Shown here: one piece after another, positions 1-64,000 of the stretch
Position numbering within the stretch: position 1 is the first letter of the stretch
Layout of the letters: each line of letters begins with the position of its first letter
Assembly: GCF_050920415.1 (NCBI RefSeq)
Contig: NZ_CP169309.1
Direction: 5' to 3' (one strand)
Source of the DNA: Escherichia coli
GTDB taxonomy: Bacteria > Pseudomonadota > Gammaproteobacteria > Enterobacterales > Enterobacteriaceae
Length of the DNA: 64,000 nucleotides
Made by a program: the position numbers and the translations under genes
The notes under the pieces: generated by a model
The model's database searches: none
What the model was told of the DNA's origin: nothing
What the model saw: the letters and a program-made list of their open reading frames with translations, nothing else

Positions 1-287
1 GCGTCGGCCTGCGCACGCGTAAGTCGATGGCGTTCGTACTCAATAGTCCCTGGCTGGAGATCTGCCTCGCTGGCCTGCCGCAGTTCTTCAACCTCCCGGC
101 GCAGCTTTTCGTTCTCAATTTCAGCATCCCTTTCGGCATACCATTTTATAACGGCGGCAGAGTCATAAAGCACCTCATTACCCTTGCCACCGCCTCGCAG
201 AACGGGCATTCCCTGTTCCTGCCAGTTCTGAATGGTACGGATACTCGCACCGAAAATGTCAGCCAGCTGCTTTTTGTTGACTTCCAT
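1..287 (-). CDS. nu1: Terminase small subunit Nu1, N-terminal part (3' end runs off window)
   Basis: Minus-strand translation from ATG at 285-287 reads [68 protein letters not shown], recognised as the lambda Nu1 N-terminus. Confidence 0.9.
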
Positions 288-379
288 TGTTCATTCCACG
301 GCCAAAAACAGAGAAAGGAAACGACAGAGGCCCAAAAGCTCGTTTTCAGCACCTGTCGTTTCCTTTCTTTTCAGGGGGT

Positions 380-520
380 ATTTTAAATAAAAACATTAAG
401 TTACGACGAAGAAGAACGGAAATGCCTTAAACCGGAAAATTTTCATAAATAGCGAAAACCCGCGAGGTCGCCGCCCCGTAACAGGCCGGATCGCCAGAAA
501 GGACCCTAAAATGATAATAA
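380..520. other. cos site (cosB-cosN-cosQ region), lambda type
   Basis: Complement of about 465-476 is GGGCGGCGACCT, the lambda 12-nt cohesive end, immediately upstream of Nu1; flanking sequence reads like lambda cosB. Confidence 0.8.
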
Positions 521-675
521 TTATCAATTAAATAAAAGTTATCTCAACCGACAAGTTCACCATGAAAGAGGACAAATAATGAGTTCGGTCTCAATGCATT
601 AATTGATCTGCATCAAATTTAAGTAAAAACATCTTTGGACAATACAGAACACTGCCGTGAATATGGAAAAAGACA

Positions 676-888
676 ATGTCATCGAAGAACAAAACCAGCA
701 AAACAACAACCCGTAACATCCGTTTTCCCAATCACATGATTGAGCAGATCAATATCGCCCTTGAGCATAAAGGCTCCGGCAACTTTTCGGCATGGGTTAT
801 TGAAGCCTGTCGCCGGAGGCTGGCAGCAGACATAAAATGTGCCCGTCAGTTAACTGTAACAAAGAATGATACACCGTCTGCTCTGTGA
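676..888 (+). CDS. Small ribbon-helix-helix-like protein (YlcI/DUF3950-like)
   Basis: 70-aa ORF with RNIRFPNHMIEQINIALEHK...NFSAWVIEACRRRL pattern (strand-helix-helix); sits beside Nu1 as ylcI does beside nohD in DLP12. Confidence 0.5.
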   Translation: MSSKNKTSKTTTRNIRFPNHMIEQINIALEHKGSGNFSAWVIEACRRRLAADIKCARQLTVTKNDTPSAL

Positions 889-1035
889 TAACTGTTCATA
901 TAACCATTTCTTTATATTGCTGAATTTACAAAAAGTCGCAGTTATTAGTCGTATTTATTCCGAATTGAAATCATCCGTCATATAAAATAAAAAAGAATAA
1001 CAATAATAATCTTCTACCCTTATCAGTACCTTTAC

Positions 1036-1065
1036 TGCTGTGCTCCAACACAGCAGTTTTTTTGA
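1036..1065 (+). terminator. Rho-independent terminator
   Basis: CTGCTGTG-ctccaa-CACAGCAG stem followed by T7. Confidence 0.6.
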
Positions 1066-1686
1066 TTATGCTCACATATTTTTCATCCCCACCGCACTGC
1101 ACATTATAACTGTTGCTTTTCAATTCAGGCTTTGTGCAGGTATGTCTGAATCTCCTCCGGGAGAGGTCTTCATCGTTATCAGCCCCAAAACACACCAGCG
1201 ACACTGACAAAGAGCCTGCGAGTGCAGTTGCCCCGTTTTCATTTTATGATGTATTCACCCAGTCAAATAATGAGCAAATTCAATCCATGTCAGACGGCAG
1301 AGAATCATAAAATTTAACCATCGTGCTTACATAAACAATCCGATAAAGACTTAACATACTTAAAATCGCATATTGCATAAGAATAAATAATAAGTCATCA
1401 AAAAACATCGGGCAAAACTACCGCAACTCCAGTTAAAAAGACAATATATTAATCCAGCGACCTCATTTATTATTCAGAAATGCTTAATAATAAGATATTT
1501 CCTGTTATTCCTTTATGGAGATGGGTAACTGCTCCATGCCAGTCTTGTTGAATGGCTCAAAAAATAAGAGAATAATTCATAACATATATTGTAATTCAGG
1601 CTCGGTTATTTCGAATTGAATACTTGCATTAAAATCTGATAAAAAATTCGTCATAACAACAACATTCTCTTCTGCATGTGCCATAA

Positions 1687-1716
1687 CCTGCCGTAACAAC
1701 CCGGCAGGTTTTTTTA
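1687..1716 (+). terminator. Rho-independent terminator at end of AT-rich non-coding stretch
   Basis: CCTGCCG-taacaacc-CGGCAGG stem followed by T7; no ORF of 60 aa or more upstream. Confidence 0.5.
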
Positions 1717-1922
1717 TTGAATAAATTTCCGGTTTCTTCCACCATCGCACCGGCCAGGCGACTATGAGGGGACAACGCCGCGCTCCGTTAACGCAGTAAA
1801 CCCCGGTGTGTATCGTTTTTGATTATCCCCGCACACTCGCGCAGAGGAGTCTCCCTGTCGGGCTACGGTCTCTGTTAATACGGGAATACGGCGACAATAC
1901 CGCGCATGGATAATAAGGTCGC

Positions 1923-2147
1923 TCAACACACTGGCTGTAATGCAGCCGATACCATGCGGCATTTAGCGGCATTCATCGTACACTCAACGGTTAGCTCTTC
2001 ATTCGTGGCATTCACCTGAAAGATCCGGGAGTGTAATTGCGTACATTTACCACTGAACGAACCTTCAACAAGAACACGACCACGCTGCAAAATACGGAAC
2101 AGAATTGTTCCCTGAAAAGGCTTTACGGTTACCAGTAATTTCTTCAT
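1923..2147 (-). CDS. Hypothetical small protein (possibly a remnant); not Bor
   Basis: ORF with GGAGA RBS before ATG (MKKLLVTVKPFQG...); an overlapping second-frame ORF 1762-1962 hints at disruption; weak support. Confidence 0.3.
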   Translation of the reverse strand: MKKLLVTVKPFQGTILFRILQRGRVLVEGSFSGKCTQLHSRIFQVNATNEELTVECTMNAAKCRMVSAALQPVC

Positions 2148-2170
2148 GCATTCTCCGGATAACAAAAATA

Positions 2171-2638
2171 CTAGTTAATACACTGAGTGCGGATATATTC
2201 CTGCGCCCCTTCCAGCTGCTTCTGCATCATCATCAACCGCTCTCTGAGAGTGAAATAATCCCGTTCAACTGTGTCTGCCAGTCGGGGGCCGGTTGCATTA
2301 TCCACGCCGGAGGTGCCGGTGGCTTCACGCACGGTACCGGAGCAGGTGGCGTTGATCCGCAGGCGCTTACGACCAGCGGCAACATCAGCACGCAGAGTTT
2401 CATTTTCAGCTCTCGCATCGGCTAATTCCCTCGAGTATCTGGCATCAAGTGCAGCGACATCACGCTGGCGTATCTGCATATCAGTAATTGTCGCGTTCGC
2501 CAGCTCCAGCTCTCTGACTTTTTTATCGCGCTGCGCTTTGTAGGTGATGGCGTTATCGCGGTAATGATTCAGCCCCAGACCAAGCGCACCACAGGCTACC
2601 AGCAGGACAATAATCACCACACACAGAACACGGTTCAT
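2171..2638 (-). CDS. rz: Rz inner-membrane spanin (i-spanin)
   Basis: 155 aa with N-terminal TM segment and coiled-coil body ([58 protein letters not shown]); directly downstream of endolysin. Confidence 0.85.
2233..2418 (-). CDS. rz1: Rz1 outer-membrane lipoprotein spanin (o-spanin), embedded in the +1 frame of Rz
   Basis: 61 aa [61 protein letters not shown]: lipobox then proline-rich region, like lambda Rz1. Confidence 0.85.
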
Positions 2639-2778
2639 ATCCCCCTCACCCCATCATCCCCGACGAAGACAACATCATCCAGCCTAAGAGCAACCAGCAT
2701 TAGTGAAAATGAAATGCCGACGATTACACAGAGGATCTTCGCCAGCGTTATGAGCTTGTCTGACATGCTTAATCCTCT

Positions 2779-3039
2779 TCACGATTTCAACGCAATGACC
2801 AGTTTTGCCAGCCCATACAGCATCGGAGACACAGCAATACCGACCGCCACCCACTTAATAGCAAAAGCCAGCGCTCTGCTGATGTCATCAGTTACAGGCG
2901 CTTTCAGTTCAAGGCCGTTTTTCATAGTCAACCTCAACAGAATTCGTTTATACTTTTCCATGTTCTCCCTTGCCTTATCCAAGGTCAGAAACACAAAACC
3001 CCGCTTGCTGCCAACAAACGGGGTTTTACTTTTATTCAC
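2779..3039 (-). CDS. Small membrane protein of unknown function between endolysin and Rz (start uncertain)
   Basis: ORF with C-terminal hydrophobic segment (AFAIKWVAVGIAVSPMLYGLAKLVIALKS); position inside lysis cassette. Confidence 0.35.
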   Translation of the reverse strand: MNKSKTPFVGSKRGFVFLTLDKARENMEKYKRILLRLTMKNGLELKAPVTDDISRALAFAIKWVAVGIAVSPMLYGLAKLVIALKS

Positions 3040-3116
3040 TTAGGTTTTGCCAGTTCGCAGGATTTCGTGTTATCCGTCCGCGTTGGTCAACGTCATTTTT
3101 CAGCAAAATATTCTGC

Positions 3117-3650
3117 TTATCTGTCGATTCCCCAGCACGCCAGCGCGCTCTCCTGGTCACGACGGGATATCTGACCGTAACAGTTGTTTGAGCGGATACG
3201 GCAGTCTCTGCCACCGTCCTTAATCCACCAGCGAATCGCTTCACACGCTCCCCTGCGATCGCCTGCATTAATTCGTTTATAAAACGTCGACGGGAAACAC
3301 TTACCGGGGCCAATGTTATACGGGCAGAATGACGCGATCCCCGCTTTCTGGGGTTCAGTCAGTGGCACTTTGATGTTTTTCGCCACCCATGCCAGCGCCT
3401 TATCACGTTCAATGGCGTTAACCCGGTCGCATTTTTCCTTTGACAGCTTCATGCCAGGAATAACAGGCTTACCATCCACCCGGGTGGCTCCACGGCAGAT
3501 GGTCCAGATCCCCGCACCATCACGGTATGCCGTGGTGTGGTTACCTTCCTTTTCATCCAGAAACTGGTCGAGGATTTCAGGCGCAGGCGCACCTGCGGCA
3601 ATCAGCGCCAGAACGGCAGCCGACAGACCGTATTTGATTTTGGTGTTCAT
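3117..3650 (-). CDS. SAR endolysin (phage lysozyme R, GH24)
   Basis: 177 aa; N-terminal signal-anchor-release segment (LSAAVLALIAAGA) then lysozyme motif EGNHTTAYRDGAGIWTICRG. Confidence 0.9.
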   Translation of the reverse strand: MNTKIKYGLSAAVLALIAAGAPAPEILDQFLDEKEGNHTTAYRDGAGIWTICRGATRVDGKPVIPGMKLSKEKCDRVNAIERDKALAWVAKNIKVPLTEPQKAGIASFCPYNIGPGKCFPSTFYKRINAGDRRGACEAIRWWIKDGGRDCRIRSNNCYGQISRRDQESALACWGIDR

Positions 3651-3778
3651 GGATATTTATCAGGATTTATCGGTTCCGAATCCCTGGATATGTTAAGTCT
3701 TCAGCCTGCCAGTGGTGGGCACTGGTGTTTTACCTGATGGCTGAAATATATCTGACAATTCCCGTCGAGGATTTAGCA

Positions 3779-4093
3779 ATGTATAACGATGAACATAAAT
3801 ATACCGCCTGCATGCAGGCCATGAATGAACAATTTAAATCAGCATTCCTTAAACTCATTCAGCAAAACCACAAAGCAGTAAAATCCATTCAGGCTGAGCC
3901 GTATGGACACCTCACACCACCAACTCTCGACATTATGTCCAGAATATTAACACCAGCCATGCTTCTACGTCTGAAAGACAATATAAATGACTGGTTAAAC
4001 GAAGAATTAAACTACCTTGAATGTGAGTGGGATCATCATTACGCCAAATCACAAAAAGAACGCATCTTCCGTCGATTATCCGGCAACAGATAA
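3779..4093 (+). CDS. Hypothetical protein, opposite strand to lysis genes (insert in lysis cassette)
   Basis: 104-aa ORF from ATG with GAGGA RBS 7 nt upstream; converges on the 4103-4743 gene with a 9-nt gap. Confidence 0.45.
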   Translation: MYNDEHKYTACMQAMNEQFKSAFLKLIQQNHKAVKSIQAEPYGHLTPPTLDIMSRILTPAMLLRLKDNINDWLNEELNYLECEWDHHYAKSQKERIFRRLSGNR

Positions 4094-4102
4094 CGAGCCA
4101 GC

Positions 4103-4743
4103 TTATATACGTCCTTTAAGATAAGTCAGTCCTGGATGAAACCAGTAAGCAGGCACTTTTTTAAAGGGTGGATTATCAAAATCACGAAGAAGAGCCTCCC
4201 GCACAACTGCATCCTTGTCCGCACCACTGGCCAGCGCTTCAATCTCAGCAGCTACCTGCAGATATCCCATGCAACGACCAATGCGCTTCATTAGTCCCTG
4301 CTTTTTATTGTTCTTCAGGTAATCAATGGCAAATTCAATGAGCGCCTCACTGTGCTGGTGCGATGCTGGTGTTACTTTTCCATCTTCACGGATCGTGATA
4401 TTCCAGTCATCGCTTGTCACAATAAAAGATGGCCGATTCCCCCCCCATGCCTGGTCTTTATCCGGTGCAGACGCAATAAAATAACGTTTATTGCCTTCCT
4501 CTCCGGCACTTTTAACTGTAATGGAGTACTTTTCTGACAATGCGGTCGGTAAAAACTTTTCCTGCAAAATCTTCTCAAAGGTCCTGCGAGCAATTTTGAT
4601 GCAATCATCGTAAAACGCTGCTTCCTGCTCATCGCGGCGTTTTTTTCATCTTCAGAAACCATCAGCACCGACAGTTTTTTATTCAGTTCAGTGATTTCAT
4701 TTTCCAGGCAACTTATGCGCTGATTCATTTCTTCATGGTTCAT
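4103..4743 (-). pseudogene. Hypothetical protein gene between holin and endolysin, interrupted by a frameshift (ORFs 4417-4743 and 4103-4567)
   Basis: N-terminal ORF (MNHEEMNQRISCLENEITELNKKLSVLMVSEDEK) and C-terminal ORF (...QEKFLPTALSEKYSITVKSAGEE...) join into one plausible protein if the A/T run at 4640-4646 had one more base (EDEKKRRDEQEAAFYDDCIKIARRTFEKILQEKF). Confidence 0.5.
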
Positions 4744-4746
4744 CGT

Positions 4747-4962
4747 CTACTCTCCCCGCGCCGCCTTACGCCGGTCCTCTCTGATTTTGAAATACAGGTT
4801 AGTCAGGTACGTCAGCAGGCCAAACAGCAGACTCCCCAGCACACCTATCGCCACCCACTGGGACGGAGAGACTTTGTCCAGCAGCTGCAGTAACCAGTAT
4901 CCCGTCCCCACCGCTGACGTGGTGTATGACACACCTGTTGTGATTTTTTCCATCTGGTACAT
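4747..4962 (-). CDS. Holin (lambdoid EssD-like, dual-start motif)
   Basis: 71 aa [71 protein letters not shown]; matches remembered DLP12 EssD; Met-x-x-Met dual start. Confidence 0.85.
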
Positions 4963-5264
4963 ACCCCGTCTCCCGTTATCCGGAAACTGACAACAATAAA
5001 AAAGCCACCCGTTAATTACTGATGGCTCTGATGCATAAACGTCATCATTCCTGACCGTTATGATTGACAATGGTTATCATTTTTATATAAAAATACTCCC
5101 GATATGTGTTACATATCATTTCTCCACGGGGAATATCCCCACGCCAGCGTCAGACTCGTTTTCCCGTTCTCTTCTGTGCTGGCGTTTTTTTTATTATGAT
5201 GTCGGTACATTTATCTCCAGCACCAGGCTTTCAATCTCAACACCATACGCGGAATTTTTGGGCG

Positions 5265-5295
5265 TAAAAAATCCCCTCCGGTGAGGGGATTTGCT
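5265..5295. terminator. Hairpin terminator downstream of TerB-like operon (possibly bidirectional)
   Basis: CCCCTC-ACCG-GAGGGG stem with T/A runs on both sides. Confidence 0.5.
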
Positions 5296-5523
5296 TATGT
5301 AAACATTTACACTGCTTACCTGCATGGTGCCGGGTGCCTCCCGGTGAATTCAGTATCAGCACCTGAATCCGCAATTATCCCATATACCTACTTGCTGATT
5401 GCCCCTCCGCACAGGGGGATTCACCATGCGAAATTTTTTTAACAAATGCTCAGTCTGACAGGCAACTGTCAACTGGCTGAATTGTGAGACATTTAAAATT
5501 TTCGGGGCGTAACTGATACCCGG

Positions 5524-5688
5524 TTAACTACCTGGCATGTCCTTTTTCACCAAAGGAAAAAGCACCACCACAATACCGACCACCAGCACTCCATCCGCCA
5601 GCACCGACATGATCCTGCTGGTGAAATCCACCATCACCACCAGAAACAGCAGGAGTGCCACAGCGGCCAGACGCAGTTTTACCGTCAC
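5524..5688 (-). CDS. Small hydrophobic membrane protein (54 aa), translationally coupled to TerB-like gene
   Basis: GTG start overlapping the TerB-like TGA stop (GTGA); GGAGAA RBS; product VTVKLRLAAVALLLFLVVMVDFTSRIMSVLADGVLVVGIVVVLFPLVKKDMPGS is almost wholly hydrophobic; below the ORF-track length cut-off. Confidence 0.4.
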   Translation of the reverse strand: MTVKLRLAAVALLLFLVVMVDFTSRIMSVLADGVLVVGIVVVLFPLVKKDMPGS

Positions 5689-6116
5689 AGGTGGTTCTCC
5701 AGTCGCAGGCCAAGAACACCAGCAATCTCTTCCAGAACCTTACGCTCTTCCGGCTCAATTTCACCATCTGCTTCAGCAATGGCCACCGCCACATCCAGCA
5801 CATCTTCCGCTTCACGCGTATCGTGTTTCACATCTTCAATTTCACGCAACGCTGCACGACGACCAATTTTAAAATTGGTGTCAAGCTGACCTGTGATCGT
5901 GGCACTGATGGCATTAATTTCTGACGTAAACGTGGACAACGCTGGCTGGTTACGTAATACCTGTTCGATCTTCGCTTTCTCTGAAGTCTCACATTCACCA
6001 TCTGCATAGGCCACTAGGTAGGCAGCATTAATAACCGCCTGTGCCAGATCGCGTTTCTCAAACTTTTTAATTTCAGTTGCTGCTCTGCGGGTTTTCTTTT
6101 TGAAAATACCAAACAT
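5685..6116 (-). CDS. TerB-like (tellurite-resistance TerB domain) protein
   Basis: 143 aa with paired acidic helices typical of TerB (LAQAVINAAYLVAYADGECETSEKAKIEQVL ... VLDVAVAIAEADGEIEPEERKVLEEIAGVLGL). Confidence 0.7.
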   Translation of the reverse strand: MFGIFKKKTRRAATEIKKFEKRDLAQAVINAAYLVAYADGECETSEKAKIEQVLRNQPALSTFTSEINAISATITGQLDTNFKIGRRAALREIEDVKHDTREAEDVLDVAVAIAEADGEIEPEERKVLEEIAGVLGLRLENHL

Positions 6117-6289
6117 CGTGACTTTTCCTTTTAGTGGGTGAGCCTGCGCCCTGCGGGGACCAGCCCACAGAGAAAGTCACACTGACCATCCCGTAAGCTC
6201 CCCCCTGAAAAGCTCTGTGGTTTTTGATATACGCCGGGCGTGGCGCGGATACAAAAAAGGCCCGCAAAAGCGAGCCAGGAAAATAAGTA

Positions 6290-6366
6290 TGGCGCGTTGT
6301 ACTGGATTCGAACCAGTGACCGATTGCTTAGAAGGCAATTGCTCTGTCCGACTGAGCTAACAACGC
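6290..6366 (-). tRNA. tRNA-Arg (anticodon UCU), phage-encoded
   Basis: Minus strand GCGTTGTTAGCTCAGTCGGACAGAGCAATTGCCTTCTAAGCAATCGGTCACTGGTTCGAATCCAGTACAACGCGCCA folds as a canonical cloverleaf with anticodon loop CTTCTAA. Confidence 0.85.
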
Positions 6367-6379
6367 ATGATGCAGATAA

Positions 6380-6460
6380 TGGACCGCCATCGAGGACTCG
6401 AACCCCGCACCAACAACCCTGTTATCGTGTCGTCTGCTCTTCCTGATGAGCTAATGGCGG
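6380..6460 (-). tRNA. Atypical tRNA-like gene (acceptor, D and T arms present; anticodon arm does not fold canonically; possibly degenerate)
   Basis: Minus strand CCGCCATTAGCTCATCAGGAAGAGCAGACGACACGATAACAGGGTTGTTGGTGCGGGGTTCGAGTCCTCGATGGCGGTCCA: acceptor pairing, GCTC/GAGC D stem, GTTCGAGTC T arm and CCA end, but 27 nt between D and T stems. Confidence 0.45.
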
Positions 6461-6467
6461 TACGTTA

Positions 6468-6542
6468 TGGTGGCCCTGCTGGATTTGAACCAGCGACCTG
6501 GCGATTATGAGTCGCTCACTCTCACCACTGAGCTAAAGGGCC
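6468..6542 (-). tRNA. tRNA with CAU anticodon (resembles E. coli tRNA-Ile2, lysidine type; could be Met type)
   Basis: Minus strand GGCCCTTTAGCTCAGTGGTGAGAGTGAGCGACTCATAATCGCCAGGTCGCTGGTTCAAATCCAGCAGGGCCACCA; anticodon loop CTCATAA; acceptor stem one pair short of canonical. Confidence 0.8.
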
Positions 6543-6582
6543 GGGCGCAGGATAATAACGGTACGTAACTAATTCTGCAATA

Positions 6583-7641
6583 TCATCCGTTCTGACTGAC
6601 TAAATCCTGAACTTCCTTGACCGTCTGCTCAAAACGCTCAGTCTCCAGCTCAACGCCAATTGCACGACGTCCCAGCGCCATCGATGCTTTGACCGTCGAA
6701 CCCGACCCCATGAAAAAATCTGCAACCAGATCTCCCGGACGACTGCTTGCGCTGATTATCTGCTGCAACATTTCTGCCGGTTTTTCGCACGGATGTTTCC
6801 CGGGATAGTACTGCACCGGTTTATGCATCCACACATCGGTGTACGGCACCTGCACAGTCACACCGAAATACCGCCGCAAATTTTTATATTCTCTCAGCAG
6901 TTCCGTATACTGCCGGTTCAGTTCACTGTATGTGCTGACCAGCTGGTGGTGTGGCTGCTCCAGTTCACCGCGCTGATGTTTTTCTGCTGCAACACGCGCA
7001 AACAACGCCTGCAATTTGTTGTAATCAGCTTCGTTCGGTAACTGCCACTGACTGGTACCAAACCAGTGCGAAGCCATGTTTTTCTTTCCGGTGGCTTCCG
7101 CTATCTGTTTTGACGTTATTCCCAGTTCGGCACGAGCATCCCTGAAATACGATATCAGCGGTGCCATTATGTGCTGTTTGAGTTCCCTTTCTTTTGCCGC
7201 ATAGCCGTCACTTTTGCCGCGATATGGCCCCTGGTAATGTTCAGCAAACAGAACGCGCTCTGTGGCAGGAAAATATGCGCGCAGACTTTCTTTATTACAC
7301 CCATTCCAACGTCCGGACGGCTTCGCCCAGATGATATGGTTAAGCACGTTGAAACGTTCACGCATCATGATCTCAATATCAGATGCCAGGCGATGCCCAC
7401 AGAACAGGTAAAGGCTTCCGGCAGGTTTCAACACCCGCCAGAACTGGGCCAGACAGTGGTCCAGCCACTTAAGATAATCTTCGTCCCCTTTCCACTGATT
7501 GTCCCAACCGTTGGGTTTCACCTTGAAGTAAGGCGGATCGGTAACAATCAGGTCAATGGAATCATCAGGCAGGGACTGAATAAAATGCAGGCAATCAGCG
7601 TTGATTAAATCAACACTGTTTATTTTTACAGTATTTTTCAT
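6583..7641 (-). CDS. DNA methyltransferase (N6-adenine or N4-cytosine, DPPY motif), no adjacent restriction enzyme
   Basis: 352 aa with IVTDPPYF catalytic motif and C-terminal AdoMet motif DLVADFFMGSGST. Confidence 0.85.
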   Translation of the reverse strand: MKNTVKINSVDLINADCLHFIQSLPDDSIDLIVTDPPYFKVKPNGWDNQWKGDEDYLKWLDHCLAQFWRVLKPAGSLYLFCGHRLASDIEIMMRERFNVLNHIIWAKPSGRWNGCNKESLRAYFPATERVLFAEHYQGPYRGKSDGYAAKERELKQHIMAPLISYFRDARAELGITSKQIAEATGKKNMASHWFGTSQWQLPNEADYNKLQALFARVAAEKHQRGELEQPHHQLVSTYSELNRQYTELLREYKNLRRYFGVTVQVPYTDVWMHKPVQYYPGKHPCEKPAEMLQQIISASSRPGDLVADFFMGSGSTVKASMALGRRAIGVELETERFEQTVKEVQDLVSQNG

Positions 7642-7791
7642 GGATCAGTAAGCGTAACTCTGGTAGGCTCACTCTGCTTTTGCGCTAAAGCAGTGGGCCG
7701 TGGTTCGCTTGTGACCAGTAAGCATGAGCGAATGGCTGGCAGGTGCTACCAACACCCACCAGCCGCCCATTTTCACAGCAGGAAACCGCCA

Positions 7792-7998
7792 TTACTGGCA
7801 GCGTCTGAATTTATTCCCGTACCCGCCGTTATCCTTCGCCAGACCCGCCAGAACTAACTGAGTCAGTATTAACTGGCACCGGACTTCGCTTACTCCGGTA
7901 GTTCTCGTCATCATGCGTGGCGTTACCCACTTGTCAGCAGGTAAGAAATGAAGGACTGCGGCGGCGGTTTCTGTCATATCTTGCTGTTTTAGCATGTT
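7792..7998 (-). CDS. Hypothetical small protein
   Basis: ORF from ATG (MLKQQDMTETAAAVLHF...) with AAGGGA RBS; function unknown. Confidence 0.4.
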   Translation of the reverse strand, partial: NMLKQQDMTETAAAVLHFLPADKWVTPRMMTRTTGVSEVRCQLILTQLVLAGLAKDNGGYGNKFRRCQ

Positions 7999-8264
7999 TT
8001 TTCCCTTCTGGTTAACATGACATACCAATAACTCTTGTCTAAAAAGCCAGCAAGATAAAAAGTCAGTATTCACGACCACCAGCGTGTTTACTGTACTGCA
8101 CCAAGTTTACAGGTACAAAAAAACCGCTCAGCGGCGGGTTTAAGTTGTGTGGCGAAGTAACCACTCTTAACAGCATATTTGATTTTTTACGATTGTAAAC
8201 GGTTGATTATTCATCTCCAATAAAAATAATTGTGTAGGTATGCCCTTAACAATGGATAAGAAAC

Positions 8265-8711
8265 ATGAATAAAATGACTGTATTATTACTTAGCGCAACT
8301 ATCATTTCAGGTTGTACTTCTTCCGTACCATTGATAAAGAAAACTCAATCAGGAAAACCTGAGGGGGTTTATCAAAATACGACAAAAGATAAAGTCAAAG
8401 ATGCCCTTGTGAATTACTGCAATAGTAGAGGGTTGATAATTTACAACGCGGATAACAGCAGTGTTATATGTGGTAAAGAACTGGAAGGCGGGTCTGCTGT
8501 TTTTGGACAAATGTTAATCGGCAATGCCTATTCAACAACCCCGGTATCAAAAGTCAGATTTACTATCGCTCAAGTTAATAACGATACAAAAGTGTGGGCC
8601 GATATGTGGATGGAAACTCAAATGGCAATGGGGCAAGTACAACAAATGGCTATAACAGACAACGCAAGCAAAAACACTATCCAACAACGTCTTGATGAAT
8701 TAAAACCTTAA
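8265..8711 (+). CDS. Lipoprotein of unknown function (moron antisense to late transcription)
   Basis: 148 aa; signal peptide MNKMTVLLLSATIISGC with lipobox Cys; AT-rich codon usage unlike neighbours. Confidence 0.7.
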   Translation: MNKMTVLLLSATIISGCTSSVPLIKKTQSGKPEGVYQNTTKDKVKDALVNYCNSRGLIIYNADNSSVICGKELEGGSAVFGQMLIGNAYSTTPVSKVRFTIAQVNNDTKVWADMWMETQMAMGQVQQMAITDNASKNTIQQRLDELKP

Positions 8712-8731
8712 GTAAATTAATTAAATAAAAT

Positions 8732-8754
8732 GGGGAGAAATAAATCGACTCCCC
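8732..8754. terminator. Hairpin terminator between Q and lipoprotein gene (candidate tR'-like for minus strand)
   Basis: GGGGAG-11 nt-CTCCCC; on the minus strand it is followed by ATTTTATTT. Confidence 0.5.
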
Positions 8755-8796
8755 ACACATTAAACTGATTCAATTACCCCCTCAATAAGAGATCTT

Positions 8797-9162
8797 CTAA
8801 CGATCCATCTCTAGCTCAATTTCTAACATCATTAACATGCCATCAACTACACCTTCAGCCTTTTGCAATAAACGCCCAACCCAGCAATCAGAACGCCCAT
8901 GTTTACGGGCAAGCGCCATAAACGTCATACCACCTACATAATAATCCACTAATAAATCGTGCAAATCGCTGTTGTTCTTTTTCAGGCGAGCCATGCACCC
9001 ACAAATGATCATCGCGTCATCGTCACAACATTGCGGGCGGGATTTTACTTTTGAAGGGATTAGTCCTTTAAATCCTGCAGCAATAGACGACCAGGTGACA
9101 TCCTCGTGATTATTTGCCACCCATGCCCCCCAACGTTCAAGAACCATTTGAATATCACGCAT
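8797..9162 (-). CDS. Late antitermination protein Q (QuuD-like)
   Basis: [14 protein letters not shown]...[35 protein letters not shown]...ELEMDR; recognised as DLP12 QuuD-type Q with Cys cluster. Confidence 0.85.
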
Positions 9163-9179
9163 CAACTTTCTCCACAAAA

Positions 9180-10169
9180 TCAGGCCAGAACGCCAATTGC
9201 CAGCGCACGATCGATAAAACGAAATATCAGCTCCAGCTGGGAGCCATACTTCTCTTCAAATGCCACGGTATCCGCATGCAGCTCGTCGTGATGCTTTCTG
9301 CACAAAGGCAACACAAAAAGGTCATGCGCTTTTGTTCCCATTCCACCCTGACCGTGACCTATCAGGTGGTGGGGATCATCAGCAGGCTTTCCACAACATG
9401 CACACGGCTGTGTCTTAACCCAGCGCGTGTACTTTTCATTAACCCAGCGGCGACGTTTGGGGCGTAACATAAAAGACTCCGGCGACTCCGGATCCACTTT
9501 CAGCGCCAGCACCTTTTTCGCTTTATCCTGGATGATGCTGGTGGCAGGAACCGAAGGCACAAGGTCACACTCCCGGGTGACAGACGGCACAACAGGCGTC
9601 GGTAATCTCAGTGCCTTACGGGCTGCACTTTCCGGTAAGGCATCCGCCAGGTCATTACGAGCCAGCCACCAGCACAGTTCCGGCATTGTCACAACGTGAC
9701 TATCATCAAAACCGAGATCCCGACGCACGACAGATAACACCCACCGGGCACAGTTATCCGTTGCCATTGATTCCAGCCGTTCCGTGAACTGATCGCGCAG
9801 CTGGTTATCGCAGTGCCAGCACAGACGGATTGCGCCCGGAGCGTGTCGCATTGTGGTCATATTCTCGCTGTGCCAGTCGGAATGAGGCCACTGGCAGCCT
9901 TTTTCACGAAGTAACCAGCTTTCAAGACATTCCACGCCACCAGCACGACGGATTACCGCCTCATTGCGGAACATAGCCCGAACGGCAGGATCATCCGCCA
10001 GCGGTTGTGATGCCGCCGGAACGGCACCACTGGCAAAAGATGAATAACGTTCCGGCTCAGGCTCCAGCAGGACACGCCCCTGCATAAACAGGGGCATCAG
10101 CTCTGAACCGGGTCTGAACAATACGATCCCCATACGTGGGGCAATTTCAGGGGTCAGTAGTGCTCTCAA
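9180..10169 (-). CDS. DUF968 family protein (YdfU-like)
   Basis: 329 aa; C-terminal Cys/His-rich region [43 protein letters not shown] typical of lambdoid nin-region YdfU-like proteins. Confidence 0.75.
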
Positions 10170-10178
10170 CGTAGAACC

Positions 10179-10694
10179 TCACAGCACAATCTGTTTCAGT
10201 TTCTGTACCGCTTTCCCCATATCCGCCATAGCATCAACAAACTCATCAAATTTACGACTTGCCATTCCATACGCCTGGAGGATTTCCAGTTTCAGAGGAT
10301 CCAGTTGCTTTTTAATTTCCGCACGATCATTAAATTTCTTCTCTGCTTCTTCCGCAGCCCTGATCAGCTCCTCAGCATGCCTGCGTAATTCATCCGGAGT
10401 AACGGTCTTTTTAATCACAACGGGTTCCTCTGTTTTTACTGGTATTTCACTATTTACTGCCTGATGTCCAAATTTAGGATGATGTAACGTTGTAGTTCTT
10501 CCATCATTCGCAACGACCAGAAGTCCACTGTCGCGGATAATGCCAATGAGTATCTCCTTATCCCTTTTATTCAGCAGACTGTACGCCTGCACTTTCTGTG
10601 ATATCTGGGTCAGTGTTGCGCCTTCCGGCATTCGTTCAACAAAACGTTTAACCCTGGATAAAACTGGCTGCAGATGGGGTGGTGTAATTCGCAT
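10179..10694 (-). CDS. Hypothetical protein
   Basis: 171-aa ORF, well spaced in operon, no recognisable motif. Confidence 0.6.
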   Translation of the reverse strand: MRITPPHLQPVLSRVKRFVERMPEGATLTQISQKVQAYSLLNKRDKEILIGIIRDSGLLVVANDGRTTTLHHPKFGHQAVNSEIPVKTEEPVVIKKTVTPDELRRHAEELIRAAEEAEKKFNDRAEIKKQLDPLKLEILQAYGMASRKFDEFVDAMADMGKAVQKLKQIVL

Positions 10695-10709
10695 GCTCCA
10701 CGCCTCCCA

Positions 10710-11525
10710 TCAGTGAACGGTATCGAGCAGCTTTAACAGCTCAGGGAATCGGGATTCGAAGAAATGCGGCTGCGTCTCGCGCGGATTTGCAGGACTGGTG
10801 ATGTTCTTGCCGAACATGCAGCCTTTCGCCGTCAGCGACCAGAATTTTTTGATGTTGTTAATCGCGGTACGGCTGTATCGTTCGCGTTGTTCAACGATCC
10901 CCAGCTTCGCCATCTGGTGATATGCCTGATTAGCCGTCAGGCGGATACCATACTGCTTCAGCAGTGCACTCAGCGACAGCGTAGGGCGGCTTGAACCATC
11001 TGGCGCATCAGCAGGTGCATCAATGGCATAGATCGGCATAAGTTCAGGAAGACCTGCTACCTTTGATAATTTCTGGTATGCACCAAGTTTCGAGGAGTTT
11101 GACAGATTTAGAGTCTTTGCTGCTGATTCAAGCAGAATGACCCCGGATTTAATTTTGTCGGATGTGGTTTCTTCTGGTGATGAATTATGAAGCGCATCAA
11201 AAGTACGTATCACTTTTAAGCTGAATGCCGGGCTGATCCACATTGCATATGCATAGACCAGCTCTTTACAGACATACGTCCCACCATTGCGCCCCTGAAT
11301 GGTGATGACAGGAATACTACGGGAATCTCCCGTAGTTTCTTCTTCCAGTAATTCCACAAGAGCCTTCGTTTCAGGACGACGCATAAACTCGTGAACTTCC
11401 AGCGAACGGGAGGAGCGATTCTCACCAGCGGCAAGAAGAGCAGCTTTCTGAAGGTCGTTAAGACAGTAGTTAGATTCAAAGTACTGGCGCACAGAAACGC
11501 CATCAATTACAAGCAACTGATTCAT
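10710..11525 (-). CDS. KilA-N domain protein
   Basis: From MNQLLVIDGVSVRQYFESNYCLNDLQKAA...: KilA-N-like N-terminal pattern; AAGAGG-type RBS context. The longer ORF-track start at 11621 is rejected. Confidence 0.75.
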   Translation of the reverse strand: MNQLLVIDGVSVRQYFESNYCLNDLQKAALLAAGENRSSRSLEVHEFMRRPETKALVELLEEETTGDSRSIPVITIQGRNGGTYVCKELVYAYAMWISPAFSLKVIRTFDALHNSSPEETTSDKIKSGVILLESAAKTLNLSNSSKLGAYQKLSKVAGLPELMPIYAIDAPADAPDGSSRPTLSLSALLKQYGIRLTANQAYHQMAKLGIVEQRERYSRTAINNIKKFWSLTAKGCMFGKNITSPANPRETQPHFFESRFPELLKLLDTVH

Positions 11526-11676
11526 TGGTTTCTCCACAAATTTCGGGACTGCACTCCCTTTTCGTTGATGCAAGATGAACTTACTGCGATTTTTAATAGT
11601 TATCAAGGATACACTGTTCATAAATACAGTACCTTTAACGAGGTAATACCCAAATTTAGGGTGTTGCTCAATTCCG

Positions 11677-12072
11677 TTACCGAGTTGCTAATTTGCAACT
11701 CGCTTTTTCGTACTTACTGATAGTGATCTCGACCTTACCTTCCGGGATAACCGGTCCCCACTCCACCAGCATTCTTTTCACCTGACTGTCGTCTTCCCAC
11801 ACCCCCGCGTGGGTCAGGGCGTCAAACAGCGCCTTGTTATAGTTGTCCAGATCGCGGATCCGGTTATCCGGAGGAAACAACACGATCTCCACTGAAGCAG
11901 GTGCCGACGTTGGTTTCGGCAGACGACGTAACTGCTCAACTATTGCTGCGCACGCCGCGCTCTGGAATTTTCGCCCCGCCGCGCTTATCAGGCTCTTACC
12001 AGCAAACGCCCCTTTGTTGGGGTGTCGCCAGTACGTGTTCACGCTGGGCGGGAAAGGCAGTATTAGCTTCAT
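11677..12072 (-). CDS. rusA: Holliday junction resolvase RusA
   Basis: 131 aa with RusA signature DxDN (RIRDLDNYNKALFDALTHAGVWEDDSQV). Confidence 0.9.
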   Translation of the reverse strand: MKLILPFPPSVNTYWRHPNKGAFAGKSLISAAGRKFQSAACAAIVEQLRRLPKPTSAPASVEIVLFPPDNRIRDLDNYNKALFDALTHAGVWEDDSQVKRMLVEWGPVIPEGKVEITISKYEKASCKLATR

Positions 12073-12395
12073 ACTTTCAGGCCCCTCTCATGTAACCAGT
12101 GGGTTGCACGCAGCCTGGCGTTTTCCTCACCGGCAAGCAGTGAGCGGATAATCCCGACCGCCTCGCTGTCGTCGTCCTTCATCGCAGTATGAAGCGTTAT
12201 CCCCCGGGCCACGCCACGCTTTATCGTGATGACGCCTTTTTTCTCCAGTGCGCGAAGATGCTCCACCGCTGCATTCACTGAACGGTATCCCAGCATGGTT
12301 GCCACCTCCTGATTGGTTGGCGGGAAGCCACGTTCTTTCTGATAAGAAATCAGCATATCCAGCACCTGCTGCTGGCATTGAGTTAACGTCGTCAT
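12069..12395 (-). CDS. LexA N-terminal-like winged-helix DNA-binding protein (no peptidase domain)
   Basis: MTTLTQCQQQVLDMLISYQKERGFPPTNQEVATMLGYRSVNAAVEHLRALEKKGVITIKRGVARGITL parallels the LexA N-terminal domain; ATG overlaps the upstream gene stop (ATGA). Confidence 0.75.
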   Translation of the reverse strand: MTTLTQCQQQVLDMLISYQKERGFPPTNQEVATMLGYRSVNAAVEHLRALEKKGVITIKRGVARGITLHTAMKDDDSEAVGIIRSLLAGEENARLRATHWLHERGLKV

Positions 12396-13044
12396 GCCGC
12401 CATCTCCCTGACCAGTTTTTCCGCCTGCTGGCGAACCTGCGCCAGAAACGCCTCACCACATGCCTCAAGTTCATCGCGCCCGATGTAGCTGATTGCCGGT
12501 CCCTTCCAGGTCTGTCGAAAACAGCAATAGCACCAGCGAAGAAAGCGCCTGTCGGCACCTGCTTCTCATCTTTCGGGATAAACCAGGCAGGCAGTTCAAA
12601 ACCAATACGCCCGCGAATAAAAGCAATATGATCTGCATCTTCCGGCCACCACACTTCGCTGGTGGCAGCTTTGATCAGGAAAACATAGCGCCCGCCTTTA
12701 TCACGCATGGCACTGGCATGTTTCATGATGTAACGCATGCCGGTGATGTATTGCCCCTCATGCTGACTGGCGCGGCTGTATGGGGGATTACCAAAGGCAG
12801 CACCTTTAAGCTCCGCAAGACGTTCTGACCAGTCATGCGCCAGCGCGTTGTCTTCCGCCGTGTAATACGCGGTACATTTGGCGTTATCACCGTCAGTAAA
12901 CAGATCCAGGACAAACGGGCCAAACAGGGTGTTAATTCCCCAGAAAATGTTACCCGGCGTGCGCCACTGATCGCCCACTTCCTTCAGTTCATGGGCTGGT
13001 TTGTTCCGCAGTTCCACCAGCGCCCGGCAATATTTATTACTCAT
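12392..13044 (-). pseudogene. Phage Dam-family N6-adenine DNA methyltransferase with a 1-nt frameshift near 12505-12522
   Basis: N-terminal frame: MSNKYCRALVEL...GAAFGNPPYS...FFAGAIAVFD. C-terminal frame: QTWKGPAISYIGRDELEACGEAFLAQVRQQAEKLVREMAA, ending in TGA overlapping the next ATG. One extra A in the A4 run (about 12518-12521) would join them. The 316-aa ORF-track read-through has an Arg-rich junk tail. Confidence 0.7.
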
Positions 13045-13532
13045 TAAGCCCCCACGTAATTCCCTGACAGATACCACTCTTCACCCGATGCAGCGCGCTT
13101 GCTACTTTTCCGTAAGCACCGCTCACGACGCGCCAGAAAATTGTTTCGTTCTGGCAGGGAGTGGCTTTCACGGAATGCCGCCATCCACACGGTTGCAGCA
13201 CGACGAAATAAGCCCCTGGACTCCAGTTCTTCCGCCTGGCGGGTCAGGCACAAAATCACCCGTGGATCGTTAGTGCCGACATAGAAATTGCGCACAGGTC
13301 TGGTTTCACGAACTGGTTGTGGTTCCGGCTCCTGCGCTCTCTCAGTCAGGCGTGGGAAATGTCTGCGTGTATCTCCTTCACAACGGTGAGCCACACGCCC
13401 ACTCTGACGTAACTTGCTTGCTGACTGCAGAACGCGCTGTCGTGAGTAACCAGCAAAAGCATCCGCAATGTCTCCGGAAGTACACCCCGGATGGGCTTCA
13501 ATGAATTTCTGAACTTCATTCAAAAGACTCAT
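13044..13532 (-). CDS. Hypothetical protein with N-terminal HTH-like region
   Basis: 162-aa ORF; stop overlaps the methyltransferase start (TAATG); no family recognised. Confidence 0.6.
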   Translation of the reverse strand: MSLLNEVQKFIEAHPGCTSGDIADAFAGYSRQRVLQSASKLRQSGRVAHRCEGDTRRHFPRLTERAQEPEPQPVRETRPVRNFYVGTNDPRVILCLTRQAEELESRGLFRRAATVWMAAFRESHSLPERNNFLARRERCLRKSSKRAASGEEWYLSGNYVGA

Positions 13533-14353
13533 AATCCCCCCCTGAATCCTGCCGGGATCTGGCTGTAGTCCACGTTGTCGTAACTGGCTTTGAAGTACGG
13601 GTCCTCGCGTCTGGCTGCAGATACCGCAGGAACTTCCCAGGATTCTTCGAAATGACGATCCGGACCAAAGAACGTGACAGCCTGTTTCACAAATTGTGTG
13701 CCGCTGTTACCCATCGCAGATACCCAGCCCGCGTAGCGTTTCACACCTTCCAGCATGGTTTCGGGGTTTACTCCCTCATTCAAACGGGCTTTCCAGGCTT
13801 TGAAGGCTGCAGATTTTGAATTGCCACCAGCACGTTTGGGATATGCCAGCCATGCCTGCTCAAACTCCGGAGAGTATTCCGGTCGGTTTGAACGAACTCG
13901 CACGGACTCATCAACTGATGCACCAACAGCTATTGGTTCATTGACTGGTTCTTTGACTGGTTCAAAAGAGTGACTGGTTCTGGGTGAATCTCCTGCACTA
14001 CCCCCTGGTGCAACTCCTGCACTACCTGGTGAATTTGCTGCACCAGATAGTGAATTATTTGCACTACCCCCTAGTGAATCTCCTGCACCATCCAGATGAA
14101 GGAGATAGATATTACTTGAGTTACCTTTTTCACCTTTCCGGGTGACTTTTTTTACCAGCCCGGACTCACAAAGGGCCGCAATATGATTCATCACAGAACG
14201 TTTGCTAATCTCGCACTGGTCAGCAATATGCTGGTAGCTGGGCCAGCACTCACCCTGATCGCTGGCATTATCAGCCAGCTTGATCAGAACCAGTTTTCGC
14301 AATGGATTACCCACTCGAATTTTCATCGCTTTAACCATCAGCTCCATACTCAT
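13529..14353 (-). CDS. Replication initiation protein (HTH N-terminal domain, internal repeats, C-terminal helicase-loader-interaction-like tail)
   Basis: 274 aa; N-terminal HTH (WPSYQHIADQCEISKRSVMNHIAALCESGLVKK), central Gly/Ser/Ala/Pro repeats encoded by iterons, C-terminus ...SQIPAGFRGGL resembling the DnaT C-terminus in this window (SQIPPGFRG). Confidence 0.7.
   Translation of the reverse strand: MSMELMVKAMKIRVGNPLRKLVLIKLADNASDQGECWPSYQHIADQCEISKRSVMNHIAALCESGLVKKVTRKGEKGNSSNIYLLHLDGAGDSLGGSANNSLSGAANSPGSAGVAPGGSAGDSPRTSHSFEPVKEPVNEPIAVGASVDESVRVRSNRPEYSPEFEQAWLAYPKRAGGNSKSAAFKAWKARLNEGVNPETMLEGVKRYAGWVSAMGNSGTQFVKQAVTFFGPDRHFEESWEVPAVSAARREDPYFKASYDNVDYSQIPAGFRGGL
13940..14100. repeat. 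Iteron-like direct repeats (candidate origin of replication) inside the replication initiator gene
   Basis: GACTGGTTC three times, then about five imperfect 18-20 bp repeats of the TCCTGCACTACC(C)CCTGGTGAA type. Confidence 0.6.
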
Positions 14354-14574
14354 GCTGCACCTCCGAGATGCTTCATGTTTTTTCCGGAGCGAAAGGCTAT
14401 AAGCGGCATACTGACGCGGTAATTACGGCCCAGCGGTTCACAAATCACCTTCTGACATTCACGGTCAACCAGGCTAACACGTAGAACATGCCCTGCAGGC
14501 GTGGTGTACCACTGACCCGGTCGAGGACAACGGAAAGTCTGATTGGTAAACCGTTTGAAAATATTCCGGATCAT
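14350..14574 (-). CDS. Hypothetical small protein
   Basis: 74-aa ORF overlapping its neighbours' ends in operon; no motif recognised. Confidence 0.4.
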   Translation of the reverse strand: MIRNIFKRFTNQTFRCPRPGQWYTTPAGHVLRVSLVDRECQKVICEPLGRNYRVSMPLIAFRSGKNMKHLGGAA

Positions 14575-15722
14575 TTGCGCCCCCTTACCTCGGAAGAGTT
14601 CAGCGACGAATGAATAAGACGGGCAAGAAATGCCGCATCGTTAATTCGGTCATACAGACTTACAGCCAGCGGTGATTCAGCTTTTTCCAGCATGGGATAA
14701 AGCTGCTGCAACCAGACCTGATGAATTGATGAAATGTAGGAATAGAGTACGCTGGCGTTATGTGCAACGTCGCTCGGTACAGCGGGCTTTGAAAGCTGTT
14801 TCTCCATCTGGTTAAAGGCATTGATGTATGCCTCTTTGAACTGGGCAGCACGTTTACCCGTGAAACCCATAGCAAGAAACGCAAAACCGTCGCGGGTTAT
14901 TTGATAGCAAGGTAGTTTGCGGCCTGTGCAATCGGTGTAATCACTCACCGAAAAATTGCGGGCAGTGAATGATGCGGAGCATTCAAGCGTGCGGATCTTT
15001 TTCAGTACATCGTCATGACGTTTGGAGAAGAAGTTGGCAACAGCCAGGGATGAAGTAACAGCCTGACCATCAACGATGGCAATTTCAGGTTGAGTGAGGG
15101 TTGGGATCGTAGCCATGATGGCAGCCTCTTTGGTGATTTTTAATAACTCACCACCAAGGCTTTCCACGACCTTATTGGTGGTGAGACGTACAGGGGTGGA
15201 AATACCGGTCACCAAAGAACCCGGCCCAACCGAAGTTGGCCCTGCACGCCCCACCATAATTTGGGCGTAATGCTGCTCATGACACAAAAAAACCGCAAGA
15301 GCGCGGTTGTGCGCTTTGGTGAATTCCGGGTTTCCACGCCCGGCACCCGCTTTATAAGGTGCCTGAACAGTGTAACGTCCCGGAATGGCAGAATCAATGT
15401 GCTGGTGGTCCTTCACACTCAACAAAATCACGCCTGAATTTCCACAAAGGGCTAAAGCACTCATGCGGGTAGTCTTTGCGAAGATAGATAACGCGCTGTG
15501 TTTCTGGCTCCCAACGAATAACATGAACATAAAGTCCTCTTCCGTCACGAAACCAGCGGTTAAGTTCCTGCACAACTCGCCCCCCACAGTCAGGTAAAGT
15601 TCTCTGTGGTTACTTACAGCCAGGAGATTTGGTAATCTGCATTCATGCCGTAACAACAGGTGTTCAGCGACGCTGACCACCAGCTGTTGCGACAAATGGT
15701 TATTTGCCGTTAAACTGTTCAT
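14571..15722 (-). CDS. Rha-family phage regulatory protein with about 200-aa N-terminal extension of unknown function
   Basis: C-terminal half from MATIPTLTQPEIAIVDGQAVTSSLAVANFFSKRHDDVLKKIRTLEC... is Rha-like; N-terminal half is in the same frame with no stop; ATG at 15722 overlaps the upstream TGA (ATGA); an internal ATG at 15116 has an AAGAGG RBS. Confidence 0.7.
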   Translation of the reverse strand: MNSLTANNHLSQQLVVSVAEHLLLRHECRLPNLLAVSNHRELYLTVGGELCRNLTAGFVTEEDFMFMLFVGSQKHSALSIFAKTTRMSALALCGNSGVILLSVKDHQHIDSAIPGRYTVQAPYKAGAGRGNPEFTKAHNRALAVFLCHEQHYAQIMVGRAGPTSVGPGSLVTGISTPVRLTTNKVVESLGGELLKITKEAAIMATIPTLTQPEIAIVDGQAVTSSLAVANFFSKRHDDVLKKIRTLECSASFTARNFSVSDYTDCTGRKLPCYQITRDGFAFLAMGFTGKRAAQFKEAYINAFNQMEKQLSKPAVPSDVAHNASVLYSYISSIHQVWLQQLYPMLEKAESPLAVSLYDRINDAAFLARLIHSSLNSSEVRGRK

Positions 15723-16282
15723 GCGTTAGTTTCTCCACAGACACAAAACGCCACGACGCCCGGAGCTGCACACTCGCGGGCGTCACTCTTTTCTGGAGCG
15801 CAAAAGATTTTGTAGACCAGTGCTGCATGCTCCTGGAGCTTCGAAATTGACAGATACAACTCATCATTAATTGCTGTCTGCTCGTGTGGCTCCACTACCC
15901 CATCTTCGATTGCCGAACGAATCTGCTTTGAGTAACTCCCGATCTGTTCGATGACTTCCAGCAGGCGCTGGTTTATATCGGCGTTCTCTACTTCCTCAAT
16001 TTCAGGAAGCGATACAAACACCCCACCAGCAGACTGTGCGACAGCATCCGCAATGTAGTGAGTGCCAGCCGCGCGCTGTAAAATCATTGCCCATCCCAGC
16101 GGGAAAATCTGATCGCCATCTGCACGAAGGCGGTTGAATAAAGCGTTCTCTGTTACATCCAGCCACTCAGCAGCTTCAGCGTAACCCCCCGGCAACGCCG
16201 CGATAGTTTTTCTGACAGCTTTCACGTACCACTCAGGCTGTTTTTCTACTTTCCAGTGATGCTTACCCACGGTTAGCCTCAT
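15719..16282 (-). CDS. YdaT-like / CII-position regulatory protein (putative)
   Basis: 187 aa immediately downstream of the Cro-like gene, as ydaT follows ydaS in Rac; family call is by position and loose similarity. Confidence 0.5.
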   Translation of the reverse strand: MRLTVGKHHWKVEKQPEWYVKAVRKTIAALPGGYAEAAEWLDVTENALFNRLRADGDQIFPLGWAMILQRAAGTHYIADAVAQSAGGVFVSLPEIEEVENADINQRLLEVIEQIGSYSKQIRSAIEDGVVEPHEQTAINDELYLSISKLQEHAALVYKIFCAPEKSDARECAAPGVVAFCVCGETNA

Positions 16283-16313
16283 CGTTCTGTGGTTAAAAAT
16301 TAAAGGTGTTCTG

Positions 16314-16514
16314 TTAATCTTTCGGATAGATATCCGGTCTTAAGTCAGATTTCGTAATTGCACCTGACGTGCATTGCTCAAGTTTTTTAGCCAGCACAAA
16401 ACTGGCTTTTTTATAACCATTGAAAACCAGCCGTAAGTAGCCTGGTGTTGAGCCAACTTTTCCGGCCAACTCGCCCTGCTGTTCTTTGGTTAAAGAGTCC
16501 CAATACGCTTTCAT
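16314..16514 (-). CDS. Cro/YdaS-like HTH repressor
   Basis: 66 aa MKAYWDSLTKEQQGELAGKVGSTPGYLRLVFNGYKKASFVLAKKLEQCTSGAITKSDLRPDIYPKD; divergent from cI across the operator region. Confidence 0.75.
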   Translation of the reverse strand: MKAYWDSLTKEQQGELAGKVGSTPGYLRLVFNGYKKASFVLAKKLEQCTSGAITKSDLRPDIYPKD

Positions 16515-16604
16515 ACAATATGTACCTCTTATATACATATTACATGATTGAAATGAACCTTCAAGATACTTGTACCCTATCGGTACAAAGGTTTTAATTT
16601 CGTT
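16515..16604. promoter_or_regulatory. OR region: divergent pR/pRM promoters with at least two operator palindromes
   Basis: ATGTA-N9-TACAT at about 16520-16538 and TTGTA-N9-TACAA at about 16570-16588, between divergent cro and cI starts. Confidence 0.6.
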
Positions 16605-17279
16605 ATGAAAACAGTCCATGACATCCGGCGGTCTAACGCCAGAAAACTGAGAGATGGTGTTGGCGGGAATTCTTCCTTTGCCACCATGATTGATCGCGAA
16701 CCAACCCAGACCAGCAGGTTTATGGGAGATGGTGCTACTAAAAATATCGGTGACAGCATGGCACGGCACATCGAAAAATGTTTCGACCTGCCTGTCGGAT
16801 GGCTTGATCAAGAACACCAGACAACGAACATCACAAAAAAACCTGATGTTTCAATCACTAATAAACAAATAACGTTAGTCCCTGTCATATCATGGGTACA
16901 GGCCGGAGCATGGAAAGAAGTTGGCTATTCTGAGGTTGATTTGAGCACAACAGAAACATATCCCTGCCCTGTACCCTGTGGCGAAATGACTTATATATTG
17001 AGGGTGATTGGTGATTCAATGATTGATGAGTACCGTCCGGGGGACATGATTTTTGTCGATCCAGAAGTACCAGCCTGCCACGGCGATGACGTTATTGCAT
17101 TGATGCACGATACAGGTGAAACCACCTTCAAAAGGTTGATAGAAGACGGGACACAGCGTTATCTCAAAGCATTAAACCCCAACTGGCCTGAGCCTTACAT
17201 TAAGATAAACGGTAATTGCTCTATCATTGGTACAGTTATTTTCTCAGGAAAACCAAGAAGATACAAAATTAAAGCCTGA
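16605..17279 (+). CDS. cI: CI-type prophage repressor (HTH plus S24 peptidase/LexA-like autocleavage domain)
   Basis: 224 aa; C-terminal S24 domain with GDSM motif (YILRVIGDSMIDEYRPGDMIFVD). Confidence 0.9.
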   Translation: MKTVHDIRRSNARKLRDGVGGNSSFATMIDREPTQTSRFMGDGATKNIGDSMARHIEKCFDLPVGWLDQEHQTTNITKKPDVSITNKQITLVPVISWVQAGAWKEVGYSEVDLSTTETYPCPVPCGEMTYILRVIGDSMIDEYRPGDMIFVDPEVPACHGDDVIALMHDTGETTFKRLIEDGTQRYLKALNPNWPEPYIKINGNCSIIGTVIFSGKPRRYKIKA

Positions 17280-17292
17280 TCAATGTCTATGA

Positions 17293-17315
17293 ACCTGCTT
17301 CGGCAGGTTTTTTTA
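17293..17315 (+). terminator. Rho-independent terminator after cI
   Basis: CCTGC-ttcg-GCAGG followed by T7. Confidence 0.7.
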
Positions 17316-17318
17316 TAC

Positions 17319-17349
17319 TTGACAATGTACCATTAAGATACATAATGTA
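17319..17349 (+). promoter_or_regulatory. pL-like promoter overlapped by OL operators
   Basis: TTGACA (-35) at 17319-17324, CATAAT (-10) at about 17341-17346; same ATGTA-N9-TACAT operator as OR at 17325-17343 plus a half-site. Confidence 0.6.
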
Positions 17350-17474
17350 CCTGCATAAGATATCGAACAGGCAGGACGCCCACGAAGTAGCCGTCCGGGG
17401 CATACGAAGACCGGAATGGTTCGTAAATAAAAAAGCGCCCAAGTGGACGCTTCACTTTTGAACTGGATTTATAA

Positions 17475-17684
17475 TCAATTATTTTCTTCATAAATGTTTT
17501 GTAATGTATTTATGAGATTTGGTATTTCTTTTATGGGAAAAGAATATATTGGACTTTCGATAATTTTATCAGATTCAAATGGTGGTTGTTTGCAGGACAG
17601 TTGAACTATAACTGAATTATGATCTTTAACTGGCACACAGTACCAACCACATACATCAAAAACAGGAGTATTTTGATTATCCAT
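17475..17684 (-). CDS. Hypothetical small protein in AT-rich segment, convergent with pL transcription
   Basis: 69 aa from ATG with GAGGA RBS (MDNQNTPVFDVCGWYCVPVKDH...); markedly AT-rich. Confidence 0.4.
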   Translation of the reverse strand: MDNQNTPVFDVCGWYCVPVKDHNSVIVQLSCKQPPFESDKIIESPIYSFPIKEIPNLINTLQNIYEENN

Positions 17685-18528
17685 TATGTCCTCGACAACT
17701 AAAAACACTGCGTACAAACCTCAAAAGCAGGGAGTTATTTATAAAATTTCATAAAGAATAATTACTGATAGCGACAATTCATTGTTCTTGAATTTTGAAA
17801 AATAGCAAGACAAAACAATGTAAACTTATTTAAGAAAAGTTCTTATTATGTAAACAAAACAACCAATTCGTTATATAGGAAAAACAAATAGTACGCAAGA
17901 AAATATTCAACAGGGGTATTACATTCAACCATAAGAGTAATCGTCTCTTTGGTAACTAATACCGAACATTTTATTGTAACACGTCGTATGGCACATGCGT
18001 CGTTAGCGGTCTGGGGACGTTAAAGGGGACAATCCACTCCTTGCTCGGGCAAACAAACCAGGTAGCCGGAATGTGCAAGTCAATGATGATGCTGATAAGA
18101 CGCCTAACCAGCGTGGCGATCCGGTTTGACGCCTGGGAAGAGACCAGGGTGCAACGATGAGGGCATTTATGGAGCCGCGACAAAGTGTGGTGCCATAACT
18201 GGCTAAGTGCTCTCAGCGTTGTGGTAATCCGCGAAATGGCGCGGCGGTAAGTATGGCGGGGTTACTCTTTCCCCGTTGAGGACACCGGATTGTCAGGTTG
18301 ACCATACGCCTGAGTGACAACCCCACCACAACAGCCACTGCTTTGGCGGTACCAGCTTGTACCCTTGCTTCCGGCTGGTACCGTCCTTTTTACAAAACAG
18401 AGAAGAGCATCACCGGACGACGGGCTCATAACCCAATCCATCCGGGCGGCTGCCACCGCAGGTGTTCTTCTCTGTTTTGTGGAGAAACCAACCGGCCTTG
18501 CAGGGTCGATATGATGAGGAGCAGCAAA

Positions 18529-18891
18529 ATGGCTAGCGAACGCAGTACTGATGTGCAGGCATTTATCGGGGAGCTGGACGGCGGCGTATTTGAAACCAAA
18601 ATCGGCGCAGTTCTCAGTGAAGTCGCTTCCGGTGTGATGAACACGAAAACCAAAGGTAAGGTCTCACTCAACCTGGAAATCGAACCATTTGATGAGAACC
18701 GTGTGAAAATCAAACACAAACTCTCATATGTTCGCCCGACTAACCGCGGGAAAATTTCCGAAGAAGACACCACCGAAACGCCGATGTATGTCAATCGCGG
18801 TGGTCGCCTGACTATTCTGCAGGAAGACCAGGGACAATTACTGACTCTTGCCGGTGAACCTGACGGAAAACTCCGCGCAGCAGGTCATTAA
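18529..18891 (+). CDS. YfdP-like early-left-operon protein
   Basis: 120 aa from ATG with GAGGAG RBS (MASERSTDVQAFIGELDGGVFETKIGAV...); followed by YfdQ/YfdR-like genes as in CPS-53. Confidence 0.6.
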   Translation: MASERSTDVQAFIGELDGGVFETKIGAVLSEVASGVMNTKTKGKVSLNLEIEPFDENRVKIKHKLSYVRPTNRGKISEEDTTETPMYVNRGGRLTILQEDQGQLLTLAGEPDGKLRAAGH

Positions 18892-18956
18892 TATCGTTCT
18901 TAATTAACTGATTATTTATCTCATCACTGAATATCTTTATATAGTGAGGACTTATT

Positions 18957-19781
18957 ATGTCTCAGAACTTAGACGCAACCGCAATTAATCAAATCCATGC
19001 CCTTATTTCTGCTCAGGGTGTTAATGAAATTATCAGTAAGATTGGTGCCGATGCTGTGGCATTGCCTGAGAATTTCCGCATTCATGATCTGGAAAAATTT
19101 AATTTAAATCGCTTCCGTTTCCGTGGTGCGCTTTCCACTGCCAGCATCGATGACTTTACCCGTTATTCTAAAGATCTTGCAGATGAAGGCACCCGCTGCT
19201 TTATCGATGCTGATAATATGCGTGCCGTCAGTGTGCTTAACCTGGGTACTATTGATGAACCAGGTCACGCAGATAACACCGCCACTCTCAAACTGAAAAA
19301 GACAGCACCGTTCTCTGCCCTGTTGTATGTTAACGGCGAGCGTAACTCCCAGAAGTCACTGGCAGAATGGATTGAAGACTGGGCCGACTATCTTGTGGGC
19401 TTTGATGCTAATGGTGACACCATTCAGGCAACAAAAGCGGCTGCGGCGGTCCGTAAAATCACGATTGAAGCAAACCAGACCGCTGATTTTGAAGATAATG
19501 ACTTCAGCGGCAAACGCTCCCTGATGGAGTCTGTCGAAGCGAAGACCAAAGACATTATGCCAGTGGCATTTGAATTTAAATGCGTTCCGTTTGAAGGTCT
19601 GAAAGAACGTCCGTTTAAATTACGCCTCAGCATTATCACTGGCGATCGTCCTGTACTGGTTCTGCGCATTATTCAGCTGGAAGCGGTGCAGGAAGATATG
19701 GCTAACGAATTTCGTGATCTGCTTGTTGAGAAATTCAAGGACAGCAAAGTAGAAACCTTTATTGGTACTTTCACCGCCTGA
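18957..19781 (+). CDS. YfdQ-like protein (DUF2303)
   Basis: 274-aa ORF with strong RBS; recalled as CPS-53 YfdQ-like. Confidence 0.75.
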
Positions 19782-19908
19782 TTTCATTACTGCAAATGCC
19801 CCTGCGGGGGCATTTATGGAAACGTAATTTACTCAATAATCGCCGGATGGTGAGGGATTCTTTTTACCAGAATTCAGCGCGGTGCAGCGCATATACGTGG
19901 AGAACAAA

Positions 19909-20445
19909 ATGTCATTTATCAAAACTTTTTCTGGGAAGCATTTTTATTATGACAGGATAAATAAAGACGACATCGATATTAACGATATCGCGGTTTCCCT
20001 TTCAAATATCTGTCGCTTTGCCGGTCATCTTTCGCACTTCTACAGCGTCGCCCAACATGCGGTTCTTTGCAGCCAGCTGGTGCCGCAGGAATTTGCTTTT
20101 GAAGCGTTAATGCATGATGCAACAGAAGCGTATTGCCAGGACATTCCCGCACCACTGAAACGCCTTCTTCCTGACTATAAACGGATGGAAGAAAAAATAG
20201 ACGCCGTAATCCGTGAGAAATACGGGTTACCCCCGGTTATGAGTACACCCGTGAAATATGCCGATCTCATCATGCTGGCAACCGAACGCCGCGATCTCGG
20301 GCTTGATGATGGCTCTTTCTGGCCTGTACTGGAAGGCATCCCGGCAACAGAGATGTTCAACGTGATTCCACTGGCACCGGGCCATGCCTACGGGATGTTT
20401 ATGGAACGTTTTAACGATTTATCGGAGTTACGCAAATGCGCATGA
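19909..20445 (+). CDS. YfdR-like HD-domain phosphohydrolase
   Basis: 178 aa from MSFIKTFSGKHFYYDR...; HD motif region HFYSVAQHAVLCS...LMHDATEAY. Confidence 0.75.
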   Translation: MSFIKTFSGKHFYYDRINKDDIDINDIAVSLSNICRFAGHLSHFYSVAQHAVLCSQLVPQEFAFEALMHDATEAYCQDIPAPLKRLLPDYKRMEEKIDAVIREKYGLPPVMSTPVKYADLIMLATERRDLGLDDGSFWPVLEGIPATEMFNVIPLAPGHAYGMFMERFNDLSELRKCA

Positions 20446-20798
20446 ATGTTTTCGAAATGGAAGGGTTTCTTCGCGGGAAATGTGTACCGCGAGATCTGAA
20501 AGTGAACGAAACAAATGCTGAGTACCTGGTACGTAAATTCGACGCGCTTGAAGCTAAATGTGCGGCACTGGAAAACAAAATAATACCAGTGTCAACTGAA
20601 CTGCCACCAGCAAATGAAAGTGTTCTGTTATTTGATGCTAATGGAGAAGGCTGGCTGATTGGCTGGCGTTCTCTCTGGTACACCTAGGGACAAAAAGAAA
20701 CCGGAGAATGGCAGTGGACATTTCAGGTCGGGGACCTTGAAAACGTCAATATCACTCACTGGGCAGTAGTGCCAAAAGCACCGGAGGCTGGAGCATAA
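20436..20798 (+). pseudogene. YfdS-like gene interrupted by an in-frame TAG at 20685-20687
   Basis: The frame continues after the TAG as GQKETGEWQWTFQVGDLENVNITHWAVVPKAPEAGA and ends at a TAA overlapping the next ATG (TAATG at 20796-20800); total length 120 codons. Confidence 0.5.
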
Positions 20799-21577
20799 TG
20801 ACCACATTTACCAATAAAGAACTGATTAAAGAAATCAAAGAACGAATCAGCAGCCTAGAGGTTCGAGACGATATTGAGCGCCGTGCTTATGAAATTGCTC
20901 TGGCATCGCTAGAAGAGGAGCCGGTGGCGTGGCTGCATTCAGAAAATGGCTTAGGTATTCCGGCAATAACGAGGAGTAAAAACATTGCTGACAGTTGGTT
21001 ATCAAAGGGCTGGTATGTTCAGCCGCTATATATAGCCAAGCCAGTGCCGGTAGTGCCAGATGCTCGTCCGTCTTTAAATAATGGCATAGTCGGTTTTGAT
21101 GAAGGCTGGAACGCCTGCCGCGCCGCCATGCTTCATGGTGCCGAACCTGTAAACCAAACTTACAAGTCACCACACACGCAGTTTGAACAAGTTGCTGACC
21201 TCTACGAAATGCAATTTGATGACGGTCGCACTTGTGCCTTTCACACTGATGCGCAAAAGGCTGCGCAATGGCTTCAGGTGTGCGACGGAAACAGGGTTCA
21301 GGAATACGTTAAGCTGGAACGGCTGCAGAACGCGCTGTCTGGCAACTCTCCGGTAAGTCCAGGTGGTTGGATAAGCTGTAGTGAGCGAATGCCGAATGAT
21401 AAACAGTATGTTTGGTGTTGGGGGAAGTCTTACGGCTGGACTGAGTGCGATACCTTCGAAGGGTATTACGATTGGTCGAGAAACAAATGGTGGGCAGTTA
21501 CTGACAATGAGGAAGAACAGGCATCGAAAGTAACCCACTGGATGCCACTACCGGAGCCGCCGCAGGAGGTGAAGTAA
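20798..21577 (+). CDS. Hypothetical protein with DUF551-like Trp-rich C-terminal region
   Basis: 259 aa; C-terminal WISCSERMPNDKQYVWCWGKSYGWTECDTFEGYYDWSRNKWWAVTDN...HWMPLPEPP pattern. Confidence 0.6.
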   Translation: MTTFTNKELIKEIKERISSLEVRDDIERRAYEIALASLEEEPVAWLHSENGLGIPAITRSKNIADSWLSKGWYVQPLYIAKPVPVVPDARPSLNNGIVGFDEGWNACRAAMLHGAEPVNQTYKSPHTQFEQVADLYEMQFDDGRTCAFHTDAQKAAQWLQVCDGNRVQEYVKLERLQNALSGNSPVSPGGWISCSERMPNDKQYVWCWGKSYGWTECDTFEGYYDWSRNKWWAVTDNEEEQASKVTHWMPLPEPPQEVK

Positions 21578-21771
21578 TGAACAACTTAATGACAACTAAA
21601 CAAGTCGCCGATTTCTGTGGTGTTTCAGTATCGACAGTTCTTCGCTGGAACAGCGTAAACAGGAGAACTGGTCAGAAATACAGGCCTGACTTTCCAGATC
21701 CTGATATTAAATCCTGCCCAAATAAATGGGCATCACACAAGATTTACAGATTTGCGGGAGTGATTGAGTAA
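21577..21771 (+). CDS. xis: Excisionase / AlpA-family HTH protein
   Basis: 64 aa with TTKQVADFCGVSVSTVLRWN motif; last gene of the pL operon next to int. Confidence 0.7.
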   Translation: MNNLMTTKQVADFCGVSVSTVLRWNSVNRRTGQKYRPDFPDPDIKSCPNKWASHKIYRFAGVIE

Positions 21772-22053
21772 TATGTATTAGCTTAGATGTGAGCTGACAC
21801 ATCTATGCTTAGATGCCAAACCTAATCTGAGCGTCCACTCTTTACCAAGAGCGGACGTTACCAATGACCATATGACATGAATCGATAAGATCAAAACATT
21901 ATCGCCAAGAAATGTCATACCATTGATACAAATAAAATTGATTACCCCCTTACTCTTGTTGAAAAGTTAGTCGTAGAGTACCTATCGCAATGTAATCAGC
22001 TTTAATCATCTGAAAATTACTCCTTAAAAATTAGCTTTTATATACTGAACAAA

Positions 22054-22773
22054 TTAAATCTCTGTTTCTTTTCCTGCTCGGCTCAACCAATACTCCATTG
22101 TTTGAGTATGAATCTTTTCAGCGTATATTTTATCAATTAATTTATCTTGTTTTTCTTTAATGACTTCACGCAGTGAATCATATAACATAAAAAAACGTTC
22201 ATCATCTTCCTCATTATTACCGTAATTTATTTGATTGAGCTCTGAAAAAATATGATAGTACCTTTTTTTCTTGGTCCCCGGCAATATTAAAACCAAGCCA
22301 CATTGATCATATTCGAATTCACCTTTATGGGCAGCAAAGTTATGTCTAACATTCATAATAGAATCATGTAAATCTCTATATTTTTCTGGCACATGCTTTC
22401 TCTGCAATGTGAATCGACGCCCTTTCGCCTCTGTAAAACACTTACCGTAAGTAACAACTTTTGATATAAACAAAGACTTTAATATTAGATTCTTTTCTAA
22501 ATCCGGATAAATAAAGTGTTGTTCTTTATTAATGTTATTACAAATATTTTTTATTATATTCTCCCAACCAATAACATTCCGAAGATCTTTATCAAGCAAC
22601 TGTAAGGCCACATATTGTTCTACAAAGCGGCCTTTTAAAGGTATTCGTGGTAATATTACACCTTTCTGCTTATAAATTCTTTCTATCGTATTATCTGGAT
22701 ATTGGATCTTCCTTATTTCTATTCCGTCTTCTTCTGATACCCTTACTAATGGTTCATTTTTTAACTTTGACAT
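22054..22773 (-). CDS. Hypothetical protein with HEPN-like R-x5-H motif (candidate abortive-infection/defence protein)
   Basis: 239-aa ORF in a strongly AT-rich segment between xis and int; contains NVRHNFAAHKGEF (R-x5-H); no other family recognised. Confidence 0.6.
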   Translation of the reverse strand: MSKLKNEPLVRVSEEDGIEIRKIQYPDNTIERIYKQKGVILPRIPLKGRFVEQYVALQLLDKDLRNVIGWENIIKNICNNINKEQHFIYPDLEKNLILKSLFISKVVTYGKCFTEAKGRRFTLQRKHVPEKYRDLHDSIMNVRHNFAAHKGEFEYDQCGLVLILPGTKKKRYYHIFSELNQINYGNNEEDDERFFMLYDSLREVIKEKQDKLIDKIYAEKIHTQTMEYWLSRAGKETEI

Positions 22774-23012
22774 GTTAACCCTCTTAAATAAAAAACTAAC
22801 TTTATCCAGATAGTGTCCGTTAAGAAGTTTTCGTTACAACTAAGTTTCTAGGTAAATCATGAATCGACCTATAGTATCAAAAACATTTGGTGGTAAACAT
22901 CTGCATTTATCAAATGGCAGGAGCGATTTAGGGGCATAGGGATAGTGATGATATCGATACCCGCCCCCTCTTATGTCAACACAATGGCGTAAACTTAACG
23001 CTCACATCTCGC

Positions 23013-24269
23013 TCAAAGTGTGCTAGGAGATTTGGTTATGTTCAGGTGATACAAACCGTCAGTTTGACAATTAACAATCGATTCAACCCTCTTCCACCAT
23101 GCCAGGTAAGCTTTACGCTGTTCTTCTAGATAATCACTCTTATCATAAACTTGCCATACCCCTGGCAGCTTATGACCAAGCATAATTTCTGCGATATGAG
23201 GCGCAGTAAGATCAGAAAAATTTGTTCGAGCTGTACGTCTCAAGTCATGAAGAGACCAATGAGGGAATTGATATCCTAAACACCGCCATGCGTACTGCAT
23301 TAAATTGTAAGGCAGCGACTGCAATGATGTCCGACCAACGGGTTCCCTGCTTCCTTCCTTAGTAAAAAGCATATCGGAACCATTGTTCATAGAGATAGCG
23401 TACTTTATAAGCTCTTCAACCGGTTCAATAATGGGCCGCTTTAGCGGTTCGCCTGTTATCTCCCCAGTCTTATGTCGTTCTGGTGGTACAGTCCATACTT
23501 TATTAATGAAATCAAAATCGTCCACCCGGGCGGTAATTAGCTCTGAACTACGGCAACCAAAATGCAGCAATAGTTTAATGAAGGCCCGGTATTTAGGAAC
23601 CATTCGAGAACCATCGATCGCAGCATAAAGGATTTTAATTTCATCATGTGTCAGAAACCGTTTCTTCTGACCTTTACGGATATCCATATCTTTACCCGTG
23701 ATATCCGACAGCGGGCGAGTTTCAATGAGCTTTCTCTTATACGCCCAGACATGGGCCTGCTTTGCGTTAATTAGCAATCGGTCTGCTATTGCTGGAGTCT
23801 TAGTGCTAAGAGGCTCCAGGACTTCTAACCAATCATGCAATGTAGCTGCATCGTGAGGGATATTCCCGATTTTAGAGAACAGGTGCAGCTCAAACGAGCG
23901 AAGTATCTGTTCAGAACCTTTTTTATTTTTTACACAATATGCTTCATACCAAGCACGGATCACAGACTCTACCGTCATGGCTTCAGTAGCTTTTCGTTTT
24001 TCAGCCTGCTTGACCAATCGTGGATTACGGTTTGACTCGAGTTCACCACGAAGACGGATAACTTCTTCTCTGGCCTCTTTTAATCCAGTTGCCGGGTAAG
24101 TTCCGATATCAAGACGCTCACCTTTCCCTGCCCATTGATAACGATATTGGAACACTACGCGACCTTTCGGTGATACTCTGACAGACAGACCATCACGATC
24201 GGATTTAACCAAAACCTTATCACGTTCCTTTCCAACGACTGAACGCAACCACGCATCAGACAGCGCCAT
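23013..24269 (-). CDS. int: Tyrosine-type phage integrase
   Basis: 418 aa; C-terminal catalytic region with HDLRRT and LGH...Y pattern. Confidence 0.9.
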   Translation of the reverse strand: MALSDAWLRSVVGKERDKVLVKSDRDGLSVRVSPKGRVVFQYRYQWAGKGERLDIGTYPATGLKEAREEVIRLRGELESNRNPRLVKQAEKRKATEAMTVESVIRAWYEAYCVKNKKGSEQILRSFELHLFSKIGNIPHDAATLHDWLEVLEPLSTKTPAIADRLLINAKQAHVWAYKRKLIETRPLSDITGKDMDIRKGQKKRFLTHDEIKILYAAIDGSRMVPKYRAFIKLLLHFGCRSSELITARVDDFDFINKVWTVPPERHKTGEITGEPLKRPIIEPVEELIKYAISMNNGSDMLFTKEGSREPVGRTSLQSLPYNLMQYAWRCLGYQFPHWSLHDLRRTARTNFSDLTAPHIAEIMLGHKLPGVWQVYDKSDYLEEQRKAYLAWWKRVESIVNCQTDGLYHLNITKSPSTL

Positions 24270-24284
24270 TACTCACCTTGTACA

Positions 24285-24480
24285 AATCGCAAAACACCTC
24301 TGCTGTTTTGTACATTATGTACAAGCATATGTACAGATTTTTGATGAAAGCAAGCTGATCGATTTAAAGTTACATGAAAGAGTTTTCAATTAAAGAAGCT
24401 ACATAACCAAATGTATTTAAATGAGTTACATAACTCAACCTAAATTAACTGAAAGGATTTTGAAAGAGTAAAAGAGCTTT
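24285..24480. other. Probable attachment-site region (attR side) with integrase arm-type repeats
   Basis: Clustered TGTACA/TTGTACA motifs and two TACATAAC repeats between int start and host yjjG; core site not resolvable without the other prophage end. Confidence 0.4.
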
Positions 24481-24654
24481 AATTTGGGCTTAATTATTGG
24501 GGTGAGAAATAATGGCAAAAGTGCGGCGCTTCGCCACCTCTTGCAAATAAGGAGACAACGTCATAATTCTTTCTTCTTGAGTAAGCGGCATCGCGCCGCG
24601 CTTGTTGAAAACGAAAAATTGCGGCTATTTTACCCATCAACGGGGGGGAGGCAA

Positions 24655-25332
24655 TCAGTGTTTACACAGGAGCTGCTCCAGTTCGTGCAACGAAGAAACG
24701 GTCCAGGTAGGCGCGATGCCTTCTGGTTGCTCGCGATTGTGAGCATTCAGCCAGCAGGTCGCAAGCCCGGCGTTGATGCCACCGAGAATATCGGACTCGG
24801 CAGTGTCGCCAACCATCAGCACGCGTGAACGGTCAGGATTGCCCGCCTGTTCCAGCGCATAATCGAAAATTTTCTTATTCGGTTTGGCTACGCCAACTTC
24901 TTCGGAAATCACCAACAAATCGAAATAATCACGCAGGCCCGTGCGTTCCAGACGCACTTGCTGCAAGGCGCTAAAGCCGTTGGTGATGATGCCGATTTTG
25001 GCGTTGCCGCGAATGGCATTAAGCAGGGAAACCGCGCCCGGCAGCGGTGTGCAAATTTCCGCCATCGCATTAATGAAGGCCTCGTTGAGTTTACCTGGCT
25101 CGACGTTCAGCCGTTCGGCCCAGCTCTCAAAACGCCCGTGCTGAAGCTGTAATGAAGTGATCGCACCGTTTTGATAATCTACCCACAGGGGCTTGTTAAC
25201 GGCCTGATAGTCCTGAAAATCTTCAGCGGTAAAAGTGACGCTGTAATCAAGAAACATCCGCTGCAGGCCGGTGAACGAGTCAAAAGTAAACAGCGTTTCA
25301 TCGGCATCAAAGAAAATCCAGTCCCACTTCAT
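24655..25332 (-). CDS. yjjG: Pyrimidine 5'-nucleotidase YjjG (HAD family)
   Basis: 225 aa [17 protein letters not shown]... HAD motif; gene order matches K-12. Confidence 0.9.
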
Positions 25333-25346
25333 TATTCCACCTTGTC

Positions 25347-25793
25347 TTACATACTGATTGGCAACGCCATGATGATGGCGTCTTCGCGACCGTCCTTGGT
25401 GGGGTAGTAATTGCGGCGAATCGTCGCCTCGTTAAAGCCTAAACTTTCGTACAGGGCAATGGCGGCAGCGTTTGAGGCACGGACTTCCAGCCATAGTGTC
25501 GCCACGCCGCGTTTTTCCAGTTCGTCGATCAGATGTTCCAGCAGCGCCCTTCCCAGCCCCTGACGCTGATAGTCGGGATCGACCGCAATATTGAACAATG
25601 TAGCTTCATCCAGCACCACTTGCGTAATCGCAAACGCCGCCATTTTGCCGTTTTGCGTTAACTGAAAGTTGAGATAACGCTCGCCCTGGTTGCTGGCAAA
25701 GGTTTTTTCACTCCACGGAAAGGCGTGGGCGCGTTGTTCAATGTGGTAAGCCGCTGGTAAATCAGTCGTTTCGAGGGAAGAAATCGTGTTCAT
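25347..25793 (-). CDS. rimI: Ribosomal protein S18 alanine N-acetyltransferase
   Basis: 148 aa from [25 protein letters not shown]...; GNAT motif [10 protein letters not shown]. Confidence 0.9.
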
Positions 25794-26175
25794 ATGTGCA
25801 AATTTGTTGCCATAACGCGGCGCGTGCCGTTGGGTTTGCCCGTAATTCGGTGAGCGCTGGTGATGCCACCTGAGCGCCTTCCAGTGATAGCGGTTCATCA
25901 GTACCCAACCGCCAGCTGTTGCAGCGACTACCTTGCGGCAGCATCGCGATCTTTTCTGGCGTCAGTTGCAGCACCTGGTCGGGGCTGACGGTTAATGCAC
26001 GCAGAACATCGCTCACTAAAGGATCGGTCAGGGCGGGAAGATCATTTGCCACCATCACCAGACGGACGTGTGCCGGGATCGCAATGGCAATCTCCCCCTG
26101 CAACGCGCCAGGGCGACGCAGCGACCACTGGGTAATGCCCAGCTGCTGTAACTGCCAGTCTCGTCGGGATGTCAT
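25762..26175 (-). CDS. holD: DNA polymerase III psi subunit
   Basis: 137 aa MTSRRDWQLQQLGITQWSLRRP...; overlaps rimI start as in K-12. Confidence 0.9.
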   Translation of the reverse strand: MTSRRDWQLQQLGITQWSLRRPGALQGEIAIAIPAHVRLVMVANDLPALTDPLVSDVLRALTVSPDQVLQLTPEKIAMLPQGSRCNSWRLGTDEPLSLEGAQVASPALTELRANPTARAALWQQICTYEHDFFPRND

Positions 26176-26277
26176 AGCGAATCGCTCCTGTTGTCAGGGG
26201 CGCAAATATAGCAAATTCGTCGATACCGCGCCAACATATGGCTATAATCGCCGCCAGTATCAATTGAGGAGCATTCC

Positions 26278-27309
26278 ATGTCTGCATTTACCCCGGCAAG
26301 TGAAGTCTTGCTGCGTCACAGTGATGATTTCGAACAAAGCCGTATTCTGTTTGCCGGAGACTTACAGGATGACCTGCCCGCGCGTTTAGATACCGCGGCC
26401 AGCCGTGCTCATACCCAGCAATTCCACCATTGGCAGGTGTTAAGCCGCCAAATGGGTGATAACGCCCGTTTTAGCCTGGTGGCAACGGCGGATGACGTCG
26501 CAGATTGCGATACTTTGATTTACTACTGGCCGAAGAACAAACCGGAAGCCCAGTTTCAGTTAATGAATTTACTTTCTCTGCTGCCGGTGGGGACGGATAT
26601 TTTTGTTGTTGGCGAGAACCGCAGCGGCGTGCGCAGCGCCGAGCAGATGCTTGCAGATTATGCGCCGTTGAATAAAGTCGACAGCGCCCGTCGCTGTGGC
26701 CTCTATTTTGGTCGTCTGGAAAAACAGCCGGTATTTGATGCCGATAAATTCTGGGGCGAATACAGCGTCGATGGCCTGACGGTGAAAACGCTGCCTGGCG
26801 TGTTTAGCCGCGACGGTCTGGATGTCGGTAGCCAGTTGCTGCTCTCGACGTTAACTCCGCACACGAAAGGTAAAGTGCTGGATGTCGGCTGCGGTGCAGG
26901 CGTTCTTTCAGTTGCCTTTGCACGCCACTCACCGAAGATTCGTCTCACGTTGTGCGATGTTTCTGCGCCAGCAGTTGAAGCCAGCCGTGCAACACTTGCG
27001 GCCAACGGTGTTGAAGGTGAAGTCTTTGCCAGCAACGTCTTTTCTGAGGTGAAAGGTCGTTTTGATATGATCATCTCCAATCCGCCGTTCCACGATGGGA
27101 TGCAAACCAGTCTGGATGCAGCACAAACGCTGATTCGCGGCGCGGTGCGTCATCTTAACAGCGGCGGCGAGCTGAGAATTGTGGCGAACGCCTTCCTGCC
27201 TTACCCGGACGTGCTGGATGAGACATTTGGCTTCCACGAAGTGATCGCGCAAACCGGGCGCTTCAAGGTGTATCGCGCCATTATGACCCGCCAGGCGAAG
27301 AAAGGTTAA
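26278..27309 (+). CDS. rsmC: 16S rRNA (guanine1207-N2)-methyltransferase
   Basis: 343 aa; AdoMet motif [11 protein letters not shown] and NPPFH. Confidence 0.9.
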
Positions 27310-27500
<191 letters not shown>

Positions 27501-27617
27501 CCCGATGGACATTTTTCCAGCAATTACACCTCCGTCGATAATTAACTATTGACGAAAAGCTGAAAACCACTAGAATGCGCCTCCGTGGTAGCAATTCTTT
27601 TTAAGAATTGATGGTAT

Positions 27618-27704
27618 GCGAAGGTGGCGGAATTGGTAGACGCGCTAGCTTCAGGTGTTAGTGTCCTTACGGACGTGGGGGTTCAAGTCCCCCCCCTCGC
27701 ACCA
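27618..27704 (+). tRNA. leuQ: tRNA-Leu (CAG)
   Basis: GCGAAGGTGGCGGAATTGGTAGACGCGCTAGCTTCAGGTGTTAGTGTCCTTACGGACGTGGGGGTTCAAGTCCCCCCCCTCGCACCA; class II tRNA, anticodon CAG. Confidence 0.9.
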
Positions 27705-27732
27705 AAAACCACGTTGATATTGCTCGCACTGG

Positions 27733-27819
27733 GCGAAGGTGGCGGAATTGGTAGACGCGCTAGCTTCAGGTGTTAGTGTTCTTACGGACGTGGGGGTTCA
27801 AGTCCCCCCCCTCGCACCA
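27733..27819 (+). tRNA. leuP: tRNA-Leu (CAG)
   Basis: Second near-identical copy (one T/C difference in variable arm). Confidence 0.9.
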
Positions 27820-27853
27820 AACGAGGCGATATCAAAAAAAGTAAGATGACTGT

Positions 27854-27940
27854 GCGAAGGTGGCGGAATTGGTAGACGCGCTAGCTTCAGGTGTTAGTGT
27901 CCTTACGGACGTGGGGGTTCAAGTCCCCCCCCTCGCACCA
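27854..27940 (+). tRNA. leuV: tRNA-Leu (CAG)
   Basis: Third copy, identical to the first. Confidence 0.9.
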
Positions 27941-27967
27941 ATTATCTTTACTTCCTTCCTTGTTTTT

Positions 27968-28204
27968 TCATCCCTGATTCAAATTCATTATCATCAGCAT
28001 GACGCCAGCAATAAGCACCAGGCACGATGGTAGCAAAATGTAATGCCGTAACTGTTTGTGATACAACATCACCGGCGTCAACACCAATCCCATCAGAATG
28101 ACAATCCGCCACTGATCCGGCGATAAATCCGCATACGTCAGCCCTGCAATCAGCAATCCTGGCAGAAACACTCCCCAGCCACTGCCCAGCATACGTTGCA
28201 ACAT
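27968..28204 (-). CDS. yjjZ: Small inner-membrane protein YjjZ (DUF1435)
   Basis: Hydrophobic small ORF from MLQRMLGSGWGVFLPGLLIAGL...; position between leuV and fhuF as in K-12. Confidence 0.6.
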   Translation of the reverse strand: MLQRMLGSGWGVFLPGLLIAGLTYADLSPDQWRIVILMGLVLTPVMLYHKQLRHYILLPSCLVLIAGVMLMIMNLNQG

Positions 28205-28344
28205 GGTTTCATCTCTTTCATTGATAATGATAACCAATATCATATGATAATTTTTATCATTTGCAAGTCAGAGAAATCCCTTGCTATCGAATAAACCTAT
28301 CGCTAGGATTAGCAATCATTATCATTTAGATTACTATCCCGATT

Positions 28345-29133
28345 ATGGCCTATCGTTCCGCACCGCTCTATGAAGATGTTATCTGGCGAACGCATCTCCA
28401 GCCGCAGGATGCTGGGCTTGCACAAGCAGTACGTGCGACGATCGCCGAACATCGTGAACATTTGCTCGAGTTTATCCGTCTGGATGAACCCGCCCCGCTT
28501 AACGCCATGACGCTGGCGCAATGGTCATCACCGAATGCGTTAAGTTCTCTGTTAGCTGTTTATTCCGATCATATCTACCGCAATCAACCAACGATGATCC
28601 GCGAGAATAAGCCGCTGATCTCCCTGTGGGCGCAATGGTACATCGGCCTGATGGTGCCGCCATTAATGCTGGCCCTGTTAACGCAGGAAAAAGCATTAGA
28701 TGTGACGCCGGAACATTTCCTCGTTGAGTTTCACGAAACCGGACGCGCCGCCTGTTTCTGGGTCGATGTGTATGAAGATAAAAACGCAACACCACATTCA
28801 CCGCAGCAGCGAATGGAAACGTTAATCAGCCAGGCGCTTGTTCCGGTTGTGCAGGCACTAGAAGCAACGGGAGAGATTAACGGTAAACTTATCTGGAGCA
28901 ATACCGGTTATTTGATCAACTGGTACCTCACTGAGATGAAGCAGCTGCTCGGCGAGGCGACGGTTGAATCGCTGCGCCATGCCCTCTTTTTTGAGAAAAC
29001 GCTCACTACCGGTGAAGATAATCCACTCTGGCGTACCGTGGTGCTGCGCGACGGCCTGCTGGTGCGCCGCACTTGCTGCCAGCGTTATCGCTTGCCGGAT
29101 GTGCAGCAATGTGGTGACTGTACGCTGAAATAG
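28345..29133 (+). CDS. fhuF: Ferric-siderophore reductase FhuF
   Basis: 262 aa; C-terminal 2Fe-2S Cys motif CCQRYRLPDVQQCGDC. Confidence 0.85.
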   Translation: MAYRSAPLYEDVIWRTHLQPQDAGLAQAVRATIAEHREHLLEFIRLDEPAPLNAMTLAQWSSPNALSSLLAVYSDHIYRNQPTMIRENKPLISLWAQWYIGLMVPPLMLALLTQEKALDVTPEHFLVEFHETGRAACFWVDVYEDKNATPHSPQQRMETLISQALVPVVQALEATGEINGKLIWSNTGYLINWYLTEMKQLLGEATVESLRHALFFEKTLTTGEDNPLWRTVVLRDGLLVRRTCCQRYRLPDVQQCGDCTLK

Positions 29134-29171
29134 AAAAATTTGCCGGGGAAGTAAACCCGGCATTAAGCGTA

Positions 29172-29849
29172 TTAATAGGGGTGCAACACGTTACTTGCTT
29201 CGCAATGACGCATACATAACAGAATGTCTGCGGCCTCCAACAACCCTGCATCAGAACTGACGCCCAGTTTCGACATTACATTAAATTTATGCGCGCGGAT
29301 CGTTTTGATATTGCGTTTAAGCTGCTCGGCAATTTGTGTCATTGAGTAGCCACGCGACATAAAACGCAATATTTCTCTCTCCGTCGGGCTTAGCGTCCGG
29401 CTTTGGTTAATGTACCACTGATTGTTCAATCGGTCGGTCGCCTGACGCACACCATTTAATGACAAAAAGAGTTCCTGATGAAAAATCTCCAGCGTCGACG
29501 CTTTACTTAATACACCGTCCAGCGGTGATGGCGACAATGAACCAATCAGCCGAGCTTCAATATCATCATCCGCAATAACTAAACGTCGGGTACGCGGAAA
29601 CTTAATCGCCAGTTCAGTCAGGCAAGATAATCCCTCTCTGCGTTTACTTCTCATGGCAGAAAAAGAAAAAATGACCGCCGCAAATGAGATCCGCGACATG
29701 GCATCCTGAAATGACTCCTGACTGGTATAGATATGGAGCTTATAAGGGTTACCTGCAAACTTTCTGAATAAACTCTCAATACCGATACTGCTCATGACGC
29801 ATTTTTCTATGAGTGCGACATTTCTCTTCTTAATTCGGCTGTGTTCCAT
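29172..29849 (-). CDS. bglJ: LuxR-family transcriptional regulator BglJ
   Basis: 225 aa with C-terminal LuxR HTH ([25 protein letters not shown]). Confidence 0.8.
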
Positions 29850-30532
29850 TCTGCGGCATCTCCATAAACAGAAGGCAAGTTAAGTTCTCTTGCACCCTGC
29901 GCGCTATTTATCCATGCATACATTTCAGCGTTGCTGTGAATTGCCAGTCGACGCATCGCACTGTTTTTTTGGGCGCTGATAGTTTTATTACTTTTCTTAA
30001 GCAATGAAGCTATCTGGTTGATGCCCCATCCTTTACCTAATAGCCGCAGTACTTTGCGCTCTGAAAGAGTGAGAATAACGGAGCGATAGCTAAAATCATG
30101 CGTTTCAGTCATTGCCGGAGAGGTCAGCATGGCACTGATACGCTCTGCGTGCGTATTGCCAGAACGCACGGTCTTGACCAGATTCTCAATGGGTTCAACA
30201 TCAGACAATAATGTCGCCGTAGGGCACATGAGCAGTTCTACCGCCTGGGAATACCAGGAGCGTGACACCATGAAAACCCAGTGAATTTCCCGATATTGTG
30301 AGATTAAAGAATAATAATGCTCACAAACAGAACGAGGATCTTCACTTTCACCGGCTAAATCTGCAATAACTAATCCGGAACGACGTAATTGTAATAAGGT
30401 AAGGTCCTCCGCAGAGGCGCTGGATATTATTTCATATTCAGGGAAGTGAGTCCTCATGACCTCTTTTAACCCTGCTTGCATAACAGGTATTTTACTGATA
30501 ACAATTCCATTTTTGCAGCATCCTGGCAACAT
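29807..30532 (-). CDS. yjjQ: LuxR-family transcriptional regulator YjjQ
   Basis: 241 aa with C-terminal LuxR HTH ([23 protein letters not shown]); overlaps bglJ start. Confidence 0.8.
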
Positions 30533-31152
30533 ATTTCCTCCACATCCACTGTCTAAAAATCATGATGGTCTATTCAGGATATTCATTCCTTAAATGTTTC
30601 CAGCAAATTAATAGATTAAGCGAATAAATTATCCTTTGCATTCACTTTCATATCAGCATACTCCTGCTGCACAATAACTCCACTGCATGTGTCAGAAGGT
30701 TAGCATCAAATGATAACCTGGTGAAATAGCCTGGAGACATTTAAAATATCTACATTAAGTTGTTAGAAATACTTAATGAAAAACAGAATTCTCATTCATT
30801 TAATTTATAATTAAAAAATATTTCTTCTCGCAAAATAAAAAATCACACAATCAATATTTATTCAATAAAATCTGATAGTTTTATCTTTTTTAAAGCCTAA
30901 AAAAGCACTCAGTTATTGATAATCCCGATTCGTAAAAACCAGACCATACATTCATTATGCCGATAATATTCACGTTATAATTTGTTTACAGCTTGAGATT
31001 ATTCGTTTTTTACCCTCCGAGCCTCTCCCGATAACCAGGATTAATCAGCGCAATTTTGATCTTAACCTGCCGCAAAACAACCGCGCTTCATGATACAAAT
31101 GGATTCTCATAATTTGAACAATACGCAGCGCGTCTATGACAAAGGGCGAGTT

Positions 31153-32387
<1,235 letters not shown>

Positions 32388-32494
32388 AATTGCCTCACTT
32401 AAAGCACGCGGATGAGAGACAGCCTCCTCTCCTCCGTGTGTTACTATAAAAGTTATCTCCCTTCTCGTTCATCGTTCCATATTTGAGAAACAGT

Positions 32495-33034
32495 ATGTCT
32501 TCCAGAGTTTTGACCCCGGACGTCGTTGGTATTGACGCCCTGGTACACGATCACCAAACCGTTCTGGCAAAAGCTGAAGGCGGTGTGGTTGCCGTATTTG
32601 CTAACAATGCCCCGGCGTTTTATGCCGTCACGCCTGCGCGCCTGGCTGAACTGCTGGCGCTGGAAGAAAAGCTGGCGCGTCCAGGAAGCGATGTCGCTCT
32701 GGACGATCAACTCTATCAGGAACCGCAAGTCGCTCCCGTTGCTGTACCCATGGGGAAATTCGCCATGTATCCGGACTGGCAACCCGATGCCGACTTTATC
32801 CGCCTGGCGGCGCTATGGGGCGTGGCGCTAAGAGAGCCGGTGACCACCGAAGAACTGGCCTCATTCATTGCCTACTGGCAGGCGGAAGGTAAAGTCTTTC
32901 ACCATGTACAGTGGCAACAAAAACTGGCGCGCAGCCTGCAAATCGGTCGTGCCAGCAACGGCGGACTGCCGAAACGAGATGTGAACACGGTCAGCGAACC
33001 TGACAGCCAAATTCCACCAGGATTCAGAGGGTAA
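32495..33034 (+). CDS. dnaT: Primosomal protein DnaT
   Basis: 179 aa [30 protein letters not shown]...SQIPPGFRG. Confidence 0.9.
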
Positions 33035-33036
33035 CG

Positions 33037-33774
33037 ATGAAAAACGTTGGCGACCTGATGCAACGCCTGCAAAAAATGATGCCTGCCCATATCAAACCTG
33101 CGTTTAAAACGGGTGAAGAACTGCTGGCCTGGCAGAAAGAACAAGGGGCAATCCGCTCCGCCGCTCTCGAACGTGAAAACCGGGCGATGAAAATGCAGCG
33201 CACCTTTAACCGCTCCGGTATTCGTCCACTGCATCAGAACTGCTCCTTTGAGAACTATCGCGTTGAGTGTGAAGGGCAGATGAATGCGTTAAGCAAAGCA
33301 CGCCAGTATGTCGAAGAGTTTGACGGCAACATCGCCAGCTTCATCTTTTCTGGCAAGCCAGGAACCGGCAAAAACCATCTGGCGGCGGCAATCTGCAACG
33401 AGCTACTGCTACGCGGTAAATCCGTATTGATCATCACCGTGGCCGATATTATGTCGGCGATGAAAGATACCTTCAGGAATAGCGGTACCAGCGAAGAACA
33501 ACTGCTTAACGATCTGAGCAACGTTGATCTGCTGGTGATCGATGAGATCGGTGTGCAGACCGAATCGAAATACGAAAAAGTGATCATCAACCAGATCGTC
33601 GATCGCCGCTCTTCTTCCAAACGCCCAACCGGGATGCTGACCAACAGTAATATGGAAGAGATGACCAAGTTGCTGGGCGAACGCGTGATGGATCGTATGC
33701 GCCTGGGTAACAGTTTGTGGGTGATCTTCAACTGGGATAGCTACCGTAGCCGGGTAACGGGTAAAGAGTATTAA
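33037..33774 (+). CDS. dnaC: Replicative helicase loader DnaC
   Basis: 245 aa; Walker A GKPGTGKNHL, Walker B LLVIDEIG. Confidence 0.95.
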   Translation: MKNVGDLMQRLQKMMPAHIKPAFKTGEELLAWQKEQGAIRSAALERENRAMKMQRTFNRSGIRPLHQNCSFENYRVECEGQMNALSKARQYVEEFDGNIASFIFSGKPGTGKNHLAAAICNELLLRGKSVLIITVADIMSAMKDTFRNSGTSEEQLLNDLSNVDLLVIDEIGVQTESKYEKVIINQIVDRRSSSKRPTGMLTNSNMEEMTKLLGERVMDRMRLGNSLWVIFNWDSYRSRVTGKEY

Positions 33775-33819
33775 TCCCAATTTCTGGCGGTATACTGCGA
33801 CACAATTCCACCTTGAGTA

Positions 33820-34317
33820 ATGATGATGAAAACTATTAAACATCTTCTGTGCTGTGCCCTTGCTGCCAGCGCATTAATTTCCACCGGGGTGCATGCTGCA
33901 TCCTGGAAAGATGCGCTCTCCAGCGCCGCCAGCGAACTTGGCAACCAAAACAGCACGACACAAGAAGGCGGTTGGTCGCTCGCTTCATTAACTAGCTTGC
34001 TTAGCAGCGGGAACCAGGCCTTAAGCGCAGATAACATGAACAATGCCGCAGGCATACTGCAATACTGCGCCAAGCAAAAGCTAGCTTCGGTAACCGATGC
34101 CGAAAACATCAAGAACCAGGTGCTGGAAAAGCTGGGCCTGAACAGTGAAGAGCAAAAAGAAGACACCAACTATCTGGATGGCATTCAGGGTTTGCTGAAA
34201 ACCAAAGATGGTCAGCAACTCAATCTGGATAACATCGGAACGACTCCGCTGGCAGAAAAGGTGAAAACCAAAGCCTGCGATCTGGTGTTAAAGCAGGGGC
34301 TAAACTTCATTTCCTGA
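33820..34317 (+). CDS. yjjA: Periplasmic protein YjjA (DUF2501)
   Basis: Signal peptide MMKTIKHLLCCALAASALISTGVHA; position after dnaC. Confidence 0.7.
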   Translation: MMMKTIKHLLCCALAASALISTGVHAASWKDALSSAASELGNQNSTTQEGGWSLASLTSLLSSGNQALSADNMNNAAGILQYCAKQKLASVTDAENIKNQVLEKLGLNSEEQKEDTNYLDGIQGLLKTKDGQQLNLDNIGTTPLAEKVKTKACDLVLKQGLNFIS

Positions 34318-34570
34318 TCCGCGAAACGCCGCGTTTTAGCTGTTACCCGGCTGACGCGGCTCTCTCCTGCCCTTTTCCCTGCTCCTGTACGGTTTTCCCC
34401 CTGTTACACGGGAAGCGACCGTAATCAAAAAAGTCTGTTTATAAACTAATTCCTAACAACATCGCATTTTTTTGACACTAGAATTGCAGCAATATGGCGA
34501 CGCCATTACATTGTGCTTCTCAAAAAGCTTAAACGTTGGCTAAACGGCCCGGTTTAGTGAGGATCGCCCG

Positions 34571-36862
34571 TTGTCAGAACTACTCTCTTTCGCCCTTTTT
34601 CTCGCCTCTGTGCTCATTTACGCATGGAAAGCGGGACGTAATACCTGGTGGTTTGCAGCCACATTAACGGTGCTGGGGCTATTTGTCGTTTTAAATATCA
34701 CCCTGTTTGCCAGCGACTATTTTACTGGTGATGGTATTAACGACGCGGTTCTCTATACCTTAACCAACAGCCTGACCGGTGCTGGCGTCAGCAAATACAT
34801 TCTTCCGGGTATCGGCATTGTGCTGGGGCTGACGGCGGTGTTCGGTGCTCTGGGCTGGATCCTGCGCCGTCGTCGTCATCATCCGCACCATTTTGGTTAC
34901 AGCCTGCTGGCACTCTTACTGGCGCTGGGTTCAGTGGATGCCAGCCCGGCATTTCGTCAGATAACGGAACTGGTGAAATCCCAGTCACGCGACGGCGACC
35001 CGGACTTTGCGGCTTATTATAAAGAGCCGTCGAAAACTATCCCTGACCCGAAACTCAACCTGGTTTATATCTACGGCGAAAGTCTCGAGCGAACCTATTT
35101 TGATAACGAAGCTTTCCCGGATCTCACGCCTGAACTGGGCGCGTTGAAAAATGAAGGCCTGGATTTCAGCCACACGCAGCAGCTGCCAGGAACGGATTAC
35201 ACGATTGCGGGCATGGTGGCTTCTCAGTGCGGCATACCGCTGTTTGCCCCCTTTGAAGGCAACGCCTCCGCTTCTGTTTCCAGCTTCTTCCCACAGAACA
35301 TCTGCCTGGGCGATATCCTGAAGAACTCGGGTTATCAGAACTATTTCGTGCAGGGCGCGAATCTGCGTTTTGCCGGTAAAGATGTGTTCCTGAAGTCGCA
35401 CGGCTTCGACCATTTATATGGCTCAGAAGAGCTGAAAAGCGTGGTGGCAGACCCACACTATCGCAACGACTGGGGATTCTACGACGATACCGTGCTGGAT
35501 GAAGCGTGGAAAAAGTTTGAAGAGCTTTCCCGCTCTGGCCAGCGATTCTCACTGTTTACCCTGACGGTCGATACCCATCACCCGGATGGTTTTATCTCGC
35601 GCACCTGTAACCGCAAAAAATATGATTTTGACGGTAAGCCAAATCAGTCATTCAGTGCGGTAAGTTGCAGCCAGGAGAACATCGCAACGTTTATCAACAA
35701 AATCAAAGCATCACCGTGGTTTAAGGATACCGTTATCGTCGTCTCGTCTGACCATTTAGCGATGAACAACACGGCGTGGAAATACCTCAATAAGCAAGAT
35801 CGCAATAATCTGTTTTTCGTCATTCGTGGCGACAAGCCGCAGCAAGAAACGCTGGCGGTGAAGCGTAATACGATGGATAACGGCGCGACGGTGTTGGACA
35901 TTCTCGGTGGCGATAACTATCTCGGACTTGGTCGTAGCAGTTTATCCGGGCAGTCAATGTCGGAAATCTTCCTCAATATCAAAGAGAAAACGTTGGCGTG
36001 GAAGCCGGATATCATCCGCCTGTGGAAATTCCCTAAAGAGATGAAAGAGTTCACCATCGACCAGCAGAAAAACATGATTGCCTTCTCAGGTAGCCATTTC
36101 CGTTTGCCGCTGCTGTTGCGGGTTTCAGACAAACGCGTGGAACCGCTGCCGGAAAGTGAATACTCAGCACCGCTGCGTTTCCAGTTGGCCGATTTTGCTC
36201 CACGCGACAATTTCGTCTGGGTTGACCGTTGCTATAAGATGGCACAACTCTGGGCTCCGGAACTGGCACTTTCCACCGACTGGTGTGTCTCGCAAGGGCA
36301 GCTTGGCGGTCAGCAAATTGTCCAGCATGTTGATAAAACAACATGGAAGGGCAAAACGGCATTTAAAGATACGGTCATCGACATGGCGCGTTACAAAGGC
36401 AATGTCGATACGCTGAAGATTGTTGATAACGATATTCGCTACAAAGCCGACAGCTTCATTTTTAACGTCGCCGGTGCGCCGGAAGAGGTGAAACAATTTA
36501 GTGGGATTTCCCGTCCGGAGTCGTGGGGCCGCTGGTCCAACGCGCAGTTGGGCGATGAAGTCAAAATTGAGTACAAGCATCCGCTGCCGAAGAAATTTGA
36601 CCTGGTGATTACCGCCAAAGCATACGGCAATAACGCCAGCCGTCCTATTCCGGTACGCGTAGGCAATGATGAACAAACCCTTGTGCTGGGCAATGAAGTA
36701 ACCACCACCACGCTGCATTTCGATAACCCAACCGATGCTGACACGCTGGTGATTGTGCCACCTGAACCCGTCTCAACCAACGAAGGGAATATCCTCGGAC
36801 ACTCGCCGCGTAAGCTTGGTATCGGCATGGTGGAAATTAAAGTGGTGGAACGTGAAGGGTAA
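34571..36862 (+). CDS. opgB: Phosphoglycerol transferase I (OPG biosynthesis)
   Basis: 763 aa, N-terminal multi-TM plus sulfatase-like domain; matches K-12 MdoB/OpgB. Confidence 0.9.
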
Positions 36863-36996
36863 TTCCTGACTGATTTGTAGGTCGCATAAGGTGCGACCTA
36901 CACACCTTCTCCGGCACACAACACATTATTAAGAAACAAAAAAAACAGCGCCCAACACTTCCCCGGACGCTGCATGGCAACTTTAATAATCTCGCC

Positions 36997-38022
36997 TTAT
37001 AAGAAAGTAATTACACCCTTAATCAACTCACGATTGTTAATCACATCGCGCTCATAGGTTTCTGCCAGCGTGGCGAACGGATAGCGATGGGTTAACATCA
37101 TGTCGGCAGTGATTTTTCCTTCCGCCATCAGTCGACCGACTTTAGCGAAATCTTCCGGCGTGGCGTTGCGGCTGCCCATCATCGTCGTTTCTTTTTTATG
37201 GAATTCCGGATCGGAGAACTGCAACTCACCTTTAAACAGACCGACAAATACCACCGTGCCGCCGTGACGAATCAGATTTACGGTGTTATTCATCGCATGT
37301 TGATTACCTGTCGCGTCGATCACTTTCTGCGCCAGCGAACCACCAAACTGCGCCCGCAGCTGCGCGTCAAAATCTTCGGCTGACGGGTCCAGCACGGGCA
37401 ACTCCAGACGCGTTGCCACATGTTCTCGGCGTGCCGGACTGGTATCCGCCACCACCACCTGTGCGCCATCAGCTTTAGCGATTGCCGCCGCGCCCAGACC
37501 AATTGGCCCCGCCCCGACCACCAGCACCTGCTCGCCGGGAGCAATAGCCGCACGACGCACCGCATGAGCGCTAATAGCGAAAGGTTCAATCAATGCTGCC
37601 GCCTGCGGGTCAATACCGTCTGCGGGCAAAATGTTCGCCACCGGCACGCTCAAATACTCACTAAAACCACCATCCTGATGCACACCAATAACTGAAATTT
37701 TTTCACAGCAATTGGTGCGACCGCTTTTACATGCCGGGCATTGCTGACAGGCAACATAAGGGATCACCGCAACTTGCTGACCATTTTTAAGATCAGCAAT
37801 ATTTTTACCCAGCCCAACAATCTCCCCACATATTTCATGGCCTAAAACGCGTGGATAACTAAAAAATGGTTGATTTCCACCCCAGGCATGAATATCGGTA
37901 CCGCAAATCCCGACAGACTTAATTTTTATTAATACTTCATTGTCACCCGGAATAGGTATCTCGCGTTGTTTCCAGACTAATTCTTTCGGCTGCTGGCAAA
38001 TTAAAACATTCATCGTAGACAT
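36997..38022 (-). CDS. lgoD: Zn-dependent L-galactonate-5-dehydrogenase
   Basis: MDR-family alcohol dehydrogenase motifs (GHE, GxGxxG: VVGAGPIGLGAA). Confidence 0.8.
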   Translation of the reverse strand: MSTMNVLICQQPKELVWKQREIPIPGDNEVLIKIKSVGICGTDIHAWGGNQPFFSYPRVLGHEICGEIVGLGKNIADLKNGQQVAVIPYVACQQCPACKSGRTNCCEKISVIGVHQDGGFSEYLSVPVANILPADGIDPQAAALIEPFAISAHAVRRAAIAPGEQVLVVGAGPIGLGAAAIAKADGAQVVVADTSPARREHVATRLELPVLDPSAEDFDAQLRAQFGGSLAQKVIDATGNQHAMNNTVNLIRHGGTVVFVGLFKGELQFSDPEFHKKETTMMGSRNATPEDFAKVGRLMAEGKITADMMLTHRYPFATLAETYERDVINNRELIKGVITFL

Positions 38023-38160
38023 GATTCGGCTCTCCATTTTTTGTTGCCTTAGATATCAATGAAAATGAAAAATGGCAGCGGAACGGAAAATCTGTTTTGT
38101 GAAAACACACGCATAAAAATGTTTTAAATCGGGTTTTAATGGACTCACAAGGAGGAAAAT

Positions 38161-39075
38161 ATGAGTCGCTCACAAAATTTACGCCACAATGTGATTAACC
38201 AGGTCATTGATGATATGGCGCGGGGTCACATCCCTTCCCCACTTCCATCGCAAAGTGCGCTGGCGGAAATGTACAACATCAGCCGCACCACAGTGCGTCA
38301 TATTCTCAGCCACTTACGCGAATGCGGCGTCTTGACGCAGGTTGGAAACGACTATGTTATTGCGCGTAAACCTGACCATGATGACGGTTTCGCCTGTACT
38401 ACCGCTTCAATGAGTGAACAAAACAAAGTGTTTGAGCAGGCTTTTTTCACGATGATAAACCAGCGTCAGTTACGCCCTGGGGAAACTTTTTCTGAACTGC
38501 AACTGGCGCGGGCCGCGGGTGTCAGCCCGGTTGTAGTAAGAGAATATCTTTTAAAATTCGGCCGTTATAATCTTATTCAAAGCGAAAAGCGCGGCCAGTG
38601 GAGCATGAAGCAATTCGATCAATCCTACGCCGAGCAGCTGTTTGAGCTACGCGAAATGCTCGAAACTCATTCACTTCAGCACTTTCTCAACCTGCCTGAT
38701 CATGATCCCCGCTGGCTGCAGGCGAAAACCATGCTCGAACGTCATCGGCTACTGCGTGACAACATCGGCAATAGCTTTCGCATGTTCTCGCAACTTGACA
38801 GAGATTTTCACTCCTTACTGCTTTCAGCTGCCGACAATATCTTTTTTGATCAATCGCTTGAGATCATCTCAGTCATCTTTCATTTTCACTATCAATGGGA
38901 CGAAAGCGATCTTAAACAGCGCAATATCATTGCCGTCGATGAGCATATGACCATTCTCAGCGCTCTGATTTGCCGCAGTGACCTGGATGCCACCCTTGCG
39001 CTCCGTAACCATTTGAATTCAGCTAAACAATCAATGATTCGATCCATTAATGAGAACACGCGTTATGCTCATTAA
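38161..39075 (+). CDS. lgoR: GntR/FadR-type regulator LgoR
   Basis: 304 aa with N-terminal GntR-type HTH. Confidence 0.8.
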   Translation: MSRSQNLRHNVINQVIDDMARGHIPSPLPSQSALAEMYNISRTTVRHILSHLRECGVLTQVGNDYVIARKPDHDDGFACTTASMSEQNKVFEQAFFTMINQRQLRPGETFSELQLARAAGVSPVVVREYLLKFGRYNLIQSEKRGQWSMKQFDQSYAEQLFELREMLETHSLQHFLNLPDHDPRWLQAKTMLERHRLLRDNIGNSFRMFSQLDRDFHSLLLSAADNIFFDQSLEIISVIFHFHYQWDESDLKQRNIIAVDEHMTILSALICRSDLDATLALRNHLNSAKQSMIRSINENTRYAH

Positions 39076-39289
39076 GTACGGATTAAAAACAGCAAACTAT
39101 TAGCGGGTGCACGGTTTTATCAAAAGATAAATACCGGAAAATTCCCGCTTACCTATGCTCACAATCAGTCGACTAAAAATGTTTTTGTGAGCGGTAGTAA
39201 AGTCCTAAAACTTTTACCTGCCGTTAATGTCAACCTTGCGTAATGCACAATTACGTAAACAATTAAAATTATAAATACAGGAGTCCGGC

Positions 39290-40651
39290 GTGGAAAAAGA
39301 AAATATCACCCTCGATCCGCGTTCTTCATTTACTCCATCTTCGTCGGCAGATATTCCCGTGCCACCAGATGGATTAGTTCAACGCAGTACCCGAATTAAA
39401 CGCATTCAAACCACCGCCATGTTGTTATTATTTTTTGCGGCGGTAATCAATTATCTCGACCGCAGTTCACTGTCGGTAGCAAATTTAACGATTCGTGAAG
39501 AATTGGGATTAAGTGCCACCGAAATCGGCGCTTTGCTCTCCGTGTTTTCACTCGCTTACGGGATTGCGCAACTTCCTTGCGGCCCACTATTGGATCGTAA
39601 AGGCCCGCGCCTGATGCTGGGACTGGGGATGTTCTTCTGGTCACTGTTCCAGGCAATGTCTGGCATGGTGCACAGCTTTACGCAGTTCGTGTTGGTGCGT
39701 ATAGGTATGGGGATTGGTGAAGCGCCGATGAACCCATGCGGTGTAAAAGTCATTAACGACTGGTTCAACATCAAAGAGCGCGGACGCCCGATGGGCTTCT
39801 TCAACGCAGCTTCTACCATTGGCGTTGCCGTAAGCCCACCGATTCTGGCGGCGATGATGCTGGTGATGGGCTGGCGCGGGATGTTTATTACCATTGGTGT
39901 ACTGGGGATTTTTCTCGCCATCGGTTGGTATATGCTCTATCGCAACCGCGAGCACGTTGAACTGACTGCCGTTGAACAAGCCTATCTCAATGCCGGTAGC
40001 GTCAATGCCCGCCGTGATCCACTCAGTTTTGCTGAATGGCGCAGCCTGTTCCGTAACCGCACAATGTGGGGAATGATGCTCGGATTCAGTGGCATCAATT
40101 ACACTGCGTGGCTGTATCTGGCCTGGCTGCCAGGTTACCTGCAAACAGCCTATAACCTGGATTTAAAAAGCACCGGGTTGATGGCGGCTATCCCTTTCCT
40201 GTTTGGGGCTGCCGGGATGCTGGTCAATGGTTACGTTACCGACTGGCTGGTCAAAGGAGGAATGGCTCCGATTAAAAGCCGTAAGATCTGCATTATTGCC
40301 GGGATGTTCTGTTCTGCCGCCTTTACGCTGGTCGTACCGCAAGCGACAACATCCATGACAGCGGTTCTGCTGATTGGCATGGCACTGTTCTGTATTCACT
40401 TTGCCGGAACATCCTGCTGGGGCTTGATCCACGTCGCAGTTGCTTCTCGCATGACTGCGTCGGTGGGCAGTATCCAAAACTTTGCCAGCTTCATCTGCGC
40501 CTCTTTTGCGCCGATCATTACTGGTTTTATTGTTGATACCACCCACTCATTCCGTCTGGCGCTAATCATCTGCGGTTGCGTCACCGCGGCGGGTGCACTG
40601 GCATACATCTTCCTGGTCCGTCAGCCGATCAACGACCCACGTAAAGATTAA
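39290..40651 (+). CDS. lgoT: MFS L-galactonate transporter LgoT
   Basis: 453 aa, 12-TM MFS pattern. Confidence 0.8.
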   Translation: MEKENITLDPRSSFTPSSSADIPVPPDGLVQRSTRIKRIQTTAMLLLFFAAVINYLDRSSLSVANLTIREELGLSATEIGALLSVFSLAYGIAQLPCGPLLDRKGPRLMLGLGMFFWSLFQAMSGMVHSFTQFVLVRIGMGIGEAPMNPCGVKVINDWFNIKERGRPMGFFNAASTIGVAVSPPILAAMMLVMGWRGMFITIGVLGIFLAIGWYMLYRNREHVELTAVEQAYLNAGSVNARRDPLSFAEWRSLFRNRTMWGMMLGFSGINYTAWLYLAWLPGYLQTAYNLDLKSTGLMAAIPFLFGAAGMLVNGYVTDWLVKGGMAPIKSRKICIIAGMFCSAAFTLVVPQATTSMTAVLLIGMALFCIHFAGTSCWGLIHVAVASRMTASVGSIQNFASFICASFAPIITGFIVDTTHSFRLALIICGCVTAAGALAYIFLVRQPINDPRKD

Positions 40652-40699
40652 TTTCCCTATGCCCGATAACATTTTGCTTATCGGGCATTTTTATGGCGA

Positions 40700-42364
40700 T
40701 TAAAACGTTTCCCAGTTCTCTCCGCTATCTGCCACTGCCACTTTGCGCGGCGCAGATGGCGTCACAGTTTTTACTACTGCCGATGCTTCGCGCTGGCGTT
40801 GCTGCTCTTGCTGAATCCGGAACACTGCCACAGCTTCGGTCAGGCGACTGGCCTGCTCCTCCAGCGCGGCGGCGGCGGCGGCAGATTCTTCCACCAGCGC
40901 GGCGTTTTGTTGGGTTACTCGGTCCATCTCAGCTACTGCTAAGCCAACCTGATCGATACCACGGCTCTGCTCATCAGAAGCCGAAGCAATTTCGCCCATA
41001 ATGTCCGTCACGCGGGTCACAGCGCTGACAATCTCTGCCATGGTTTCCCCGGCGCTTTCGACCAGCGTAGAGCCAACATCCACTTTGCCCACCGAGTCTT
41101 CAATCAGGCTTTTAATTTCGCGAGCCGCCTGAGCGCTACGCTGGGCCAGATTACGCACTTCTCCCGCAACCACCGCAAAACCGCGCCCTTGCTCACCTGC
41201 ACGCGCTGCTTCAACCGCCGCGTTCAAAGCCAGAATATTGGTCTGGAAGGCAATGCCGTCAATTACGCTGATAATATCGGCGATTTTCTGCGAGCTGGTG
41301 GAGATATCGCGCATGGTCTGCACCACGTTATCCACCACTTTGCCGCCACGTTGCGCCGTTTCGGAAGCACTTAACGCCAGATGGCTAGCCTGACGCGCAT
41401 TCTCGGCGTTCTGTTTCACCGTTGCGGTCAGTTGTTCCATGCTGGCTGCCGTCTCTTCCAGCGAAGCGGCCTGTTGCTCGGTGCGCGAAGAGAGATCGTT
41501 ATTGCCGGTGGCGATTTCGCTGGCACCGCTATAGATAGCATTGGCCCCGTTGCGCACATCACCGACGGTACGCATCAGCTCCCCCTGCATATGGCGCAAA
41601 CTCTCTGCCAGTTGCCCCATCTCATTAGAACCATCCACCTCAATCGGTTTCACCAGATCGCCACCTGCAATATGACGAATGCTGTCAATCAGGCGATTCA
41701 TTGGCGCTACCAACGAGGCTTTAATACCGAACCAGACGGCGAAGATGACCGCCAGTACGACGATCATCACGCCCACCAGAATCCACATCGCCTGGCTGTA
41801 GGAGGCATTATTATCGCTGACGGCGATATCATAGAGCCGATCGTTTTGCTCCATGTAAGCCACATACTGCTTCTCGAAACCGTCCTGATATCCCTGAGTC
41901 GGCTGATCAAAGAATTCGTTGATTTTGCCTGCACCTAACAGTTGGATCAGTTCCGCCAGCGCATTGTGATAAATATCGTAATTACGTTTGATCTCTGCCG
42001 CTGCGGCGGTGCTCTGACGCGGGTCACGCGGCAATGCTTCGTAATCCGCCCAGTTTTTTTCCGCCTGTTTCAGCGAAATACTGGCACTCTGCATCAGCTC
42101 GGCAACGGTTGAACCGCTACCAATATTGTTCTGATCCATCATGTAGCGGATCCCCGCGCGGTTGAGGGTGTTACGCGTCTGCAACAACGCGACCCAGCTG
42201 CCATTCAGCGTGGATTGCTGCTGGCGAATGGTTTGTAAAACAGTGAAATTTTCTTTGTCATTCTTTAAGGCATTAAAGAACAGACCGCCTGATGTCAGTT
42301 GTAAAAGGCCAAAAACGGCCAAAACCAGCAGTAAGCTGGTCACGATCTTGATACGTTTTAACAT
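40700..42364 (-). CDS. tsr: Methyl-accepting chemotaxis protein I (serine sensor)
   Basis: From [27 protein letters not shown]...; HAMP and conserved MCP signalling domain; C-terminal ...NWETF. Confidence 0.9.
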
Positions 42365-42545
42365 GGTTTCTCTTTCCACTAGACAGATACACTGGTTGTC
42401 GGCCTGGTGGTGGAAAACTTTATGCTGTGGAAAAGCGTCGGCACTGCTTTTGTTGCAGCAAACTTGCGTTTTTTGTGAGGGTCACACTCTATAGCGGCAG
42501 TTTATGGTACAAAGTATCAATCTTCTTCGAACCAGTGATACTCCT

Positions 42546-43409
42546 ATGGCTTATAGCATCGATATCATCTCCTGCATTACCGAACGATTTATGGCGTTAA
42601 CAGCCACTGAAAAGCGTATCGCACAATTTATTCTTGATGACGTCTCTGCCGCAGTAGAGTTGCCAATTGCTGAGCTGGCACGGTTAACGCAAACCAGTCA
42701 GGCGTCGGTGACGCGTTTTGCCCGTGCACTGGGGTGCAAAGATGTCCGCGAGTTGAAAGTCAAACTGGCGCAGTCACTGGCTGTCGGGCAGCGGTTTATT
42801 CTCGATGTACCGGATCTTGACGGTGTTCAGGGGATCTACGAAGCGATTATTAGCGTGCTGGAAACGCATCGTCGTTCGCTGGATATGAATGCCATCAGCC
42901 AGGCTGTAAGCTGGTTAAGTCAGGCGCGGCAAATTCTTGCGTTAGGAACTGGCGGCGGTTCCACTATCTGTTCACAGGAGATTCAGTACCGTTTATTCCG
43001 TCTGGGGCTACCAGTGGTCAGTCAGAATGATGCCCTGATGATGAGAATGATGTGCTCGGCAGTGATGCCGCAGGATGTGGTGATTGTGCTGTCGCTGGGC
43101 GGTTATACACCGGAAATCATCGAAAGTGCGGCAATCGCCCGTCAGTATGGCGCGCGTGTTATTGCCATTACGCCAGCACAAACACCGCTGGCAGAACAGG
43201 TAGATCTGGTATTGCCGCTGCTGGTTCAGGAGAGTGATTACATCTTTAAACCCACGCCTTCCCGCTACGCGATGTTAGCCATGGTCGATGTACTGGCAAC
43301 GGAACTGGCAATGGCAAATAAAGCGCAGGCGAAAGATCGCCTGCGGCGGATAAAACTGGTGTTAGACAGCCACCGTGGGGGCGCTAACCGCCAGCCACTT
43401 GGCGATTAG
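42546..43409 (+). CDS. RpiR/MurR-family transcriptional regulator (HTH plus SIS domain)
   Basis: N-terminal HTH_6 (ELPIAELARLTQTSQASVTRFARALG) and SIS domain; first gene of island. Confidence 0.8.
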   Translation: MAYSIDIISCITERFMALTATEKRIAQFILDDVSAAVELPIAELARLTQTSQASVTRFARALGCKDVRELKVKLAQSLAVGQRFILDVPDLDGVQGIYEAIISVLETHRRSLDMNAISQAVSWLSQARQILALGTGGGSTICSQEIQYRLFRLGLPVVSQNDALMMRMMCSAVMPQDVVIVLSLGGYTPEIIESAAIARQYGARVIAITPAQTPLAEQVDLVLPLLVQESDYIFKPTPSRYAMLAMVDVLATELAMANKAQAKDRLRRIKLVLDSHRGGANRQPLGD

Positions 43410-43418
43410 CATTGTCGG

Positions 43419-44888
43419 TTATGCTTCTTCAGGTTTGGTGATCACGACACTCTGGTTTTCACGCTCATTGGTGATAATAGCCAAAGCTTCTTCCCGGCTG
43501 ACCTGACTTGCTGGCGTTACCAACGTCACCAGTACGCCAGCGACCAGGCTGCCCAGCACTGACGGAATACACGGGTTACCCCAGTAAGCCAGCCAGTCGG
43601 CATTCATCAGCACCACAATTGACATCACCATACCGCTCACTAACGCCGCCAGCGCGCCCTGCCAGTTAAAGCGTAGCCAGAAGCGACCGAGAATCGAGCA
43701 GATAAACAGCCCGGACATCAGCATCGAAATCATTTTGGTAATGTAGCTGATGATGTCATTAGAGGTCAGAGCAAAGACCAGCGCCAGGCCAATAACAAAG
43801 GTCAACATCCAGCGTGAGTAAGTAATGGCCTTGTCCTCCGGCGGCATTCTGCCGGTAATCATGGTGTAGACGTCGCGCATCATAATCGCCACTGCCGCAA
43901 TGGCATCAGAACTGGCAGAAGACATGGTGGCAGAAAGCCCGGCAATCAGCACCACCAGCCCAAGAATGGCAGGTAAGAAGCTGGTCGCGAACAAGAAGGC
44001 ATAGTTACTGTTTTCCAGATTCGGGTTCATGGTGAACGCCGCCATGCCGATAATGGCAGGCAGAATCGAGAAGAACAGATACAACACGCCAGTAATAACA
44101 AATGAACGCCGTACAGAGGGAACGTCTTTTCCCGAGTAAATACGCTGGCGATAAGATGGTGTGGCCAGTACGCCGACACCAATAACCAGCGCCAGCGAAA
44201 GCGCAGGCAGCACGCCCATTTTATCAATCGCAAACAGGCTCATCGCTTTTGGGTCCATCGCCTGCTCAATCGCACTCCAGCCACCAACGTGAACAACGGC
44301 AAGAATAGCCATTAATATAAAGCCAAAGAACAGAATTAGGGCCTGAATGGTATCGGTCCACACTACCGCCGAATAACCGCCGATAATAACGTAAATCGCA
44401 AAAGCTAAGGCAATAATTAATTTTGCCACCGTAAGATCAATACCTGTTGCCCAGGCAAGATACATACTTCCACCTAATATATGCGCCCCCAGCCAGCCAA
44501 TAGAGGCAATAAATATCATCATGCCGACAATGTTTTTAATTAAATGACTGCCGCCAGTATAATAAGATATTTCTTCACTCATGGTCATAAAACGTAATTT
44601 ACGTACCGGTGCAAACAGCCACGCCACCAGTAATATACCTACGGCCCCACCGACGCCATAAAGCATTCCGGCCCAGCCATTGCTGTAGCCAAAGCCCACT
44701 GCGCCCATACTGGAACCCGTGCCAACCATCGTGGCAACGGTTGACCCCAGCGTCAGAAACAGCGGCAGCGAACGCCCGCCCAGCAGAAAATCTTCTCCGC
44801 TTTTCTGATTACGAGAAACAAACCAACCAAGCCAAATCATGGCGATGGCATAAATAATAAAGCCGACTAAAAAGATATGACTGTTCAT
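43419..44888 (-). CDS. Sodium:solute symporter (SSS) family transporter
   Basis: 489 aa, about 13 TM, SSS-like N-terminal pattern (GGRSLPLFLTLGSTVATMVGTGSSMG). Confidence 0.8.
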   Translation of the reverse strand: MNSHIFLVGFIIYAIAMIWLGWFVSRNQKSGEDFLLGGRSLPLFLTLGSTVATMVGTGSSMGAVGFGYSNGWAGMLYGVGGAVGILLVAWLFAPVRKLRFMTMSEEISYYTGGSHLIKNIVGMMIFIASIGWLGAHILGGSMYLAWATGIDLTVAKLIIALAFAIYVIIGGYSAVVWTDTIQALILFFGFILMAILAVVHVGGWSAIEQAMDPKAMSLFAIDKMGVLPALSLALVIGVGVLATPSYRQRIYSGKDVPSVRRSFVITGVLYLFFSILPAIIGMAAFTMNPNLENSNYAFLFATSFLPAILGLVVLIAGLSATMSSASSDAIAAVAIMMRDVYTMITGRMPPEDKAITYSRWMLTFVIGLALVFALTSNDIISYITKMISMLMSGLFICSILGRFWLRFNWQGALAALVSGMVMSIVVLMNADWLAYWGNPCIPSVLGSLVAGVLVTLVTPASQVSREEALAIITNERENQSVVITKPEEA

Positions 44889-44990
44889 AATTCACATCCT
44901 GCCAGTAGAGAGAGAATAATGTAAGAGTTCCCGGAGTGCTGAATGTATTCAGCACTCAATTGCGGTCTGTTTTTTTAATTCTTAAATTTA

Positions 44991-45386
44991 TTAGCGGGTC
45001 GCGTTATAACAGGTCACATCGACTTCGACTTTACAATCGACAACCAGATCAGCCACACAACAAATACGTGCAGGCGGATTCTCGCCAAAAAATTCTCTGA
45101 ATACTTTATTAAATGACTGGAAATAGCGGGCGTCGGTCAGGATCACTTTCACGTGAACCACATCCGCCAGGCTATAACCGGCTTCAGTCATGATGTCGAC
45201 ACAGTTTTGGATCGCCAGTCGTGACTGTTCAACGATTCCGCCTTCTACCACTTCACCGTTTTTCATGGGTGTTTGCCCGGAGACGTACAGCCAGCCGCCC
45301 GCCTCAACCGCCCTGGCAAAAGGCAAATGCTGCCCGCCAGTGCCTGTTCCACCTTCCGTACCGTAACGTTTAATGCTCATATTCAC
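44991..45386 (-). CDS. RidA/YjgF-family protein (start uncertain)
   Basis: About 130 aa with Rid-family C-terminal pattern (ARICCVADLVVDCKVEVDV). Confidence 0.7.
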   Translation of the reverse strand: MNMSIKRYGTEGGTGTGGQHLPFARAVEAGGWLYVSGQTPMKNGEVVEGGIVEQSRLAIQNCVDIMTEAGYSLADVVHVKVILTDARYFQSFNKVFREFFGENPPARICCVADLVVDCKVEVDVTCYNATR

Positions 45387-45389
45387 TCC

Positions 45390-46841
45390 TTAATGTGAGG
45401 TCTGCCGGCGCAGGAAGCGTCCCGCACGGCCTGTAATATGTTTATCGCGACCATAGCTCATAACGCCGTTCACCATCACCGCCTCAATGCCATCTGCCGG
45501 GCGTTTGGGATCAGAAAAGCTGGCAACATCACGAATGGTTTGTGGATCGAACAACACCAGGTCCGCAAAATAGCCAACTTTCACCAGTCCACGCTGGGGC
45601 AGGCGAAAACGGCTGGCAGAAAGCCCGGTCATTTTGTGGATAGCCGTGGTCAGAGGGAATAAACCTTCATCACGGCAATAGTGACCCAGCACGCGAGGGA
45701 AGGCGCCCCATAAACGTGGATGCGGCATGGGATCATTGGGCAGGCCGTCAGAGCCAATCATACTGACTGGATAACTCAATACTCTGCGGACGTCGCGCTC
45801 GTCCATGTTGTAATAGATAGCCCCGGCAGGCATTAGCAGCTTCGCGGCCTCCAGCATACTCATCTGCCAGTCGATGGCGATTTGCGCCAGTGTTTTCCCG
45901 GCCTGCTGCGGATGTGTTTGTGACCAGGTGATCACAATATCGAATTCGTCGGTGACTTGTTTGAGATCCAGCGTTGAAGAGCTGGCTGAGTAAGGGTAGA
46001 CATCGCAGCCAATTTCCTGGTGTTGACGCATTTGGTCAAAAAAAGCCAACGTTTCTTTTGTCCGCCCCCAGTTTTTCGCCCCGGCGCATTTATGGTGGGA
46101 AACCACGACAGGCACTTTGCCATGACGCCCAATACGAAACGCCTCATCCAGGGCATCGAGAATCGGTTCAAATTCAGAACGCAGATGGGTGGTATAAACG
46201 CCCTTCTCACCGGCTAATTCTTCCGCCAGCGCCATGACTTCTTCGGTAGTCGCCTGAAATGCTGTGGCATAGGCCAGCCCGGAACTTAACCCCAGCGCCC
46301 CCTGACTCAACGCCAGACGTAAGTCGGCGCGCATGGCGGCAATTTCATCCGCCGTCGCCGGGCGAAACAGGTCGTCCATATGGTTATTACGCAGCGCCGT
46401 ATGACCAATCAGCGTGCCAACGTTCAGTGACGGCCTGGCTGCTTCCACTGCCTGGGCATAGCTTTCAACGGTAGGATAAATAAAGTGCTCCGCTTCCCCC
46501 AACAGATTCATCGGGTCAGGAACTTCGCCTTTCATTTTCGCCGACGCCGCACTGATCCCGCAGTTACCGACAATCACCGTGGTGATCCCCTGGCTGATTT
46601 TTGGCAGATATTCCGGGATGCGAATAACGTTGATATCGTCATGGGTATGAACGTCGATAAACCCTGGTGCCAGCACCCGCCCTTCCCCGTCAATGACCTG
46701 CTGCGCCGTAACGTTAAGCGCAGGGGCAATATCGACAATCCGATCACCTGTTATTGCCACGTCACCGCGAAATTCAGGGCCGCCGCTACCGTCGATAACG
46801 GTCACATTTTTGATTAACCAGTCAACCTGCATGTTCGTCAC
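45390..46841 (-). CDS. D-aminoacylase (N-acyl-D-amino-acid deacylase), amidohydrolase superfamily
   Basis: 483 aa; metal-binding HxH start (GFIDVHTHDD) and D-aminoacylase-like architecture. Confidence 0.75.
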   Translation of the reverse strand: MTNMQVDWLIKNVTVIDGSGGPEFRGDVAITGDRIVDIAPALNVTAQQVIDGEGRVLAPGFIDVHTHDDINVIRIPEYLPKISQGITTVIVGNCGISAASAKMKGEVPDPMNLLGEAEHFIYPTVESYAQAVEAARPSLNVGTLIGHTALRNNHMDDLFRPATADEIAAMRADLRLALSQGALGLSSGLAYATAFQATTEEVMALAEELAGEKGVYTTHLRSEFEPILDALDEAFRIGRHGKVPVVVSHHKCAGAKNWGRTKETLAFFDQMRQHQEIGCDVYPYSASSSTLDLKQVTDEFDIVITWSQTHPQQAGKTLAQIAIDWQMSMLEAAKLLMPAGAIYYNMDERDVRRVLSYPVSMIGSDGLPNDPMPHPRLWGAFPRVLGHYCRDEGLFPLTTAIHKMTGLSASRFRLPQRGLVKVGYFADLVLFDPQTIRDVASFSDPKRPADGIEAVMVNGVMSYGRDKHITGRAGRFLRRQTSH

Positions 46842-47032
46842 TCCATTTCTGCAATGGTGACAAGTTAACCATTTACAAGGATGAAAAACAGTGGAAAACT
46901 ACGCAAAACCCAGATGATTTTATGATACTTTTATTCATAAACTATAAGATAAATAAACTAAATATTTATATTTCATTTAGTTACAAATGATACTCACATC
47001 CGATACGGTGAAAAACTTAAAAGGTAAATGTT

Positions 47033-48253
47033 ATGAAATACCACTCAGAACCTCTGGTTCCCCATAAATCGGCCCTGATGCAAATGCCCGCAAATCTCCT
47101 TGCCGAAGATGTCTGTTTACCTGCCGCGATCATTAAAAAGCAGGCCCTGGAGAACAACATTACGTGGATGCAGCGTTATGCTGACGCGCGCGGCGTTTCG
47201 CTGGCACCGCACGGTAAAACCACCATGACGCCGTGGATTTTTCAGGCGCAGCAGGCGGCTGGTGCCTGGGCAATAGGTGTCGGTAGCGCATGGCAGGCTG
47301 GTGCGGCAATGGCGAGCGGTATTCAGCGAGTGCTGATGGTTAACCAGCTGGTCGGCAAGGCGAATATGCAGTTGATTGCCCGGTTGCAACAACATTACCC
47401 GACGGTCGATTTTATCTGCTGTATCGACAGCATTGAGAACGCCCGCGCTTTGTCTGCCTTTTTTGCCAGTCAGCAACAGACACTGAACGTGATGATTGAG
47501 CTGGGTGTTCCCGGCGGACGCTGTGGTTGCCGCTCAACGGATGCCGCACTGGCACTGGCTAAACAGGCGGCCCAATTACCAGGGCTACGTCTGCGCGGGC
47601 TTGAGTTATATGAAGGTGTTTTACACGGTGACGATCCACAACCGCAGGTAGAAGCTCTGCTGCGGGATGCCGCACAACTGGCCTGTGATATGGCAAGTCT
47701 GGTTGATGGCGAGTTTATTCTCACCGGAGCAGGCACGGTCTGGTATGACGTGGTGTGCAATATCTGGCTGGCGGCAGAAAAGCCTGATAACTGCCGCATT
47801 GTTATTCGCCCTGGCTGCTACATCACTCACGACACCGGGATCTACGACGCGGCACAACAACAGTTGCTTGCCCGCGATCCTGTGGCCTGCGATCTTGCAG
47901 GCGATCTCACATCTGCGCTGGAACTGGTCGCCATGGTGCAATCGGTGCCGGAAGCTGATCGTGCGGTGGTAAATTTTGGTAAGCGTGATTGCGCCTTCGA
48001 CGCCGGACTGCCGCAACCAGTCGCCCACTACCGCAACGGCAAATCACTGGCATTTGATCCACAGGCGATTCGCAGTACAGGTATTATGGATCAGCACTGC
48101 ATGTTGCAACTGTCAGCTAATAGCGACGTGCAAGTGGGGGATATTCTGGTGTTTGGCACATCGCATCCGTGCCTGACCTTCGACAAATGGAAAACGTTGT
48201 TATTGGCTGATGACGACTACAACGTACTGGCAGAGCTGGATACGCTGTTTTGA
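47033..48253 (+). CDS. PLP-dependent enzyme with alanine-racemase-like N-terminal domain (D-serine dehydratase-like / D-threonine aldolase-like)
   Basis: 406 aa; PLP-lysine context (APHGKTT) and fold-type III pattern. Confidence 0.65.
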   Translation: MKYHSEPLVPHKSALMQMPANLLAEDVCLPAAIIKKQALENNITWMQRYADARGVSLAPHGKTTMTPWIFQAQQAAGAWAIGVGSAWQAGAAMASGIQRVLMVNQLVGKANMQLIARLQQHYPTVDFICCIDSIENARALSAFFASQQQTLNVMIELGVPGGRCGCRSTDAALALAKQAAQLPGLRLRGLELYEGVLHGDDPQPQVEALLRDAAQLACDMASLVDGEFILTGAGTVWYDVVCNIWLAAEKPDNCRIVIRPGCYITHDTGIYDAAQQQLLARDPVACDLAGDLTSALELVAMVQSVPEADRAVVNFGKRDCAFDAGLPQPVAHYRNGKSLAFDPQAIRSTGIMDQHCMLQLSANSDVQVGDILVFGTSHPCLTFDKWKTLLLADDDYNVLAELDTLF

Positions 48254-48311
48254 TAGCGCAGATGGCGGGTTCCTTCCCGCCATTAATTGTATGTATATCC
48301 TTAAGTATCTA

Positions 48312-49322
48312 TCAGCTACTTATGGATCGAATATCATCATAGATTGACTGGCTGATCTCTACCCCCTGTTGCTCACTGCGCAATCGTGCCTGGTAGCGAC
48401 GTTCTCCCGGCAGGCGCGCGCCCTGAGCCTGCATCTGACTAAACAGCGTTTCCGCCCTTGCCAGATGCCTCCCTGCATCCTCACCAAGAAAACGCTGCGG
48501 ATCGAGTGCCAGGATCAACTCTCCACCATACGGCAAACCACCTGCACCGTTATCCCACGCAAGAGACTCAGCACTGGTCATATCGCCAATCAGTGGTCCC
48601 GCAATCAGCTCCACCATCGCTGCCAGTGCCGAACCTTTATGACCGCCGAAGGTTAACATTGCTCCGTCCAACACAGCTTGTGGATCGGTGGTGGCATTGC
48701 CATGGCTGTCGATCCCCCAACCTTCAGGAAGTGATTTCCCGGCTCGCTGATGTAACTGAATCTCCCCGCGTGCCGCCGCACTGGTCGCCATATCAAAAAT
48801 AAATGGCGGCAGCTTGTCGCGCGGCCAACCAAACGCGATTGGGTTAGTACCAAAAAGAGGTTTGCCCCCCCCTTTCGGCGCAACCCAGGCATGGCTTGGC
48901 GTGGTCGCCAGCGCCACCAGTCCGGCTTCAGTCAGCGGTTCAACATCCGCAAATAAGGCGGAGTAGTGAACACAATGATTAATTGCCAGTGCTGCAATCC
49001 CGCACTGACGCGTTTTCTCGATCAGTAACGGTAGTGCCTGCTGATAAGCCAACAGCGAATAGCCACCTTTGGCATCGGCCTTAACGATTGCCGGAGCCTG
49101 AGATTCCACTGTCGGCAGAGCATCGGCAGAGACTTTCCCTTTTCGCAGCGTGTCAACAATCCCCAGCAGTCGCCATAAACCGTGCGAGGCACAACCGTCG
49201 CGCTCCCCGGCGGTAACGTTTTTCGCGATCACCACTGCATGTTGCTCACTAAATCCGTTACTAATGAGCGCATGATAGGCTAGTGCGTAAGCCTCTGATA
49301 ACGAGAGGATTACTCTATCCAT
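48312..49322 (-). CDS. Ldh2-family (malate/L-lactate dehydrogenase 2-type) oxidoreductase; candidate pyrroline/piperideine-2-carboxylate reductase
   Basis: 336 aa with Ldh2-family pattern; function inferred from family and neighbours. Confidence 0.6.
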   Translation of the reverse strand: MDRVILSLSEAYALAYHALISNGFSEQHAVVIAKNVTAGERDGCASHGLWRLLGIVDTLRKGKVSADALPTVESQAPAIVKADAKGGYSLLAYQQALPLLIEKTRQCGIAALAINHCVHYSALFADVEPLTEAGLVALATTPSHAWVAPKGGGKPLFGTNPIAFGWPRDKLPPFIFDMATSAAARGEIQLHQRAGKSLPEGWGIDSHGNATTDPQAVLDGAMLTFGGHKGSALAAMVELIAGPLIGDMTSAESLAWDNGAGGLPYGGELILALDPQRFLGEDAGRHLARAETLFSQMQAQGARLPGERRYQARLRSEQQGVEISQSIYDDIRSISS

Positions 49323-49333
49323 TTTCTACTCCT

Positions 49334-50935
49334 TTATTCTTCTTCATCCCCGTTAAAGTTCGCCCGAGGAAGACAGGTGTATGCGCCCCAGTAATAAATT
49401 CCCAACGACATCAGCGCGACGACGATAGTATCCCACGGGTGCCCTATAATGCCGCTACCGCCAAAGCTACCCAGCCAGGAAAACAGCATAATCAGGGCAT
49501 AGAAGGCAATAAGCCACAATGAAGATTTAATCTGCTGCGCCAGGCTGACATGCTGAACAGGCACTTTCGACTTGCAACTCACGTAAACCACAAACATTAC
49601 GATTTGTAGCCCCAGCAGCCAGGAAAGCGTCCCCCAACCAGACCAAAAAACAATCAGTGCGGAAATCATAAAAGAGAGTGGGCCAAGCACCGCAAAACCA
49701 CGAACGCGGAACGGGCGCGGCATATCAGGTGCATTACGGCGCAGTCCTGCAGCTGTAACCGGCGCGATGGCGTAGCTCAGTACCAGAGCCGCAGAAACCA
49801 CGCTAATCAATTGCTCCCACGACGGGAACGGTAGCGTCCAGAAGATAGATAAACCAAACGTCAGCCACAGTGCCGGACGTGGAATACCTGACTCCTTATC
49901 GATATGAGTAAAGGTTTTAAAGAATGTCCCCGCCTTCGCCCAGCCATAGATCACACGCGGTGTCGCATTCATGTAAATATTGCCAGTGCCGCTGGGAGAC
50001 ACAATAGCATCACATACCACCATAAATGCCAGCCAGCCCATCCCGAGAGTAATGGCGATATCGCGATATGGCAGCGAATAGTTCTTACTGATCTCCGCCC
50101 AACCACCACTTAGCGATTCAGTTGGAATACTGCCCAAAAAGGCGACCTGCAACAGAACGTAGATGATGGTCGAGAGAATTACCGAGAGGATCAGCGCAAA
50201 TGGGATGGTACGTTGCGGATTTTGCGCCTCGCTGGCTACGGAGATAATCGGTGTCAGTCCAAGGTAAGCGAAGATAATCCCACCCGCGCTAATTGCCGCT
50301 TCCACTCCTGACATACCAAATGGAGCCATACCCTGTATATGCAGATTCTCCGGTTTGAAGAAGGCAAATAACGTTATTACCACCAGCAACGGCACCAGAA
50401 ACTTCAGCACGCTAATAAAATTGTTCGAGCGAGCGAAAGTTTTAACACTGTAGTAGTTCAGGGCAAAAAAGAAGCACAACAGTAAGAACTGCACCACCCA
50501 GCCTAACAGCGTCGGGTCACTACTCCCCGTCTGCGTCAGCGCAGGAAACCAGGCGGCGGCATATTGCCGTGCGGCTACAATCTCAATGGAGATCAGGCTG
50601 GAGAAGGCAATCAGGGTAATAAAACCCAGCAGATAGCCCATCAATTCGCCGTGCGAAAATACCGGGTAACGAATAATACCGCCCGCGCGGGGAAGCGCCG
50701 CCCCCAGTTCGCAGTAAATAATCCCCAGTAGCAGCACCGCAAAACCGCCAATAACCCAGGAAGCAATCCCTGCTGGGCCAGCGATCGATGCGACATGGCT
50801 GGCAGCAAACAGCCAGCCAGAACCGAAAATCGCCCCCAGACCAATAAAGGTCAAGTCGGTGAGCGTTAACTGCTTTTTAAACTTCCCCGACTCAACAACG
50901 ACGGTTTGCGTGCTTTGGGTAGAAGGAATTGTCAT
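49334..50935 (-). CDS. APC-family amino-acid permease
   Basis: From MTIPSTQSTQTVVVESG... with GAAGGG RBS; about 12 TM. Confidence 0.75.
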   Translation of the reverse strand: MTIPSTQSTQTVVVESGKFKKQLTLTDLTFIGLGAIFGSGWLFAASHVASIAGPAGIASWVIGGFAVLLLGIIYCELGAALPRAGGIIRYPVFSHGELMGYLLGFITLIAFSSLISIEIVAARQYAAAWFPALTQTGSSDPTLLGWVVQFLLLCFFFALNYYSVKTFARSNNFISVLKFLVPLLVVITLFAFFKPENLHIQGMAPFGMSGVEAAISAGGIIFAYLGLTPIISVASEAQNPQRTIPFALILSVILSTIIYVLLQVAFLGSIPTESLSGGWAEISKNYSLPYRDIAITLGMGWLAFMVVCDAIVSPSGTGNIYMNATPRVIYGWAKAGTFFKTFTHIDKESGIPRPALWLTFGLSIFWTLPFPSWEQLISVVSAALVLSYAIAPVTAAGLRRNAPDMPRPFRVRGFAVLGPLSFMISALIVFWSGWGTLSWLLGLQIVMFVVYVSCKSKVPVQHVSLAQQIKSSLWLIAFYALIMLFSWLGSFGGSGIIGHPWDTIVVALMSLGIYYWGAYTCLPRANFNGDEEE

Positions 50936-50946
50936 AGTGATGCCCT

Positions 50947-52557
50947 TCAATGAGTCAACAAGGAGGAAATGGCTTCCCGGGTCCACTGGCCGTTAACCAA
51001 GCGCAGCAGGTTTAATGGATTACTGTCCTGCAGCGCAGGCGGTAATAGTGCAGCGGGTGCATTTTGCAGGCATACCGGGCGCAGAAAACGAGTAATGGCC
51101 AGCGTGCCTACGGACGTGCCGCGCGCGTCGGTGGTTGCCGGGAACGGACCACCGTGTACCATGGCATCGCAAACCTCGACGCCGGTGGGATAGCCATTGA
51201 ACAATACGCGTCCGGCTTTATCAGCCAACAATGGCAATAAACGACCAGCCAGTTGCCGGTCATCCTCATCCGCCTGAAGTGTGGCAGTAAGTTGCCCTTG
51301 CAGAGCGTTAATTACCTGCAACAACTCCGCTTCATCAGCGGCTTCAACCACAATCGCGAGCGGCCCGAACACTTCCTCCTGCAACAGAGGATCTTTTTCA
51401 AGTATGTTTGCCGCCTGAGCCTGATAGAGACGAGTTTCTGCTCGTCCGGCTTGATGATTATCGTCCCCCGCCAAACACCGAATAGTCGGATGTTCTGCCA
51501 GTTTCTCCACGCTGTGGCGATAGTGCTCAAGCGTGGAGGCGTTTAGCATGAGTTGCGGTGTGGCGGCATTCACTTTCTCAACCAGTTGCTGTAAAAAGTC
51601 CGCGTTTTTCTCCCCTTTCAGCAACACAATCAGGCCTGGTTTAGTGCAGAACTGTCCACATCCCAACGTGAACGACGCGACTAAATCGCGGGCCAGCGTA
51701 TCGGCACGTACTGATAGCGCCTGCGGCAGAATGAAAAAGGGATTGAGAGCCGACATTTCGGCAAAAACCGGTATCGGCTGTGGACGCTGTTGGGCCAAAC
51801 GAAAGAGCGCCATGCCACCACGTAATGAGCCGGTAAAACCCACCGCCTGAATTGCGGGATGTTTCACCAGTTCAGCACCGATATCAGTACCGAAAATCAT
51901 ATTGAATACGCCTGCGGGCATGGCGCATTTAGTCACGGCACGAGCGATCGCTGATGCGATAATTTCTGCCGTTGCCATATGCCCAGGATGCGCTTTCACA
52001 ACTACCGGGCATCCTGCAGCCAGTGCCGCTGCTGTATCACCACCGGCGATAGAAAAAGCGAGTGGAAAGTTGCTGGCACCAAATACCGCCACCGGCCCGA
52101 GAGCCGTTTTATACTGGCGCAAATCCGGTCGAGGCAGAGGCTGACGCTCCGGCAACGCAGTATCAATTCTTACCTCAAACAGATCGCCCCGACGTAATAA
52201 CCCGGCAAACATGCGCATCTGCCCGCTGGTTCTTGCCCGCTCTCCCTGTAAACGCGCCAGGGGTAACGCTGTCTCCTGATGTGCCGTAGCGAACAGTTCG
52301 TCGCCTGCTGCATCAAGTTCATCGGCGATGGTTTCTAAAAAATCGGCACGTTGCCCGGCATTGGTCAGTGAATAGCACACAAAAGCCTGCTGCGCCGCAA
52401 TAGCCGCCTGCTCGGCCTCCTCCACGGAGGCCGGGTAAAAACGTTGCCCGGTAGGTTCGCCATCCTGCGCTCGCAGGCTGACCAGCGACGGTTCACCGCT
52501 GGCAACACGTTGCCCGGCGATGAACTGTTGCCCGGTGAAAGGGAAAGTTTCAGTCAT
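50947..52557 (-). CDS. NAD(P)-dependent aldehyde dehydrogenase (candidate alpha-ketoglutarate-semialdehyde dehydrogenase)
   Basis: 536 aa ALDH superfamily with catalytic Cys context (FTLGCGQFCTKPG). Confidence 0.75.
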   Translation of the reverse strand: MTETFPFTGQQFIAGQRVASGEPSLVSLRAQDGEPTGQRFYPASVEEAEQAAIAAQQAFVCYSLTNAGQRADFLETIADELDAAGDELFATAHQETALPLARLQGERARTSGQMRMFAGLLRRGDLFEVRIDTALPERQPLPRPDLRQYKTALGPVAVFGASNFPLAFSIAGGDTAAALAAGCPVVVKAHPGHMATAEIIASAIARAVTKCAMPAGVFNMIFGTDIGAELVKHPAIQAVGFTGSLRGGMALFRLAQQRPQPIPVFAEMSALNPFFILPQALSVRADTLARDLVASFTLGCGQFCTKPGLIVLLKGEKNADFLQQLVEKVNAATPQLMLNASTLEHYRHSVEKLAEHPTIRCLAGDDNHQAGRAETRLYQAQAANILEKDPLLQEEVFGPLAIVVEAADEAELLQVINALQGQLTATLQADEDDRQLAGRLLPLLADKAGRVLFNGYPTGVEVCDAMVHGGPFPATTDARGTSVGTLAITRFLRPVCLQNAPAALLPPALQDSNPLNLLRLVNGQWTREAISSLLTH

Positions 52558-52572
52558 AATCTCTCCCCCACC

Positions 52573-53493
52573 TCAAAGGCCCACGTCCGGCAGCGCAGGG
52601 CGAGTCGCCAGCGATTTCTCAACGATCGCCACAACCTGGGCACGCGTTTCGCCTTCCAGCGCCAGACGCGGCGGGCGAGTAACCTCACTGCCACGCCCCA
52701 ACAGGGCTTCACACAGCTTGATACACTGCACCAGGTCAGGGCGCGCATCGAGATGTAGCAGTGGCATAAACCAGCGATAGAGCGCCATAGCCTCGGCAAA
52801 ACGCTGTTGTTTTGCCAAACGGAACAACGTCTCACCTTCGCGTGGGAAGGCGTTTGACATCCCGGAAATCCAGCCTTCAGCGCCCACCGCAATGCTCTCA
52901 ACCACGACATCGTCCAGCCCGGCAAACAGCACAAAGCGATCGCCTACCGCATTGCGAAGATCGATAAAGCGCCGGGTATCACCAGAGGAATCTTTAAAGC
53001 AGACGATATTTTCGCAATCAGCTAGTGTTTCCAGGATATCAGGGGTGACATCGTTTTTATAAATCGGAGGGTTGTTATAGACCATGATCGGCAGGTCGGT
53101 CGCCATTGCCACACTGCGGAAGTGCGCTGCAGTTTCATGAGGCTTAGATGAGTAAACCAAAGCAGGCATCACCATAACGCCATCAACACCGACCTTCTCG
53201 GCCTCTTTTGCCATCGTCCGGGCAAAGGCAGTGGTGAACTCAGCAACCCCGGCAATCACCGGAATTTTTCCGCCAGCAGCATCTTTCGCTACTTCGATGA
53301 TTTGCAGTTTTTCCTGAGTGGTAAGTGACGTGTTTTCTCCAACGCTGCCGCACACTACCAGGCCAGAAACCCCATCTTTAACCAAGTTTTTCATCACCGC
53401 ATGTGTGGCATCCAAATCAAGTGAGTAATCACTACGGAACTGAGTGCTAACCGCCGGAAAAACGCCACTCCAGTTAATCGCTTTATTGCTCAT
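52573..53493 (-). CDS. DapA/NAL-family lyase (candidate pyrroline-4-hydroxy-2-carboxylate deaminase)
   Basis: From MSNKAINWSGVFPAVSTQF... with AGGAA RBS; class I aldolase (DHDPS-like) pattern. Confidence 0.7.
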   Translation of the reverse strand: MSNKAINWSGVFPAVSTQFRSDYSLDLDATHAVMKNLVKDGVSGLVVCGSVGENTSLTTQEKLQIIEVAKDAAGGKIPVIAGVAEFTTAFARTMAKEAEKVGVDGVMVMPALVYSSKPHETAAHFRSVAMATDLPIMVYNNPPIYKNDVTPDILETLADCENIVCFKDSSGDTRRFIDLRNAVGDRFVLFAGLDDVVVESIAVGAEGWISGMSNAFPREGETLFRLAKQQRFAEAMALYRWFMPLLHLDARPDLVQCIKLCEALLGRGSEVTRPPRLALEGETRAQVVAIVEKSLATRPALPDVGL

Positions 53494-53644
53494 CTTTGGT
53501 TTCCTTATTGTCAATCTGTTGCGTCAATGTGAATTAAAAGTGAATCTTCATTAACAGATTGACCTCTCCTTGCGCTGGCGGCTTGTCGATTTTCTTTCCC
53601 CAGGATGACGAAATTAGCACAATGCCCAGTTGTGATTTGTCGTG

Positions 53645-54472
53645 TTACCCCATCAACGTCATCCGAAAATCACGCGGAGTTGAGCCTGTCATCGCCTTAA
53701 ATTGACGGCTGAACGCACTATGGTCGGTATAACCGCACTGCAAAGCGATATCGGTAATCGGCGTAGTTCCGGCAAGTAACTCGGTGGCCTTTTCCAGTCG
53801 AACTTTGTGGATCATCTGGCGAGGCGTCAGGTGAAAAATCCGCTTACAGTAGCGTTCAATTTGCGCCACAGACATTCCGCTCATTTCAGTCAACTCTTCC
53901 ATAGAGATCGCACGGTAGTAGTGATTGCGAATGTGCTCATCGATGATCGCCAGGCGTTGCCAGGCTGGATGACGCGCATGTGCTTCCTGGAGATCATGTG
54001 AGATCCCCGCCATTCCGATCACACGCCCCTGCATATCGCGCAGTGCCAGTTTCTGCGTCAGACACCAGCCGCGTTCGCGACCGTTATAGAGATGCATCTC
54101 TAGTTGATCACGTAACGCAACCCCTTCGCGTAGCACACGCAGATCCTGTTCGGTATATCCTCGTCCCAATGCAGAAGGGAAAACATCTGCCGATGTCTTC
54201 CCCAGTAGCGATGTCACATTTTTAAACCCGCAGCGTCGCGCCAACGTCATATTGACTAACAGATAACGGGCCTGCATATCCTTAATAAAAAACACCACAT
54301 TAGGAATGGCGTTGAGAAGTGGCGCAATCAGCGCCAGTGCATTTAACAACGCCTGAATATTTTGTGGACGCTGCCGCGCCAGCCCCTCGCAAATCTGACT
54401 AAGTTCATCAACGGCCAGCGCAGTTTCTTCACAAGGGGAAAACTCAAAAGTCTGATGACATATGCTGGACAT
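53645..54472 (-). CDS. AraC-family transcriptional regulator
   Basis: C-terminal AraC HTH (TDIALQCGYTDHSAFSRQFK); divergent from the epimerase operon. Confidence 0.8.
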   Translation of the reverse strand: MSSICHQTFEFSPCEETALAVDELSQICEGLARQRPQNIQALLNALALIAPLLNAIPNVVFFIKDMQARYLLVNMTLARRCGFKNVTSLLGKTSADVFPSALGRGYTEQDLRVLREGVALRDQLEMHLYNGRERGWCLTQKLALRDMQGRVIGMAGISHDLQEAHARHPAWQRLAIIDEHIRNHYYRAISMEELTEMSGMSVAQIERYCKRIFHLTPRQMIHKVRLEKATELLAGTTPITDIALQCGYTDHSAFSRQFKAMTGSTPRDFRMTLMG

Positions 54473-54783
54473 AGTTGTTCCTCATAGCGATTGAGGATGA
54501 ATGTTTATTAACCTTTGATTAACATGACAAGTACTGAAAGTGCATTTTGCGATCCTTCCGTGTATTTCCACTTTCCGTTGCTCTCACTACTGACGAACGC
54601 TTGTTCCTGGTCTAACACATCACTAACAAAATGATTAATATTAAAAAAACATGACCACTCCTGGTGTCGCGAAATAATTCACTGTGCTGATTTCGTCATT
54701 TCCCTTGCAGAAACCCTTCAAGCGATAAAGTTGCAATTACGCCAGCATTTAGAAACATTTTGTTAACCACATGGAGCCAGAGC

Positions 54784-55731
54784 ATGCATGTTCCTCACCA
54801 AATCACTGAACTCAGGGCTATCGACTCCCATACCGGAGGCGAGCCGACCCGGTTGATTATTGATGGCTTTCCCGATCTCGGTAGCGGCAGCATGGCCGAA
54901 CGGCGCGAACGTTTTACCCGGGAATTTGACTGTTGGCGCAAAGCCATAATTCTTGAGCCACGCGGCAACGACGTGCTGGTCGGCGCGCTACTGTGTGAGC
55001 CGCTTTCCCCTCATGCCACGGCGGGTGTCATCTTTTTCAATAATGCCGGATACCTGAATATGTGTGGGCACGGCACTATCGGGCTTGTTGCCTCACTGGC
55101 CTGGTTGGGTCGTATTAAACCGGGCGTTCATCGCATTGAAACCCCTGTCGGAGATGTAAACGCCACATTGCATGATGATGGCAGTGTGTCAGTTGAAAAT
55201 GTTCCGGCCTGGCGCTGGCAAAAACAGGTAAGTGTGGAAACAGCGGTGGGTACAGTTACAGGAGATATCGCCTGGGGTGGTAACTGGTTTTTTCTTATTA
55301 ATGATCATCCATTTGATATTGTGCCGGAACAAATCCCGCAGTTAACTGAATACGCCTGGGCGGTACGGGAAGGGCTCGATAATGCGGGGATCGTCGGTGA
55401 AAACGGTGGCATTATCGATCATATCGAACTTTTTGCCGATGACGATCAGGCGGATAGCCGTAGCTTCGTCCTTTGCCCAGGTAAAGCGTGGGATCGTTCT
55501 CCCTGTGGCACAGGCACCAGCGCCAAGCTGGCCTGTCTGGCAGAAGACGGAAAACTCGCCCCCGGCGATAGCTGGCGCCAGGCCAGTATTATTGGTAGCC
55601 AGTTTACGGCTCACTATACCCGCCATGGCGAGAAGATTATCCCCACCATTCGTGGAGAAGCCTGGGTATGCGGCGACAATCGCCTGCTCCTTAATCCGGA
55701 CGATCCCTTCTGCTGGGGGATTAGCCTGTGA
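54784..55731 (+). CDS. Proline-racemase-family enzyme, Cys/Cys type (candidate 4-hydroxyproline 2-epimerase)
   Basis: Catalytic motifs MCGHGTIG and [12 protein letters not shown] (both Cys). Confidence 0.75.
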
Positions 55732-56837
55732 ACAGCACGGAGGTCATTGTCATCGGCGCAGGCATCATCGGGGCCTCCTGCGCATGGCAACTGGCAAAAC
55801 GTGGTGTGAGAGTCACGCTAATTGACAACGGCCGAGCCGGAGCGACAGCTGCAGGAATGGGGCATCTGGTCTGTATGGATGATGATCCCGCAGAACTGAC
55901 GCTCTCTGCCTGGTCGCTGGAACTGTGGCGCACGTTGACGCCTCAGTTACCGGAAAGCTGTGCCTGGTGCGGCTGTGGCACATTGTGGCTGGCGGAAACA
56001 CCAGAAGAACTGGAAATTGCCCGAGAGAAGCAGCGACGTCTGGCATCGCATGAGGTCAACAGCGAAATGCAAAGCGCTGCACAATTGGCTGAGCGGGAAG
56101 TTATGCTACGCCCGGGGTTATCCGGCGGGTTATGGGTGCCGGGCGATGGCATCGTCTACGCCCCAAACGTTGCCCGTTGGTTTATTGCCAATGCAGGCGA
56201 TAAGCTGACACATCTGGTTGATCCGGCCATTCGTCTGGAAGAACCTACAGTGACATTACAGAGCGGTCGCCAATTACGCGCCGATGCGATCGTCGTCGCC
56301 TGTGGTCTGGGGGCCAATACGTTACTGGGGGAGCCATGGCTGCGCGCGAAGAAAGGCCAACTTGCGATTACCGATCGCTATGGTCCACTAGTCAATCACC
56401 AACTGGTTGAACTTGGCTACGGCGCCAGTGCTCACGGCAGCGGCACGTCAGTGGCCTTTAATGTGCAGCCTCGTCCCACCGGACAACTGCTGATTGGCTC
56501 TTCACGTCAGTTCGATAACGAGGATCGCGAACTGGACCTTCCACTCCTGGCCGCGATGCTGTCCAGAGCGCAACACTTTCTGCCGTCTCTGGCAACGCTC
56601 AATATTATTCGTTGCTGGAGCGGTTTTCGCGCCGCCTCGCAGGATGGTAATCCCCTTCTCGGCCCGCATCCTTCCCGTGCTGGCGTCTGGCTGGCTCTTG
56701 GTCATGAAGGGCTTGGAGTGACTACTGCCCCCGCCAGCGCGTCGCTGTTAGTCGCACAGTTGCTGGGTGAACGCAGCCTCGTATCTCCTGCCCCCTGGCT
56801 ACCCGCAAGACTTATCTCCCTGGAGGCCAGCGCATGA
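55728..56837 (+). CDS. FAD-dependent oxidoreductase (DAO family; candidate D-hydroxyproline dehydrogenase subunit)
   Basis: N-terminal FAD motif [21 protein letters not shown]. Confidence 0.75.
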
Positions 56838-57097
56838 GTGGCACCATTAGAATTTTTATTGCCGGACAGCCCTGGTTTGTCCCGACGGGTATTAGCGTAG
56901 CGGCGGCACTGGCCTTAACTGATAACCCCATTACGCGCCTTTCGGTGAGCGGGCAACCACGTACGCCCTTCTGCGGCATGGGCGTTTGCCAGGAGTGTCG
57001 GGTGAGCGTTAATGGTCGTCGGGTACCCGGTTGTCAGACCCTTTGCCAGCCAGACATGCAGATTGAAAGGAGCGGATATGCAGACCTTACAGTGTGA
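56834..57097 (+). CDS. Small [2Fe-2S]-binding protein (dehydrogenase subunit)
   Basis: 87 aa with Cys motifs CGMGVCQECRV...C; overlaps both neighbours. Confidence 0.65.
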   Translation: MSGTIRIFIAGQPWFVPTGISVAAALALTDNPITRLSVSGQPRTPFCGMGVCQECRVSVNGRRVPGCQTLCQPDMQIERSGYADLTV

Positions 57098-58343
57098 CAT
57101 TTTAATTCTCGGTGCAGGCCCGGCGGGGCTATCAGCGGCTCTGGCCGCAGCAAAGTGCGATAAGCAGGTCATCATCCTTGATGATAATCCGCTTCCTGGC
57201 GGTCAAATCTGGCGCGATGGTCCACAAAGTCAGCTTCCTCCACTGGCCCGCCATTACCGTGATGCCGTTGCCAACGAATCGCGGATTCGTGTGCTCAACG
57301 GAGCGAGGTTAATCGCCCGCCGCAGCGAAAATTGTGTACTGTTCGAAACTGCAGAAGACTACGGCACAGTAAGCTGGAATAAGCTGATTCTCTGCTGCGG
57401 CGCACGTGAACTTGCATTACCGTTTCCAGGCTGGACGCTGCCCGGTGTCAGTGGCGCGGGTGGGCTACAGGCACAAATGAAACAGGGGCTGCACATGGCA
57501 AATCAAAAAGTGGTTATTGCCGGAAGTGGGCCACTATTACTGGCCGTTGCTGACACCGTTCGCCGTGCCGGAGGCGAAGTGGTGGCGATTGTGGAACAAG
57601 CCCCACGCGCAGCGCTATTGCGCTTTGGCTTCGGACTATGGCGTTGGCCGGGTAAGCTGCGCCAACTGGCGACACTATTTCCTCGTCGTTATCTCAGTGC
57701 AAGCCAGGTTATCGCTGCACACGGCGACGCCACATTGCGTGCTGTCACCCTCCGACACAATGGTAGGGAAATCACACTGCCATGCGACAAATTAGCTATT
57801 GGCTATGGTCTAGTGCCTAATCTTGAACCTGGGTTGTTCTTCAGTTGTGCCATCAGCAATGATGCCGTGCAGGTGGATGAACTGCAGCGAACCTCGGTTA
57901 AAAACATCTATGCAGCCGGTGAATGTACTGGATTTGGTGGCAGTGAACTGGCGCTGATAGAAGGTGAAATAGCCGGACTTTGTGCGGCCGATCGCGCCCA
58001 TGAAACAAAGTTTCTGCAACAAAAACGCACCAGGTGGCAGCGCTTCGCCCTCGCGCTTCATAAAACCTTTGCCCTGCCCGAAAGTCTCAAGCGCGTTGCG
58101 ACACCAGAAACGCTGCTTTGCCGCTGCGAAGACATTCGCTGTGGCGATGTAGAGCAAGCACAAAGCTGGCTGCAGGCCAAATTAACGACCCGCTGCGGCA
58201 TGGGAGCCTGTCAGGGGAGAACCTGCGCCGCTACCGCACGATGGTTGTACGGCTGGCCATTACTGGAACCGCGAGCCCCCCTTTCCCCCTCTCGCAGCGA
58301 AACGTTAATTGCCCTGGCGCAACAACCACCTTCGCCACATTAA
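57078..58343 (+). CDS. FAD/NAD(P)-binding oxidoreductase (HcnB/opine-oxidase-A-like subunit)
   Basis: From MQTLQCDILILGAGPAGLSAALAAA...; dinucleotide-binding motifs and C-terminal Cys cluster. Confidence 0.7.
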   Translation: MQTLQCDILILGAGPAGLSAALAAAKCDKQVIILDDNPLPGGQIWRDGPQSQLPPLARHYRDAVANESRIRVLNGARLIARRSENCVLFETAEDYGTVSWNKLILCCGARELALPFPGWTLPGVSGAGGLQAQMKQGLHMANQKVVIAGSGPLLLAVADTVRRAGGEVVAIVEQAPRAALLRFGFGLWRWPGKLRQLATLFPRRYLSASQVIAAHGDATLRAVTLRHNGREITLPCDKLAIGYGLVPNLEPGLFFSCAISNDAVQVDELQRTSVKNIYAAGECTGFGGSELALIEGEIAGLCAADRAHETKFLQQKRTRWQRFALALHKTFALPESLKRVATPETLLCRCEDIRCGDVEQAQSWLQAKLTTRCGMGACQGRTCAATARWLYGWPLLEPRAPLSPSRSETLIALAQQPPSPH

Positions 58344-58719
58344 ATCCCTGATAATAATTTGGCGTTAAGGGCTTATCTGGTCTGGTAAATCTTACAAATT
58401 CAATATATTGCAGAATCTATCCAGGCCAGATAAGCGTAGCGCAGCTGGCAATTATTGAGCCGTAAACGAGGAATCTACCCAGAAAAAATTTCGTGATCTC
58501 AATCACATATTAGCTCGATGAATAATTCTTGCCCAACCGCTCACCGCCATTCCTGACCGCTTACGTCCCAAATATAACCACTCAGTTATTTACCTTACTT
58601 TACGCGCGCGTAACTCTGGCAACATCACTGCAGGATAGCGGTCAATTTACCTCCTCAAACGCAACGCAAACCTAGAACGGCTTCGGCCAACTATTAATCA
58701 ATACATGCCAGGTTTTACT

Positions 58720-60870
58720 ATGGATACTAAAAAGATATTCAAGCACATACCCTGGGTGATTCTTGGAATCATCGGTGCATTCTGCCTCGCGGTAGTTGCA
58801 TTACGTCGGGGGGAGCACGTCAGCGCCCTGTGGATCGTGGTCGCCTCTGTGTCAGTGTATCTGGTGGCTTATCGCTACTACAGTCTGTACATCGCCCAGA
58901 AAGTGATGAAACTCGACCCCACGCGCGCGACGCCTGCGGTTATTAACAACGACGGTCTGAACTATGTTCCGACCAACCGTTACGTGTTGTTTGGTCACCA
59001 CTTCGCTGCTATCGCCGGTGCGGGTCCGCTGGTTGGTCCGGTTCTCGCCGCGCAGATGGGTTACCTGCCTGGCACACTGTGGCTGCTGGCGGGGGTAGTG
59101 CTGGCCGGTGCGGTACAGGACTTTATGGTGCTGTTTATCTCTTCTCGCCGTAACGGCGCATCTCTCGGTGAGATGATCAAAGAAGAGATGGGGCCAGTAC
59201 CGGGGACTATCGCGCTGTTTGGCTGTTTCTTAATCATGATCATCATCCTCGCCGTTCTGGCGCTGATTGTGGTTAAAGCCCTGGCCGAAAGTCCGTGGGG
59301 TGTCTTCACCGTTTGCTCAACCGTACCAATTGCGCTGTTTATGGGTATCTACATGCGCTTTATCCGTCCTGGGCGTGTAGGTGAAGTCTCTGTTATTGGT
59401 ATCGTGCTGCTGGTTGCCTCTATCTACTTCGGTGGCGTAATTGCTCACGATCCGTACTGGGGTCCGGCACTGACCTTTAAAGACACCACCATTACCTTCG
59501 CACTGATTGGCTATGCGTTTGTTTCCGCACTGCTGCCGGTGTGGCTGATCCTCGCACCGCGCGACTATCTGGCAACCTTCCTGAAAATCGGCGTTATCGT
59601 CGGCCTGGCGCTGGGTATCGTGGTGCTGAACCCGGAACTGAAAATGCCTGCGATGACCCAGTACATTGACGGTACTGGCCCGCTGTGGAAAGGCGCTCTG
59701 TTCCCGTTCCTGTTCATCACCATCGCCTGTGGTGCGGTATCTGGCTTCCACGCGCTGATCTCTTCCGGTACGACGCCGAAACTGCTGGCTAACGAAACCG
59801 ACGCGCGTTTCATTGGCTACGGCGCAATGCTGATGGAGTCCTTCGTGGCGATTATGGCGCTGGTTGCTGCGTCCATCATCGAACCGGGTCTTTACTTCGC
59901 GATGAATACCCCGCCTGCGGGCCTTGGCATCACCATGCCTAACCTGCATGAAATGGGTGGCGAGAACGCGCCGATCATCATGGCACAACTGAAAGACGTT
60001 ACCGCACACGCGGCAGCGACTGTCAGCTCCTGGGGCTTCGTGATTTCGCCAGAGCAGATCCTGCAAACCGCGAAAGACATTGGTGAGCCTTCTGTCCTGA
60101 ACCGTGCAGGTGGTGCGCCGACGCTGGCGGTAGGTATCGCTCACGTGTTCCACAAAGTGCTGCCGATGGCTGACATGGGCTTCTGGTATCACTTCGGCAT
60201 TCTGTTCGAAGCCCTGTTCATCCTGACCGCGCTGGATGCGGGTACCCGTTCTGGCCGCTTTATGCTGCAAGACCTGCTGGGTAACTTCATCCCGTTCCTG
60301 AAAAAAACCGACTCTCTGGTTGCCGGTATCATCGGTACTGCGGGCTGTGTGGGTCTGTGGGGCTACCTGCTGTATCAGGGCGTGGTCGATCCGCTGGGCG
60401 GCGTTAAGAGCCTGTGGCCGCTGTTCGGTATCTCCAACCAGATGCTGGCAGCCGTAGCGCTGGTACTGGGCACCGTTGTGCTGATTAAGATGAAGCGCAC
60501 CCAATACATCTGGGTGACTGTTGTTCCGGCTGTATGGCTGCTTATCTGCACCACCTGGGCGCTGGGCCTGAAACTGTTCAGCACCAACCCGCAGATGGAA
60601 GGCTTCTTCTACATGGCAAGCCAGTACAAAGAGAAGATTGCTAACGGTACTGACCTGACGGCACAGCAGATTGCCAACATGAACCACATCGTTGTGAACA
60701 ACTACACCAACGCAGGCCTGAGTATTCTGTTCCTGATTGTGGTGTACAGCATCATCTTCTACGGTTTCAAAACCTGGCTGAAGGTGCGTAACAGCGACAA
60801 ACGTACTGACAAAGAAACACCGTACGTTCCAATCCCGGAAGGCGGCGTGAAGATTTCTTCGCACCACTAA
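58720..60870 (+). CDS. btsT: Pyruvate/H+ symporter BtsT (CstA family)
   Basis: 716 aa from [24 protein letters not shown]...; CstA-family multi-TM; K-12 yjiY. Confidence 0.9.
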
Positions 60871-60879
60871 CCGGTTGCC

Positions 60880-60975
<96 letters not shown>

Positions 60976-61000
60976 GCTTTACGCATATCTGGAAGGCAAA

Positions 61001-61204
61001 ATGTTTGGTAACTTAGGACAGGCAAAAAAATATCTCGGCCAGGCGGCAAAGATGTTGATTGGCATTCCAGACTACGACAACTACGTCGAGCATATGAAGA
61101 CCAACCATCCCGACCAGCCGTACATGAGCTATGAAGAATTCTTCCGCGAACGCCAGAACGCGCGCTACGGCGGCGATGGTAAAGGCGGTATGCGCTGTTG
61201 TTAA
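61001..61204 (+). CDS. yjiX: DUF466 protein YjiX
   Basis: 67 aa [67 protein letters not shown]. Confidence 0.85.
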
Positions 61205-61214
61205 TGGAGAGAGC

Positions 61215-62171
61215 ATGAACCCGATTGCAGTTACCCTACTCACCGGTTTTTTAGGCGCAGGCAAAACCACCCTGCTGCGCCATATTCTTAATGAACAGCA
61301 CGGCTACAAAATTGCCGTGATTGAAAACGAATTCGGCGAAGTCTCCGTTGATGATCAACTGATTGGCGACCGCGCCACGCAGATCAAAACGCTGACCAAC
61401 GGCTGCATCTGTTGTTCGCGCTCCAACGAGCTGGAGGACGCGCTACTCGACCTGCTGGACAATCTCGACAAGGGCAATATTCAGTTCGATCGTCTGGTTA
61501 TTGAATGCACCGGCATGGCCGATCCCGGCCCGATTATTCAGACCTTTTTCTCCCATGAGATTTTATGCCAGCGCTACCTGCTGGACGGCGTGATTGCGCT
61601 GGTGGATGCGGTACATGCCGATGAGCAGATGAACCAGTTCACCATCGCCCAGTCACAGGTTGGCTACGCCGACCGTATTCTGCTGACCAAAACCGACGTC
61701 GCAGGCGAAGCAGAAAAACTGCGTGAACGCCTGGCGCGCATCAACGCCCGCGCACCGGTCTACACCGTCACCCACGGCAACATCGATCTGGGCCTGCTGT
61801 TCAACACCAACGGTTTTATGCTGGAAGAAAACGTTGTCAGCACCAAACCGCGTTTCCACTTTATCGCGGATAAACAAAACGATATTTCGTCGATTGTGGT
61901 AGAACTGGATTATCCGGTAGATATCAGCGAAGTTTCCCGCGTGATGGAAAACCTGCTGCTGGAATCGGCAGATAAACTGCTGCGTTACAAAGGGATGCTG
62001 TGGATTGACGGCGAACCTAATCGCCTGCTGTTCCAGGGCGTCCAGCGCCTCTACAGCGCCGACTGGGACCGCCCGTGGGGCGATGAAAAACCGCATAGCA
62101 CAATGGTGTTTATCGGGATTCAGCTGCCGGAGGATGAGATTCGGGCAGCGTTTGCGGGGTTGAGGAAGTAA
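61215..62171 (+). CDS. yjiA: CobW/P47K-family GTPase YjiA
   Basis: 318 aa from MNPIAVTLLTGFLGAGKTTLLRHIL...; GTPase P-loop and CxCC motif (GCICCS). Confidence 0.9.
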   Translation: MNPIAVTLLTGFLGAGKTTLLRHILNEQHGYKIAVIENEFGEVSVDDQLIGDRATQIKTLTNGCICCSRSNELEDALLDLLDNLDKGNIQFDRLVIECTGMADPGPIIQTFFSHEILCQRYLLDGVIALVDAVHADEQMNQFTIAQSQVGYADRILLTKTDVAGEAEKLRERLARINARAPVYTVTHGNIDLGLLFNTNGFMLEENVVSTKPRFHFIADKQNDISSIVVELDYPVDISEVSRVMENLLLESADKLLRYKGMLWIDGEPNRLLFQGVQRLYSADWDRPWGDEKPHSTMVFIGIQLPEDEIRAAFAGLRK

Positions 62172-62204
62172 TTTTAGATGATGGCCGCCATGTGGCGGCC
62201 TGAA

Positions 62205-62507
62205 TTATTTTTTATTCTGATCGCGCAGCATCGCTTCACGTAAAATTGCGTTCAGGCGAGTTTGATAGCCTTTACCTGGTCGCTTCAACCATTCCATCAC
62301 ATCAGCATCAATACGCACCGAAGCCTGAGTTTTCAATGGCCGATAAAACTTACCGCGTTCTGCGTTAGACCATTGCTCATCGCTGGAAGGTGGGATATCA
62401 CTGTAATCAATATCTTCGTCGGATTTATTCGCCAGCGCCTTCAGTTCGGCCTCATGCTGCACATCGAGTGAAGAGGAGGTCCCTCGTTTATGTTTAACCA
62501 TGCTCAT
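62205..62507 (-). CDS. BrnA-like antitoxin (type II TA)
   Basis: 100 aa; C-terminal ...VMEWLKRPGKGYQTRLNAILREAML pattern of BrnA. Confidence 0.6.
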   Translation of the reverse strand: MSMVKHKRGTSSSLDVQHEAELKALANKSDEDIDYSDIPPSSDEQWSNAERGKFYRPLKTQASVRIDADVMEWLKRPGKGYQTRLNAILREAMLRDQNKK

Positions 62508-62632
62508 AGCGGCTCCGTTCGTTGTGGCTCATCAAACACTAACACCGCATCTTCAAAGCGGATGCCATGTTTCACCCGATTACTTTTGGCCTTGTTTGCA
62601 TCCCATTCAAACTCCATTGGCATAGTTGCCAT
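62504..62632 (-). pseudogene. Truncated BrnT-like toxin gene (N-terminal 42 codons only)
   Basis: MATMPMEFEWDANKAKSNRVKHGIRFEDAVLVFDEPQRTEPL then stop overlapping the brnA ATG (ATGA); full-length BrnT is about twice this length. Confidence 0.45.
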
Positions 62633-62819
62633 CCCCAATTGTATATACAAAAATGTATCTACAATCATTCTGCAATTATAGCGTTGATGTTGGAAATAGC
62701 ATCACGTTTTGGATAATCAACCATGAAATTGACAATGAGTGAGTTGGACTTGATTCATCCAATAGAATTTCTCGCCTGACATGGCACACTAAACACCTCG
62801 CTGTCGTTAAGGGATTACC

Positions 62820-63986
62820 GTGAAAAACTACAAAGTTATTACTCCGCTTTTTCCTACCTATGCGCAAGTTAAGGCTATGATGAAAGCCGTCTCAGGCTAT
62901 TCCCTGAAAGCGGTACGCAATATGATTACCGCCATTCACGAGCAAACCGGTACGCCGCAAAAACCCGTTGACTGGTCGGAACCTGACCTGTGGATCAGCG
63001 AACGCTTAACGGGTGAAGATGCCGACATCGCCCGTCGTATTTGGGATACCGATAATCACATATTGAACCCGCGCCACAGCTACGGCTGCTACTTATTTCT
63101 CAACTATCCTCAGTTTGAGCTGATGGAAAGCACGCCAGATGATACCTGGCAGCCCACCTCGCGCGGGCAAAAATTCCTGCAAGATGACGAAAAAACGCTG
63201 CGTTCACTGGACGACCAGGAAGGCATTCTGCAACTGCTTGAGCTGCTGGCTGGCCGGGAAATGTCGCGCCGCGCCGATTTATTGCCGGAATGGCAGGCCT
63301 TTTTGCATCAGCATTCGAAATTCGCGTCAGCAAGTTCAGTGAAAAGCACGCTCTACTCCCGTCTCTATAACCTTATCGACCGTGACATGGTTAACCGTGA
63401 AGGCATGAGCTATCGCATCACCGATACCGGGCGCGCCTGGCTTGGAAAAGCGTTGCCTGCACGAAAAAGCGATCCGCGTAAAGAGCTGTTGGAAGCGGTA
63501 AAACGCTATAACGAACAGCAAAAAGAGCTGCTGCGCGAACAAATCAGCACGATGAACCCGTACAAATTTGAGCAACTGGTTGGTCAATTACTGGAAGCAA
63601 TGGGCTACGAACAGGTTGAAGTGACCAAAGCCTCAGGCGACAAAGGTGTGGACGTGATTGGTCAGGTGCAGGTCGGCATCACCACTATTACCGAAGTGGT
63701 GCAGGTCAAAAGAATGCTGAACACTATCACTCGCCCGTATATCGACCAGTTGCGTGGGGCGTTGCCTTACCACAAAGCCATTCGCGGTACGCTCATCACC
63801 ACCGGGAAATTTGCGGCGAAATGTGCAGAAGCGGCGCTCTTTCCGGGTGCCGCGCCCATTACGCTTATCGACGGCGATCGTTTACTGGAACTGTTAATCG
63901 AAAATAACGTCGGCATTCGCCGCAGCAATGCAGTGGAATTGCTGGATGTAGATTTGCAGTTGTTTGATGAGCTGGAGATGGATTAA
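62820..63986 (+). CDS. Mrr-type (type IV) restriction endonuclease-like protein with extended N-terminal domain
   Basis: 388 aa; C-terminal Mrr catalytic-like region (FEQLVGQLLEAMGYEQVEVTKASGDKGVDVIGQVQVGITTITEVVQVKR); coordinates from the ORF track. Confidence 0.6.
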   Translation: MKNYKVITPLFPTYAQVKAMMKAVSGYSLKAVRNMITAIHEQTGTPQKPVDWSEPDLWISERLTGEDADIARRIWDTDNHILNPRHSYGCYLFLNYPQFELMESTPDDTWQPTSRGQKFLQDDEKTLRSLDDQEGILQLLELLAGREMSRRADLLPEWQAFLHQHSKFASASSVKSTLYSRLYNLIDRDMVNREGMSYRITDTGRAWLGKALPARKSDPRKELLEAVKRYNEQQKELLREQISTMNPYKFEQLVGQLLEAMGYEQVEVTKASGDKGVDVIGQVQVGITTITEVVQVKRMLNTITRPYIDQLRGALPYHKAIRGTLITTGKFAAKCAEAALFPGAAPITLIDGDRLLELLIENNVGIRRSNAVELLDVDLQLFDELEMD

Positions 63987-64000
63987 AGGGCGAAATCCGC

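Follow-up and report, generated by a model that had tools for sequence, protein, structure and literature searches.

Genes and gene order at the locus

We analysed a stretch of 64,000 nucleotides (the window) whose sequence matches E. coli MFDS1022581 (NZ_CP169399.1) at 100% identity; the locus described here lies in a lambdoid prophage of that strain. In the ORF listing of the window, positions 6583..7641 (minus strand) form a single intact ORF that starts with ATG and encodes 352 aa, labelled 'DNA-methyltransferase' in RefSeq (WP_000799665.1). The gene is located between Q and the lysis genes; in its vicinity are a winged-helix ORF, a lipoprotein-like ORF, Q, a DUF968 ORF, tRNAs and TerB. 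The antiterminator gene Q (8797..9177, minus strand, 126 aa) is identified both by its annotation and by a match to PF06530 (E = 2.1e-51). On the 3' side of the methyltransferase gene, a tRNA search, the annotation and Rfam all place a tRNA cluster (6290..6543, minus strand) composed of a tRNA(CAT) annotated as tRNA-Ile (6469-6543), a degenerate 'tRNA-OTHER' (~6380-6460) and tRNA-Arg(TCT) (6290-6366), and sequence inspection reveals a terminator-like hairpin (6259..6276, minus strand) after the cluster. Elsewhere in the prophage, a frameshifted gene for a Dam-type methyltransferase is present in the early (nin) region (window 12392-13044).

The same arrangement, in which Q is followed by a small ORF, the methyltransferase gene and then either holin/lysis genes or tRNAs, is found in phage 1720a-02, which has been named as the carrier of a very similar enzyme (Murray et al., PMC5778455), and it recurs in Klebsiella, Salmonella and Pantoea prophages, where it stands behind three unrelated Q families. 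Neither Pfam nor PADLOC detects a restriction endonuclease domain in the neighbouring ORFs, PADLOC assigns these neighbours to no defence system, and the RefSeq annotation of the whole prophage contains no restriction enzyme; the adjacent matching endonuclease of a type II restriction-modification system is not found. The initial annotation had described a DPPY-motif methyltransferase between Q and the tRNAs, with a small gene nearby and no restriction partner, and all of this is borne out; the small gene is the ORF at 7792-7995.

A beta-class methyltransferase under purifying selection

The sole Pfam match of the protein is to PF01555 (N6_N4_Mtase), which spans residues 29-341 with E = 1.3e-43 and a score of 150 bits against a cut-off of 26.7, well beyond chance; the Dam-family models with alpha-class motif order, PF05869 and PF02086, are not matched. 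The N-terminal part of the protein reads MKNTVKINSVDLINADCL...DLIVTDPPYF, and DFFMGSGST is found close to the C-terminus. The DPPY of motif IV (residues 35-38) therefore precedes the FxGxG of motif I (F-M-G-S-G, residues 310-314), which is the order that defines the beta class. Among 60 homologues, D35, P36, P37, Y38, D308, G312 and G314 are invariant or nearly so.

The AlphaFold2 model (pLDDT 93) has a split Rossmann core and a helical target-recognition region at ~146-255, with helices at residues 146-158, 160-173, 177-184, 190-194, 204-223 and 238-255. Foldseek returned CcrM, M.BceJIV, M.MboIIA, M.RsrI and M1.HpyAVI at a probability of 1.00, and in the first four of these it is the catalytic core only that is matched. 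The model and the Foldseek matches together identify a Rossmann-type methyltransferase fold.

The family is under purifying selection, as dN/dS between the methyltransferase and its homologues is 0.04-0.13. The identical protein occurs on 62 contigs, the host genome has three further places that match the gene, and about one in two complete E. coli genomes carries related genes, with up to eight matching places per genome.

Relationship to M.EcoGII

When the protein was aligned with M.EcoGII, 302/349 residues were identical with 2 gaps over the full length, the recognition region included, giving an identity (~87%) that is good to ~1%, as the reference was a machine-read supplement copy in which at least three misreads are evident (NHH for NHI, TKVP for THKPV and RRR for RR). 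An exact look-up with the hand-corrected M.EcoGII sequence returned no match. About 45 positions differ from M.EcoGII, ~13 of them in the recognition domain. The protein is also 86% identical to the reconstructed ancestor Anc291 and 71% identical to SUPREM, and it has Q at position 179, as in M.EcoGII clade I. The model helices agree with the published M.EcoGII recognition domain, a four-helix helix-turn-helix with limits 160-237 and helical, charged linkers; these linkers are missing in the site-specific enzyme M.PflMI. Judged by its sequence, the protein is a member of the M.EcoGII clade, and Pfam, the identity to M.EcoGII, AlphaFold2 and Foldseek all support the designation of 6583..7641 as an M.EcoGII-family beta-class adenine methyltransferase.

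M.EcoGII and M.EcoGI are non-specific adenine methyltransferases from prophages of E. coli O104:H4 C227-11 (Murray et al. 2018, PMC5778455; EGT69837.1). M.EcoGII methylates any A in double- and single-stranded DNA, RNA and DNA:RNA hybrids (PMC5778455), with an activity on DNA ~90-fold above that on RNA (Table S3), and its modification blocks many restriction enzymes in vitro (PMC5778455). Neither enzyme is expressed in the lysogen, constitutive expression is deleterious and over-expressed M.EcoGII slows growth; its discoverers proposed anti-restriction as the likely role of this prophage family (PMC5778455). Anc291 and SUPREM are largely non-sequence-specific, as judged by nanopore sequencing on RNA, and among site-specific enzymes the nearest to M.EcoGII is M.PflMI, at only 27% identity (PMC11551740). 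For EspM, a natural homologue within the clade, non-specific adenine methylation has been described, and in-vitro activity on DNA was seen for several homologues after purification (bioRxiv 10.1101/2025.08.05.668773). In O111 STEC strains that carry homologues, no additional methylation motif was seen (PMC6602927). By analogy with these close relatives, the enzyme described here would methylate adenines without sequence specificity, be silent in the lysogen and be toxic when made. Our literature searches found no in-vivo evidence of induction-dependent expression or of anti-restriction by the M.EcoGII family.

Promoter- and terminator-like signals upstream

A candidate for the late promoter pR' is present at 8172..8199 (minus strand), where a sigma-70-like TTTACA is separated by a 16 nt spacer from TATGCT; conservation with phage 1720a-02 begins at its -10 region. 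Some 45 nt downstream lies a candidate tR' (8116..8135, minus strand), a terminator-like hairpin followed by a run of seven Ts, GCCGCTGAGCGGT TTTTTTGTAC, whose position is kept in phage 1720a-02 and in the Klebsiella and Pantoea loci while both its loop and its stem differ. A second terminator-like hairpin (7781..7803, minus strand) covers the stop codon of the small ORF and is followed by a T-rich tail; a comparison of variant sequences revealed both-sided changes in 5/6 pairs of its helix 1, and the counterpart in other variants is a strong intrinsic terminator. The promoter and the terminators are consensus matches at this locus rather than mapped signals. Within the small ORF there is also a weak promoter-like site (7937-7910).

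In phages of this kind the late promoter fires constitutively, and in lysogens its transcripts end just downstream (PMC7547250). With a late-promoter-like site and two terminator-like hairpins ahead of it, the methyltransferase gene probably needs antitermination by Q in lytic growth to be expressed. We also considered two known small RNAs as the identity of a short promoter-proximal transcript with CACACAAC. AgvB, an anti-sRNA, was rejected as AgvB and AsxR lie downstream of the moron in convergent orientation and not at pR', and StxS was dropped, the StxS paper giving no sequence for comparison.

A conserved leader and a small winged-helix ORF

The ~130 nt directly 5' of the methyltransferase ATG (7642..7771, minus strand) form a conserved non-coding leader that contains an invariant AATGGGCGG, a long hairpin at 7724-7770, GGTCACAAGCGAACC and the element GGCCCAC...GTGAGCC. 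Its folding z-score is -2.5. No Shine-Dalgarno sequence is evident 5' of the ATG, and a TGATC just before the start codon is predicted to pair with GGTCA. The leader is 84-88% identical to its Klebsiella, Salmonella and Pantoea counterparts, whereas the methyltransferase genes of these copies share only 70-75% identity and are saturated at synonymous sites; the leader is thus under stronger nucleotide constraint than the gene behind it. A hidden coding ORF (MGGWWVL...) does not account for this, as its frame is broken by one-nucleotide indels between variants. Within 6100-8900, Rfam gave no family at E <= 1 other than the tRNAs and matches at chance level. We also searched one genome per species with a degenerate leader pattern: most matches arose by chance in GC-rich genomes, and only 8 of 120 are real, every one of them abutting a methyltransferase start codon. 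Locus L092 was left out, being an assembly of bisulfite-converted reads in which all C are read as T.

Upstream of the leader, the small ORF (7792..7995, minus strand; PHROG 331) encodes a predicted minimal winged-helix protein of 67 aa. Its AlphaFold2 model (pLDDT 88) has the order helix-helix-helix-strand-strand, and the best fold match is a Zalpha winged helix with a TM of 0.83 and a weak E-value of 1.6e-3. The ORF lies upstream of the methyltransferase gene in 58/58 viral loci that have enough flanking sequence; in one relative, L090, the leader is present and the small ORF is absent. Neither the leader nor the small ORF nor the terminators are disrupted at the present locus.

With no visible ribosome-binding site and a leader that is predicted to fold, translation of the methyltransferase may need an extra factor, and the leader itself may represent a means, not described so far, of controlling a toxic enzyme. 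More tentatively, and in parallel to com/mom of phage Mu, the winged-helix protein, the terminator-like hairpin and the folded leader could together make up an undescribed switch that holds the methyltransferase off until late lytic growth, possibly by acting on read-through, on RNA processing or on translation.

Discussion

With its family membership, architecture, gene order, lack of a restriction partner and purifying selection established, the reading that we favour, and consider likely, is that the gene encodes a non-specific methyltransferase of the M.EcoGII clade that is expressed late in a Q-dependent manner and protects progeny DNA from restriction. In the lysogen, transcription should stop short of the gene, given its position behind two terminator-like hairpins. 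Upon induction, RNA polymerase modified by Q would read through these terminators, so that the methyltransferase, as the second ORF of a late operon that follows the Q gene, the late-promoter-like site and both hairpins, would be made alongside the lysis and head proteins. It would then transfer methyl groups from S-adenosylmethionine to the N6 of adenines in essentially any sequence context, leaving replicating and packaged phage DNA heavily m6A-methylated, and in the next host such DNA would withstand the many restriction enzymes of types I, II and III that adenine methylation blocks. We infer both the dependence on Q and anti-restriction as the selected function; the latter is presented in the literature as a likely role, also for M.EcoGII. 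It agrees with the part of the initial annotation that proposed protection of phage DNA, which gains support from the ~87% identity to M.EcoGII and the block of restriction in vitro.

A rather improbable alternative is that the gene is a relic, in which case the prophage would be decaying, the enzyme would never be made in useful amounts and the ORF would be intact only through the short time elapsed. In the annotation of the same prophage, frameshifts affect the portal gene, a lysis gene, the Dam-type methyltransferase gene and one more late ORF, and particle production in MFDS1022581 may be lost; with three more matching places in the genome, this copy may also be redundant. However, the ORF is full length and retains every nearly invariant residue of the family, the exact protein is present on 62 contigs, the family evolves under purifying selection, and the leader, small ORF and terminators are undamaged. 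Moreover, even a defective prophage can switch on its late genes when induced, and the DNA of co-resident phages could then be methylated in trans. This alternative bears on the present usefulness of the gene only and leaves its identity unaffected.

It is less probable still that the enzyme is made late and was selected for a role other than the evasion of classical restriction, such as RNA methylation, host shut-off by hypermethylation of the chromosome, a replication or packaging mark, or BREX-type 'self' mimicry. The action of M.EcoGII on single-stranded DNA, RNA and DNA:RNA hybrids and the slower growth upon its over-expression would fit some such role, as would the adenine methylation that phage P1 requires at its pac site for packaging, and that a winged-helix protein and a conserved leader are so closely tied to the methyltransferase is a hint that the biology is more intricate. 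Yet we found no evidence for any of these candidate roles, the ~90-fold preference of M.EcoGII is for DNA over RNA, and it is the block of many restriction enzymes by the modification that has been demonstrated in vitro.

[quoted passage not shown]

Returning to the favoured reading of a non-specific enzyme made late, little changes at the level of the methyltransferase itself: publications of 2012-2018 already covered the family, its lack of specificity, its location in prophages and its lack of expression in lysogens, and M.EcoGII is a commercial reagent for chromatin footprinting. There is a lesson for annotation, in that genes of this kind named 'site-specific DNA-methyltransferase' should yield no motif in lysogen methylomes, and inactivity cannot be concluded from a 'missing motif'. 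The proposal to compare the methylomes of the lysogen and a cured strain for a target motif is mis-aimed for the M.EcoGII family, because an enzyme without sequence specificity that is off in lysogens is expected to leave none; a negative result would refute nothing. The winged-helix ORF that accompanies the gene and its strongly conserved leader, on the other hand, offer a concrete handle on when and how the enzyme is switched on, how the host survives it and whether it confers anti-restriction.

Comparison with known systems

The closest likeness is to M.EcoGII (~87% identity over the full length) and M.EcoGI, with which the protein shares beta-class motif order and a predicted Rossmann core with a helical helix-turn-helix recognition domain and charged linkers; these too are prophage-borne orphan genes, and the neighbourhood is that of the phage 1720a-02 homologue. 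M.EcoGII has 349 residues, in contrast to the 352 found here, and the C-terminal tail of the present protein differs (…DLVSQNG). The ~45 substitutions are spread over all of its domains, and its activity, specificity and expression are assigned by analogy. Anc291, SUPREM and EspM, all reported as largely non-sequence-specific, bracket the present protein, although Anc291 and SUPREM are designed ancestors rather than natural genes; as the relative activities on RNA and DNA differ among the ancestors, quantitative properties are not transferable to it.

The sequence-specific beta-class enzymes CcrM, YhdJ (ATGCAT), M.BceJIV, M.RsrI, M.MboIIA and M.PflMI have the catalytic core and its motifs in common with the protein. 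Foldseek E-values for such enzymes range from 1e-17 to 1e-15, and the phmmer matches consist of two separate stretches, one for the N-terminal and one for the C-terminal half of the core. Identity is only 17-23%, however, the central region of the present protein (~116-280) has no counterpart in these enzymes, and the CcrM and YhdJ equivalog models are not reached. The phage Dam-type orphans (PF05869 and PF02086; M.EcoVT2Dam and the gene at 12392-13044) are likewise prophage-borne orphan adenine methyltransferases, but they belong to another family, are GATC-specific and lie in the early (nin) region.

The mom gene of phage Mu is a toxic DNA-modification gene that is silent in the lysogen, and its translation needs Com, a small protein encoded upstream that binds a hairpin in the mRNA. 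A parallel between Mom and M.EcoGII has been drawn (PMC12707154). There is no kinship of sequence or fold between the two systems, the small protein here being a winged helix and Com a zinc finger, and the L090 locus has the leader without the small ORF. By analogy, nevertheless, both would pair a late, toxic, broad-spectrum anti-restriction modifier with a small ORF directly 5' of it and a conserved, folded leader over its start.

Prophage context and identity of the methyltransferase

The window matches E. coli MFDS1022581 chromosome NZ_CP169399.1 at 100% identity (window coordinate = NZ_CP169399.1 coordinate minus 4,451,831). Its positions 1 to ~24,300 are part of a lambdoid prophage, which continues past the left window edge and ends in a tyrosine integrase (23013-24269) adjoining yjjG. 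On the minus strand, genes for a DUF968 protein (9180-10169) and the antiterminator Q (8797-9177; PF06530, 2e-51) are followed by a small ORF (7792-7995), the methyltransferase ORF (6583-7641), a tRNA(CAT) annotated as tRNA-Ile (6469-6543), a probable degenerate tRNA (~6380-6460; 'tRNA-OTHER' in RefSeq), tRNA-Arg(TCT) (6290-6366), a TerB-family gene (5685-6116) and a class II holin (4747-5070). The coordinates, DPPY motif, Q-to-tRNA placement and single small neighbour described in the initial annotation were all borne out by ORF and tRNA calls, Pfam and the database annotation. The interval at ~6380-6460 between the two tRNA genes drew no ARAGORN call and only chance-level Rfam matches, and the trio is reminiscent of ileZ-argN-argO in Stx phages. 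Downstream of the tRNAs, the TerB-family gene and a DUF3927 gene (5524-5688, minus strand) occupy the moron site that holds stx in Stx phages.

Several genes are annotated as frameshifted: the portal gene (left of the window), a lysis gene and a hypothetical late ORF (2172-2638 and 4103-4743, minus strand), and a second methyltransferase gene, of Dam type, in the early region (12392-13044, minus strand; PF05869, 6e-42). The prophage in MFDS1022581 is therefore probably defective. The cassette of small ORF, hairpin, leader and methyltransferase is intact in the same prophage.

The 352-aa methyltransferase matches PF01555 (N6_N4_Mtase; 1.3e-43), with DPPY at residues 35-38 and FxGxG at 310-314, the beta-class order. 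It falls far short of the NCBIfam cut-offs for two sequence-specific orphans, YhdJ (112 vs 292) and CcrM (69 vs 830). Its relatives are instead the non-specific enzymes: 302 of 349 residues (87%) are identical to M.EcoGII as printed in the supplement of the SUPREM paper, a figure good to about 1% as that sequence was machine-read with at least three misreads, and identity is 86% to Anc291 and 71% to SUPREM, two reconstructed ancestors of the clade. The ~45 differences from M.EcoGII lie across all domains, ~13 of them within the recognition domain. The phage 1720a-02 homologue is 85% identical at the nucleotide and 86% at the protein level.

M.EcoGII, a 349-aa beta-class enzyme described by Murray et al. 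2018 (PMC5778455), is carried by an E. coli O104:H4 C227-11 prophage. [quoted passage not shown] The enzyme is unexpressed in its native lysogen, is deleterious when expressed constitutively, and was placed in 'a very large family' of E. coli prophages that includes phage 1720a-02 (PMC5778455). A methylome paper on O111 STEC likewise gave the predicted specificity of prophage homologues of M.EcoGI and M.EcoGII as 'nonspecific'. Several purified homologues of the clade are active on DNA in vitro. Since the closest site-specific enzyme, M.PflMI, is only 27% identical to M.EcoGII, the reconstructed ancestors are still largely non-sequence-specific, and the natural homologue EspM has been reported as a non-specific adenine methyltransferase, the whole M.EcoGII clade appears to lack specificity. 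Judged by its sequence, the gene is an already known, ordinary M.EcoGII-type enzyme, and the source label of the exact protein, 'site-specific DNA-methyltransferase', is an automatic one that is misleading for this clade.

In a sequence search, matches to solved structures (M.BceJIV, M.RsrI, CcrM, M.MboIIA and M1.HpyAVI) were restricted to the two halves of the catalytic core, residues 9-115 and 281-343, and no solved relative was found for the central 160 residues. An AlphaFold2 model built from 60 homologues (34-90% identity; pLDDT 93, pTM 0.87) predicts a split Rossmann core with a helical insert (helices 146-158, 160-173, 177-184, 190-194, 204-223 and 238-255), and Foldseek matched the model to beta-class enzyme cores only. 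In the published M.EcoGII model, residues 1-134 and 260-349 form the core and residues 160-237 a recognition domain of four helices with a helix-turn-helix, and there are charged, helical linkers, which M.PflMI does not have; the predicted core, helical recognition insert and linkers of our model agree with it.

At E <= 1e-10, 3,064 proteins of a 90%-clustered collection match, from Escherichia, Shigella, Citrobacter, Klebsiella, Salmonella, Enterobacter, Cronobacter, Pantoea, Erwinia and other genera; with clustering at 50% identity, 304 representatives match at E <= 1e-30. Gene-related DNA is present in 2,699 of 5,426 complete E. coli genomes, at up to eight places per genome (four in MFDS1022581), and the exact protein is found on 62 contigs. 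Values of dN/dS against homologues are 0.04-0.13. In one compared locus (L092, SRR8137545 assembly), all C positions of the displayed strand appear as T, as in bisulfite-converted reads, so that its 'protein' (P0127, 61% identity) is an artefact of the protein library; the locus was left out.

Expression context

A promoter-like site (TTTACA, 16 nt spacer, TATGCT; 8199-8172, minus strand) lies 600 bp downstream of Q, with a hairpin and T7 run (8135-8116, minus strand) ~45 nt past it. Between Q and this site is an opposite-strand, lipoprotein-like ORF (8265-8711, plus strand, 148 aa; signal ...IISGC, PHROG 3152, no Pfam match) with its own promoter-like site (8246-8275); a Salmonella relative has HicAB in the same spot. 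Conservation with phage 1720a-02 starts at the -10 region, and the hairpin persists in phage 1720a-02 as well as in the loci of Klebsiella and Pantoea, with differing letters in stem and loop. The layout fits a late promoter directly 5' of the small ORF. In phages of this kind, the late promoters are constitutively active, but in lysogens transcription ends right after them (PMC7547250).

A second hairpin (7803-7786, within the element at 7781-7803, minus strand) overlaps the small ORF's stop codon, with a T-rich tail behind it. Five of its six pairs show compensatory changes among 14 variants, and it is a strong intrinsic terminator in several variants and a weak one in the window. With these hairpins, two terminator-like elements precede the methyltransferase, downstream of which are the tRNAs, moron and lysis genes. 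The order Q, small ORF, methyltransferase, holin-lysis recurs with Q genes from three families unrelated to one another (PF06530, PF06323 and PF03589). In the lysogen, transcription would stop at the terminator-like elements, leaving the methyltransferase off, and Q-modified polymerase would read through and turn it on. As read from the sequence, such a layout is expected where a gene stays off in the lysogen and is switched on solely by Q read-through, and it would match the silence of M.EcoGI and M.EcoGII.

Restriction partner and role

No restriction enzyme or defence-system component was found among the neighbouring ORFs by Pfam and PADLOC, and no restriction enzyme in the annotation of the whole prophage. 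Of the two roles initially proposed for this orphan, protection from restriction is the best supported, given that M.EcoGII blocks adenine-sensitive restriction enzymes in vitro. A part in host gene regulation in the lysogen is unsupported: M.EcoGI and M.EcoGII are silent in lysogens, and the gene sits behind two terminator-like elements. As neither a motif nor expression in the lysogen is to be expected, a negative lysogen methylome is likely even for a fully functional enzyme, so the lack of a prophage-dependent motif, offered as a refutation in the initial annotation, is not a valid one.

Elsewhere in the window, beside yjiA and a BrnA/truncated BrnT pair (~62205-62623), a host gene (62820-63986, plus strand) encodes a 388-aa Mrr_cat nuclease-domain protein (PF04471) with PADLOC matches to PDC-S02 and type IV methyl-directed enzyme models. 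In principle, an Mrr_cat-type enzyme could attack heavily m6A-methylated DNA.

A conserved leader and small ORF

The methyltransferase ATG is separated from the second hairpin by a 130-nt leader (7771-7642, minus strand), which is more conserved across genera than the methyltransferase gene: the window copy is 84-88% identical to those of Klebsiella, Salmonella and Pantoea, whereas the methyltransferase genes of the same copies are only 70-75% identical, with synonymous sites saturated. The leader also occurs at the homologous loci L002, L004, L006, L008, L090, L101, L110, L116, L119, L144 and L205, and in a one-genome-per-species scan all eight genuine matches to its pattern abut a methyltransferase start codon. 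One-nucleotide indels among variants rule out a coding explanation.

Several features point to RNA. A long hairpin (7770-7724) has G.U pairs on the sense strand only and shows compensatory changes in a relative with a 63%-identical methyltransferase (GGCTGG/CCAGCC vs GGCAGA/TCTGCC). Outside the hairpin over the small ORF's stop codon, covariation is modest, as most columns are invariant. Relative to shuffled sequences, the fold of the sense strand has z = -2.5 and that of the antisense strand z = -1.7. The stretch just before the ATG lacks a visible Shine-Dalgarno sequence, and pairing of its bases with a GGTCA farther 5' is predicted. The leader matched no Rfam family; it is probably a cis-regulatory RNA.

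In each of the 58 viral loci with sufficient flanking sequence, the small ORF lies upstream of the methyltransferase. Its products are 63-69 aa long (67 aa in the window, PHROG 331) and fall into two allelic classes sharing the invariant CQLILTQL and AGL. AlphaFold2 predicts a minimal winged helix (pLDDT 88), whose closest fold is the Zalpha domain (TM 0.83, rmsd 1.1-1.3 Å), with a weak E-value (1.6e-3) and no evident Zalpha contact residues.

Possibly, the leader RNA works with this winged-helix protein. We suggest only tentatively that the methyltransferase is the cargo of a conserved control cassette forming an undescribed switch; the cassette is the sole part of the locus that might be new. 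Control of a toxic DNA-modification enzyme has an analogue in com/mom of phage Mu, and by that analogy the leader, with the winged-helix protein, would control the toxic methyltransferase. One relative (L090) has the leader without the small ORF. A parallel between Mom and M.EcoGII themselves has been drawn (PMC12707154).

Follow-up and report, generated by a model that had tools for sequence, protein, structure and literature searches.

A lipoprotein moron between the antiterminator gene Q and a candidate late promoter in an Escherichia coli lambda-like prophage: a possible phage-exclusion gene

We analyzed a window of 64,000 nucleotides of Escherichia coli DNA (the whole stretch under study) and found that it holds a lambda-like prophage read on the minus strand, in which a gene for a 148-amino-acid lipoprotein lies on the plus strand, next to the antiterminator gene Q. 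The gene is of a familiar kind, a prophage moron for an envelope lipoprotein, and is not homologous to the known ones. Our preferred reading, to which we assign a probability of roughly 0.4, is that the lipoprotein comes from an independently expressed moron and serves in phage exclusion at the level of the cell envelope. The features on which the argument draws are listed below, with positions counted from the first nucleotide of the window.

5685–6116, minus strand: gene for a TerB-domain protein (PF05099, E = 2e-16)
6290–6543, minus strand: tRNA genes
6583–7641, minus strand: DNA methylase gene
from 7792, minus strand: small ORF
8116–8135, minus strand: intrinsic terminator, GCCGCTGAGCGGT plus T7 (terminator scan; likely of the tR' type)
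8172–8199, minus strand: candidate late promoter, TTTACA-16 nt-TATGCT (consensus scan, 9/12 matches)
8203–8230, plus strand: candidate sigma-70 promoter of the lipoprotein gene, TTGATT-16 nt-AATAAT (consensus scan, 9/12 matches)
8265–8711, plus strand: lipoprotein gene, encoding WP_001038608.1 ("hypothetical protein"); PHROG 3152
8265–8315, plus strand: signal peptide and lipobox I14-S15-G16-C17 (read from the sequence)
8732–8754, no strand assigned: hairpin GGGGAG-11 nt-CTCCCC between the lipoprotein stop and the Q stop (sequence and fold energy)
8797–9177, minus strand: antiterminator Q gene (PF06530, E = 2e-51), the right boundary of the insertion slot
9180–10169, minus strand: DUF968 gene
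11677–12072, minus strand: RusA gene

The prophage also has a KilA-N protein gene, and its lysis genes come after the TerB-domain gene in prophage order. The window is 100% identical to E. coli MFDS1022581, where the element lies beside prfC and the lipoprotein gene is likewise matched at 100%.

The open reading frame starts with ATG and runs for 148 codons plus a stop. Its product begins with MNKMTVLLLSATIISGC, in which a basic n-region and a hydrophobic core lead into an I-S-G-C lipobox; the sequence MNKMTVLLLSATI-ISGC agrees with the lipobox pattern [LVI][ASTVI][GAS]C. The codon for the lipobox cysteine, Cys17, occupies 8313–8315, and the residue at +2 is Thr, not Asp. According to the E. 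coli "+2 rule", the residue after the lipobox cysteine governs Lol sorting, and Thr at this position therefore predicts that the lipoprotein is sorted to the outer membrane in a Lol-dependent manner. In alignments of 36 homologues with identity down to 29%, Cys17 is invariant, as are Cys52, Cys69, G30, and Q140; the motifs T-x-S-G-x-x-E, G-N-x-Y-S-T, and E-T-Q-M-x-x-G-Q come close to full conservation. A first-pass annotation, made from the sequence alone, had called the product a genuine lipoprotein, and the reading frame, the lipobox, and the invariant Cys17 all bear this out. The pair Cys52/Cys69 would fit a periplasmic disulfide. Literature searches, including ones on tail-module lipoprotein morons and on ECOR prophages, returned no paper on WP_001038608.1.

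The same annotation had described the gene as an AT-rich insertion that lies antisense just downstream of Q, and both points held. The GC content of the gene is 0.378, against 0.499 in the flanks (5 kb on each side); all neighboring phage genes run antisense to it, and its stop codon is 85 bp from that of Q. The hairpin that had been placed between the two genes is present, with a folding energy of −21.4 kcal/mol (z = −2.0) in its 85-nt context on the minus strand. A T-rich tract (ATTTTATTT) follows the hairpin on the minus strand only and the plus strand lacks a T-run, suggesting that the hairpin is a likely terminator for transcription in the Q direction and not for the lipoprotein gene. Q is the last gene of the early-right operon, and homology to QuuD-type and other Q alleles ends at the Q stop codon. 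The lipoprotein gene was found in 184 of 5426 complete E. coli genomes, and among E. coli genomes the Q allele of the window occurs only alongside it (184 genomes each).

On the side away from Q, the candidate promoter at 8203–8230 lies ∼35 bp upstream of the lipoprotein ATG and back-to-back with the candidate late promoter, which is followed 30–50 nt downstream by the intrinsic terminator. The block from the −10 element to the terminator is kept in ∼950 E. coli genomes and in phages mEp460, 569R4, cdtI, and phiP27, the last of which has compensatory changes in the terminator stem. Within the candidate late promoter the −10 element is conserved, and the −35 element varies among phages with other Q alleles. 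In the known design of Q-dependent late promoters, a constitutive promoter is terminated immediately downstream (PMC7547250). Since the promoter-then-terminator layout matches this design, we consider that the block at 8199–8116 on the minus strand is probably a PR'-tR' unit. On this reading, the lipoprotein gene would lie between Q and PR'. The gene had been described as convergent with the late operon; it is indeed convergent with Q, but the candidate late promoter and terminator are on its other side, and it is thus probably divergent from the late operon itself.

An alternative late promoter after Q (TTGAGG-17 nt-TAATGT, picked by eye, 7/12 matches) was rejected as weaker than the one at 8199–8172, and its start would fall inside the hairpin. 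A short terminated transcript from the block (8100–8200, minus strand) might be a StxS-like small RNA. An Rfam scan of 7600–9300 gave only a sub-threshold match to STnc130 (26 bits, against a gathering score of 55).

We then compared the slot between Q and the conserved block among related phages. The gene carries two marks of a moron, namely a deviant GC content and a slot that is filled with other cargo in related phages. In mEp460 the slot holds one antisense gene of 308 amino acids, and in 569R4, the O25b:H4 prophage, and the CFS3313 prophage it holds antisense gene pairs; a 287-amino-acid gene in the O25b:H4 slot matches the candidate defence system PDC-S42 (E = 1e-32). In phiP27 the cargo is L22, in the sense orientation, a homologue of PD-Lambda-1 (E = 2e-89). 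A gene for a lipocalin-family lipoprotein lies directly downstream of a related Q in another prophage, and the slot of DLP12 in K-12 contains the nmpC porin gene and IS5. The PD-Lambda-1 homologue, PDC-S42, the lipocalin, and nmpC together indicate that the slot collects both defence and envelope cargo. The slot appears to be a cargo hotspot of E. coli lambdoid prophages, lying between Q and the conserved promoter-terminator block, and the locus described here documents it. The loci in which the slot was seen with other cargo are L004 (1595–2824), L189 (1971–3510), L190 (1965–3377), L097 (784–1308), and L098. Morons without a part in exclusion, such as lom, bor, and sodC, are also found in tail and Q-S slots, and position alone is therefore not proof of exclusion.

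Among near-identical E. coli copies on IMG/VR contigs, 50 of 50 had the order methylase, small ORF, lipoprotein gene (plus), Q (minus). In one viral contig (L029, 4258–5520), a 420-amino-acid ORF without a Pfam or PADLOC match splits the otherwise invariant lipoprotein-Q pair. A tblastn search of 50,697 GenBank phage records found the gene in only two cultured phages, PhiR40_1 and PhiR55_1, both plaque-forming and both with the "hypothetical" annotation.

More diverged copies (48–70% identity) are found in sense, inside lambda-type tail-tip modules, where they occupy the junctions after the tape-measure gene (TMP–M), M–L, and K–I. The diverged copies at these junctions come from Citrobacter, Jejubacter, Photorhabdus, Proteus, and Haemophilus. 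In Pasteurellaceae-like phages the gene follows the tape-measure gene or lies in sense between Q and the holin gene, and the Phytobacter copies are in a nin region. In an unbiased scan of 100,044 species-representative genomes with strict patterns, the family turned up at 18 loci, which belong to Gamma-, Beta-, and Alphaproteobacteria; 7 of the 18 are in tail modules. The Halomonas copy is in the early region of a Mu-like prophage, and the Sphingosinicella copy is beside urocanase and possibly chromosomal. In Stenotrophomonas pavanii (L188, 4854–6052) the gene follows that of a CI-like repressor (HTH_3 + Peptidase_S24) at a distance of 72 bp and in the same orientation, suggesting co-transcription with the repressor and expression in the lysogen. 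Most relatives in other genera show a dip in GC content relative to their flanks (−0.06 to −0.16), and in one of them (L076) a promoter-like site and a strong terminator bracket the gene. Slot mobility, the GC dip, and this bracketing argue for the behavior of a mobile moron and not of a housekeeping lipoprotein. Membership in a housekeeping family, which the first-pass annotation had raised as a counter-indication, was looked at and not found: the relatives are patchily distributed and mostly phage-borne.

The placement of these relatives bears on a role in the phage's own lytic cycle, in which the lipoprotein would keep progeny off receptor-bearing debris or would modulate outer-membrane disruption or the timing of lysis. 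A role in keeping progeny from adsorbing to the debris of lysed cells is the second one proposed for T5 Llp. Most of the diverged homologues are in sense within late operons, either in tail-tip modules or as the first gene after Q and before the holin gene, as such a role would have it. However, the E. coli copy runs against the direction of all lytic transcription, the Stenotrophomonas copy sits behind a repressor gene, and the prophage in the window already has a lysis-gene region, including its own "lysis protein" gene. An o-spanin (Rz1) was also considered and rejected: the PHROG matches to Rz-like spanins are weak (E = 0.02–0.035) and limited to the signal peptide region (residues 1–45), and the lysis genes are ∼5 kb away. 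We therefore regard a lytic-cycle role as unlikely.

We searched for a family to which the protein might belong. Apart from sub-threshold noise (SapB_1, SUR7), a Pfam scan gave nothing at E ≤ 0.1; an NCBIfam scan gave nothing significant, and no family in PADLOC-DB v2 matched at E ≤ 1. The protein matches PHROG 3152, whose function is unassigned, over its full length (E = 1.3e-104, residues 1–148 against profile positions 1–148 of 148). A word-indexed search found just 31 relatives, none outside Enterobacterales. An exhaustive profile search yielded 823 clusters (50% identity) at E ≤ 1e-3, and 408 of these reach E ≤ 1e-10. Some remote members are fused at the C terminus to PDZ, SHOCT, or TPR/YfiO(BamD)-like domains (P0086, P0101, P0102, P0128, P0173, and P0092), and P0173 is on a phage-like contig, beside a small terminase and a DUF2939 protein. 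A Xenorhabdus homologue is named "type IV secretion system putative lipoprotein VirB7" in UniRef, an automatic name based on the lipobox that we set aside. Nor did we assume that the protein in the window, which has no PADLOC match, is the lone "lipoprotein" defence system mentioned in PMC9519451.

An AlphaFold2 model built with the family alignment (pLDDT 85.3, pTM 0.75) predicts a beta-alpha-beta-beta-alpha-beta-beta-beta-alpha domain. The model resembles a helix-grip of the BamC/Flpp3/KA1 kind, with Foldseek E values no better than 6e-3 and identities of 6%–12%. The resemblance to the BamC helix-grip, Flpp3 (DUF3568), DUF4468/TBP-like domains, and KA1 is at the level of the fold only, with no Pfam match, and is not indicative of function. 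Sequence and profile searches of the PDB gave chance matches only (E ≥ 0.3), and a Foldseek search of the BFVD viral predicted structures gave none at E ≤ 1e-3.

We considered whether the protein might be a periplasmic immunity protein or inhibitor, one that neutralizes a foreign toxin or enzyme acting on the envelope (a lysozyme, a bacteriocin, or a T6SS effector, for example). Its small size, its lipoprotein nature, and a cysteine pair of the disulfide type would be compatible with this, and a VasI-domain gene is found ∼5 kb from one relative (L012). That neighborhood is a single ambiguous context, however; a cognate toxin gene was adjacent in none of the phage loci examined, and inhibitors of the MliC, PliC, Ivy, and Tai types were absent from the top fold matches. 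Such a function is highly improbable in our view.

The exclusion lipoproteins best known from phages are Llp of T5 and Cor of phi80, N15, and T1, which inactivate FhuA. The first-pass annotation had suggested a comparison with this type, and the likeness is real at a general level: all are small phage lipoproteins with a classical lipobox, carried as cargo near tail or receptor-binding genes, and T5 llp is divergent from a neighboring phage promoter much as the gene in the window is from the candidate late promoter. A sequence relationship did not hold up. When the family alignment A2 was compared using hhalign, it aligned with T5 Llp over residues 1–23 only, that is, the signal peptide, and with N15 Cor over residues 1–19 only, so that the mature domains did not align. 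The PHROG scan gave no match to Llp either, and no exclusion family matched in PHROG, Pfam, or PADLOC. The mature domain is 131 amino acids here, against about 60 in Llp and Cor, and the predicted fold differs.

Carriage of the lipoprotein is also not tied to receptor-binding domains of the FhuA type, in contrast to Llp and Cor. N15-like tail modules of the order J, g22, g23, cor, fibre encode both a Cor homologue (52%–66% identity to N15 Cor) and the lipoprotein, the latter between K and I (loci L006/L066, L008–L010, and L081–L086). The C-terminal domains of J among the carriers are of different types: in the prophage of the window the receptor-binding domain is of the lambda-J type and identical to the one in long-tailed Stx1a phages, and in many others it is N15-like. 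In a test for a cognate receptor, carriage was not associated with any single type of J receptor-binding domain. Given this variety, and given that a Cor homologue is already encoded by many carriers, the idea that the lipoprotein blocks the phage's own receptor is weakened; it is neither a substitute for Cor nor clearly a receptor mask.

A second kind of exclusion may offer a closer parallel. Ltp, from Streptococcus thermophilus phage TP-J34, and gp15, from HK97, are moron products that work with the tape-measure protein to block the entry of DNA, and both exclude phages after adsorption (PMC3952083, PMC3594210). Like Ltp, the protein in the window is a lipoprotein from a prophage moron; like HK97 gp15, which is encoded inside the tail gene cluster, its family is found beside the TMP, M, L, K, and I genes. 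We detected no homology to either, however, and the host of Ltp is Gram-positive and HK97 gp15 is an inner-membrane protein. By analogy, the mechanism would resemble that of Ltp or HK97 gp15 more than that of Llp or Cor.

Morons for outer-membrane products in general provide a third comparison. Bor of lambda, the nmpC/lc porins, and Blc-like lipocalins are likewise encoded by AT-rich morons near Q or the lysis genes, often antisense; the lipoprotein in the window differs in its fold and lacks Lambda_Bor, porin, and lipocalin domains, and with no Pfam match to Lambda_Bor (PF06291) it is not a member of the Bor family. These examples raise the alternative of a lysogenic-conversion factor that helps the host regardless of phages, through envelope homeostasis, stress or serum resistance, adhesion, or the binding of ligands or lipids, as with Bor, Lom, Blc, or Flpp3. 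A predicted outer-membrane lipoprotein on a moron would suit such a factor, in a slot that elsewhere carries a Blc-like lipocalin and the nmpC porin. The nearest folds include BamC domains and Flpp3, a Francisella virulence lipoprotein, and helix-grip folds often bind hydrophobic ligands, as a ligand-binding factor would. On the other hand, there is no Pfam match to Lambda_Bor or Ail/Lom, and the tail-tip linkage and the defence cargo in the slot point to conflict between phages. The family also occurs in phages of the free-living or insect-associated Halomonas, Sphingosinicella, and Photorhabdus, which makes a mammal-specific virulence role unlikely. Weighing both sides, we find a host-fitness role unlikely.

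We reasoned that envelope-level exclusion accounts best for these observations. It is favored by the defence cargo in the slot, the repressor-adjacent copy, the antisense orientation, the mostly phage-borne spread, and the tail-tip linkage; environmental hosts (Halomonas, Sphingosinicella, and Stenotrophomonas) argue for a phage-centered role over one in animal virulence. In the mechanism that we propose, an AT-rich cassette would have been acquired independently by a lambda-like prophage. The lipoprotein would be made from its own candidate promoter, and this promoter-like site suggests that it is probably made, and so probably present, in the lysogen. After Sec export, the protein would be lipidated at Cys17 and transported by the Lol system to the outer membrane, where its domain of ∼130 residues might interfere with infection by other phages at the envelope. 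The polar motifs are strongly conserved, and the phages that carry the gene differ in their receptor-binding proteins; together these points suggest that the partner is itself conserved. It could belong to the host envelope, or it could be the tail tip or the tape-measure protein of an incoming phage, but it would not be one particular receptor.

A bolder version of this proposal is that PHROG 3152 and its ∼800 remote clusters form an unrecognized class of phage outer-membrane lipoproteins that exclude after adsorption, through a conserved envelope component or, in the periplasm, through the tail tip or tape-measure protein of the incoming phage. We hold this to be rather doubtful. If true, the class would correspond functionally to Ltp in Gram-negative hosts, with a helix-grip fold like that of BamC, and it would explain the insertions beside TMP, M, L, K, and I, the coexistence with Cor, and the spread in lambda-like and Mu-like prophages across Proteobacteria.

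Prophage cargo that alters the cell surface affects which hosts a phage can infect, how phage therapy turns out, and how lysogens compete with one another. The family described here is large, mostly phage-borne, completely unannotated, and absent from defence catalogues, and it occupies slots that elsewhere hold validated defence genes. The lipoprotein makes a worthwhile target because the family is broad, is linked to tail-tip genes, coexists with Cor, and is missing from the catalogues: this small gene could reveal a new mechanism of exclusion at the envelope, or equally another lipoprotein for host fitness.

Several minor observations concern the prophage and its relatives. In NZ_CP169399.1, the matching genome, the prophage genes for the portal, tail assembly protein T, an N6-methyltransferase, and one lysis protein are annotated as frameshifted, suggesting that the prophage copy in the window may be defective. 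The tRNA cluster (6290–6543, minus strand) comprises tRNA-Arg (tct) and a tRNA with a cat anticodon (Ile in RefSeq), with a "tRNA-OTHER" between them, and it lies downstream of the methylase gene, as in Stx-type phages. The TerB-domain gene and a DUF3927 gene (5524–5688) lie between the tRNA genes and the holin gene and look like a cargo pair of the late region; the TerB-domain protein has a weak PADLOC match to PDC-S48 (E = 0.002). Lastly, in a cargo island between the J and tailspike genes of another locus (L011, 4917–5219), we found a 100-amino-acid protein that corresponds to a TonB C-terminal domain (PF03544, E = 4e-12). It is encoded ∼1.8 kb from the lipoprotein homologue, and a free TonB C-terminal domain could interfere with TonB-dependent receptors.

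Follow-up and report, generated by a model that had tools for sequence, protein, structure and literature searches.

Why does a prophage carry the DNA-binding domain of LexA on its own, and which operators would such a protein serve? The SOS response governs prophage induction, Shiga-toxin release, mutagenesis and persistence, and the question is raised by a small gene in a 64,000-nucleotide stretch of Escherichia coli DNA (contig NZ_CP169309.1; the whole stretch is referred to below as the window). The gene belongs to an SfV-like lambdoid prophage and encodes a 12-kDa product of 108 aa (Table 1). It lies in the nin region as part of the delayed-early (nin) operon, flanked by dam and rusA, with Q further downstream. 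The immunity repressor of the prophage is encoded by a separate ymfK-like gene (window 16605-17279).

The protein matches the Pfam profile LexA_DNA_bind (PF01726) with its residues 1-65, which cover all 65 profile positions (E=2.9e-19; 69 bits, cutoff 23.7), and the same search of the 108-aa sequence found neither Peptidase_S24 nor any second domain. A comparison with E. coli LexA gave 43% identity over 90 aa (E=9e-22), with the alignment stopping at residue 86, and the closest solved structures by sequence are the N-terminal domain of E. coli LexA and full-length LexA. The lexA equivalog model TIGR00498 covers residues 1-91 only and scores 70.6 bits, below its cutoff of 110.95; an S24 domain of the LexA type, with the Ser119/Lys156 dyad, is absent. 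The profile of PHROG 362 is matched from end to end (residues 1-108 on positions 1-106 of 106, E=1.1e-59). Judged from sequence and modelled fold, the identity of the product as an orphan LexA DNA-binding domain is certain, and its winged helix descends from gammaproteobacterial LexA. The first-pass annotation had described a lone LexA N-terminal winged helix of about 108 aa with no peptidase, which the PF01726 match and the missing Peptidase_S24 confirm. Membership of an unrelated HTH family, which would have overturned that description, is ruled against by PF01726, the LexA-type fold and the matches to LexA structures.

Table 1. Features of the LexA-like gene, its neighbours and the candidate SOS boxes (positions are those of the window)
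Feature	Position	Strand	Details and basis
Truncated LexA homologue, CDS	12069..12395	minus	ATG start, TGA stop, 108 aa
LexA-type winged helix-turn-helix, codons 1-68	12192..12395	minus	AlphaFold2 + Foldseek
Two amphipathic C-terminal helices, codons 73-103 (73-88, 93-103)	12087..12179	minus	Model + alignment
Phage N-6-adenine methyltransferase dam (PF05869/TIGR01712), pseudogene	12392..13044	minus	Pfam + NCBIfam
1-nt deletion in dam (one A of GACAAGACC)	12513..12514	minus	Alignment with L002 and SfV
rusA, Holliday-junction resolvase	11677..12072	minus	Pfam RusA, E=6.4e-15
Canonical SOS box, candidate target	11612..11631	.	minus-strand sequence TACTGTATTTATGAACAGTG; exact CTGT-N8-ACAG, 21.6 bits
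Second canonical SOS box, candidate target	7614..7633	.	minus-strand sequence TACTGTAAAAATAAACAGTG; 22.7 bits

The gene is already known, being annotated in thousands of genomes and included in PHROGs. Existing annotations name it 'LexA repressor' or 'LexA family transcriptional regulator' (the protein is WP_000210144.1 in a genome 100% identical to the window), and PHROG 362 is labelled as a phage 'transcriptional repressor' or 'LexA family transcriptional regulator' with the LexA DNA-binding domain only. Our literature search found no study of the function of enterobacterial LexA-like proteins of the PHROG 362 type. A role in a defence system was considered and rejected, as PADLOC gave just a marginal match to a CARF model, which we took as an HTH cross-match.

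AlphaFold2 models the 108-aa protein with a pLDDT of 83 (about 85 in the tail). The winged helix is built from helices 6-22, 28-35 and 40-52 and strands 56-58 and 66-68, and its best Foldseek matches are the LexA-DNA complexes 3jso and 3jsp (rmsd 1.0 A over 67-69 residues, 49-51% identity); residues 2-69 of LexA align to it without gaps. The recognition helix presents S39, N41, A42, V44 and E45, and thus retains four of the five residues listed as base-contacting in LexA (PMC3091678), the sole change being E44 to V. When the family was aligned with LexA, S39, K53 and the wing residues R64-G65-I66 proved invariant and N41 nearly so. No member of the family that shares the tail keeps E44, and the changed position could alter its DNA specificity. 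A comparison of residues 44 and 45 between short and full-length homologues, drawn from 252 proteins, was confounded by fragmentary metagenomic ORFs and is left out of the argument.

Where LexA has its hinge, its cleavage site and the S24 domain for peptidase activity and dimerisation, the phage protein has a tail of two predicted helices. Its motif, E..(I/L)(I/L)RxLL....A..RA..WL..RG, is still present in relatives as distant as 38-41% identity, and A97 and L101 do not vary. In the allele of the window, A88-G89 (within 'LLAGEE') aligns with the Ala84-Gly85 cleavage site of LexA. We rejected this pair as a relic of that site under constraint, because it varies within the family, where LLANEE, LLVGEE and further sequences take its place.

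The gene is present in 2671 of 5426 complete E. coli genomes (about half), and its carriers include Stx2c- and Stx2a-converting, SfV-like and many other prophages; orf42 of SfV, gp46 of mEp460 and proteins of the cdtI, SfII and Stx2c phages are members of the family. Genome contigs scanned for diverse relatives yielded 3 loci only. The 30 nucleotide alleles encode 7 protein variants (dN<=0.008, dS up to 0.155), with dN/dS of about 0.03-0.3, and no disrupted copy was found in 80 loci. The gene is under strong purifying selection and is functional. These observations bear on the possibility that it is a decaying, functionless remnant of a gene for full-length LexA or a CI-type repressor, which could be read from the several pseudogenes of this prophage and from the alignment with LexA up to residue 86, including a cleavage-site-mimicking 'AGE'. 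However, the length of the protein and its tail stay constant from 100% down to 38% identity, the 'AG' pair varies as described, the operon position is conserved, and the ATG is preceded at 8 nt by a good Shine-Dalgarno sequence (GGGAG at 12404-12408). Since the tail is conserved and the gene is under purifying selection, decay is effectively refuted.

The first-pass annotation had also placed the gene in a nin-like region, which is correct, as it lies between the phage Dam methyltransferase gene and rusA, and had coupled it to the methyltransferase, which is true only in part. The native stop of dam (12392-12394) does overlap the LexA-like start in an ATGA (12392-12395), but dam is a pseudogene in the window: the lesion at about 12513/12514 changes GACAAGACC to GACAGACC, and PGAP labels dam 'frameshifted' in a 100%-identical genome. 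The shifted frame misses the native stop and reaches 12127, covering 269 nt of the LexA-like ORF. Translational coupling to dam, present in L002, SfV and mEp460, where dam is intact, is probably lost in the window, because the shifted frame reads past the native stop. Furthermore, a methyltransferase is found directly upstream in only five of eight lineages, where it belongs to three families (PF05869, PF00145+PF02086 and PF00145-like); none adjoins the LexA-like gene in mEp390, L011, L101, L007 and L008. rusA is located 3' of the gene in every lineage examined, either directly or past one small gene, and in the window its start overlaps the LexA-like stop in another ATGA (12069-12072). The constant neighbour is RusA, not the methyltransferase.

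Both ATGA overlaps, the recurrence of methyltransferases of three families upstream and the presence of rusA downstream in all lineages examined would suit a local controller, which tunes the adjacent methyltransferase (as C proteins do) or rusA and the nin genes after it and has no role in the SOS response. We consider this improbable. Adjacency is weak evidence, because nin gene order is conserved anyway, and the methyltransferase is missing from this position in the five cases named above, while in the window the LexA-like gene has stayed intact despite the loss of dam. There is also no operator-like repeat upstream of dam or rusA, and the fold is of the LexA type, unlike that of the Xre-type C proteins.

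With regard to targets, the first-pass annotation had envisaged binding to SOS-box-like sites by a LexA mimic that lacks autocleavage, which is plausible. A search of the window for LexA boxes revealed two canonical SOS boxes, both in the prophage. The exact pattern CTGT-N8-ACAG occurs at four sites in the window, all within the 24.5-kb prophage part (0.36 expected), and when the spacer of CTGT-Nx-ACAG was varied from 0 to 20, enrichment was seen at x=8 only. Sites were scored with a PWM built from 19 E. coli boxes; the scores are rough rankings, and the core pattern and the shuffles stand apart from them. Two of the four sites were dropped: the one at 1038-1053 belongs to a rho-independent terminator, of which it makes up the stem (CTGCTGTG..CACAGCAG, with a T-run behind it), and the one at 15604-15619 is weak (7.6 bits) and lies inside the Rha gene.

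Both canonical boxes score as genuine E. coli boxes do. The first is situated in the 151-bp gap between rusA and kilA-N, and the KilA-N start (11525) follows about 90 bp further on. This gap represents a mosaic variant (KilA-N module) found in 185 of 5426 genomes, versus the 2671 with the LexA-like gene, and SfV, mEp460 and WGPS2 have no SOS box at the position downstream of rusA. The second box corresponds to codons 3-9 of an N6_N4 DNA methyltransferase gene downstream of Q, and recurs in SfV (L003), in 26 of 80 related loci and in the distant locus L103; it is coding, and constraint on the peptide TVKINS could maintain it. A sigma-70 scan at the two canonical boxes of the window gave no promoter match. 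Host LexA explains the boxes equally well.

Strong boxes occur in related loci at about one per 11 kb, compared with 3 per 1.29 Mb of shuffled sequence, and among the 41 related loci with full coverage of the interval from -6 to +6.8 kb, 11 lack a strong box. In the distant lineages L008, L011, L101 and L103 a strong box is located just 5' of the transcription unit that contains the LexA-like gene. Among 80 loci retrieved via a neighbouring gene, orfX, the LexA-like ORF was present in 78 and a box at most 1.25 kb upstream in 74, and some of the units preceded by a box include dinI (L117) or a RecA_C-like gene. The recognition helix of the dinI-linked subfamily is altered (E45 to L), and the reading of CTGT as the recognised motif therefore need not hold family-wide.

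The protein might instead recognise an operator of its own, distinct from the SOS box, and activate a promoter used later in phage development, for instance one near Q/PR' or that of a moron, in place of repressing SOS promoters. A precedent exists in gp6 of GIL01, a truncated LexA homologue which binds GaCACAnnTGTGaC over the -35 region of P3 and activates the late genes (PMC6182141). The constant location of the gene upstream of Q in an early operon and the alteration of position 44 throughout the family, and of position 45 in some members, fit such an activator. On the other hand, Q antitermination already governs the late genes of lambdoid phages, and a palindrome scan of all intergenic regions of the prophage detected terminators and probable cI/cro operators, with no private or recurrent candidate operator. 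In the subfamily of the window, the retained S39, N41, A42 and E45 favour LexA-like specificity, and we find no BLASTP similarity to gp6, whose origin would be independent. On balance, activation from a private operator seems unlikely.

Our preferred reading, which we hold tentatively and at somewhat less than an even chance, is that the protein is a LexA paralogue insensitive to RecA, with CTGT-type operators as its binding sites during SOS or prophage induction. It would be produced from the rightward early transcript after prophage induction, when host LexA has been cleaved, since the gene sits in the delayed-early nin operon upstream of Q. CTGT-type (SOS-box-like) operators could then be bound by way of the recognition helix, which hardly differs from that of LexA. 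As judged from its primary structure, the protein cannot be inactivated by RecA*, because the catalytic domain is absent. Promoters with SOS boxes may thus be re-occupied or re-programmed, in the phage those at the KilA-N and methyltransferase boxes and perhaps also some in the host chromosome, and the outcome would be an SOS brake or a late re-repressor.

The N-terminal domain of LexA is by itself a weak binder; tight binding of a palindrome needs a dimer, and LexA dimerisation runs through the C-terminal domain. The tail of the phage protein may make up for this domain by mediating self-association or by contacting a partner. A homodimer was modelled in AlphaFold2 from two copies fused by a 30-residue Gly/Ser linker, with paired alignment, and this pseudo-dimer run (pTM 0.34, pLDDT 68) showed no confident interface. 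Dimerisation, DNA binding and the target of the protein are predicted properties.

The lack of a confidently predicted dimer, together with the conserved recognition helix, could also be taken to mean that monomers occupy CTGT half-sites, or bind non-productively, and so hinder the rebinding of LexA and prolong or amplify the SOS response. This seems very unlikely to us: any occupant of a promoter operator normally represses, and the pairing of relatives with the SOS-damping dinI points the opposite way. A heterodimer with LexA is impossible, because the C-terminal domain interface is absent, and the interference with host LexA suggested in the first-pass annotation finds no support in a direct form, since it is this domain that LexA uses for dimerisation.

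If the preferred reading is true, i.e. if an SOS-box-binding protein is proof against RecA*, the phage would have gained a brake or a rewiring element in the SOS network, and may act on DNA-damage-controlled genes while escaping RecA-driven destruction. This could affect the timing of induction and the damage response of the host, and could permit cross-talk among co-resident prophages that have LexA-controlled antirepressors. Taken further, lambdoid truncated LexA homologues would be widespread RecA-proof SOS re-repressors that re-occupy host and phage SOS boxes after the cleavage of host LexA, which we regard as doubtful. It is likewise rather improbable, as part of that extension, that they shut the host SOS regulon and the LexA-controlled genes of co-resident prophages and so time induction.

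Among known systems, E. coli LexA (1lea, 1jhh, 3jso) shares with the phage protein the N-terminal winged helix (about 50% identity over 68 residues, rmsd 1.0 A), with S39, N41, A42, E45, K53 and the wing R64-G65-I66 in common. The phage protein differs in V44, in its own two-helix tail, in its origin from a phage nin operon and in the lack of the S24 peptidase/dimerisation domain, of Ser119/Lys156 and of a conserved Ala-Gly site. It resembles the LexA cleavage fragment (residues 1-84) in being a DNA-binding domain with no C-terminal domain. On its own, the N-terminal domain of LexA can still occupy SOS boxes to some extent and repress from them, and cells therefore have to clear it with ClpXP (PMC10584840). 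However, that fragment exposes a ClpX degron and is rapidly degraded, whereas no such degron is expected in the phage protein, because its chain runs on into a folded tail, with ...GLKV at the C terminus.

The members of PHROG 362, with 94-100% identical proteins in the same dam-X-rusA slot, do not differ in kind; the window is distinguished by its frameshifted dam and by the SOS-box-bearing KilA-N module variant. The Klebsiella-type dinI-orfX-LexA-like-orfY cassettes (for example in phage ST846-OXA48phi9.1) encode the same combination of winged helix and tail at 38-42% identity, in the same slot upstream of DUF968 and Q. In the cassettes, in contrast to the window, the gene has upstream of it an SOS-box promoter of its own, together with orfX and either dinI or a RecA_C-like gene, and the recognition helix carries E45 to L. 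CI/LexA-like S24 phage repressors possess the autopeptidase that is lacking here, and the gene of the window lies away from the immunity locus. The C proteins of restriction-modification systems combine an Xre-type HTH with a C-box, unlike the LexA-type winged helix of this protein, and no restriction gene stands beside the LexA-like gene, dam being an orphan methyltransferase.

By analogy, the closest studied counterpart is gp6 of the Bacillus tectivirus GIL01, likewise a truncated phage LexA with no C-terminal domain, encoded in an early operon and tied to an SOS-dependent switch. It is a tailless protein of 66 aa, derived from Bacillus LexA, which recognises a palindrome of its own and switches on the late promoter P3 in a tectivirus, as opposed to the lambdoid nin region considered here. 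BLASTP gave no alignment between the two proteins at E<=100, and because such similarity is absent, gp6 arose independently. Should the phage protein prove to use its own operator, it would join gp6 as the second example, with an evolutionary origin of its own, of a LexA domain recruited as a phage developmental regulator.

The protein encoded between dam and rusA is certainly a phage-encoded LexA DNA-binding domain that carries a private two-helix tail, lacks the autocleavage machinery and is predicted to be expressed from the nin operon. Residues 1-65 match Pfam family PF01726 (LexA_DNA_bind) end to end (E=2.9e-19), the same search gave no match to Peptidase_S24, and alignment with the NCBIfam lexA equivalog is confined to the first 91 positions (70.6 bits, below the cutoff of 110.95); PHROG 362 ("transcriptional repressor") is matched over its full length (E=1.1e-59). 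E. coli LexA shares 43% identity with it over 90 residues (BLASTP, E=9e-22). In the AlphaFold2 model (pLDDT 83), a winged helix (helices 6-22, 28-35 and 40-52, strands 56-58 and 66-68) is followed by two extra helices, 73-88 and 93-103. Of the solved structures, full-length E. coli LexA and its N-terminal domain match best, residues 2-69 aligning without gaps; in a Foldseek search the model superposed on 3jso, a LexA-DNA complex (rmsd 1.0 Å over 68 residues, 50% identity), and the tail had no PDB counterpart. These results bear out the first-pass annotation of a stand-alone LexA N-terminal domain without a peptidase.

The gene is functional and conserved. Across 80 IMG/VR loci, 30 nucleotide alleles encode 7 protein variants (dN at most 0.008, dS up to 0.155) with no disrupted copy among them, and homologues as distant as 38-41% identity retain the protein's length as well as its tail motif, E..(I/L)(I/L)RxLL....A..RA..WL..RG. 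This conservation effectively refutes the view that the gene is a dead relic, whose probability we regard as negligible. The sequence LLAGEE was rejected as a LexA-type cleavage site, since it is not conserved in the family (variants LLANEE and LLVGEE). The dam/LexA-like/rusA segment is present in 2671 of 5426 complete E. coli genomes, and its carriers include SfV (orf42), SfII, SfIV, cdtI, mEp460, Ayreon, 1720a-02 and Stx2a/Stx2c-converting phages. A 95%-identical copy on a 2.5-kb contig (L016, JAIJJM010000478.1) assigned to a Collinsella sp. MAG almost certainly reflects mis-binning of an E. coli phage contig.

The region 11600-13100 (a 1501-bp query) matches E. coli MFDS1022581 at 100% identity (NZ_CP169399; its coordinates, locus L001, minus 401 give those of the window). 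The host element is an SfV-like lambdoid prophage integrated beside yjjG, whose early rightward operon (minus strand) comprises ymfT (cro-like), ymfL, rha, a small ORF, an O-like replication gene and perC, and then dam, the LexA-like gene, rusA, a 151-bp gap, kilA-N, a hypothetical gene, DUF968 and Q. Immunity is encoded apart, by an S24-type repressor gene (ymfK-like) on the opposite strand; two perfect palindromes in the ymfK/ymfT intergenic region, AATATGTAC..GTACATATT and TTGTACC..GGTACAA (at 16517-16541 and 16570-16588), are probably the immunity operators of the prophage.

The LexA-like start codon is preceded, 8 nt upstream, by a Shine-Dalgarno sequence (GGGAG) and overlaps the dam-frame stop in an ATGA (12392-12395), and the rusA ATG overlaps the LexA-like stop in another (12069-12072). 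The dam gene (12392-13044, minus) lacks one A at 12513/12514 relative to SfV and the related locus L002 (GACAAGACC to GACAGACC), is labelled "frameshifted" by PGAP in the identical genome, and its shifted frame extends to 12127, spanning 269 nt of the LexA-like ORF. The dam coupling of intact relatives has therefore probably been lost in this strain. A lysis gene and hypothetical genes of the prophage are also annotated as frameshifted or interrupted in the identical genome, which may point to decay of the prophage or to indel errors in the assembly.

Synteny was compared in eight tail-family lineages and one tail-less relative (window/SfV, P0124, P0126, mEp390, P0138, P0159, P0207, P0239 and P0141, the P-numbers being homologous proteins). 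RusA lies downstream in all of them, adjacent or one small gene away, usually followed by DUF968 and Q, whereas a DNA methyltransferase, from any of three families (PF05869, PF00145+PF02086, PF00145-like), is directly 5' in five of the eight tail-family lineages. The constant partner is thus rusA with the nin slot, and not the methyltransferase, which the first-pass annotation had stressed. The protein might regulate dam, rusA or other nin genes locally, which we consider improbable. Proteus phage vB_BPM-V3 (L009, 3878-4357) shows another form that orphan LexA domains take in nin regions: a single 159-aa ORF joins a LexA_DNA_bind domain to a NinF motif, with ninG next.

What the protein does we infer throughout. 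LexA dimerises via its C-terminal domain, which is absent here, and the conserved amphipathic tail is the obvious candidate for a substitute. A pseudo-dimer prediction, with two copies joined by a linker, was not confident (pTM 0.34). Tandem two-domain LexA_DNA_bind proteins found among the homologues suggest that these domains function in pairs. Tandem proteins of this kind (P0156, P0161, P0163 and about 12 others, also 27-521 of locus L015) are about 160 aa long, consist solely of the two domains, and resemble two LexA winged helices linked covalently into a pseudo-dimer. Competition with LexA for half-sites is a slim prospect.

Of the base-contacting residues of LexA (S39, N41, A42, E44 and E45; PMC3091678), the LexA-like protein has S39, N41, A42 and E45, with V44. 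The tail family and LexA share S39, K53 and the wing residues R64-G65-I66 without exception and N41 almost always, and Glu never occupies position 44 in the tail family. By itself, the LexA N-terminal domain still binds SOS boxes and represses to some extent, hence its removal by ClpXP in cells (PMC10584840). The reading we favour, though tentatively, and to which we give somewhat less than an even chance, is that the protein is a RecA-insensitive, CTGT-reading regulator that, once host LexA is gone, would re-occupy SOS-type operators and act as a brake or re-repressor.

Exact CTGT-N8-ACAG occurs four times in the window (0.69 expected), always inside the 24.5-kb prophage part (0.36 expected there), and no other half-site spacing from 0 to 20 was enriched. 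Scored with a rough PWM, two sites are canonical boxes in the range of genuine ones, the third-best site reaches 14.9 bits, and the 40 kb of host DNA contains no site above 10. Two exact matches were rejected: 15604-15619 is weak and within a coding region, and 1038-1053 is the stem of a terminator, whose hairpin fits the pattern by chance and would be a false positive for pattern-based SOS-box scans.

Features of the window and of related loci (L-numbers), with SOS-box scores in bits
Feature	Position	Strand	Score	Details
LexA-like ORF	12069-12395	minus		ORF call, 108 aa; protein MTTLTQCQQQVLDMLISYQKERGFPPTNQEVATMLGYRSVNAAVEHLRALEKKGVITIKRGVARGITLHTAMKDDDSEAVGIIRSLLAGEENARLRATHWLHERGLKV
Canonical SOS box	11612-11631	minus	21.6	TACTGTATTTATGAACAGTG; rusA/kilA-N gap, ~90 bp 5' of KilA-N start
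Canonical SOS box	7614-7633	minus	22.7	TACTGTAAAAATAAACAGTG; codons 3-9 of N6_N4 DNA methyltransferase downstream of Q
Rho-independent terminator	1034-1057			ACTGCTGTG-CTCCAA-CACAGCAGT hairpin, then T-run; downstream of ylcI/ynfO-like gene
SOS box	L008 3231-3250		24.9	then rha, LexA domain, DUF968
SOS box	L011 5560-5579		20.1	then orfX, LexA-like
Two overlapping colicin-style boxes	L101 4242-4277		26.2 and 17.6	then RecA_C-like gene, orfX, LexA-like
SOS box	L103 4561-4580		26.7	then orfX, LexA-like
SOS-box cassette	L117 4662-7541; also L007, L011, L101, L103			other lambdoid prophages

The box in the gap is part of a mosaic KilA-N module, a 151-bp insert found in only 185 of the 5426 E. coli genomes; the corresponding gap of SfV and mEp460 is 19 bp long and has no box. 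A promoter scan found no sigma-70 promoter at this box, and the KilA-N gene may be antirepressor-like and under LexA control. The KilA-N protein (10710-11525) also shows a weak partial match (E=7.5e-10) to PDC-S22, a candidate defence family of PADLOC. The methyltransferase box is shared with SfV, 26 of 80 related loci and one distant prophage (L103, 7739-7758, upstream of the called start), and could be an operator or a sequence retained through the peptide TVKINS.

Of the 41 related loci whose flanks are complete, 30 have one or more strong boxes and 11 have none; shuffled controls gave three matches per 1.29 Mb. These prophages are therefore SOS-box-rich, and their boxes, which recur in three modules (cI linker coding region, kilA-N gap and methyltransferase 5' end), are modular and not gene-tied. 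The cI-linker box TACTGTTTTTACATACAGTA (25.8 bits; L020 5549-5568 and 19 other related loci) lies in the linker-coding part of a cI-like S24 repressor gene, some 4.5 kb 5' of the LexA-like gene, and is absent from the ymfK-like repressor of the window. All of these boxes could be host-LexA sites.

Four distant lineages have a strong box just 5' of the transcription unit holding the LexA-like gene. With the conserved neighbour orfX (75-96 aa, without a Pfam family) as a probe, 80 viral loci were retrieved: the LexA-like ORF is directly 3' of orfX in 78, and a box of at least 17 bits lies within 1.25 kb upstream in 74, in at least 8 distinct classes of offset and sequence. The cassette runs from an SOS-box promoter through dinI (in L101 a 95-aa RecA_C-like gene), orfX, the LexA-like gene, orfY (~67 aa) and DUF968 to Q; in L117, which has this gene order with a Q-like gene at its end, the box overlaps the -10 of a TTGAAC-N17-TACTGT promoter. 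A sister subfamily thus has its truncated LexA gene in an SOS-box-controlled cassette beside known or likely RecA/SOS modulators, a membership that ties the family to SOS circuitry. It is a link and not proof that the phage protein binds the box, because the recognition helix of the sister subfamily (SSSNAVLLHL) has L in place of E45. No orfX, orfY or dinI was found in the window. An SOS promoter directly upstream of Q could provide a repressor-independent route to late gene expression.

The family is already known, being annotated in thousands of records under depositors' labels such as "LexA family transcriptional regulator" and "LexA DNA binding domain protein", and we found no functional study of it in the literature; it is attractive in being abundant, present in Stx-converting phages and readily testable. 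The window protein, a member of PHROG 362, differs from LexA proper in having neither an S24 domain nor a conserved cleavage site and in scoring below the equivalog cutoff. Its closest studied analogue is gp6 of GIL01, a LexA homologue in truncated form by which the late promoter P3 is activated (PMC6182141), and a gp6-like activator with an operator of its own is an unlikely, though not negligible, alternative to the re-repressor proposed here. The two proteins have no detectable sequence similarity and are therefore independent truncations, gp6 of a Bacillus LexA and the window protein of a gammaproteobacterial one.

What the first reader, a model, noticed from the sequence alone, without database searches (positions are those of the whole stretch)
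12392..13044. Dam-family methyltransferase is frameshifted at a short A/T run, and the read-through ORF creates a false 316-aa product
The N-terminal frame carries the NPPY-type catalytic region. The C-terminal frame encodes a protein-like tail ending in a TGA that overlaps the next gene's ATG. One extra A in the A4 run at about 12518-12521 would join them. The ORF-track product instead continues in the wrong frame through the LexA-like gene with an Arg-rich tail. This is either a real inactivation or a homopolymer miscall.
Basis: seen in the sequence. Interest (0 to 1): 0.4.

Follow-up and report, generated by a model that had tools for sequence, protein, structure and literature searches.

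The report
Frameshifted prophage adenine methyltransferase pseudogene
A DNA-methylating enzyme gene carried by a dormant virus in an E. coli chromosome has lost one base and is broken; the break is real and inherited, already flagged in public annotation, and is an ordinary case of prophage decay.

Summary
The frameshift is real. Gene 12392..13044 (minus strand) is a phage N-6-adenine-methyltransferase (Pfam PF05869, NCBIfam TIGR01712) whose intact form is 217 aa. The A4 run at 12518-12521 is the same length in the two intact genes aligned here. The missing base lies 5 nt away: coding-strand GAC-AAG-ACC (D177-K178-T179) has become GAC-AGA-CC, which is TT to T at 12513 on the + strand.

It is not a miscall. 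The identical 653-nt pseudogene occurs in five further public assemblies. These include STEC 7V, sequenced on 454 and published in 2012, and a contig assembled from run SRR5185396. It also occurs in RefSeq genome MFDS1022581, where PGAP already labels the gene "frameshifted". Of 1,724 E. coli records carrying this site, one has the deletion.

The mutation replaces the last 40 residues with 128 out-of-frame residues (17% Arg) that run 265 nt into the LexA-like gene. The lost part holds a conserved beta-strand and the C-terminal helix, so loss of function is likely but untested. The false 305-aa product is deposited in GenBank, and in other assemblies it displaces the call of the LexA-like gene. 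GATC specificity is unproven. This is ordinary prophage decay and of low interest.

The parts
12392..13044 (-). Frameshifted pseudogene of a phage N-6-adenine-methyltransferase. The intact form is 654 nt and 217 aa.
   Evidence: Restored protein: Pfam PF05869 E=1.6e-44 and TIGR01712 equivalog 251.7 bits against a cutoff of 97. PGAP annotates the same coordinates as 'frameshifted' in NZ_CP169399.1.
12513..12513 (-). Site of the 1-nt deletion. The single T (+ strand) is left from an ancestral TT. On the coding strand, codon 178 AAG has become AG.
   Evidence: Alignment A1 with the FDAARGOS_1295 and STEC309 genes, which are in frame at this site. The exact 61-mer with the deletion occurs in 1 of 1,724 matching E. 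coli records.
12514..13044 (-). Native frame, codons 1-177. It contains the DxWxTP motif (residues 25-30), D47/F49/D51, and the NPPY catalytic motif (86-89).
   Evidence: Translation. Invariant columns in the 25-sequence alignment A2.
12392..12511 (-). Original C-terminal frame, now unreachable: T179 to A217 plus a TGA that overlaps the next gene's ATG.
   Evidence: Translation. Identical to the C-terminus of intact 217-aa homologues P0003 and P0037. L193 is nearly invariant and G197 invariant. The AF2 model places strand 185-189 and helix 190-216 here at pLDDT of about 94-97.
12127..12391 (-). Spurious out-of-frame extension of the broken ORF across the LexA-like gene, ending at TGA 12129..12127.
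   Evidence: ORF list. Together with 12392-12513 it gives a 128-aa tail with 17% Arg.
13045..13077 (-). Spurious 11-codon N-terminal extension from a GTG inside the PerC-like gene. It belongs only to the mechanical 316-aa ORF.
   Evidence: Homologues start at MSNKYC. The 316-aa product is not on record and the 305-aa product is.
12069..12395 (-). Downstream gene for a 108-aa protein made only of a LexA DNA-binding domain. It is overlapped out of frame by the broken ORF.
   Evidence: PF01726 E=2.9e-19 over residues 1-65. It scores below the TIGR00498 cutoff, 70.6 against 110.95, and covers profile positions 1-91 of 203. A GGAG lies 8 nt upstream of its ATG (read).
13044..13532 (-). Upstream PerC-family gene (yfdN-like). 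Its TAA overlaps the methyltransferase ATG as TAATG.
   Evidence: PF06069 E=1.4e-07. PGAP annotation.
11677..12072 (-). RusA Holliday-junction resolvase gene, the last member of the overlapping gene string.
   Evidence: PF05866 E=6.4e-15.

Best explanation
This is a genuine, inherited single-base deletion in the N6-adenine methyltransferase gene of a lambdoid prophage. The gene sits in the early-gene string between the replication genes and the Q antiterminator, in the order HTH/DnaD-like, PerC-like, methyltransferase, LexA-DNA-binding-domain protein, RusA. The prophage is integrated next to yjjG.

The deletion removes one A from codon 178 (AAG). Translation from the normal ATG therefore yields 177 native residues followed by 128 out-of-frame residues, and it stops inside the LexA-like gene.

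The native last 40 residues are lost. They are predicted to form the last beta-strand of the methyltransferase sheet and a long C-terminal helix, and they include conserved positions. The enzyme is therefore most likely inactive, so the gene is a pseudogene.

Shown: the lesion, its position, its inheritance, and the conservation and predicted structure of the lost part. Inferred: loss of activity, and any effect on translation of the LexA-like gene. That gene has lost its termination-reinitiation coupling but keeps its own GGAG ribosome-binding site.
For: Lesion:
- The alignment with intact genes puts one gap at GAC-AAG-ACC.
- Only 1 of 1,724 E. coli records with this site carries the deletion allele. 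All 39 other listed rows span 62 nt against the 61-nt query.
- All close homologous proteins read AVFDK(T/S)WKGPA(I/M)SY.

Heritability:
- The exact 305-aa product is on 11 public contigs.
- The exact 653-nt pseudogene is present in loci from GCA_001650555.1, GCA_000194175.2, GCA_000190955.1, GCA_000194575.2 and run SRR5185396. Their 5-6 kb flanks are 99.95-100% identical to the window.
- AEXD (GCA_000194575.2) is STEC 7V from cattle feces, sequenced on 454 Titanium (PMC3491183).
- GenBank proteins EGB60845.1, EGE62037.1 and EIG79722.1 carry this sequence. The source names given are E. coli M863 and E. coli 1.2741.
- RefSeq MFDS1022581 (Korea) has it, flagged 'frameshifted'.
- The window is a further, non-identical sequence: it differs from MFDS1022581 by 6 SNPs and 2 indels over 64 kb.

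Loss of a conserved part:
- F176 and L193 are nearly invariant and G197 is invariant across homologues of 32-99% identity.
- The HMM match is shortened from profile 3-167 to 3-152 of 169 and from 1-165 to 1-155 of 165.
- The AF2 model (pLDDT 93.8) has strand 185-189 and helix 190-216 at high confidence.

Pattern of decay:
- The same prophage holds a second 1-nt-deletion pseudogene at 4103-4743, a gene with an internal stop, and partial genes. The 40 kb of chromosomal genes in the window have no frameshift.
- K-12 YfdM is an 89-residue remnant of the same gene at 97% identity.
Against: - No reads were seen, so the argument against a miscall rests on recurrence across assemblies, not on pileups.
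- Loss of enzymatic activity is inferred, not measured. All invariant N-terminal and catalytic residues (D25, W27, T29, D47, N86-S90, G145, R146, P152) are retained.
- A preprint reports a phenotype for the much shorter K-12 fragment YfdM (10.1101/413146). A truncated product therefore cannot be assumed to be inert.
Confidence: 0.9

Rival explanations
1. Sequencing or assembly miscall: the gene is intact in the organism and one base was dropped by the basecaller or polisher.
For: - The window and its closest RefSeq relative differ by two indels of the kind long-read assemblies produce. One is T6 against T5 at 2519-2524. The other is a missing C inside a GATC at 1523.
- The deletion lies 3 nt upstream of a CCTGG site, which is the Dcm recognition sequence (read).
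- Five STEC genomes listed from China carry a 751-nt copy of the region. In the one examined, STEC309, the frameshift is a different one, in an A5 run of the same gene. That could be a platform error.
Against: - The identical allele is present in assemblies from at least three kinds of source. These are a 454 Titanium draft published in 2012, other NCBI draft assemblies together with an assembly of public run SRR5185396, and a recent complete genome. All contain the exact 653-nt sequence.
- The lesion is in a dinucleotide, not a homopolymer.
- 1,716 other records with the same local context, CCTGG included, fall in the one-gap identity band and do not show the deletion.
Confidence: 0.03
2. The broken gene still yields a working or newly functional protein. 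This could happen because the C-terminus is dispensable. It could happen through rare -1 slippage of tRNA-Phe on the T4 run (GTT-TTC to TTT), which would re-enter the native frame as ...AVFRQTWKG.... Or the 305-aa product could have another role.
For: - All catalytic and invariant N-terminal residues are retained.
- The frameshifted product still scores 227 bits on TIGR01712.
- The allele was present in a strain described by 2003 and in a recently deposited genome, on similar flanks.
- A phenotype has been reported for the 91-aa K-12 fragment YfdM.
Against: - The lost segment includes conserved residues L193 and G197, and a confidently predicted strand and helix.
- By inspection there is no canonical X-XXY-YYZ slippery heptamer.
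- The out-of-frame tail is simply the LexA-like gene read in another frame.
- Persistence in a lineage is what one expects of a neutral pseudogene in a resident prophage.
Confidence: 0.06
3. Programmed ribosomal frameshift: the two-frame layout is the normal way this gene is expressed.
For: The two frames overlap cleanly and a T4 run lies just upstream of the junction.
Against: - The two-frame layout is not conserved. 1,716 of the 1,717 records that match the 61-nt test sequence over most of its length lack the deletion, and both that were aligned have the extra base.
- The largest homologue clusters are 217 aa.
- More distant homologues in other genera also keep one frame through this point.
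Confidence: 0.01

Closest known systems
Phage N-6-adenine-methyltransferase, 217-aa form (NCBIfam TIGR01712, Pfam PF05869). Examples: WP_001522181.1 in E. coli FDAARGOS_1295, and the 'dam' genes of Shigella phage SfII, phage cdtI and Stx2a/Stx2c-converting phages.
   Same: - 98-99% identical over residues 1-177.
- Same neighbours: PerC/YfdN upstream, then LexA-DNA-binding-domain protein and RusA downstream.
- Same overlapping start and stop codons.
   Different: The window's copy lacks one A in codon 178, so it loses residues 178-217 and gains a 128-aa out-of-frame tail. It also has G31 where all close homologues read have D31.
The same pseudogene allele in E. coli MFDS1022581 (RefSeq locus ACE00D_RS21960, 'frameshifted') and in the draft genomes of STEC 7V and others, including strains named M863 and 1.2741.
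   Same: Identical 653-nt sequence, and 5-6 kb flanks 99.95-100% identical.
   Different: None at the locus. Elsewhere the window differs from MFDS1022581 by 6 SNPs and 2 indels. In the older GenBank records the product was deposited as a 305-aa protein rather than flagged as a pseudogene.
E. coli K-12 YfdM (b2356, cryptic prophage CPS-53)
   Same: It is the same gene next to yfdN, and a decayed copy in a resident prophage. It is 97% identical over residues 1-89.
   Different: YfdM is cut off just after NPPY by a deletion or rearrangement, giving 91 aa. The window's copy is a point frameshift at codon 178.
Phage T1 DNA methyltransferase (gp20). From my own knowledge of the older literature, not checked here, this is the GATC-specific 'T1 Dam'.
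   Same: Same Pfam family: PF05869, E=1.7e-70.
   Different: Only 24% identity over 138 residues, so its specificity cannot be transferred to the window's protein.
Other prophage methyltransferases of Shiga-toxin phages: M.EcoGV and M.EcoPA8orf6770P (MT-A70 type). The second acts on 16S rRNA together with the protein PNB-2.
   Same: They are prophage-encoded orphan adenine methyltransferases annotated as Dam-like (PMC6602927, PMC10810198).
   Different: They belong to a different family, have a DPPW active site and sit at a different place in the phage. The window's protein has NPPY and hits only PF05869.

Membership tests
Phage N-6-adenine-methyltransferase (Pfam PF05869 / NCBIfam TIGR01712) | HMM score above the curated cutoff | tested here: met
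   Restored protein: 152 bits against a cutoff of 28.1 and 251.7 against 97.05. The frameshifted 305-aa product still passes, at 142.3 and 227.4 bits.
Phage N-6-adenine-methyltransferase (Pfam PF05869 / NCBIfam TIGR01712) | (N/D)PPY catalytic motif of amino-methyltransferases | tested here: met
   N86-P87-P88-Y89. P87, P88, Y89 and S90 are invariant and N86 nearly invariant in alignment A2.
Phage N-6-adenine-methyltransferase (Pfam PF05869 / NCBIfam TIGR01712) | Complete domain, matching the profile end to end | tested here: not met
   The window's allele matches profile 3-152 of 169 and 1-155 of 165. The restored sequence matches 3-167 and 1-165.
   No methylation data. No experimental paper on a close homologue was found. 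T1 gp20 is in the family but only 24% identical.
Canonical Dam (E. coli Dam / T4 Dam, Pfam PF02086 MethyltransfD12) | Match to the D12-class N6-adenine methyltransferase domain | tested here: not met
   The Pfam scan at E<=0.001 returned only PF05869. No PDB chain matched at E<0.69 by sequence.
MT-A70 prophage methyltransferases (M.EcoGV, M.EcoPA8orf6770P) | DPPW active site and MT-A70 domain | tested here: not met
   The motif is NPPY and there is no MT-A70 Pfam hit. The family description comes from PMC10810198.
Frameshift pseudogene | An indel relative to intact orthologues that breaks a single conserved ORF | tested here: met
   One-base gap in alignment A1. 1 of 1,724 records carries it.
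Frameshift pseudogene | The lesion is in the DNA of the organism and heritable, not an assembly artefact | tested here: met
   The exact allele is present in five further assemblies and one RefSeq genome from different isolates and platforms. Reads were not inspected.
Programmed ribosomal frameshift gene | Two-frame layout conserved among homologues | tested here: not met
   Homologues are single ORFs through this point.

The most novel reading that the evidence does not exclude
The inactivation was selected rather than neutral. This host lineage carries an Mrr-family restriction endonuclease in its immigration-control region, at window 62820-63986 and about 50 kb from the prophage. An active prophage adenine methyltransferase with non-Dam specificity would have been toxic there, so the frameshift let the prophage persist. 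A variant of this reading is that the 305-aa product, or the way its ORF covers the start of the LexA-like gene, changes expression of the LexA-like and RusA genes and so changes prophage behaviour.
Probability: 0.04. Interest if true: 0.45.

Novelty: already known. Interest (0 to 1): 0.08.

Why it matters
It matters little biologically. One more prophage accessory gene has decayed in a lineage of E. coli, and a second, intact methyltransferase gene of another family (6583-7641, PF01555) remains in the same prophage.

There are two practical points. First, simple ORF callers turn this lesion into a 305- or 316-aa "methyltransferase", which is already deposited in GenBank under three accessions. 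In those assemblies the real LexA-like gene is then not called. Second, the case shows that a plausible repair site chosen by eye, the nearest homopolymer, can restore the frame and still be wrong. Comparison with intact homologues is needed to place the lesion.

Tried and rejected
- M.EcoGIX as a relative: rejected. It is plasmid-borne and unrelated.
- M.EcoGV, M.EcoVT2Dam and the rRNA methyltransferase of phage PA8 as the same gene: rejected for M.EcoGV and PA8, which are MT-A70 enzymes with DPPW at the left end of Stx phages. M.EcoVT2Dam's family was not determined.
- The ST131 methylome paper: its prophage 'Dam homolog' M.EcoMIV belongs to PF02086, not this family.
- Sequence search of the PDB: nothing.
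- Foldseek against the PDB: only remote hits to the N6-adenine RNA methyltransferase PCIF1/CAPAM, E=3e-4 and TM about 0.45-0.5. These support the methyltransferase fold but not a specific family.
- Exact look-up of the 316-aa GTG-start product: not on record.
- The second copy of the gene in MFDS1022581: the searches report two places in that record, but the tools list only the best place per record, so I could not locate it. I therefore could not test whether the same sequence context is read correctly elsewhere in that assembly.
- Literature search by accession number identified only AEXD as strain 7V. The M863 and 1.2741 names come from the protein records.
- I did not examine whether all carriers have the prophage at the same chromosomal site.

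Full report
WHAT IS IN THE SEQUENCE

All genes around the finding lie on the minus strand. They form a string with overlapping start and stop codons:
- an HTH/DnaD-like gene (13529-14353)
- a PerC-family gene (13044-13532)
- the methyltransferase gene (12392-13044)
- a 108-aa gene that encodes only a LexA DNA-binding domain (12069-12395)
- rusA (11677-12072)

Translation from ATG 13044 gives 177 residues of a methyltransferase with NPPY at residues 86-89. It then continues as RPGRDRQSATSG.... Another frame reads ...QTWKGPAISYIGRDELEACGEAFLAQVRQQAEKLVREMAA and stops at TGA 12394..12392, which overlaps the ATG of the LexA-like gene as ATGA.

The mechanical ORF is 12127..13077 and 316 aa. It begins at a GTG inside the PerC-like gene and ends at a TGA inside the LexA-like gene. 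Its out-of-frame tail is 128 aa with 22 arginines.

WHERE THE LESION REALLY IS

A megablast of the region against complete E. coli genomes found matches in 2,645 of 5,426 genomes, 1,717 of them covering at least 80% of the query. One record, strain MFDS1022581, matched at 100% over 751 nt. Most others spanned 752 nt.

I aligned the gene with the intact 654-nt gene of FDAARGOS_1295 and with the gene of STEC309, which is in frame at this site. The alignment shows a single gap. Those two genes have GTTTTCGACAAGACCTGG and the window has GTTTTCGAC-AGACCTGG. The missing base is one A of codon 178 (AAG), corresponding to + strand TT becoming T at 12513.

Every close homologous protein I read has AVFDK(T/S)WKG.

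A 61-nt query centred on the site matched exactly in only 1 of 1,724 records. Another 1,716 fell in the band expected for a single gap, and all 39 of those listed spanned 62 nt.

REAL MUTATION OR MISCALL

The window is not the same sequence as MFDS1022581. Over 64 kb it differs by six substitutions and two indels.

The exact 305-aa product of the broken gene, from ATG 13044 to TGA 12127, is on record on 11 public contigs. All five loci returned contain the exact 653-nt pseudogene, with flanks 99.95-100% identical to the window over 5-6 kb. The five loci come from GCA_001650555.1, GCA_000194175.2, GCA_000190955.1, GCA_000194575.2 and an assembly of run SRR5185396.

GCA_000194575.2 (AEXD) is STEC strain 7V, O2:H25, from cattle feces. 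It was sequenced on 454 Titanium and sits on a deep "cryptic lineage" branch (PMC3491183). The product is also deposited as GenBank EGB60845.1, EGE62037.1 and EIG79722.1, with source names E. coli M863 and E. coli 1.2741.

The same single-base deletion, in a dinucleotide rather than a homopolymer, thus appears in several isolates from different laboratories, platforms and years. That is inheritance, not basecalling error. I did not see reads, so this is strong indirect evidence rather than direct proof.

The assemblies do show small indel differences of the error-prone kind elsewhere. One is T6 against T5 at 2519-2524, which makes the Rz gene intact in the window but "frameshifted" in the RefSeq record. 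The other is a missing C in a GATC at 1523.

WHAT THE GENE IS

The restored 217-aa protein matches Pfam PF05869 ("Dam", E=1.6e-44) and the NCBIfam equivalog TIGR01712, phage N-6-adenine-methyltransferase, at 251.7 bits against a cutoff of 97. It gives no hit to the E. coli Dam family and has no sequence relative in the PDB.

The 217-aa form is by far the commonest among close homologues; the largest cluster has 3,007 members. The family is widespread in phages of enterobacteria and beyond, with 529 phage records matching.

Phage T1's methyltransferase is in the same Pfam family but is only 24% identical. From my own knowledge of the older literature, T1 Dam is GATC-specific; I did not verify this here. 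GATC specificity for the window's protein is therefore an assumption, not a finding.

The other prophage "Dam homologues" discussed in the STEC literature, M.EcoGV and M.EcoPA8orf6770P, are MT-A70 enzymes with a DPPW site at a different place in the phage. They are not this gene.

WHAT THE FRAMESHIFT DOES

An alignment of 25 homologues of 32-99% identity shows that conservation continues past the break. F176 and L193 are nearly invariant and G197 is invariant. The profile matches are cut from 3-167 to 3-152 of 169 (Pfam) and from 1-165 to 1-155 of 165 (NCBIfam).

An AlphaFold2 model of the restored protein is confident, with mean pLDDT 93.8 and pTM 0.89. It has a strand at 168-176, a strand at 185-189 and a helix at 190-216, all at pLDDT of about 94-98 except for the final few residues. 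The mutation therefore removes the last strand and the C-terminal helix and adds 128 unrelated residues. I infer loss of function. This was not measured, and all invariant catalytic-side residues are retained.

The nearest solved folds are remote N6-adenine methyltransferases (PCIF1/CAPAM, E=3e-4), which supports only the general fold.

The broken ORF no longer stops at the ATGA junction. It runs 265 nt into the LexA-like gene in another frame. That gene keeps its own GGAG 8 nt upstream of the ATG (read). Any change in its translation is therefore uncertain and remains inference.

In the public assemblies whose gene calls I saw, the 305-aa ORF was called and the LexA-like gene was not. This is a real annotation artefact.

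CONTEXT AND COMPARISON

PGAP already annotates the locus as "phage N-6-adenine-methyltransferase, frameshifted" in RefSeq.

The prophage part of the window, about 1-24.5 kb, also has a second 1-nt-deletion pseudogene at 4103-4743, a gene with an internal stop at 20436-20798, and partial genes. The 40 kb of chromosomal genes have no frameshift. This is the pattern of a decaying resident prophage.

Decay of this particular gene is seen elsewhere. K-12's YfdM is the first 89 residues of the same gene at 97% identity. The STEC309 genome carries an independent frameshift in an A5 run near the 3' end, and four further STEC genomes listed from China have a copy of the same 751-nt length. Many singleton "fusion" proteins with the PerC, LexA or RusA neighbours exist in the protein collection.

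A preprint reports a phage-propagation phenotype for the K-12 fragment (10.1101/413146). This is a caution against assuming that fragments are inert, but it gives no evidence of methylase activity.

VERDICT

The interpretation "real inactivation" is supported and "homopolymer miscall" is rejected. The feature is an ordinary pseudogene, already annotated, in a decaying prophage.

Noticed in passing
window 1-64000, compared with NZ_CP169399.1 4451832-4515831: The window is nearly but not exactly E. coli MFDS1022581. There are 6 substitutions (17339, 24534, 38830, 42788, 49291, 56363) and 2 compensating indels. No RefSeq complete E. coli genome in the collection is identical at the test site, so the source is another isolate or assembly of the same lineage.
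   Followed up: partly
window 2171-2638 (-), T run at 2519-2524: The Rz spanin ('lysis protein') gene is intact in the window (155 aa, T6 run). It is annotated 'frameshifted' in MFDS1022581, which has T5. This is a homopolymer length difference that could be an assembly error in one of the two. An Rz1-like lipoprotein ORF (2233-2418, 61 aa) is embedded in another frame and does not appear in the RefSeq feature list.
   Followed up: partly
window 1523: The window reads GAGATGGG where MFDS1022581 reads GAGATCGGG, so a C inside a GATC site is missing. No gene is annotated in this stretch. It may be a methylation-related basecalling difference.
   Followed up: no
window 4103-4743 (-): A second frameshifted gene in the same prophage, of unknown function and next to the holin gene. 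It is split into ORFs of 154 and 108 aa. The other E. coli genomes listed have one more base over the 751-nt stretch. No Pfam hit.
   Followed up: partly
window 6583-7641 (-): A second, intact DNA methyltransferase gene in the same prophage: 352 aa, PF01555 N6_N4_Mtase, E=1.3e-43. It lies next to three phage tRNA genes and downstream of the Q antiterminator gene. The prophage therefore keeps one methyltransferase although the PF05869 one is broken.
   Followed up: partly
window 12069-12395 (-): The 'LexA repressor' of the annotation is only 108 aa. It has the LexA DNA-binding domain but no peptidase domain, and it scores below the LexA equivalog cutoff (70.6 against 110.95 bits). The name overstates what it is. 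Its role in these phages is not known to me.
   Followed up: partly
window 62820-63986 (+): A 388-aa protein with a C-terminal Mrr_cat restriction-endonuclease domain (E=1.9e-28) and an unassigned N-terminal 240 residues. It lies beside a BrnA antitoxin gene and a truncated BrnT toxin gene, just past yjiA. From my own recollection of the K-12 gene order, this is where the immigration-control region lies.
   Followed up: partly
L003 (NZ_CP041435.1, STEC309), gene columns 624-626 of alignment A1: STEC309 carries a different frameshift in the same gene, A5 to A4 near the 3' end, also flagged by PGAP. STEC313, 316, 367 and 409, also listed from China, have a copy of the region of the same 751-nt length but were not examined. 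Whether this is shared descent or a platform error was not examined.
   Followed up: no
proteins P0046, P0045, P0038: More than a thousand deposited 'partial' copies of this methyltransferase end at residue 182-183 (...FDKTWKG). One protein switches there to an antiterminator-Q-like sequence. That point looks like a mosaic junction between prophage modules, where short-read contigs break. It lies only about 5 codons from the window's deletion.
   Followed up: no
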